From positions 1 through 29,757 of the IMG/VR virus record IMGVR_UViG_2534681675_000023: a DNA stretch of 29,757 bases; one strand, 5' to 3'. The notes under the pieces were generated by a model that ran no database searches, was not told the origin of the DNA, and saw nothing but the letters and a program-made list of their open reading frames with translations. Both the position numbers and the translations under genes were made by a program. Numbering within the stretch: position 1 is the stretch's first letter; each line of letters starts with the position of its first letter. Source of the DNA: a virus (Duplodnaviria > Heunggongvirae > Uroviricota > Caudoviricetes). This document shows positions 1-29,757 of this stretch, piece by piece.

Positions 1-22
1 TAACCATTTGATAATTAATAAA

Positions 23-1318
23 TTAATTTTTCACCACCTCGTTTTGGGGCATGGTTGGGGCAAACTCGCTTAGCTGTGTATTTAACAGGGCTACCTGTGC
101 ATTATTGTTTTCAGACATCCATTTCCCGTATACCTGAAACACCATTTGCGCATCTGCATGTCCCATCTGGTTTGCTATGAATGCCGGGTTGGCACCGGCT
201 GTCAACGACCAGCAGGCATAAGTATGTCTCGACTGATATGATTTGCGGTGGCGGAGGCCAGCGCGCTTTATCGCTGCGTCCCACATCTGCCTTATTGAGT
301 CAACGGTAAAATGGTCACCATAATTTTTTACTCTCGCTGACACTTCAGGTTGAAAAACAAAGGTGCATTTTTGTTTTTCTGTTCTGCCGAACTCTCTGAG
401 GTGAACGTCAATAATATGTTCTTTGCTCAGCCTCGTTAGTGTCATCTGACTCCTGAGAGCGTCGATTGCAGGCTTGATAAGGTGAATTACCCGATTGGTA
501 CCAGCCTGTGTTTTCGGTACCGTAAAACGATCTTTTGCTAAATTTCTCCTGATCATCATTGTTCCATTTTTCAGATCTATGTCCTCCCACCCAAGCGCAC
601 ACAGTTCACCAGGGCGAATGCCTGTATAAACAGAAACACACCATAAATTTTTGGCCTGCTGATTTCTGCAGGCGTCGATAAGACGGATAAATTCCTCCCG
701 TGAAAGAGGATCAGGAATGGTTCTTGATTCCTTTAATGGCGAGATCCCCTTAAACGGATTATCTGCCAGGTAACCGTTATCAACACCAAACTGGAACACG
801 GCGTTAAGATTTGTCATGTAATTATTTACAGTTACAGCCGATCTCCCTGGTTGTGTAACAATATAGTTACTTTTGGGGATCTGGTATCCAGTCAGTAGCT
901 CTTTACGAACCTCCAGTAATTTTTCTTTATTAATCGATGAGGCAAGATTTTTTTCACCGATTATGCTCAGGATATTTTTGATGACGGCACGGTATGTGTT
1001 GAGTGATGCTTTGGCGGCTTCAGTTTCTTTCAGTGCCAGAAATTTTTCAGCCAGTTCTTTTATGGTTAAATCTTGTCGGGCCTCACCAAATTTTTCCAGA
1101 TTGCGTGAGGAGGGAAACTGTTTTGCATAGTCGAAAACACCAGTTTTTATTGCGTAACAAACAGAGGAGCGTAGTTCACCTGCAACGCGCCTGTTTTTTG
1201 CTGTGTCAGGAACCCCCAGATTTTCCCTGACTCTTACGCCTTTATAAACAAACCAGATACGTAATTTCCCTCCATGGTTTTCCACGCCTGTCGGATATTT
1301 CATTTCAACTTCTCTCAT
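23..1318 (-). CDS. int: Phage tyrosine integrase (site-specific recombinase)
   Basis: 431-aa ORF; C-terminal catalytic region typical of lambda-family tyrosine recombinases (…RHTYACWSL…HADAQMVFQVYGKW… with terminal Tyr region), N-terminal arm-type DNA-binding-like segment; sits at prophage left end next to a small Xis-like ORF. Confidence 0.9.
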   Translation of the reverse strand: MREVEMKYPTGVENHGGKLRIWFVYKGVRVRENLGVPDTAKNRRVAGELRSSVCYAIKTGVFDYAKQFPSSRNLEKFGEARQDLTIKELAEKFLALKETEAAKASLNTYRAVIKNILSIIGEKNLASSINKEKLLEVRKELLTGYQIPKSNYIVTQPGRSAVTVNNYMTNLNAVFQFGVDNGYLADNPFKGISPLKESRTIPDPLSREEFIRLIDACRNQQAKNLWCVSVYTGIRPGELCALGWEDIDLKNGTMMIRRNLAKDRFTVPKTQAGTNRVIHLIKPAIDALRSQMTLTRLSKEHIIDVHLREFGRTEKQKCTFVFQPEVSARVKNYGDHFTVDSIRQMWDAAIKRAGLRHRKSYQSRHTYACWSLTAGANPAFIANQMGHADAQMVFQVYGKWMSENNNAQVALLNTQLSEFAPTMPQNEVVKN

Positions 1319-1337
1319 TAGTTAGTGTGGCTTTTAG

Positions 1338-1589
1338 TCAAGTAAGATGACGTCTTGGTCTCGCTGATGCCTGGCGCTCAATCCAGCGATCAATTTCTTC
1401 CAGGTTGTAAAAGCATGGACTGTTATCCCATGGCATACCGTCATGAGCGACATGCTTATATTCCCTTCCTTCCATAAACGATTTTTCCCGGGCCTTTTTT
1501 AACGTACCTTTTTTTATTCCTTTCAGCGCAATTAACTGCTCTTCGGATACCCATTTGCCGGGAGAGACAATCATGATTACTTCGCTCAT
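1338..1589 (-). CDS. Putative excisionase / small recombination directionality factor
   Basis: 83-aa basic ORF immediately upstream of int on the same strand (canonical xis position); no domain search was run, family assignment is by position and size. Confidence 0.55.
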   Translation of the reverse strand: MSEVIMIVSPGKWVSEEQLIALKGIKKGTLKKAREKSFMEGREYKHVAHDGMPWDNSPCFYNLEEIDRWIERQASARPRRHLT

Positions 1590-1661
1590 CGATTTCTTTA
1601 TCTCTTACATCAGACGAGCGCCGGTTGCAGAATACCAGTCACAACCGGCGACAGTTGAACA

Positions 1662-4133
1662 TTAAGAATCAGCCTGACTCGGGATCAGTTTTTGCCAGAT
1701 AACTGAAACGTATTTTGCCTGGTAACGGGCGTCATCAAGTGCATTATGGCGCTCACCTTCGAATGGAATAGCCGTTCTGGCATCGAAGTCTATGGCTTTC
1801 CCCAGCTCAACGATTGTGCGTACATCGCGATCGTTGTAGTAACGCCACGGGCAGGGGATCCCCTGCCGTTCGTATGAACGGCGCAAAATCGTGTTGTCGA
1901 AGTTGGCTCCATTTCCCCAGACCTGAACAAAAAATTCACCGGAGTTTTCGTCGATAAATTCCCGCAATTGTAACAGTGCATCATCTAACGGGATTTCATC
2001 GGTCATAATGGCAGATTGCGCTTCGCGTGATTGCTTAAGCCACCATTTAATGGTGTCCCGATCAATGACTCCGCCAGCAGTTTCCAGATCGATAGTCTTA
2101 CTAAATTCCGGTCCCATATCTCCGGTTTGCGGATCGAAAAATATTGCACCTATTGAGATAATCGGGGCATCAGGATTTTTTCCCATGGTTTCAAGGTCGA
2201 TCATTAGATGGTCACACGTCCTGCTGGTGGATGTGATAACGTGATGACCGTTCACCGCAATTAAGGGATCTGCCGTCTCGCCAGTTTCATTATTGCTGGC
2301 GTGGTCCTGAGCGCTGCCAGCATTCTCCTTGTGTGGATGTTCAGCGCCTTCCATTTCCTCCGGATCATTTTCCTGAACTTCAACCTGATTCTCTTCATCG
2401 AATGTTTCCTGGTATGTTGCGTCGCCCATCACCGCACCACAATCAGGGCAGTTGCCGCCGCCGGTCTGACCGCATGCGGTGCAGACTTTTTCCGCTTCCT
2501 GTTGCGCTACTGGCTCAGGTTGTTTCGTTTCTGGCTCGTTTTGTAACGCATTTGGGCTGTTTTGTTCTGCTTTCTGGTCGTTCTGTTCCGTTTCTTGCTG
2601 GTTCTGATTCACTGAATCGCGGGTTTCAATCCCCTTCACCCATTTCGGATCATTCGGGTCGCTAATCCCTGCAACAAATTCACCACGTGATACAGCAAGC
2701 AACTTATCGGCGTCAGGCTGGCTGATATTGGCTGCCTGCATAATTTTGTTTACTTCGTCAGCGGTAACTTTTACCGGCTCTGGTTGTGCGGTCGTGTCAG
2801 ATGCACCAGTATTTTGTTGTGAACCTGAGTATGTACCGTTTTTACGGGCAAAATATTCTTCTTTCGTGATTTCAGTAGCCCCTGCAGTCAGCGCCTTATT
2901 CAGACCAGAAAGTTTGTTTGCGCGACCATATTTTTCGCCATCCTTGTCGGTGAAGAGGAAGTAGAACGGCCCCTCACGCTCTACAGATGGTTCGACTTCC
3001 ACTTTGCATTCGGTTTTTTCGTTGTCCGGAATTGCCGTTTCCACTGCATCAGTTTCTGGTACTGGCGACGAGAGAGTATCAGTTGCGCTCTGATTTCTTC
3101 CTTCATCTTCAAACACGCCCTTTGTAGTCAGGTATTCAGTAATGTATTTGTTCAGTGTCACAGGGTCTTTGTGAATGTCGATCGGACGTTCACGGACAAG
3201 GCCAAAAATAGTCTGGCGGTCGTAGCGAAGGGCATCAGGCTGTTTGCGCATTGATGCCGAGATACGCTTCCAGTCTTCGCGGTCGTTGTCGATAACTTCA
3301 TTTTTTGCCCAGCGATGGATGCTGCCGTCAATGTTTCCGGCATCCACATCACCAGGCCAGAGAGCGTAGGCCAGTTCGTCATCCAGTGTTTTCCATGTCT
3401 GCTTGTATTCGCGATGAGTGGCAGCAATGACCGGGCTGATTTTTCCTGTTGAATTGTCAGTGTACTGTTGATTGGCTCTGGCGCGGGCGAGATCAACAAC
3501 AGACGTGTATTTTCCGGTTTCCTTGCGTTCACCTTCGCGACGTTTTTTCCAGATGCGCATCTCTGCCTGAATTTCGGGCCATTTAGCACCAGGAATACAT
3601 TTATGCTTAACCCACCCAATGGCGTGCAACTTAAGCTCCGGATACATGGCGTTAACTTCTGGCATTTTCATCAACGCTTCAACGATATGTCCGTCGAATG
3701 TTGCCATGTCTTCCTGCAACAATTCCTGTGCGCTAATAACCATATCAACGGTGATGTTTTCACATGTGTCGAACTTAACCAGGACCGCGTTCTGTACTTC
3801 AGGGGACAGCTTGTCAAAATTGACGTTCATCGGATCGGATTCTGGTTCGACCGGGACAAAGGAAGCGCCTTCCTCATCCCAGCGGTTTTCCAGCATATAT
3901 TCGGTATCCCAGGAGTCGATGGCAGGGCGGGGCATGCCGGGTTTATCCTCGCAGACAAGAAATTTATAAGCGCAGTCCTGAGCAGCCGGATATTGCTCCA
4001 GGAATTGCCAGGTAAATTTGGCTCGGGCGCGACGTTCGTCGCCGGCTTCAATGGCAGTGGCTACAGCGACTGCACCTTCTTCCTTTATTGCCTGTTCGTC
4101 CGGAATGGCGGCGCAAATAAAGACTTTACTCAT
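1662..4133 (-). CDS. Large early-left-operon exonuclease: C-terminal DEDDh (DnaQ-like) 3'-5' exonuclease domain, central Cys4 zinc-ribbon, RecE-like middle segment
   Basis: 823-aa ORF; C-terminus carries Exo I D-x-E (MIDLETMG), Exo II (NGANFDNTIL) and Exo III H-x4-D (HNALDDARY) motifs; CTACGQTGGGNCPDCG zinc-ribbon-like motif; segment DADKLLAVSRGEFVAGISDPNDPKWVKGIETRD matches, from memory, a conserved block of RecE (exonuclease VIII). Confidence 0.8.
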   Translation of the reverse strand: MSKVFICAAIPDEQAIKEEGAVAVATAIEAGDERRARAKFTWQFLEQYPAAQDCAYKFLVCEDKPGMPRPAIDSWDTEYMLENRWDEEGASFVPVEPESDPMNVNFDKLSPEVQNAVLVKFDTCENITVDMVISAQELLQEDMATFDGHIVEALMKMPEVNAMYPELKLHAIGWVKHKCIPGAKWPEIQAEMRIWKKRREGERKETGKYTSVVDLARARANQQYTDNSTGKISPVIAATHREYKQTWKTLDDELAYALWPGDVDAGNIDGSIHRWAKNEVIDNDREDWKRISASMRKQPDALRYDRQTIFGLVRERPIDIHKDPVTLNKYITEYLTTKGVFEDEGRNQSATDTLSSPVPETDAVETAIPDNEKTECKVEVEPSVEREGPFYFLFTDKDGEKYGRANKLSGLNKALTAGATEITKEEYFARKNGTYSGSQQNTGASDTTAQPEPVKVTADEVNKIMQAANISQPDADKLLAVSRGEFVAGISDPNDPKWVKGIETRDSVNQNQQETEQNDQKAEQNSPNALQNEPETKQPEPVAQQEAEKVCTACGQTGGGNCPDCGAVMGDATYQETFDEENQVEVQENDPEEMEGAEHPHKENAGSAQDHASNNETGETADPLIAVNGHHVITSTSRTCDHLMIDLETMGKNPDAPIISIGAIFFDPQTGDMGPEFSKTIDLETAGGVIDRDTIKWWLKQSREAQSAIMTDEIPLDDALLQLREFIDENSGEFFVQVWGNGANFDNTILRRSYERQGIPCPWRYYNDRDVRTIVELGKAIDFDARTAIPFEGERHNALDDARYQAKYVSVIWQKLIPSQADS

Positions 4134-4213
4134 TTTGTTTTAACCTCATTACAGATTTAAGGGTGAACAAATCCCTGCCATTGCTGGCATATAAAAATGA
4201 AACCGGATATTAA

Positions 4214-4471
4214 TTACGGTGCTGTTTTAAGTCCTGCCGGGATTTCGTTATTGTCCATGCGAATAACTTTCTCAACCGGATAACAGTTGCCGGGAATTTT
4301 CTGTTCCGCTGCGGCAGCCATGCATTCTTTCATTGAGTCATGTATACCAATAACAAGATCAACTGGCTCGCCCGTATTAAGAAAAACCGTTAGAACGAGT
4401 GCAAATGCTGTATTCATTGCCAGTATCCTTTTTGCATCAGACGTAAACGGGCCAGCATTGATACAATGCAT
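4214..4471 (-). CDS. Hypothetical small protein with N-terminal hydrophobic (signal/TM-like) segment
   Basis: 85-aa ORF (likely true start at internal MNTAFALVLTVFL…) in the early-left operon downstream of the exonuclease. Confidence 0.45.
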   Translation of the reverse strand: MHCINAGPFTSDAKRILAMNTAFALVLTVFLNTGEPVDLVIGIHDSMKECMAAAAEQKIPGNCYPVEKVIRMDNNEIPAGLKTAP

Positions 4472-4698
4472 ATTTGATTTAATAGCTCCCGTTCGTGTTT
4501 TCTCTTATTAATGGCATCTTCAGTAAATACAGGGTTACTGATTCTGACACCAATTTCAAAACAACCTTCAGACGTATTAACGTTTGGTAATAACGTTTCC
4601 ATTATCGCGTCCTCAACAATGAATTTTGTGATACGGTGCCTGGTGCCTCCAGGTGACGTTAACCAGTTAACAATTAACGCCGGATACAGAGAACCCAC
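4414..4698 (-). CDS. Hypothetical small protein (uncertain)
   Basis: 94-aa ORF overlapping the previous ORF by 58 nt in another frame; plausible internal start (METLLPNV…); coding status uncertain. Confidence 0.3.
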   Translation of the reverse strand: MGSLYPALIVNWLTSPGGTRHRITKFIVEDAIMETLLPNVNTSEGCFEIGVRISNPVFTEDAINKRKHERELLNQICIVSMLARLRLMQKGYWQ

Positions 4699-5354
4699 CC
4701 ATAAGAACCAATACGGAAGTCAACTGGCCTTTTTAACTGTTCCGCGTGCGCTTAGCCGCATTCACCGCATCACAAAATTCACTTTAAAAAGGGCGGCAGA
4801 GCAGTCACGGAGTAAAACTGATACCGCCAAACGTCACCAGAAAATTGATAACAGAGGGCGTTGCAGCGGGGTTGCCACTTAAGCGTATGGTCAACCTGAC
4901 AACCCGGTGTCCTCAACGGGGAAGGAATAACCCCGCCATACTTACCGCCGCGCCATTTCGCGGATTGCCACAACCGGAAGCGCACAGACGAAGATGTCAG
5001 TGGTACACAACAAAGGGAGGAATGACTTCGCCGTGCGCTTTCGCGTTATGCCCTGACTTTTCAGGGATATATCCTTTCAGTAAACTGTTTGTGCCGGATT
5101 CTTATCCGTGTCCGGCGCACGACCACGCGCTGTCACGTGTGGTCTCCATTCTCAACCAGTAACCTCAATGGAGGATAAAATTAAAATGGTCAGCAAACTA
5201 AATTAGACTCGCTGGAAGATTCATTATTAAACAGCGCGTTTAAATTATATTCTTGAATGTTTTGGGGATAACCTTGCTGCTGAGGAAGGCTATCCAAACC
5301 ATGTCGATGGTTTCGAAGCGATATATCTTTATCTATCCCGTAAACATGGATGGA

Positions 5355-5756
5355 CTATTTCACAGTGTCGTTTAATGCCACTGGATGATATTCGCCTTGC
5401 TCTTTCGTTAGAGCTATCAGGGTGGCGACTCCCTGATGATGCAAAGATTGACGACCATCATTCTCACGATGATATAAGTTGTTAAGTTCCAGTAGTTTGG
5501 CTTTTGCAATGGCCTCTACAGATTTCCAGAATTTGTGGGGGTCTGTACTCTCTTCCTGTTCGTCAGGAATGTTATTGTCCTCAACAGAAACAGAATACAG
5601 TCCGGTAAACGCATCGCGCACATTACGAGCCATATTATCAATGTCTTTTTTCGTTTCAGCTTCTAATGCAACTTCGTTCAGACGTTGACGAAGTGTATGT
5701 GCTGCAATTTCTTGGATTTCTTTTGGTAACTCTTTAAATTCCATAGTCAACCTCAT
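5355..5756 (-). CDS. Hypothetical acidic protein of early-left operon
   Basis: 133-aa ORF; likely start at MEFKELP (coordinate 5744) with GAGG 8 nt upstream; hydrophilic, helical-looking sequence. Confidence 0.55.
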   Translation of the reverse strand: MRLTMEFKELPKEIQEIAAHTLRQRLNEVALEAETKKDIDNMARNVRDAFTGLYSVSVEDNNIPDEQEESTDPHKFWKSVEAIAKAKLLELNNLYHRENDGRQSLHHQGVATLIALTKEQGEYHPVALNDTVK

Positions 5757-5986
5757 CAGTCAGTGTTTCTGGCTAACCAGCGATGCGCGCCAGTTTCGGT
5801 TTTAAACGTTTTGCTTTTGGTATATGTCATCGCGGTGAACGTACCGTCCTGGTTGGGGAACACGCCACATACCAGAGATTCGCTGTTGCCAAGATCGATA
5901 GTATCCATGCTGACCTCATTTCCCCTTAACGCCGGGGTGGCGGAACAAAAACCTGCTGCATAGTTAAAGTTGAACCCTGCCGTCAT
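5756..5986 (-). CDS. Hypothetical protein, first gene leftward of the repressor (no N-like arginine-rich motif)
   Basis: 76-aa ORF with GAGG about 9 nt upstream of ATG; occupies the position of lambda N but lacks an ARM motif. Confidence 0.5.
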   Translation of the reverse strand: MTAGFNFNYAAGFCSATPALRGNEVSMDTIDLGNSESLVCGVFPNQDGTFTAMTYTKSKTFKTETGAHRWLARNTD

Positions 5987-6076
5987 GTTCTTACGCCTCG
6001 GGCTGGCTACTTAACCCCTGACCACTGCCTGGTAACTCGAAGTATTGCCCTGCGTTCTGTGGGGCGGGGTGGTATA

Positions 6077-6106
6077 CTATAAAACTAAATCTATTTAGTT
6101 TTATAG
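6077..6106. promoter_or_regulatory. 30-bp near-perfect palindrome (OL-like operator) overlapping putative leftward promoter
   Basis: CTATAAAACTAAAT-CT-ATTTAGTTTTATAG: 14-bp arms are exact reverse complements; lies between cI-like gene and leftward operon; RC TTGACT at 6105-6110 could serve as -35 for leftward transcription. Confidence 0.5.
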
Positions 6107-6177
6107 TCAAGCGCGATCTAGATATATTTAAAAAAAGGTCGACAAAGCCGACCTCTGATTGAAAAACAAAGTGGAAG

Positions 6178-6828
6178 CTATAGGCTGAACTGCACACCTT
6201 TTGCTACAGCAACAATTTTACATTCAGGTGTCAGTAAGGACGATTGATAGCGAGGATTGAGGGGGCTTAAATACACGAGTTTTCCGTCGATGACTAATTT
6301 TTTTATAGTCATAGATGGTTCGTTTGTAAGCGGATCTGGGACTATTACAGCGACGATACTACCATTTTTATATTTTTCTCTAGGCCTCATGATCACTGTG
6401 GCACCAACCGGAATGCTTGGCGACCCTGATGGGTTGTGCATAGTGTCATCAGGCATTGAAACGGCAAAATCCCCCTCCTTGACGTCAAAGAATGTGGTGA
6501 TTCTGTCGGCATTTCCCATAGTTTTCTCTCCTTCTAAAATTAGGAAAGAAATTGCTTCCCCCCATGAAAGATAGGGGATTTGGGTGCCTGAATTGTTCTG
6601 CACAAGGGTAGGTTCAGTAGACGATACTCCATATAGGAGATAGGACTCAGTAGTTCCTAGTGCTTGGGCTAATTTACTAAGAGCTTTGCTACCGGGTTCG
6701 TTTAGGTCTTTCTCCCAGTACCCTATAGTTACCCCTGTTACGCCAGAAAGCTTGCCCAGTTCGACTTGGGTCAGTCCCTTGTCTTTTCTGAGTCTCTTAA
6801 GCCTAATGCCAAGGCTTTCCATCATCAT
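6178..6828 (-). CDS. CI-like prophage repressor (HTH-XRE N-terminus + LexA/S24 peptidase C-terminus)
   Basis: 216-aa ORF; N-terminal HTH (LTQVELGKLSGVTGVTIGYWE), C-terminal S24-type autocleavage domain; divergent from Cro-like gene. Confidence 0.9.
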   Translation of the reverse strand: MMMESLGIRLKRLRKDKGLTQVELGKLSGVTGVTIGYWEKDLNEPGSKALSKLAQALGTTESYLLYGVSSTEPTLVQNNSGTQIPYLSWGEAISFLILEGEKTMGNADRITTFFDVKEGDFAVSMPDDTMHNPSGSPSIPVGATVIMRPREKYKNGSIVAVIVPDPLTNEPSMTIKKLVIDGKLVYLSPLNPRYQSSLLTPECKIVAVAKGVQFSL

Positions 6829-6920
6829 CTCCCGTGAATTGAATATAAATTATTTTAGATTGCATTGACCTAAAAAAAATTATCCTTTAATCTAAAAATA
6901 CTTAGTTTTAGGAGGGTGAA
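6829..6920. promoter_or_regulatory. Divergent immunity-switch region (OR/PR/PRM-like) with 9-bp inverted repeats
   Basis: TTTTAGATT (6853-6861) and AATCTAAAA (6889-6897) are exact reverse complements; TTGACC at 6865-6870 as candidate -35; AGGAGGG RBS precedes cro-like ATG at 6921. Confidence 0.5.
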
Positions 6921-7148
6921 ATGCGAGTTGATGAACTTGTCCAGTTTTTTGGCTCTGTTCAGAGAGTTGCCGATTTTTATGGGATAACCCGTGAAGCTAT
7001 ATACATGTGGCGCAAACGTCCTGGTGAAATAGTTCCCAAGGGGAGGGCCGCGGAAGCTGCCGCATACTCCAAGGGAAAATTATCTTTGAACCCAGAACTT
7101 TACAAAAAGAAGGATAACACCTTGAACGAAGGAAAGAATGATTCATGA
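6921..7148 (+). CDS. Cro/YdaS-like small DNA-binding regulator
   Basis: 75-aa ORF divergent from repressor, strong RBS; HTH-like segment VADFYGITREAIYMWRKR. Confidence 0.8.
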   Translation: MRVDELVQFFGSVQRVADFYGITREAIYMWRKRPGEIVPKGRAAEAAAYSKGKLSLNPELYKKKDNTLNEGKNDS

Positions 7149-7570
7149 AAATCAAGCATGAACACATCCGCATGGCTATGAATGCCTGGGCGCGTCCGGA
7201 TGGTGAAAAAGTTCCGGCGGCCAAGATAACCAGGGCTTATTTCGAACTGGGAATGACGTCCCCGGAACTGTACGACGACAGCCATCCAGAAGCCCTGGCT
7301 CGTAATACTCAGAAAATTTTCCGCTGGGTGGAGAAAGACACCACTGATGCGGTTGAAAAAATTCAGGCGTTGTTACCAGCAATCGAAAAAGCAATGCCAC
7401 CTCTGCTGGTGGCCCGGATGCGCAGCCACAGTTCAGCCTATTTTCGGGAGTTGGTGGAGACGCGGGAACGACTGGTGAGAGACGCTGATGATTTTGTCGC
7501 AGTGGCAATCGCCGGTTTCAATCAGATGAATCGTGGTGGCCCGGCAGGAAATGCTGTGGTGATGCACTAA
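7145..7570 (+). CDS. YdaT/CII-like regulatory protein
   Basis: 141-aa ORF translationally coupled to cro-like gene (ATGA overlap); position and size match Rac ydaT-type genes. Confidence 0.7.
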   Translation: MKIKHEHIRMAMNAWARPDGEKVPAAKITRAYFELGMTSPELYDDSHPEALARNTQKIFRWVEKDTTDAVEKIQALLPAIEKAMPPLLVARMRSHSSAYFRELVETRERLVRDADDFVAVAIAGFNQMNRGGPAGNAVVMH

Positions 7571-7940
7571 AAGCACGGTGTTCGGGGTTTTTTATGAGCA
7601 GCAAGCTTCATGGTCTTGTCTGGGAAGGGTGCGCCTTCACCGGCATGATCTTATCCAGGGTGGCAGTAATGGCTCGCCTTGCAGACTACAGCAATGACGA
7701 AGGTGTGTCATGGCCTGCAGTGGAGACCATTCGTCGTCAGATTGGGGCAAAGAGTGAATCAACGGTTAAAGCGGCGATAGCGGAACTGGAAAAGAACGGC
7801 TGGCTGACGAAGGAGGAGCGTAAGGTCGGTGGGCGTAATGAAAGCAATATCTACCGCCTTAATGTGGAAAAACTCGAAGCAGCAGCTGAGGCGGCGCGTG
7901 AGGCATATAAACCGAAAAGAAAAATTAGCCCGGCAAAAAA

Positions 7941-8018
7941 TGACCCGTTAACAGTTGACCAGTCAAATATTGCCCCCTCAACGGTTGACCCGTCAAATTT
8001 TGATGGATCAACCGTTGG
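7941..8018. repeat. Putative ori iterons inside the O-like gene
   Basis: GTTGACCAGTCAA (7955-7967) and GTTGACCCGTCAA (7984-7996), each with internal dyad symmetry, plus related GACCCGTTAAC / CAACCGTTGG copies; followed by GATCCGTCAG x2 in an AT-rich stretch (8055-8095). Confidence 0.6.
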
Positions 8019-8375
8019 TAAAAAACAGCCGGTTAGGGGGGCGATGGTTGGCCCCGATCCGTCAGTATTAAAACCTGATCCGTCAGATAAAAGATCTTTT
8101 CGTCCGGAAGCTTCGCAACCGGACCCGCAGACGGCTGAACAGGATTTTTTAACCCGACATCCTGATGCGGTTGTGTTTAGTGCAAAAAAACGTCAGTGGG
8201 GAACTCAGGAGGATTTGGCATGCGCACAGTGGATCTGGGGGCGAATCGTGAGTCTTTACGAACAGGCCGCCAGCGATGATGGCGAGATCACCCGACCGAA
8301 AGAACCCAACTGGACAGCATGTGAACCGCCCCGGAAATCCTGGAGACTAAACTTCCTGAGAAAGAGGTAAACAGG

Positions 8376-8702
8376 ATGACTAAAAATACTCGTTTTTCCC
8401 CCGAAGTCCGTCAACGCGCAGTTCGTATGGTTCTGGAAAGTCAGGGCGAATATGACTCACAATGGGCGGCAATTTGTTCCATTGCTCCAAAGATTGGCTG
8501 TACGCCAGAGACTCTGCGTGTCTGGGTTCGCCAGCATGAGAGGGATACCGGGAGCGGTGATGGTGGGCTCACCACCGCTGAACGTCAGCGTCTGAAAGAG
8601 CTGGAACGTGAAAATCGTGAACTGCGCCGCAGTAACGATATCCTTCGCCAGGCTTCCGCTTATTTTGCGAAGGCGGAGTTCGACCGCCTCTGGAAAAAAT
8701 AA
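8376..8702 (+). CDS. IS3-family transposase OrfA (HTH)
   Basis: 108-aa [22 protein letters not shown]…; recognised from memory as IS629-type OrfA; stop overlaps orfB start (TAATG). Confidence 0.9.
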
Positions 8703-9589
8703 TGCCACTGCTGGATAAGCTGCGTGAGCAGTACGGGGTCGGACCGGTATGCAGTGAACTGCATATTGCCCCGTCAACGTATTACCATTGTCAGCAGCAG
8801 CGGCATCATCCTGATAAACGCAGTGCCCGTGCGCAGCGCGATGACTGGCTGAAGAGAGAGATACAGCGCGTATACGATGAAAATCATCAGGTGTACGGTG
8901 TGCGTAAAGTCTGGCGTCAGTTGTTACGGGAAGGAATCAGGGTGGCCAGATGTACAGTGGCGCGCCTCATGGCGGTTATGGGACTTGCCGGTGTTCTCCG
9001 GGGTAAAAAGGTCCGCACTACCGTCAGCCGGAAAACCGTTGCCACAGGTGACCGCGTAAACCGTCAGTTCGTGGCAGAACGTCCTGACCAGCTGTGGGTG
9101 GCTGATTTTACTTACGTCAGCACATGGCAGGGCTTCGTCTATGTGGCGTTCATCATTGATGTGTTTGCCGGATACATCGTGGGGTGGCGGGTCTCATCGT
9201 CTATGGAAACGACATTCATGCTGGATGCGCTGGAGCAGGCGTTGTGGGCCCGTCGTCCGTCTGGCACCATCCATCACAGCGATAAAGGCTCTCAGTATGT
9301 GTCACTGGCCTATACGGAGCGACTAAAAGAAGCAAAACTGCTGGCATCAACAGGGAGTACAGGCGACTCGTATGACAACGCGATGGCTGAGAGCATCAAT
9401 GGTCTTTACAAAGCGGAGGTAATACACCGTAAGAGCTGGAAAAACCGTGCAGAAGTGGAACTGGCCACACTCACGTGGGTGGACTGGTATAACAATCGAC
9501 GATTGCTGGGAAGGCTGGGCCATACTCCTCCGGCAGAAGCAGAAAAAGCTTATTATGCTTCCATCGGAAACAATGATCTGGCAGCCTGA
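8702..9589 (+). CDS. IS3-family transposase OrfB (DDE catalytic domain)
   Basis: 295-aa ORF in -1 frame relative to orfA; DDE integrase-core motifs (…WVADFTYV…, …HSDKGSQY…, …DNAMAES…). Confidence 0.9.
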   Translation: MPLLDKLREQYGVGPVCSELHIAPSTYYHCQQQRHHPDKRSARAQRDDWLKREIQRVYDENHQVYGVRKVWRQLLREGIRVARCTVARLMAVMGLAGVLRGKKVRTTVSRKTVATGDRVNRQFVAERPDQLWVADFTYVSTWQGFVYVAFIIDVFAGYIVGWRVSSSMETTFMLDALEQALWARRPSGTIHHSDKGSQYVSLAYTERLKEAKLLASTGSTGDSYDNAMAESINGLYKAEVIHRKSWKNRAEVELATLTWVDWYNNRRLLGRLGHTPPAEAEKAYYASIGNNDLAA

Positions 9590-17810: not shown

Positions 17811-18524
17811 ATGAATGACAGTGCTCTGCTCAGAAACTCTTCACTTTTTGTTGCTTATATGGGCTGTCTAGGATGGGGAAGCGCTTATTTCTATGGATGG
17901 GGTACTTCATTTTACTATGGCTTTCCATGGTGGGTTGTCGGGGCTGGTGTCGATGATGTTGCACGAAGTTTGTTTTATGCTGTGACAGTTATCGTTATAT
18001 TCCTTATTGGATGGGGAGTTGGTATTGTTTTCTTTTTGGGCATAAAACAAAAGCGCAATATACAAAATTTGAGTTTTATCCGGCTTTTTCTCGCGATATT
18101 GCTGCTTTTTATTCCACCTGTTCTGGAGTTTTCGGTAATTCATCAGCATGTTGAGCCAGATGTACTGATTTTCTGCATTCTTGCTGCCTTTACAATCACG
18201 CTTTTTGTCAGGTCTGGAAGAAGACTTGTTTCAGTCAAATGTTTTTCGGAAATGTCTTTTATTCGCCATCACCGAATTGAGTTCATGATGGCTGGGTTTA
18301 TGATTTATTTCTGGGCATTCTCTCTTATTGCCGGTTGGTACAAACCACAGTTTAAGAGGGAATATCAGGCGATCCACTATGAGAATGTATGGTATTACAT
18401 TATTGCGCGTTATGATGATCGTCTGGTGTTATCGAAATCATACAGGAGTGGGGGTAAGAAATTCGTTATATTTAATAGCGGAAATATTAATGATTTTGAA
18501 ATTAATACTATCAGAGTGCGTTAA
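17811..18524 (+). CDS. Multi-pass membrane protein (moron at the post-Q position)
   Basis: 237-aa ORF in AT-rich DNA; about 4 predicted TM helices plus a C-terminal soluble tail; candidate own promoter (TTGACT at 17743-17748). Confidence 0.75.
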   Translation: MNDSALLRNSSLFVAYMGCLGWGSAYFYGWGTSFYYGFPWWVVGAGVDDVARSLFYAVTVIVIFLIGWGVGIVFFLGIKQKRNIQNLSFIRLFLAILLLFIPPVLEFSVIHQHVEPDVLIFCILAAFTITLFVRSGRRLVSVKCFSEMSFIRHHRIEFMMAGFMIYFWAFSLIAGWYKPQFKREYQAIHYENVWYYIIARYDDRLVLSKSYRSGGKKFVIFNSGNINDFEINTIRVR

Positions 18525-18698
18525 AATTTCTTGAGTAATGAAGATTTTTACTGCCCGGCATTGAGCGGTTTTTTTATGCCAGAAAAATGGTGTGGTACAT
18601 AAAATGTGCTGGTGGTTATTAATACCGGTCTTTCAGCTTGCTGGCTTTTTCGACAAGAGTTATTGGTATGTCACGTTAACCAATAAAGAGAAAAAGAC

Positions 18699-18896
18699 AT
18701 GCTAAAACAGCAGGATATGACCGAAACAGCCAGAGTGGTGTTTAATGAATTAAGCGTCACTGAACCGGCAACAGTTGGGGAAATTGCGCAGAATACTTAC
18801 CTTTCACGCGAACGCTGCCAGTTAATACTGACCCAGCTTGTGATGGCGGGTCTGGCAGATTATCAGTTCGGTTGTTACAGACGCCTTCCGCAGTGA
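18699..18896 (+). CDS. Small putative HTH/winged-helix protein upstream of methyltransferase
   Basis: 65-aa ORF; segment TVGEIAQNTYLSRERCQLILTQLVMAGL resembles a DNA-binding helix-turn-helix. Confidence 0.45.
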   Translation: MLKQQDMTETARVVFNELSVTEPATVGEIAQNTYLSRERCQLILTQLVMAGLADYQFGCYRRLPQ

Positions 18897-19046
18897 AGGC
18901 TTTTTACTTTGTGGTAATGGGCGGCTGGTGGGTGTTAGCGGCACCTGCCAGCCATCTGCTCATGTGTTGAGGTCACAAGCAAACCTCAGGCCCATCTGCT
19001 TTGCGCAAAAGCGGTATGAGCCTATCAGAGAAGTGCTTATTGATCT

Positions 19047-20132
19047 ATGGCTAATACTGTAAAAATATCCAGTTGTGAGTTAATCAACACTGATTGCCTG
19101 GAATTTATCCAGACCTTATCGGAAAACTCTGTCGATCTTATAGTCACAGACCCGCCATATTTTAAAGTGAAGCCCGAGGGCTGGGATAACCAGTGGAAGG
19201 GCGACGATGATTACCTAAAATGGCTGGACCAGTGTCTGGCTCAGTTCTGGCGGGTACTGAAGCCTGCCGGAAGTCTTTACCTGTTTTGTGGTCATCGCCT
19301 GGCATCTGATATCGAAATCATGATGCGTGAGCGCTTTAATGTGCTGAACCACATTATCTGGGCGAAGCCGTCCGGACGCTGGAACGGGTGCAACAAAGAA
19401 AGCCTGCGGGCGTATTTCCCGGCAACAGAGCGCATTCTGTTTGCCGAACATTATCAGGGGCCATATCAGCCAAAAAATGCCGGCTATGCGGCAAAGGAGC
19501 GCGAGCTTAAACAACACGTCATGGCCCCGCTGATTTTTTACTTTCGTGATGCGCGTGAATCACTGGGAATAACGTCCAAACAGATAGCGGAAGCCACCGG
19601 AAAGAAAAACATGGTGTCGCACTGGTTTGGTACCAGTCAGTGGCAGTTACCGAACGAAGCTGATTACAGAAAACTGCAGGCGCTGTTCGCGCGTGTTGCA
19701 GAAGAAAAACACCAGCGTGGGGAGCTGGCAACGCCACACCAACTGCTGGTCAGCACATACAGTGAACTGAACCGGCAATATGCCAGTCTGCTTGAGGAAT
19801 ACAAATCTCTGCGGCGTTATTTTTCTGTATCGGCCGCCGTTCCTTATACGGATGTCTGGACGCATAAGCCCGTACAGTATTATCCGGGTAAGCATCCCTG
19901 CGAAAAACCGGCGGATATGTTGCGTCAGATAATTTCTGCCAGCAGTCGTCCGGGGGATGTGGTTGCGGATTTTTTTATGGGATCGGGGGCAACAATAAAA
20001 GCAGCAATGGGATTGGGGCGTCGCACGATTGGGGTTGAACTTGAGTCCGGGCGTTTTGAACAAACAGTTGGTGAAATATTGGTGCTGAACGATAAATTGC
20101 GAAATGCACAATTAGATAAGAACAGGAGCTAA
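19047..20132 (+). CDS. DNA methyltransferase (amino-MTase, beta class; N6-adenine or N4-cytosine)
   Basis: 361-aa ORF; motif IV DPPY (IVTDPPYF) near the N-terminus and motif I FxGxG (FFMGSGAT) near the C-terminus; no adjacent restriction endonuclease candidate. Confidence 0.9.
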   Translation: MANTVKISSCELINTDCLEFIQTLSENSVDLIVTDPPYFKVKPEGWDNQWKGDDDYLKWLDQCLAQFWRVLKPAGSLYLFCGHRLASDIEIMMRERFNVLNHIIWAKPSGRWNGCNKESLRAYFPATERILFAEHYQGPYQPKNAGYAAKERELKQHVMAPLIFYFRDARESLGITSKQIAEATGKKNMVSHWFGTSQWQLPNEADYRKLQALFARVAEEKHQRGELATPHQLLVSTYSELNRQYASLLEEYKSLRRYFSVSAAVPYTDVWTHKPVQYYPGKHPCEKPADMLRQIISASSRPGDVVADFFMGSGATIKAAMGLGRRTIGVELESGRFEQTVGEILVLNDKLRNAQLDKNRS

Positions 20133-20249
20133 TCCTCGATTAATATCTAAGCCAAGCAGGATGCTTGGAAGTTCTGATATATTCTTATCGTTTTTCGGTA
20201 TTTAAAACTGATTTTCGCTGGTTGCGAAAGCACGTGGTCGGGCACTGCG

Positions 20250-20287
20250 TTCACACATGCAGGAGGGTGTGAAGCCAGCTTTTTTTC
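20250..20287 (+). terminator. Putative intrinsic terminator downstream of methyltransferase
   Basis: TTCACAC-(10 nt loop)-GTGTGAA, then GCCAGC and a 7-8 T run. Confidence 0.4.
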
Positions 20288-20652
20288 TGTGTATTCAGAT
20301 GGCGTTCTGATTCTATAACGAGTTACGTGGACATCAGGGATGGAGAGAATAGGAACGCCATCTTAATACATTTTCCCCGTTTATTTGATATATCTTCCGG
20401 ATAAGGGATTAGGTCTGGTTTTTTATGTCATTCAATAACGCTCTTCTATACTGTATACAATACTTTATCCTGGCAGTGTGTTTAAAACCTGAACTTATCC
20501 TTTGTTTCGTTTATAGACAGAAGGGTTAATATCGACTTATCATCAGCAGGATGGCAACAGATGTGTAAGCAGCTGGTCACCAGTTATACTTCAGTGGTAC
20601 TTCTGAGTGCTTCTCTCCGTGAAATGATTATCATCCAGATGACAGGAGTAGA

Positions 20653-20931
20653 GTGAATATTGATGATATTTCCAGGTGCTCCAGCTTGTTGCAGCGTATT
20701 GAGGATGTTAATGCTGAACGAGCCAGGGCCTTTAGTCGTTTGACAGTTATATTTTCTACCCCTGATCGCCTTTCAGGAAAGAACATTGTTTTATTAAACA
20801 GTGATGCCATCCATAAGGTTTTTGAAGAGTTCATGGCTGCTAATTCAGAATTGCTGGCTCTTGTTGAGGAATACAACGAGATAGCCAGCCGTGTCGGTAT
20901 GGATGAATTCAACGTCATACTTCGTGGATAA
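20653..20931 (+). CDS. Hypothetical protein
   Basis: 92-aa ORF followed immediately by a strong terminator. Confidence 0.45.
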   Translation: MNIDDISRCSSLLQRIEDVNAERARAFSRLTVIFSTPDRLSGKNIVLLNSDAIHKVFEEFMAANSELLALVEEYNEIASRVGMDEFNVILRG

Positions 20932-20954
20932 AAACATGCTTCATATTTTCTGTT

Positions 20955-20979
20955 AGCTCGCTACGGCGAGCTTTTTTTG
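20955..20979 (+). terminator. Rho-independent terminator
   Basis: AGCTCGC-TACG-GCGAGCT followed by TTTTTTT. Confidence 0.7.
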
Positions 20980-21112
20980 TATCTGAGCCACACCTGGCGC
21001 ACATCAAAAACACAGAGCCTTTCAGGAGGTGCTTACGGGATTGTCAGTGTGACTTTCACTGTGGGCTGGTAACCATCTGGCGCAGGCTCGTCTACGCAAA
21101 GGAAAAGTCACG

Positions 21113-21538
21113 ATGTTAGGTATTTTCAAAAAGAAAACCCGCAAGGCCATCACAGAAGTGAAGAAGATGGAGAACCGTGATGCGGTGGAGGCGACCGTCT
21201 GGGGCGCATATTCCATTGCATATGCCGACGGCACCTGCGATGCGAAAGAAATCGCAGTACTGGAGAAAACTATTGCTGCGCTTCCTGCTTTTGCACCGTT
21301 CTCTGGTGAGATTGCCCAGATGAGCGCCAATATCCGCGCCCGTTATGAAGCGTCACCGCGTAGTGCGAATGCGCATGCATTGCGTGAGCTGGCTGATGTG
21401 GCGGGGACAACTGAGGCGGTTGACGTGCTTTGCCTCTGTCTGGATATCGCTGATCAGGATGGCATTGGTCCGGATGAAGAAGCGCAGCTCAAGAAAATTG
21501 CACAGGCGCTTCAGTTACCACTGGAGCAGTATCTGTGA
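21113..21538 (+). CDS. TerB-like (tellurite-resistance TerB family-like) protein
   Basis: 141-aa ORF; acidic helical protein resembling TerB-domain proteins (by eye); directly upstream of lysis genes. Confidence 0.6.
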   Translation: MLGIFKKKTRKAITEVKKMENRDAVEATVWGAYSIAYADGTCDAKEIAVLEKTIAALPAFAPFSGEIAQMSANIRARYEASPRSANAHALRELADVAGTTEAVDVLCLCLDIADQDGIGPDEEAQLKKIAQALQLPLEQYL

Positions 21539-21687
21539 AAAGTGCGGGCCTTGTGCTGGCTGCCATCCTGTTGTTTCTGGTAGTGGCAGTGGATTTCACT
21601 GGATGGCTGATGTCGGTACTGGCTGATGGTGTGCTGGTGGCGATGGTAACGGTCTTACTCTGGCCTTTACTTCGCAAATCTGAATAA
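21535..21687 (+). CDS. Small two-TM membrane protein (50 aa), translationally coupled to TerB-like gene
   Basis: GTG overlapping the upstream TGA (GTGA); encodes VKSAGLVLAAILLFLVVAVDFTGWLMSVLADGVLVAMVTVLLWPLLRKSE. Confidence 0.45.
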   Translation: MKSAGLVLAAILLFLVVAVDFTGWLMSVLADGVLVAMVTVLLWPLLRKSE

Positions 21688-21697
21688 ACAGCCTACA

Positions 21698-21758
21698 AAA
21701 GGTATCTGCGGGTACCTTTGATAAAGTTTTTTAGGGCCGCTGATGGTCCTTTTTATTT
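21698..21758 (+). terminator. Putative tandem stem-loops / terminator before the holin gene
   Basis: AAAGGTA-TCTGCGGG-TACCTTT, then AGGGCC-GCTGAT-GGTCCT followed by TTTTTATTT. Confidence 0.45.
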
Positions 21759-21772
21759 ACAGGAGAATAAAT

Positions 21773-22165
21773 ATGTCTGAACCCTTATCCGGTTCCGGCA
21801 CTGCTGTGGCGCTCGGCGGGGCGACGGTATTCGGGCTGTTTACCGGGACGGATTTCGGGATTGTATTTGGTGCGTTCGCTGGTGCGTTATTTGTGGCAAC
21901 AATGCCGCAGACACTTTCAGCCTGGCGTGTGGCTGCACATTTTCTGGTGTCCTTTATTGTTGGTGTGCTTGGGGCCCGTGGTGTGGCCGGTTACATGGCG
22001 GAACGTATTGGGTTTAACAGTGCTTCCGTTGATGCGTTGTGTGCGGTCCTGGTGTCGGTGCTCTCAGTAAAAGTCCTGTCATTCATCCACCAGCAGGAGA
22101 TTACATCACTGGTATCCGGTCTGTTCTCCCGTCAGCGTGGAGGAGGTGGTGGTAATGACAAATAA
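21773..22165 (+). CDS. Putative holin (multi-TM lysis protein)
   Basis: About 130 aa from ATG at 21773 with AGGAG 7 nt upstream; Gly/Ala-rich TM segments; immediately upstream of endolysin. Confidence 0.65.
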   Translation: MSEPLSGSGTAVALGGATVFGLFTGTDFGIVFGAFAGALFVATMPQTLSAWRVAAHFLVSFIVGVLGARGVAGYMAERIGFNSASVDALCAVLVSVLSVKVLSFIHQQEITSLVSGLFSRQRGGGGGNDK

Positions 22166-22433
22166 TCTTCCAGGATTACTGAATGCGGCGTTATGTACGG
22201 TTATCGTACTGACGCTTTTTTTCTACCGCAGAAAAGAGTCCCGACACAAACCGCTGATATCGTGGTGCGCCTGGTGTCTGATGCTGTTGTATGCGATAAC
22301 GCCGTTAAGTTATCTCTGTGGTCATCCGTTGCCGGCAGACTGGCTGGTAGTGATGCTGAACCTGGTGTTTGGTGTCATGGTAGTGCGTGCGCGCGGTAAT
22401 GTTTCAAAAATTTTTGCTTTCCTGAGTGGCTGA
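22155..22433 (+). CDS. Second small membrane protein of lysis cassette (holin/antiholin-like)
   Basis: About 92 aa from ATG at 22155 with AGGAGG upstream; two or three hydrophobic segments; overlaps holin 3' end and abuts endolysin start. Confidence 0.55.
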   Translation: MTNNLPGLLNAALCTVIVLTLFFYRRKESRHKPLISWCAWCLMLLYAITPLSYLCGHPLPADWLVVMLNLVFGVMVVRARGNVSKIFAFLSG

Positions 22434-22434
22434 T

Positions 22435-22980
22435 ATGAAATCGAGAGATGAAATTTTTGATGAAATCCTCGGAAAAGAGGGGGGGTATGTCAGTCATCCT
22501 GACGATACAGGCGGAGCGACGAAGTGGGGAATTACTGAAAAAGTGGCGCGCGCGCATGGTTACCGTGGTGATATGCGTGATTTGAGCCGCGGGCAGGCTC
22601 TGGAAATCCTTGAGGCAGACTATTGGTATGGACCTCGTTTTGACCAGGTGGCAAACCTGTCTCCTGATATTGCTGCAGAACTGTGTGATACCGGGGTAAA
22701 CATGGGGCCGTCGGTAGCCACAAAAATGCTTCAGCGCTGGCTGAATGTGTTTAATCAGAAGGGAATGCTGTATCCGGACATAGTTACAGACGGGGGGATC
22801 GGGCCGCGAACCATTAATGCGTTACGTTCTTATCTGAAAAATCGCGGCAGGGATGGCGAACTGGTACTGGTGAAAGCCCTGAACTGTACGCAGGGTGAGC
22901 GTTATCTGGCGCTGGCAGAGAAACGCGAGGCTAACGAGTCGTTTGTCTATGGCTGGATGAAAGAGCGCGTTGGTTTATAA
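22435..22980 (+). CDS. Endolysin, glycoside hydrolase family 108-type (with peptidoglycan-binding C-terminal region)
   Basis: N-terminal signature EGGYVSHPDDTGGATKWGIT characteristic of GH108 lysozymes; about 181 aa; follows holin genes. Confidence 0.8.
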   Translation: MKSRDEIFDEILGKEGGYVSHPDDTGGATKWGITEKVARAHGYRGDMRDLSRGQALEILEADYWYGPRFDQVANLSPDIAAELCDTGVNMGPSVATKMLQRWLNVFNQKGMLYPDIVTDGGIGPRTINALRSYLKNRGRDGELVLVKALNCTQGERYLALAEKREANESFVYGWMKERVGL

Positions 22981-22989
22981 ACTCATCGA

Positions 22990-23014
22990 AAAGGTCACTT
23001 CGGTGGCTTTTTTA
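22990..23014 (+). terminator. Putative rho-independent terminator after endolysin
   Basis: AAAGGTCAC-TTCG-GTGGCTTT followed by T-run. Confidence 0.5.
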
Positions 23015-23355
23015 TTGTTCAAAAAACGAAAGAACGGAGGTACGTATGTACGCACTGAAAAAGATTACGGTAACTGAAGATGGTCGTCAGGTTGAGGAAG
23101 TGCATGTCCTGGGGGGATATGTATCGTATGGAGTTTTACCCGCGTAATACCCATCTGGCAGCAAAAATTGAGTATTGCCGGAACGGGAATATTTCATGTT
23201 TGCAGGTAGAGAAAACGGATGAGGCTTATATCACTACGCTGAACGGCGATACGATGTCAGCGCCAATGATATAAGACAGTAATTCACCATTTGGATTGTC
23301 CGCTCCACCCAACATGTTGTTTCCTTAAGGTTCCTACACCACAAAGGGAACACTC

Positions 23356-25322
<1,967 letters not shown>

Positions 25323-25539
25323 TGACCAATAGCGGACATTAAAAATGGCGAAAAACGGCCAATAATCTTGGCGTTGACAACGATGCGTTGCATCTGTCGC
25401 GGCGACAGTAAAGCCCGGAATGAAATGGCCAGATGTCGTACTCATACCAGTGAATAACAAGTAAAACCCCGGCGGCTGAAACAACCAAGGGGTTAACAGT
25501 GTAAATAAAACTGCCCATATTGATGGGCAGCGCATGTAA

Positions 25540-25833
25540 TTATTGTGAGCAATAGACCCGAGCTTCAAGCGGAGTATAAATGCCTAAAGTAATAAAACCG
25601 AGCAATCCATTTACGAATGTTTGCTGGGTTTCAGTTTTAACAACTTTATCTGCGCCACCACAAATTTTGGCTGCATCGACAGTTTTCTTCTGACCAATTC
25701 CTGAAACGAAGAAATGATGAGTGATGGTTTCCTTCGGTGTTACTGTTGTAGGTTTGTTTTCAACTGTAAACGTCTGTTGAGCACATCCAGAGATAAGCAG
25801 CGCCAGTGTGAAAGTGAGTAGCGTTTTTTTCAT
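25540..25833 (-). CDS. bor: Bor lipoprotein (serum-resistance, Iss-like)
   Basis: 97-aa ORF with lipobox (LISGC); near-identical to lambda Bor as recalled (…KETITHHFFVSGIGQKKTVDAAKICGG…GLLGFITLGIYTPLEARVYCSQ). Confidence 0.9.
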   Translation of the reverse strand: MKKTLLTFTLALLISGCAQQTFTVENKPTTVTPKETITHHFFVSGIGQKKTVDAAKICGGADKVVKTETQQTFVNGLLGFITLGIYTPLEARVYCSQ

Positions 25834-26057
25834 CGTGTGATTCCCGTTGTGTTTTTAAGTTTGGTGCATCGTATTTGTGGAAATTTAAACAAAACCTAAA
25901 CAATGAGTTGAAATCTCATATTGTTAATGTTTATTAAAGTATGCCAGATGTGCTGTATCTTTACTGTATACCCAGATTAACTATGGCCACAGCACCGACT
26001 GGTAACTCCTGTGTGGGAGTGCCGGCTACTGAGGCGGATCAAACCGGACGTTATGGT

Positions 26058-26468
26058 TTAGCGTGGAAAAATTTGAGTCGTGTTCTGGATGCTTTCGGTA
26101 AACAATAATGAGTTGTCAAAGGTATAGTAATATCTTTTGTGTTCGTGGATATTTGTAACCCATCGGAAAACTCCAGCTTTAGCCAGATTTACCCTGTATT
26201 CATGAAATGTGATTTCTCTTGATTTCAACTTATGAAGGTAAGTTTCTATAAGTCGCGTGTCTCTGCAAAAGCTAACATGAATAACATCATGGAAACCTTT
26301 TATTAACACCGTGTTATCGCTCTCAAATACAATGTGAATATTACCTGTGGCTAAATAGTAAATGTAATGTGAGACATTGTGGCGTTTTAGTTCAGAGTAA
26401 AACCGGTCACAGTTTAAATCTTTCCGCACTTGATCAAATATTTCTTTAAAAATGGCAACCTGAGCCAT
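26058..26468 (-). CDS. YbcV-like (DUF1398-type) prophage protein
   Basis: 136-aa ORF following bor on the same strand, matching the DLP12 borD-ybcV arrangement; AT-rich gene. Confidence 0.7.
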
Positions 26469-26637
26469 CAGTATCCCCTTGTATATGATATGAGGGGCGT
26501 AGTCTGCATGAGTGCTTTTAATACTGCAATCTGGTCAGATGTCTTTATCGTATATTGATGATTATTGTCGGATAGTATGAGGTTTTCTCAACTCATGGAA
26601 ATACCGGAAGGTGCGAAAATTACTAAGTAAGAAGAGT

Positions 26638-26674
26638 TACATAAGCCCTTCATACAGTGAAGGGCTTATGTAAT
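26638..26674. repeat. Perfect 16-bp-stem hairpin / inverted repeat
   Basis: TTACATAAGCCCTTCA-TACAG-TGAAGGGCTTATGTAA. Confidence 0.7.
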
Positions 26675-27028
26675 CTTAGAAATAAAAAACCGGTCATAGG
26701 GAGCTACACAGAACCGGTCGGCGAAGACCGCCAATACCACCCATGCATCGATGCAACATACTAATGACAATAGCTGCTATTGATGTAAATGCAATGTTAT
26801 GCATCGACGAAAATAAAAAACCGGCAGGGGAAATCCATTGAAGACTTGCCGGTGGCAAAAGTTGCCAATGCTTTTATAACCGTAGTCACAGAGTTACGAA
26901 GTGCAACACCGACTGCTGCTGGTATATGGATGAATGGCGTTTCAATGATGTGCATCATTCAAATCACAAATAGTATTGATACTTATTCTCGGTTTTGCGG
27001 GTCCTTTCCGGTGATCCGGCAGGCTACG

Positions 27029-27040
27029 GGGCGGCGACCT
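27029..27040 (+). other. cosN cohesive-end site (lambda-type 12-nt end GGGCGGCGACCT)
   Basis: ACGGGGCGGCGACCTAGCGGGTTTTCGCTATTTA closely matches lambda cosN and flanks (recalled), upstream of the Nu1-like gene. Confidence 0.75.
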
Positions 27041-27717
27041 AGCGGGTTTTCGCTATTTACGAGTTTTTTTGAGGTGATGGTTGTTGTTTTATCGTTTGAT
27101 ATATCTACTTGATAAGTAATAAGAAAGAAAAATAAACACAACAACCTGATGATCTTTCTTATACGAAAAAGCATGTAAAATCAGAGGGTTTTACAAAAAA
27201 CGTGGTTGTTGTATTGCTTTTTTGCCGGTGGTTTATGGAGGGGCTGTGGCCTTTTTATTGAATAAAAGCGACATGGCCTCCTCCATCGGTATCTCAGTAC
27301 AGGCATTTGATAAATGGGGTGTTCCTCCTGTTGAGCGCCGGGGGAGAGAGGTTTTCTATGACGTTAAAACTGTACTGGAGATAGATCGCGAGCGACGTCA
27401 ACAAAACCAGAAATCTTCAGGTGGTGAAAATGATCTTGAGGAAAGGCTACTTCAGGCCAGGGTTAACCTGACGGAAGAACAGGCTATTGCTCAGCGGTTA
27501 AAAAACCAGGTTGCAGAGCATAAGGTGATTGATACAGCTTTCTCTATTTTTGCCCTGTCCCGGTTATCCGGAGAACTGGCATCTGTTTTGGACAGTATTC
27601 CGCTTTCGATGCAAAGAAAATTCCCTGAATTGACAGGCAGACAATTGGCTTATCTAAAAGAGCTGGTTGCGAAGGGGGCTAATAAATGCGTTGAGTCCGC
27701 TGAAAAAATGAAGGAAT

Positions 27718-29757
<2,040 letters not shown>

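What the first reader, a model, noticed from the sequence alone, without database searches (positions are those of the whole stretch)
1662..4133. 823-aa exonuclease combining a RecE-like middle block with a DEDDh 3'-5' exonuclease and no RecT/Beta partner
RecE proper ends in a PD-(D/E)XK 5'-3' exonuclease and pairs with RecT. This protein instead ends in a DnaQ-like DEDDh domain, has a Cys4 ribbon, and has no annealase gene nearby. The architecture suggests a domain-swapped early-region nuclease of unclear role (recombination, anti-defence, or host takeover).
Basis: partly seen in the sequence, partly recalled or inferred. Interest (0 to 1): 0.5.

Follow-up and report, generated by a model that had tools for sequence, protein, structure and literature searches.

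The report
Intact YdfE prophage 3'-5' exonuclease
This is the full-length form of the E. coli prophage gene ydfE: a RecE-like scaffold carrying a DexA-type 3'-5' exonuclease instead of RecE's 5'-3' nuclease and lacking any annealase partner. It is very common and already catalogued, but nobody has tested what it does.

Summary
Window 1662-4133 (-) is an intact 823-aa ORF. Residues 262-626 are RecE-like and include a Cys4 motif. Residues 642-813 form a DEDDh exonuclease (Pfam Rv2179c-like, E 2.4e-67) with all five catalytic residues; its best structural match is T4 DexA. No annealase is detectable in the window or within 6 kb in 80 closely related loci.

The domain-swap reading is supported directly. 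Some E. coli proteins are 94% identical over residues 1-626 and then switch to RecE's PD-(D/E)XK nuclease, followed by recT. The DNA breakpoint lies at window nt ~2257-2266, which corresponds to K-12 RecE residue ~591.

The gene is not rare. It is the intact version of the K-12 pseudogene ydfE, the last gene of a dicBF-type early-left operon before xis and int. It matches PHROG 2082, and close homologues carry Pfam YdfE_N and YdfE_C. The nuclease-domain DNA is in 4053 of 5426 complete E. coli genomes.

Relatives combine two N-terminal modules with four C-terminal modules, one of them a Rad52-like annealase.

Most likely it is a tethered 3'-5' DNA exonuclease occupying the phage recombination slot. 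Its biological role is inferred, not shown. Interest is moderate to low.

The parts
1662..4133 (-). Whole ORF, 823 aa: the intact ydfE-type exonuclease
   Evidence: ORF list. PHROG 2082 matches 1-822 of 823. The same DNA is 100% identical and annotated 'exonuclease' in E. coli Ceylon31, MFDS1022581 and MFDS1019527.
3474..4133 (-). aa 1-220: YdfE_N module, two folded domains (alpha/beta 1-~100, helical ~105-220)
3099..3401 (-). aa 245-345: helical domain D3, the block most widely shared across the RecE/YdfE superfamily
   Evidence: pLDDT above 90. 27% identical to RecE 295-368 of Rac-SA53 and aligned to K-12 RecE from residue 278. Detected in most of the 57 long relatives, whatever their N- or C-terminal module.
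2829..2972 (-). aa 388-435: small beta-hairpin/helix domain D4 (GPFY...GRANK...EI..EE motif)
   Evidence: pLDDT about 94-96. The motif is conserved in the family consensus. It falls in a gap when aligned with K-12 RecE.
2256..2714 (-). aa 474-626: RecE-identical block, a disordered Q/N/E-rich acidic linker that contains the Cys4 motif
   Evidence: 75% identical to Rac-SA53 RecE 471-614 and near-identical to K-12 RecE 455-591. 82% identical to Rac recE at the DNA level. pLDDT is mostly below 50. dN/dS is 0.57-0.85 for aa 573-626.
2439..2483 (-). Cys4 motif: C551, C554, C562, C565 (C-x2-C-x7-C-x2-C)
   Evidence: Positions. Conserved in RecE. dN/dS is about 0.18 for aa 546-572. Zinc-ribbon profile matches are not significant.
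2257..2266 (.). Mosaic breakpoint between the shared scaffold and the nuclease module
   Evidence: Homology to the PD-(D/E)XK allele (L007, 94.7%) ends at window nt 2257. Homology to Rac recE (82%) ends at nt 2266. At the protein level the junction is '...ADPLIA|VNGHH' at residue 626, equivalent to K-12 RecE residue ~591.
1695..2210 (-). aa 642-813: DEDDh 3'-5' exonuclease domain of the DexA/Rv2179c family
   Evidence: PF16473, E 2.4e-67. Catalytic residues D646, E648, D746, H796, D801. pLDDT about 85-96. Foldseek's best hit is T4 DexA. Free-standing genes of 180-190 aa, 57-87% identical, start exactly at M644.
23..1589 (-). Downstream context: excisionase (1338-1589) and integrase (23-1318), at the prophage end next to rspB
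   Evidence: PHROG excisionase and integrase families. PGAP annotation of identical loci.
4214..6828 (-). Upstream operon context: ydfD-like DUF1482 (4214-4417), dicB (4414-4602), DicF sRNA (4791-4842), two small ORFs (5355-5744 and the ydfA-like 5756-5908), LexA/CI-type repressor (6178-6828)
   Evidence: PGAP annotation of L003, shifted by 367 nt. Rfam DicF, 76.7 bits. PHROG repressor families. Same gene order as ydfABC-dicF-dicB-ydfD-ydfE in K-12 Qin.

Best explanation
The gene is the intact form of ydfE. It is the last gene of a repressor-controlled early-left operon of dicBF type in a Qin-like lambdoid prophage inserted next to rspB.

The protein has three parts:
- A folded N-terminal scaffold: YdfE_N domains 1-2, plus domains 3-4. 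Domain 3 is shared with RecE.
- A disordered acidic linker of about 170 residues that carries a Cys4 knuckle and is nearly identical to the corresponding part of RecE.
- A C-terminal, metal-dependent DEDDh 3'-5' exonuclease of the T4 DexA / Rv2179c family.

It arose by, and still takes part in, in-frame module exchange at the end of the linker. The same scaffold is found with RecE's 5'-3' PD-(D/E)XK nuclease (followed by recT), with a Rad52-like annealase, or with this DEDDh nuclease.

Inferred mechanism: after the repressor is lost, the protein is made together with DicB, DicF and YdfD. The scaffold places the tethered nuclease on its target, most likely DNA ends or recombination and replication intermediates. 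The nuclease then removes nucleotides from free 3' ends. Because there is no dedicated annealase, it is not a RecET/Red-type two-component recombinase. Any recombination role would have to go through host functions, or the enzyme trims or destroys 3'-tailed DNA.

Shown here: the architecture, the catalytic residues, the fold, the swap, the operon position, the absence of an annealase and purifying selection.

Inferred: the enzyme activity, DNA rather than RNA as substrate, and the biological role.
For: Architecture and family.

Catalytic residues and fold. T4 DexA, a characterised 3'-5' DNA exonuclease (PMC12153337), is the only PDB match by sequence and the best match by fold.

Swap: the allele with the PD-(D/E)XK nuclease is 94% identical over aa 1-626, and recT follows it. 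The DNA breakpoint is sharp, at nt 2257-2266.

Slot: the same position just upstream of xis and int is occupied by three alternatives. These are scaffold+RecE nuclease+recT, scaffold+Rad52-like annealase+Gp157, or a free-standing DEDDh gene.

Combinatorial table: two N-terminal modules by four C-terminal modules, all eight combinations seen among 57 long relatives.

No annealase.

Selection: dN/dS 0.19-0.45 in folded parts. The nuclease-domain DNA is present in 4053 of 5426 complete E. coli genomes.

Operon under repressor control: same gene order as the K-12 dicBF operon, which DicA represses (PMC10448788).
Against: No activity, substrate or phenotype has been measured for this protein or any full-length relative. 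YdfE is described as uncharacterised (PMC10448788), and no functional paper turned up.

The Pfam family is named after an exoribonuclease. RNase T, Orn and REXO2 are nearly as good structural matches as DexA, so RNA or short oligonucleotides remain possible substrates.

A 3'-5' exonuclease does not produce the 3' tails that annealases or RecA need, so a recombination role is not straightforward.

The N-terminal scaffold has no informative structural relative. The 'targeting' role is an inference from its being shared, not from any known activity.

In K-12, a transcript reaching ydfE was not detected (PMC10448788).

The 80 related loci are 93-98% identical, so they are not independent tests of annealase absence.
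Confidence: 0.6

Rival explanations
1. Inter-phage defence nuclease (HREX-like). The DEDDh domain would digest incoming modified DNA, such as the 5hmC DNA of T-even phages. This would add to the exclusion functions of the dicBF operon.
For: A free-standing E. coli DexA homologue, EcD, digests T4 DNA in vitro and protects cells when carried on a plasmid (PMC12153337). That paper's Table S3 lists VUF53858.1 as a DexA homologue. VUF53858.1 is the 826-aa YdfE-type protein of phage Evi, whose gene is 91% identical to this one at the nucleotide level. The paper on DicB from the same operon reports, in its title, that DicB protects E. coli against phage infection (PMC6832061, listed; not read here).
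Against: The DexA residues proposed to recognise 5hmC are not conserved. W152 aligns with Y766 and D169 with A780 (D782 lies two residues downstream). D90, which is lost in EcD, is retained here as D717. EcD is a different, small protein: its primers encode MIDTET... and ...TIPETYD. This gene sits in a repressed early-left operon. Its nuclease module alternates with RecE+RecT and with an annealase, which points to DNA metabolism of the phage itself. PADLOC gives only a generic DEDDh hit, E 1.9e-5.
Confidence: 0.17
2. An RNA or oligonucleotide exonuclease. It would be a 3'-5' exoribonuclease or nanoRNase (Rv2179c / RNase T / Orn-like) acting on transcripts, sRNA precursors, or nucleotide second messengers. 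That last case would be anti-defence by degrading signals.
For: Pfam names the family after the Rv2179c exoribonuclease, and PGAP often names these proteins '3'-5' exoribonuclease'. RNase T, Orn, REXO2 and the CBASS-associated Cap18 are all Foldseek matches at E around 1e-6. The gene lies in an operon whose sRNA, DicF, is made by RNA processing (PMC10448788).
Against: The best sequence and fold match is the DNA exonuclease DexA. The domain is tethered to a scaffold that otherwise carries DNA enzymes: the RecE nuclease and a Rad52-like annealase. DEDDh enzymes commonly accept both DNA and RNA, so the family name says little about substrate.
Confidence: 0.13
3. A functionless remnant. It would be a mosaic left over from recombination between prophages and kept only by hitch-hiking.
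For: This particular prophage is decaying. IS2 splits its replication gene, and the IS21 genes in the late region are frameshifted; the portal gene is frameshifted in the 99.9% identical locus L003, beyond the end of this window. K-12 carries only a truncated ydfE. Split versions exist (L009).
Against: The ORF is intact at 823-830 aa in thousands of genomes and in isolated phages such as mEp460, HannyBb, Tritos and PhiR42_1. dN/dS is well below 1 in the folded domains. All catalytic residues are kept.
Confidence: 0.04

Closest known systems
RecE (exonuclease VIII) of the Rac prophage, with RecT
   Same: Same operon slot, early-left and just upstream of xis and int. Homologous central region: our aa 262-625 align with K-12 RecE 278-591. 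This includes the helical domain D3, the acidic linker and the Cys4 motif. Some alleles share the whole 626-residue N-terminal part with this protein and end in RecE's nuclease.
   Different: The C-terminal nuclease is DEDDh (3'-5'), not PD-(D/E)XK (5'-3'). No recT follows. The N-terminal ~240 residues are YdfE_N, not Pfam Exonuc_VIII. The score is far below the RecE equivalog cut-off, 285.7 against 1269 bits.
T4 DexA (exonuclease A; PDB 8KEL, 8KEN)
   Same: Same DEDDh fold and the same five catalytic residues. It is the best PDB match both by sequence (E 1.5e-6) and by fold (E 8.9e-9). It is a phage-encoded 3'-5' exonuclease (PMC12153337).
   Different: Only 25% identical. DexA is a free-standing 227-aa protein with extra loops. 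Its proposed 5hmC-recognition residues W152 and D169 are Y766 and A780 here. DexA has no N-terminal scaffold.
EcD / HREX (E. coli free-standing DexA homologue, PMC12153337)
   Same: An E. coli-encoded member of the same DEDDh family. The YdfE-type proteins were counted among DexA homologues in that study.
   Different: EcD is a different, small protein and was tested only from a plasmid. This protein keeps D717 where EcD has alanine, and lacks the Trp and Asp pair. It is fused to a 626-residue scaffold and lies in a repressed phage operon.
Mycobacterium tuberculosis Rv2179c (namesake of Pfam PF16473)
   Same: Same Pfam family, full-length match 2-177 of 177.
   Different: Rv2179c is a chromosomal, free-standing exoribonuclease, according to the Pfam description. 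phmmer did not retrieve a solved structure of it at E<=0.01. The context and domain fusion are different.
YdfE pseudogene of K-12 Qin, and Pfam YdfE_N / YdfE_C, PHROG 2082
   Same: This is the same gene. aa 1-256 are 93% identical to K-12 YdfE, the operon is the same, and the PHROG match is full-length.
   Different: K-12 retains only the first 256 codons, cut by IS2E, so the nuclease cannot be seen in the reference strain. No function is attached to these families.

Membership tests
RecE / exodeoxyribonuclease VIII (NCBIfam NF007259 equivalog; RecET two-component recombinase) | C-terminal PD-(D/E)XK 5'-3' nuclease domain (RecE 564/606-866; Pfam PF12684-like) | tested here: not met
   There is no PF12684 hit in this protein, although RecE of Rac-SA53 has one. 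The alignment with RecE stops at residue 625/626. tblastn with the RecE nuclease domain finds nothing in the window.
RecE / exodeoxyribonuclease VIII (NCBIfam NF007259 equivalog; RecET two-component recombinase) | Whole-protein score at or above the curated equivalog cut-off | tested here: not met
   285.7 bits against a cut-off of 1269.
RecE / exodeoxyribonuclease VIII (NCBIfam NF007259 equivalog; RecET two-component recombinase) | Adjacent RecT-family annealase gene | tested here: not met
   There is no RecT in the window or in 80 related loci. The gene is followed directly by xis and int. The PD-(D/E)XK alleles, by contrast, do have recT.
RecE / exodeoxyribonuclease VIII (NCBIfam NF007259 equivalog; RecET two-component recombinase) | Shared central region (helical domain, acidic linker, Cys4 motif) | tested here: met
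DEDDh (DnaQ-like) 3'-5' exonucleases, DexA / Rv2179c-like subfamily (Pfam PF16473) | Profile match above the gathering threshold, over the whole domain | tested here: met
   226.5 bits against 27; profile positions 2-177 of 177.
DEDDh (DnaQ-like) 3'-5' exonucleases, DexA / Rv2179c-like subfamily (Pfam PF16473) | Catalytic residues D-E-D-D plus His (Exo I, II and III motifs) | tested here: met
   D646, E648, D746, H796 and D801 align with the corresponding residues of DexA. They are invariant or at least 90% conserved in 20 homologues.
DEDDh (DnaQ-like) 3'-5' exonucleases, DexA / Rv2179c-like subfamily (Pfam PF16473) | DnaQ-like fold | tested here: met
   The AlphaFold2 domain has pLDDT 85-96. 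Foldseek matches: DexA E 8.9e-9, then a Cas-associated DnaQ domain, RNase T, Orn and REXO2.
DEDDh (DnaQ-like) 3'-5' exonucleases, DexA / Rv2179c-like subfamily (Pfam PF16473) | Metal-dependent 3'-5' exonuclease activity, and the substrate (DNA or RNA) | not testable with these tools
   This needs a nuclease assay with end-labelled substrates.
HREX / EcD-type 5hmC-DNA-specific defence exonuclease (PMC12153337) | Trp and acidic residue equivalent to DexA W152 and D169 | tested here: not met
   They align to Y766 and A780. D782 lies two residues downstream, in a loop whose alignment is uncertain.
HREX / EcD-type 5hmC-DNA-specific defence exonuclease (PMC12153337) | Loss of the tetramer-forming Asp (DexA D90, which is Ala in EcD) | tested here: not met
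   D717 is retained at that position.
HREX / EcD-type 5hmC-DNA-specific defence exonuclease (PMC12153337) | Protection against T4-like phages; selective digestion of 5hmC DNA | not testable with these tools
   This needs plaque assays and nuclease assays.
YdfE family (Pfam PF27430 YdfE_N + PF27432 YdfE_C; PHROG 2082) | Sequence membership | tested here: met
   PHROG 2082 matches 1-822 of 823, E 0. aa 1-256 are 93% identical to K-12 YdfE. Homologues 91-97% identical carry precomputed PF27430 and PF27432. The local Pfam copy lacks these two models.
YdfE family (Pfam PF27430 YdfE_N + PF27432 YdfE_C; PHROG 2082) | Position downstream of dicF, dicB and ydfD in the repressor-controlled early-left operon | tested here: met

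The most novel reading that the evidence does not exclude
The YdfE/RecE N-terminal region could be a general 'carrier' that delivers interchangeable DNA-end enzymes to one common target in the infected cell. The interchangeable modules are a 5'-3' PD-(D/E)XK nuclease, a 3'-5' DEDDh nuclease, a Rad52-like annealase and a fourth unknown module. On this reading the DEDDh form, present in about three quarters of E. coli genomes, would define an annealase-independent activity that has not been described. That activity could be an unconventional recombination or end-trimming pathway, or a nuclease used against competing phages.
Probability: 0.25. Interest if true: 0.6.

Novelty: new variant of a known kind. 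Interest (0 to 1): 0.35.

Why it matters
RecE's long N-terminal region has no known function, although full-length RecE is markedly better at linear-linear recombineering (PMC11611040).

Closely related scaffolds naturally carry nucleases of opposite polarity, or an annealase. That gives a concrete handle on what the region does, and a set of natural chimeras to test.

The result also corrects widespread annotations. These proteins are frequently labelled 'exodeoxyribonuclease VIII', and PHROG 2489 and 7838 are labelled 'exonuclease' although they end in a Rad52-like annealase.

The DEDDh form is about twice as frequent as recE in complete E. coli genomes (4053 against 1730 of 5426) but is invisible in K-12. 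As a result, a very common prophage early function has never been examined.

The protein family itself, however, is already catalogued. Nothing here overturns current understanding.

Tried and rejected
- The recollection that exoD of DLP12 is a fragment of this gene was tested and rejected. There is no similarity.

- The idea that EcD from the 2025 NAR paper is this protein's nuclease domain was rejected. The cloning primers encode MIDTET... and ...TIPETYD, which do not fit. No such sequence is among the 120 listed homologues of the nuclease domain, out of 1397 hits. The 3' primer's gene-specific sequence has no exact match in genome contigs or viral contigs, possibly because the gene was synthetic.

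- The sequence search of the PDB with the third C-terminal module found nothing. Its Rad52 relationship came instead from sub-threshold Pfam hits and from strong homology to proteins that NCBI names Rad52/Rad22.

- Internal translation start at M644, which would yield a free nuclease: there is only an AGGA 14 nt upstream, so this is not convincing.

- The promoter and terminator scan of 1200-7200 found fewer promoter-like sites than shuffled controls and was not informative.

- Literature searches for Rv2179c+prophage, ydfE and dicBF+exonuclease found no functional study.

- A context look-up for P0399 failed because the protein is not on record.
Full report
**1. What is at the coordinates**

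Window 1662-4133 on the minus strand is one uninterrupted ORF of 823 codons. It has an ATG start, with a GAGG about 10 nt upstream. The DNA is 100% identical to genes annotated 'exonuclease' in three complete E. coli genomes. It is 91-97% identical to genes of sequenced phages, among them mEp460, the PPompW phages, HannyBb, Tritos, PhiR42_1 and Evi. Some part of the gene matches 4800 of 5426 complete E. coli genomes. At least 80% of it is present in 3533 of them, often in several prophages per genome.

**2. Domain content**

- *Nuclease.* Pfam places a complete Rv2179c-like DEDDh exonuclease domain at aa 642-813, E 2.4e-67.
- *RecE-like part.* NCBIfam's RecE model (NF007259) matches aa 238-626 only, at 285.7 bits against an equivalog cut-off of 1269.
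- *Whole length.* PHROG 2082 ('exonuclease') matches end to end.
- *Catalytic residues.* D646, E648, D746, H796 and D801 align with those of T4 DexA. They are invariant or nearly so in 20 homologues.
- *Fold of the nuclease.* An AlphaFold2 model of aa 456-823 is confident for aa ~638-820. Its best PDB match is T4 DexA (8kel, E 8.9e-9). A Cas-associated DnaQ domain, RNase T, Orn, REXO2 and Cap18 follow. By sequence, DexA is the only PDB hit.
- *Fold of the N-terminal part.* A model of aa 1-470, built on 26 diverse relatives, has four confident domains: 1-~100, ~105-220, 245-345 and 388-435. Disordered linkers separate them. None has an informative structural relative.
- *Linker.* aa 456-637 are mostly predicted to be disordered.
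- *Cys4 motif.* C551, C554, C562 and C565 lie in the linker. RecE has the same motif, so it is a shared feature and not a difference.

**3. Relation to RecE**

Against K-12 RecE (866 aa), aa 262-625 align with RecE 278-591. The stretch 474-625 is almost identical to RecE 455-591. Similarity ends at RecE residue ~591. That lies inside the 564-866 nuclease region defined in a review of these enzymes (PMC11611040), which also states that the N-terminal part has no known function.

The first ~240 residues are not RecE-like. RecE has Pfam Exonuc_VIII there. This protein has the module that newer Pfam releases call YdfE_N, as shown by precomputed hits on homologues 91-97% identical.

**4. The swap can be seen directly**

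Four proteins of 900 aa (P0079, P0103, P0108, P0111) match the first 638 residues at 93-94% identity and carry PF12684 in place of PF16473. P0079 is 94% identical over aa 1-626, then continues as a PD-(D/E)XK domain that is 65% identical to K-12 RecE. In the two genomes examined (P0079, P0103), recT, lar and a DUF1187 gene follow immediately, then xis and int.

At the DNA level, homology between the window and that allele (94.7%) stops at nt 2257. Homology to Rac recE (82%) stops at nt 2266. The end of the shared linker is therefore a mosaic junction.

In complete E. coli genomes, the DEDDh module DNA occurs in 4053 of 5426. The RecE nuclease module occurs in 1730 of 5426. All four sampled full-length matches were annotated recE with recT.

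**5. Identity and context**

aa 1-256 are 93% identical to the product of the K-12 pseudogene ydfE (b1577), which is cut off by IS2E. Upstream in the window lie a ydfD-like gene, dicB, the DicF sRNA (Rfam, 76.7 bits), a ydfA-like gene and a LexA/CI-type repressor. Downstream are xis and int, at the rspB insertion site. This is the Qin dicBF operon layout.

In K-12, DicA represses that operon. YdfE is among its uncharacterised products, and a transcript reaching ydfE was not detected (PMC10448788).

**6. No annealase**

PGAP annotation of a 99.9% identical prophage lists none between int and the terminase. PHROG scans of the other ORFs give none. I ran tblastn with two RecT proteins, lambda Bet, Exo and Gam, P22 Erf and Abc2, two Rad52-like proteins, Gp157, Lar and the RecE nuclease domain. 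At E<=1e-4 it found nothing in the window or in 80 IMG/VR loci carrying this gene with up to 6 kb on each side. As controls, the nuclease domain was found in all 81 sequences, the YdfE N-terminus in 75 and DicB in 73. Those loci are 93-98% identical to the window, so they are not independent evidence.

**7. A wider modular family**

The N-terminal 470 residues have only 193 relatives at E<=0.001 among 1.84 billion cluster representatives. Among the 57 long ones, I classified modules with phmmer. Both N-terminal modules (YdfE_N and RecE's Exonuc_VIII) occur with each of four C-terminal modules: DEDDh, PD-(D/E)XK, a third module and a fourth.

The third module is labelled 'exonuclease' in PHROG 2489 and 7838. 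It gives sub-threshold Rad52_Rad22 hits in 7 of 13 members. It also has strong homologues (E about 1e-67, 40-44% identity) among free-standing proteins of ~243 aa. NCBI names some of these Rad52/Rad22 family, and some carry PF04098. In Yersinia prophages this fusion occupies the same slot, followed by a Sipho_Gp157 gene, xis and int.

Free-standing DEDDh genes of 180-190 aa, 57-87% identical, start exactly at M644. In Salmonella prophages they also sit just before xis and int. Some free-standing versions may instead be fragments of split genes, as in L009.

**8. What is known about relatives**

[quoted passage not shown] A 2025 paper reports that a small E. coli homologue, EcD, digests 5hmC DNA and protects cells against T4 when carried on a plasmid (PMC12153337).

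EcD is not this protein. However, that paper's homologue table includes the 826-aa YdfE-type protein of phage Evi.

The residues proposed there for 5hmC recognition, W152 and D169, align with Y766 and A780 here. D90 is retained as D717.

**9. Selection**

Compared with mEp460, dN/dS by region is:

| Residues | dN/dS |
|---|---|
| 1-240 | 0.22 |
| 385-505 | 0.19 |
| 546-572 (Cys4 motif) | 0.19 |
| 627-823 | 0.45 |
| 573-626 (acidic linker) | 0.85 |

**10. Interpretation**

Shown: a modular protein with an apparently active DEDDh site, on a RecE/YdfE scaffold, in the early-left recombination slot, without an annealase, and under purifying selection.

Inferred: that it is a tethered 3'-5' DNA exonuclease working on DNA ends or intermediates during prophage induction.

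The rivals cannot be excluded by computation. These are an HREX-like anti-phage nuclease, an RNA or oligonucleotide exonuclease (possibly anti-defence), and a functionless remnant. They are ranked in the rival-explanations section.

**11. Novelty**

The sequence family, its domain families and its gene name already exist in public resources, and the gene is extremely common. What had not been stated in the literature I could search:
- these 'ExoVIII' proteins carry a nuclease of opposite polarity to RecE;
- they lack an annealase;
- they belong to a combinatorial set of scaffold-plus-effector fusions that includes a Rad52-like annealase.

I rate it a variant of a known kind, of moderate to low interest.

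Noticed in passing
window 4791-4842 (-), with dicB 4414-4602 (-) and the ydfD-like gene 4214-4417 (-): A DicF sRNA gene (Rfam RF00039, 76.7 bits) lies in the otherwise ORF-poor stretch upstream of dicB. This part of the window is therefore a complete dicBF-type operon like that of K-12 Qin.
   Followed up: partly
window 8322-9631: An IS2 copy is inserted here, carrying its ALIL frameshift pseudoknot at 8657-8773. It is absent from the otherwise 99.9% identical prophage L003. It splits the O-like replication initiator gene that starts at 7594, so this prophage copy is probably replication-defective.
   Followed up: partly
window ~23356-25322: IS21-family istA and istB lie between the lysis genes and bor. 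Both are annotated as frameshifted in the identical locus L003. The portal gene is also frameshifted there, which is further evidence that the prophage is decaying.
   Followed up: no
window 14409-14583 (+): A sok antitoxin RNA (Rfam RF01794, 108 bits) sits next to a partial hok/gef gene.
   Followed up: no
window ~10000-14100: This is a low-GC island (GC 0.37-0.44). Four ORFs there have no PHROG match: 10797-11141, 11211-11663, 12202-12834 (-) and 13717-14055 (-). They sit beside a zeta-toxin-family ATPase at 12854-13552 (-). It may be a moron or defence cargo.
   Followed up: no
P0131, P0154, P0165, P0184 and others; loci L016/L017 5001-6467: Proteins in PHROG 2489 and 7838 are labelled 'exonuclease', but they consist of the YdfE_N scaffold fused to a Rad52-like annealase of ~270 aa (motif KKSLTDAxKKALSxLGFSAD). 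In Yersinia prophages they are followed by Sipho_Gp157, xis and int. The annotation is probably wrong, and the fusion itself is unusual.
   Followed up: partly
P0125, P0218, P0220, P0230, P0251, P0257, P0213 (C-terminal ~250 aa; PHROG 26058): A fourth C-terminal module is attached to the same scaffolds. It has no Pfam match and no function assigned.
   Followed up: no
window 2256-2414 (aa 573-626): The acidic linker just before the mosaic junction has dN/dS of 0.57-0.85, against 0.1-0.3 in neighbouring segments. At the DNA level, though, it is the stretch conserved between recE and ydfE-type genes. That pattern would fit a role as the crossover site for module exchange.
   Followed up: partly
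locus L009 737-3127: Here the gene is split into three consecutive ORFs of 456, 157 and 183 aa. The last is a 183-aa DEDDh protein starting at the equivalent of M644. Some 'free-standing' homologues may therefore be fragments of disrupted long genes.
   Followed up: no
annotations seen: Many records name this protein 'exodeoxyribonuclease VIII' or 'Exodeoxyribonuclease encoded by cryptic prophage CP-933P', although it lacks RecE's nuclease domain. The name comes from the shared central block.
   Followed up: yes

Follow-up and report, generated by a model that had tools for sequence, protein, structure and literature searches.

A conserved leader RNA precedes an M.EcoGII-family methylase gene in the predicted late operon of a lambdoid Escherichia coli prophage

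The methylase and its closest described relatives

The closest described relatives of the methylase considered here are M.EcoGI and M.EcoGII, non-specific adenine DNA/RNA methyltransferases encoded by prophages of E. coli O104:H4 (excerpts of PMC5778455, PMC7544214 and PMC11551740). According to the excerpts of PMC5778455, M.EcoGII methylates adenine in any sequence context, constitutive expression of either enzyme is harmful, and both are inactive in the lysogen, where no methylation signature is attributable to them. Other systems resemble the present locus in their arrangement. The com-mom genes of phage Mu likewise combine a late toxic DNA-modification gene, an RNA structure over its start site and, just upstream, a gene for a small nucleic-acid-binding protein. 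Lambdoid pR'-tR' short transcripts (lambda 6S RNA; StxS, PMC7547250) have in common with it a Q gene, a late promoter, a short structured RNA and an intrinsic terminator, and accessory genes at the 'moron' site after that terminator (PMC4104026) correspond in position to the cassette described below. The C proteins of Type II restriction-modification systems, such as C.AhdI and C.Esp1396I, offer a further likeness, as they too are specified by a small DNA-binding-type gene beside a methylase gene.

The DNA analysed here (the window) is a stretch of 29,757 nucleotides from IMG/VR record IMGVR_UViG_2534681675_000023, in which the methylase gene is borne by a lambdoid E. coli prophage, an identical prophage being annotated over 44 kb in RefSeq. 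A sequence-only reading of the window had placed a 65-codon open reading frame (ORF) and a beta-class methyltransferase gene in it, and both were found at exactly those positions (Table 1). The class assignment was also borne out, as the 361-residue protein (RefSeq WP_000024338.1, labelled 'DNA-methyltransferase') matches Pfam PF01555 N6_N4_Mtase (E = 7e-43; 147.5 bits, the curated cut-off being 26.7 bits) and has DPPY (residue 35), the target-recognition domain and FMGSG (residue 310) in the beta-class order. The match covers residues 29-340 on 219 profile positions, and the methylase therefore carries an insert of about 90 residues.

Comparison to M.EcoGII, whose sequence was available from a machine-read supplementary PDF in which small errors may occur, gave 295 identical residues out of 345 (~86%), the likeness taking in the helix-turn-helix target-recognition domain and the charged linker. 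Identity amounts to 95% in the catalytic N-terminal part, 80% in the linker, 81% in the target-recognition domain (where 15 of 78 positions differ) and 81% in the C-terminal part. The enzyme of the window, known from sequence alone, is 361 residues long as compared to 349 for M.EcoGII, and its last 17 residues, beyond residue 344, form an unrelated tail. It is furthermore 91% identical to phiP27 L24 and 86% identical to the methylase of phage 1720a-02, which the excerpts of PMC5778455 count among the close relatives of M.EcoGII. Its identity to the reconstructed ancestor Anc291 is 86%, and that to SUPREM 71%; the excerpts of PMC11551740 report that Anc291 and SUPREM both methylate DNA and that direct RNA sequencing yielded no discernible sequence motif for either. 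With M.EcoGI and M.EcoGII it shares the order DPPY, target-recognition domain, FxGxG, as well as prophage location and the absence of a restriction partner. On these comparisons the methylase is a typical representative of the M.EcoGII family, an already known group of phage DNA adenine methylases. The earlier description of its specificity as unknown was too cautious, since an identity of ~86%, with 81% in the target-recognition domain, makes specificity predictable: the enzyme would methylate adenine with little or no sequence preference. The methylase by itself adds little, representing one more allele of a family already in use as a biotechnology reagent. The winged-helix gene and leader RNA that accompany it here are not mentioned in the excerpts of PMC5778455, PMC7544214 and PMC11551740.

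Table 1. Features of the locus, with positions counted from the first nucleotide of the window
Feature	Position	Strand	Basis
Q antiterminator gene	16885..17556	+	Pfam PF06323 Phage_antiter_Q, E = 3.6e-89
pR'-like late promoter, TTGCAA-17-TATATT, 8 nt past Q stop codon	17564..17592	+	consensus scan
Short two-hairpin late leader ending in tR'-like intrinsic terminator	17599..17668	+	RNA fold
Gene for 237-aa predicted membrane protein, phrog_1521	17811..18524	+	insertion between tR' and cassette; PHROGs match
Partial second copy of post-tR' region, degenerate hairpin	18553..18626	+	BLASTN; alignment of both window copies to single copy in locus L025
Conserved block CTTGCTG-N9-11-CAGAGTTAYNTGTRTG upstream of winged-helix gene	18636..18676	+	alignment of 40 upstream regions, many genera
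Gene for 65-aa winged-helix protein, phrog_331	18699..18896	+	conservation, codon pattern, AlphaFold2 fold
Weak hairpin and T5 over winged-helix stop codon	18883..18905	+	terminator scan; E. coli lineage only
Conserved structured leader RNA of methylase mRNA, ~130 nt	18917..19046	+	fold energy, covariation, covariance model
Leader helix P1, long hairpin	18917-18963	+	
Leader helix P2, long-range	18970-18981 with 19034-19046	+	
Leader helix P3	about 18988-18995 with 19016-19023	+	
Leader helix P4, hairpin	18996-19002 with 19008-19014	+	
M.EcoGII-family beta-class DNA adenine methyltransferase gene, 361 aa	19047..20132	+	Pfam profile; comparison to M.EcoGII

Position of the cassette and its winged-helix gene

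On the + strand the locus runs from Q through a promoter-like site and a compensated terminator hairpin to the cassette, which is followed by the holins and endolysin. The Q gene carries the RefSeq label 'bacteriophage antitermination protein Q'. The pR'-like site was recognised by consensus alone, and consensus matches occur here no more often than by chance; a pR'-like element also follows Q in three other loci (L025, L015 and L037; alignment A1). The late leader behind it folds with -24.1 kcal/mol (z = -4.2), and its terminator consists of a stem (17647-17662) and a T-run (17663-17668), the stem being compensated between loci (CCCGC/GCGGG, CCACC/GGTGG and CCTG../..CAGG). Alignment of 40 upstream regions placed a hairpin with a T-run ahead of the cassette in almost all genera. 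The late leader differs from StxS in being unrelated in sequence and in its predicted length of ~70 nt as compared to 258 nt. A match to Rfam isrJ at 17596-17667 was rejected at 23.4 bits, below the gathering score of 37; in the published arrangement isrJ is found downstream of anrP, an anti-repressor-like gene, and not directly after the Q-like gene (PMC4825925).

The cassette follows at least three Q families in the loci examined (Pfam PF06323, PF06530 and the phiP27-type Q), and in Stx phages it lies just ahead of the tRNA and stx genes. Its position past Q, the late promoter-like site and the terminator indicates a late, Q-antiterminated gene and not a decayed restriction-modification system, an assignment that is computational and made from sequence. 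The membrane protein gene between tR' and the cassette is missing where Q directly abuts the cassette, and its product gave no Pfam or PADLOC match. The partial copy behind it folds weakly (-6.2 kcal/mol, z = 0.25) and, judged by its alignment, is an insertion scar.

Several observations establish the 65-codon ORF as a real gene. Almost all of 80 related viral loci have it upstream of the methylase, at a distance of 152-160 nt in nearly all of these, and it was found in 37 of 39 loci of other genera, while those polymorphisms that recur fall almost entirely at third codon positions. An AlphaFold2 model of the protein (mean pLDDT 89.7) adopts a winged helix, H1-S1-H2-H3-wing, the fold neighbours of which are winged-helix domains; databases label phrog_331 'TrmB family' or 'DprA-like winged helix', and the sole Pfam match, TrmB, is sub-threshold. 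The target of the protein could be the leader RNA or, alternatively, the conserved DNA block that precedes its gene. That block was considered as a sigma-70 promoter and rejected, as it is without a canonical -10 hexamer and the promoter scan gave no call. The idea that the winged helix reads m6A like the DpnI domain (PMC11037411) was likewise set aside, fold searches having returned generic winged-helix neighbours only. The hairpin over the stop codon (-9.5 kcal/mol, z = -0.7), together with its T5, is absent in Klebsiella, Buttiauxella and others; as a weak element found in the E. coli lineage only, it was not taken as a defining part of the cassette.

The leader RNA of the methylase gene

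The spacer between the winged-helix gene and the methylase measures 150 nt. The sequence-only reading had passed over a structured RNA in this spacer.

The conserved core of the spacer is a conserved folded RNA, the leader of the methylase mRNA. Its fold has an energy of -61.7 kcal/mol (z = -4.48), and pair counts on the MAFFT alignment A3 gave 94% paired, as compared to 28-43% in slid controls, with double changes at 12 pairs. The covariance model R1 returned a single + strand match, upstream of the methylase, in each of 51 related loci out of 51, and the RNA was likewise found once in 47 of 60 loci of distant phages. Compensatory (double) changes were observed at 31 of 40 base pairs of the pooled alignment A6, among them all 10 pairs of P2, these counts resting on alignments fitted to the model. 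A search of Rfam 15 with the window and a Proteus copy (E up to 10) found no family above 19 bits for the spacer, all scores being far under gathering scores, and the leader is new as a conserved, covariation-supported RNA outside Rfam 15. When the most divergent copies were aligned with MAFFT, RNAalifold recovered invariant pairs only, because the hypervariable stems are misaligned; the stems are still visible by eye in that alignment.

Of 5426 complete E. coli genomes, 2142 (~39%) carry the winged-helix gene together with the leader, and the leader is common in prophages of E. coli, Shigella, Salmonella and Klebsiella. Distant relatives without the winged-helix gene keep the methylase and the leader RNA. 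A ~40-residue CxxC..CxxC ORF lies between leader and methylase in distant relatives such as locus L170. Literature searches turned up no published RNA or protein partner for genes of the M.EcoGII type.

Invariant segments of the leader include AAUGGGCG, AATGGGCG and GGCCCA. The first of these can pair with either a proximal GCUCAU or the invariant distal GGCCCA, and details of the fold are to that extent ambiguous. The alternative long-range helix, UGGGC:GCCCA, is possible in essentially every sequence and can be neither proved nor excluded because both its strands are invariant. A second alternative helix, between CUGUGA just past the winged-helix stop codon and UCACAAG in the 5' strand of P2, pairs in 91% of cells with zero compensatory changes and was set aside as unproven. 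A 44-residue ORF within the spacer (18928-19062) was also rejected, its frame being broken by indels between genera.

Proposed function and alternative explanations

We consider it probable that the winged-helix gene, the ~130-nt leader RNA and the M.EcoGII-family methylase gene form a cassette in the late operon of a lambdoid E. coli prophage, one that is silent in the lysogen, activated by Q, limited by its leader and anti-restriction in function. Transcripts starting at the promoter just past Q would, in the lysogen, end at the terminator some 70 nt on and leave the cassette silent, as suggested by the sequence of the locus and by the published data on M.EcoGI and M.EcoGII (excerpts of PMC5778455); upon induction, following lambdoid phage biology, Q-modified RNA polymerase would pass the terminator into the cassette and then the lysis genes. 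The pairing in P2 of the 13 nt before the methylase AUG, a structure shown by covariation, should keep translation of the toxic enzyme low or gated, and the enzyme, going by its likeness to M.EcoGII, would methylate adenines of replicating phage DNA so that progeny DNA would resist many host restriction systems. Of the two roles that the earlier reading had offered, protection of phage DNA is the better supported, and broad anti-restriction methylation of progeny phage DNA appears the likely function; the other role, an epigenetic one in the lysogen, is unlikely, because the gene lies behind a terminator in a Q-dependent late operon and M.EcoGI and M.EcoGII are reported to be silent (excerpts of PMC5778455). 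The Q-dependent late-operon placement would explain the missing lysogen methylome signature of M.EcoGII-type genes, and methylases so placed could still arm progeny phage, Stx phages included, against many restriction systems. The leader RNA is a candidate regulator and offers a testable account of how phages could live with a methylase whose free expression is toxic: it probably limits translation, the fold by itself being consistent with activation as well.

The invariant junctions (AAUGGGCG and GGCCCA) and alternative pairings of the leader suggest a conformational switch. A wider proposal is put forward tentatively, our doubts somewhat exceeding our confidence, namely that the spacer is a new class of cis-regulatory RNA gating translation of toxic, promiscuous M.EcoGII-type methylases in phage late operons, with the winged-helix protein as trans partner in Enterobacterales and a Com-like zinc ribbon in distant relatives; this would amount to an undescribed com-mom-like switch carried by Stx phages and by ~39% of complete E. 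coli genomes.

That the winged-helix protein activates translation in the manner of com-mom, by binding the leader and opening the helix over the methylase start site, is doubtful. The logic and order of com-mom are shared (a small nucleic-acid-binding protein gene, an inhibitory RNA structure and a toxic DNA-modification gene), with the 3' strand of P2 spanning nt -1 to -13 before the AUG and so structurally covering the start region, and the CxxC..CxxC ORF of distant relatives has Mu Com as its best Pfam match. That match is nevertheless sub-threshold (13.8-16.6 bits as compared to a cut-off of 22.9), and the leader also occurs in many phages with neither a winged-helix nor a zinc-ribbon gene, which implies that the RNA works without those proteins there. 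Com is a zinc ribbon, whereas no Com zinc-ribbon gene lies upstream of the methylase in the window and a winged helix is encoded instead, its link to the leader conjectural; RNA binding by this protein is putative, and it might just as well repress, or have DNA as its target. Com-mom differs further in that Mom is not a SAM methyltransferase and its RNA is a single stem-loop, as compared to four helices over ~130 nt.

It is quite improbable that the methylase is a sequence-specific orphan enzyme with an epigenetic role in the lysogen, altering host gene expression like Dam or CcrM. Models of CcrM and YhdJ-type enzymes do detect a weak similarity, the target-recognition domain differs from that of M.EcoGII, and constitutive activity is expected of the late promoter, making leaky read-through possible, as described for Stx phages (PMC7547250). 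The CcrM and YhdJ-type scores are, however, far under their cut-offs, and the methylase is far nearer to M.EcoGII than to any specific enzyme; its gene lies behind both a terminator and a leader helix pairing its ribosome-binding region, and the reported lack of a lysogen methylation signature for M.EcoGI and M.EcoGII (excerpts of PMC5778455) also argues against this explanation.

We regard as very improbable that the conserved spacer is a DNA element, supplying operators or a promoter for the winged-helix protein, in place of an RNA structure. A DNA-binding-type protein is encoded beside it, it contains inverted repeats, and segments such as AATGGGCG and GGCCCA are invariant, as is often so in protein-binding sites. 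Against this, the paired segments of P2 lie up to ~75 nt apart, the stems differ wholly in sequence between copies with complementarity kept, and the folding energy is low (z = -4.5). G-U pairs are frequent (25 of 36 sequences at one pair) and would be A-C mismatches on the opposite strand, so that the fold belongs to the + strand, and the element persists in phages without the winged-helix gene.

The absence of a restriction partner noted in the sequence-only reading was upheld, also in the longer context, as Pfam and PADLOC searches revealed no endonuclease or defence protein among the neighbours of the cassette, the 44-kb RefSeq annotation of the identical prophage contains no endonuclease, and the genes called in the Klebsiella and Buttiauxella loci include no nuclease. 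That the two genes are a Type II restriction-modification system under C-protein control in remnant or variant form, with the small gene as controller and the endonuclease lost or elsewhere, is barely credible and largely refuted: a small DNA-binding-type gene does lie directly upstream of a Type II-like methylase, for which the best PADLOC model is MTase_II, but the absence of any endonuclease in the window, the 44-kb prophage or the inspected neighbourhoods of other genera, together with a winged-helix fold lacking any HTH_3 (Xre) match where C proteins are Xre-type, led to the rejection of controller identity, the conserved block upstream of the winged-helix gene has no endonuclease operon to control in the manner of C-box operators, the gene pair occupies the Q-to-lysis position of a phage late operon in every neighbourhood examined, and distant methylase relatives that keep the leader RNA do not require the winged-helix protein. 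The view of the 65-codon ORF as a controller-type helix-turn-helix gene thus held for the gene and failed for the controller type. The protein itself, phrog_331, is highly conserved and now has a clear functional neighbourhood.

Family of the methyltransferase

The 361-aa product of the methylase gene matches PF01555 (N6_N4_Mtase, E = 7e-43), its nearest solved structures are beta-class enzymes including RsrI, CcrM and MboIIA, and its DPPY motif at residue 35 precedes FMGSG at residue 310, which confirms the beta-class methylase called by the sequence-only reading, whose coordinates for this gene and for the small ORF upstream were exactly ours. M.EcoGII, the characterised non-specific adenine methyltransferase of an E. 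coli prophage, is identical to the window protein at 295 of 345 residues (86%), the reference having been taken machine-read from Table S1 of PMC11551740, with small errors possible. Regionally, the two share 95% of residues across the catalytic N-terminal part and 81% across the target-recognition domain. The window methylase is also 91% identical to L24 of phiP27 and 86% to the enzyme of phage 1720a-02, which has been named a very similar relative of M.EcoGII (PMC5778455); with the reconstructed ancestor Anc291 it shares 86% of residues, with SUPREM 71%. On this high identity the gene is assigned to the M.EcoGII family, and the methylase noticed earlier represents an already known family, present in the cultured phages phiP27, SfV, mEp460 and phiNP among others.

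M.EcoGII-like enzymes belong to a very large family whose members reside in well-defined E. coli prophages; M.EcoGII itself modifies adenine whatever the surrounding sequence, is silent in the lysogen, and is harmful to the cell under constitutive expression (PMC5778455). All reconstructed ancestors methylate both DNA and RNA, and on RNA no sequence motif is discernible for M.EcoGII, Anc291 or SUPREM (PMC11551740). We infer from sequence that the window enzyme likewise methylates non-specifically. Likeness to other phages ends at about 20059-20078, inside the 3' end of the gene, and the final 17 residues bear no relation to M.EcoGII; they therefore constitute a different tail, and a mosaic joint lies within the methylase gene (about 20059-20132). 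The earlier observation that no endonuclease-like ORF is adjacent was borne out, as none of the neighbours (a 237-aa membrane protein, a 92-aa protein, a TerB-family protein and a DUF3927/TciB-like peptide) matches a nuclease or defence family, and no restriction endonuclease is annotated in the 44-kb context of an identical prophage.

The winged-helix gene and the leader RNA

What the present analysis adds is the leader RNA, closely linked as it is to an uncharacterised winged-helix protein. Nearly all of the 80 closest viral loci encode a 65-aa protein of 98-100% identity, the methylase ranging from 87 to 100%. Recurrent polymorphisms in the small ORF fall almost all at third codon positions, and its product is therefore under strong purifying selection. 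On this conservation and these third-position changes the ORF is judged a real gene, while its earlier likening to a controller-type HTH does not hold; the AlphaFold2 model is a canonical winged helix (mean pLDDT 89.7), and the protein is not an Xre-type controller. The protein is assigned to phrog_331, and its 334 database relatives, labelled TrmB-family or DprA-like winged helix, are spread over the Enterobacteriaceae. With one genome taken per species, the methylase lies downstream of the winged-helix gene in 37 of 39 loci, a set including E. albertii, Salmonella, Klebsiella, Citrobacter, Enterobacter, Buttiauxella, Proteus, Providencia, Mangrovibacter, Mixta and Plesiomonas, and the spacer measures 134-153 nt in 36 of these loci. 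Of 5426 complete E. coli genomes, 2142 carry the winged-helix gene plus leader. The block CTTGCTG-N9-11-CAGAGTTAYNTGTRTG, 5' of the winged-helix gene, is conserved in every genus with the gene; it contains no recognisable -10 hexamer and may be either a binding site or an element of the 5' UTR.

Coordinates of the cassette, its leader RNA helices and the upstream late-operon features
Feature	Position	Strand	Remark
Q antiterminator gene	16885-17556	+	PF06323 match
pR'-like promoter	17564-17592		TTGCAA-17-TATATT, starting 8 bases past the Q end
tR'-like terminator	17647-17668		GC stem 17647-17662, T-run 17663-17668
237-aa membrane-protein gene	17811-18524	+	phrog_1521
Conserved block	18636-18676		5' of winged-helix gene
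Small (winged-helix) ORF	18699-18896	+	65 aa
P1	18917-18963	+	long hairpin
P2	18970-18981 with 19034-19046	+	long-range helix; 3' strand covers nt -13 to -1 relative to the methylase AUG
P3	~18988-18995 with 19016-19023	+	helix inside P2
P4	18996-19002 with 19008-19014	+	hairpin inside P3
Methylase ORF	19047-20132	+	361 aa

The 150-nt spacer is conserved in E. coli to the same degree as coding sequence and is still recognisable across Klebsiella to Plesiomonas; its sole ORF is disrupted by indels. Single spacer sequences of distant genera give like folds, that of the window reaching -61.7 kcal/mol (z = -4.48). Pairs were first counted in a MAFFT alignment of 36 copies made from sequence only, where 94% of cells pair, as compared to 28-43% with slid partners, and double-sided changes affect 12 pairs and 43 cells, as compared to 9.7 cells in shuffles, the observed values being matched by 0 of 500 shuffles. 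The covariance model derived from this alignment gave exactly one match in each of the 51 loci searched, always on the + strand where expected. A further viral scan, started from the Plesiomonas-type methylase, added far more distant phage loci; of the 60 searched, 47 have a model match 5' of the methylase, the element directly abutting the start codon in most and being separated from it by a short zinc-ribbon ORF in several. In a pooled alignment of 66 distinct copies, fitted to the model and hence biased towards it, pairing holds for 91.5% of cells, compensatory changes occur in 31 of 40 pairs, and double changes occupy 274 cells against 70 +/- 8 in shuffles; in a plain MAFFT alignment of the divergent pooled copies, inspected by eye, the P1 stems are wholly different in sequence and still complementary. 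G-U pairs are frequent, and the fold is sensible on the + strand only. These comparisons show a conserved predicted RNA fold in which the start region of the methylase is paired. It matches no family of Rfam 15, and our literature searches turned up no account of it.

The invariant AAUGGGCG has two possible partners, the proximal GCUCAU and the distal GGCCCA, itself invariant, and the data are compatible with either; a C-A mismatch conserved in P3 involves a C that the alternative helix would pair, which hints at two conformations. As most distant loci keep leader and methylase, placed directly after a terminator, without a winged-helix ORF, the leader RNA is the older partner. In a few distant loci the leader is followed by a ~40-aa CxxC..CxxC ORF and then the methylase (related phage loci L170, 1358-1483; L177, about 1319-1435; L186, about 1362-1478), the best Pfam match of this ORF being Mu Com, below threshold. 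The likeness to Mu com-mom lies in the logic rather than in shared family: there, and as proposed here, a toxic DNA-modification gene is controlled translationally via RNA structure. Decayed cassettes were also seen (L105 3154-3313; L012 3887-4015; L115 3001-3069), one retaining winged-helix gene and leader without methylase, one with a ~40-nt leader deletion and one with a truncated winged-helix ORF.

Position in the late operon

The predicted RNA of ~70 nt after the promoter-like site downstream of Q (z = -4.2) forms two hairpins, the second being the terminator. In loci with a related Q immediately next to the cassette, the same promoter-like element is present along with a terminator whose stem varies with compensating changes (alignment A1 of post-Q regions), and a hairpin and T-run of unrelated sequence lies upstream of the cassette in almost every genus examined. 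From Q to the endolysin gene everything is on the + strand. The cassette occurs behind Q genes of at least three families and is therefore portable, a module of the 'moron' site that Stx phages are known to have 3' of pR' (PMC4104026, PMC7547250); DNA searches found both genes between Q and tRNA/stx in phiP27, phage 1720a-02 and many Stx2 phages.

Family membership, late-operon position, endonuclease absence and a real winged-helix gene are thus shown at the level of sequence comparison. In the proposed mechanism, expression of the cassette would require Q antitermination, which fits the silence reported for lysogens; the enzyme would methylate adenines of progeny DNA non-specifically, guarding it from restriction, and the leader RNA would restrain methylase translation.

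The 237-aa gene is inserted between terminator and cassette, and its insertion left a partial, degenerate repeat of post-terminator sequence at 18553-18626; at the same spot phiP27 has a GIY-YIG nuclease-family gene (L003 3652-4881). The predicted short late transcript (17596-17667) gives a full-length, sub-threshold match to the Salmonella sRNA isrJ of Rfam (23.4 bits, gathering score 37) and may be a constitutively made small RNA, comparable to StxS of Stx phages.

Source prophage and surroundings

Several complete E. coli chromosomes carry prophages 100% identical to the window region. In E. coli MFDS1022581 the prophage adjoins rspB and encodes, in order, integrase, exonuclease, CI/Cro-type regulators, a DUF968 protein, RusA and Q, followed by lysis, head and tail genes; the source is a lambdoid prophage. 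It may be defective, as an IS21-family element (23356-25322), in which RefSeq marks istA as well as istB as frameshifted, lies just after the endolysin gene. RefSeq annotation of an identical prophage places in the early region a zeta-toxin-family gene with a hypothetical gene beside it (12202-13552, - strand) and a truncated Hok/Gef gene (about 14580-14730). There are no tRNA genes in the entire window, and 20133-21700, where Stx phages have tRNA and stx, encodes the 92-aa protein (phrog_2873), the TerB-family protein and the DUF3927/TciB-like peptide. A promoter-like site (20514-20543) and a terminator-like hairpin (20955-20972) lie 3' of the methylase gene.
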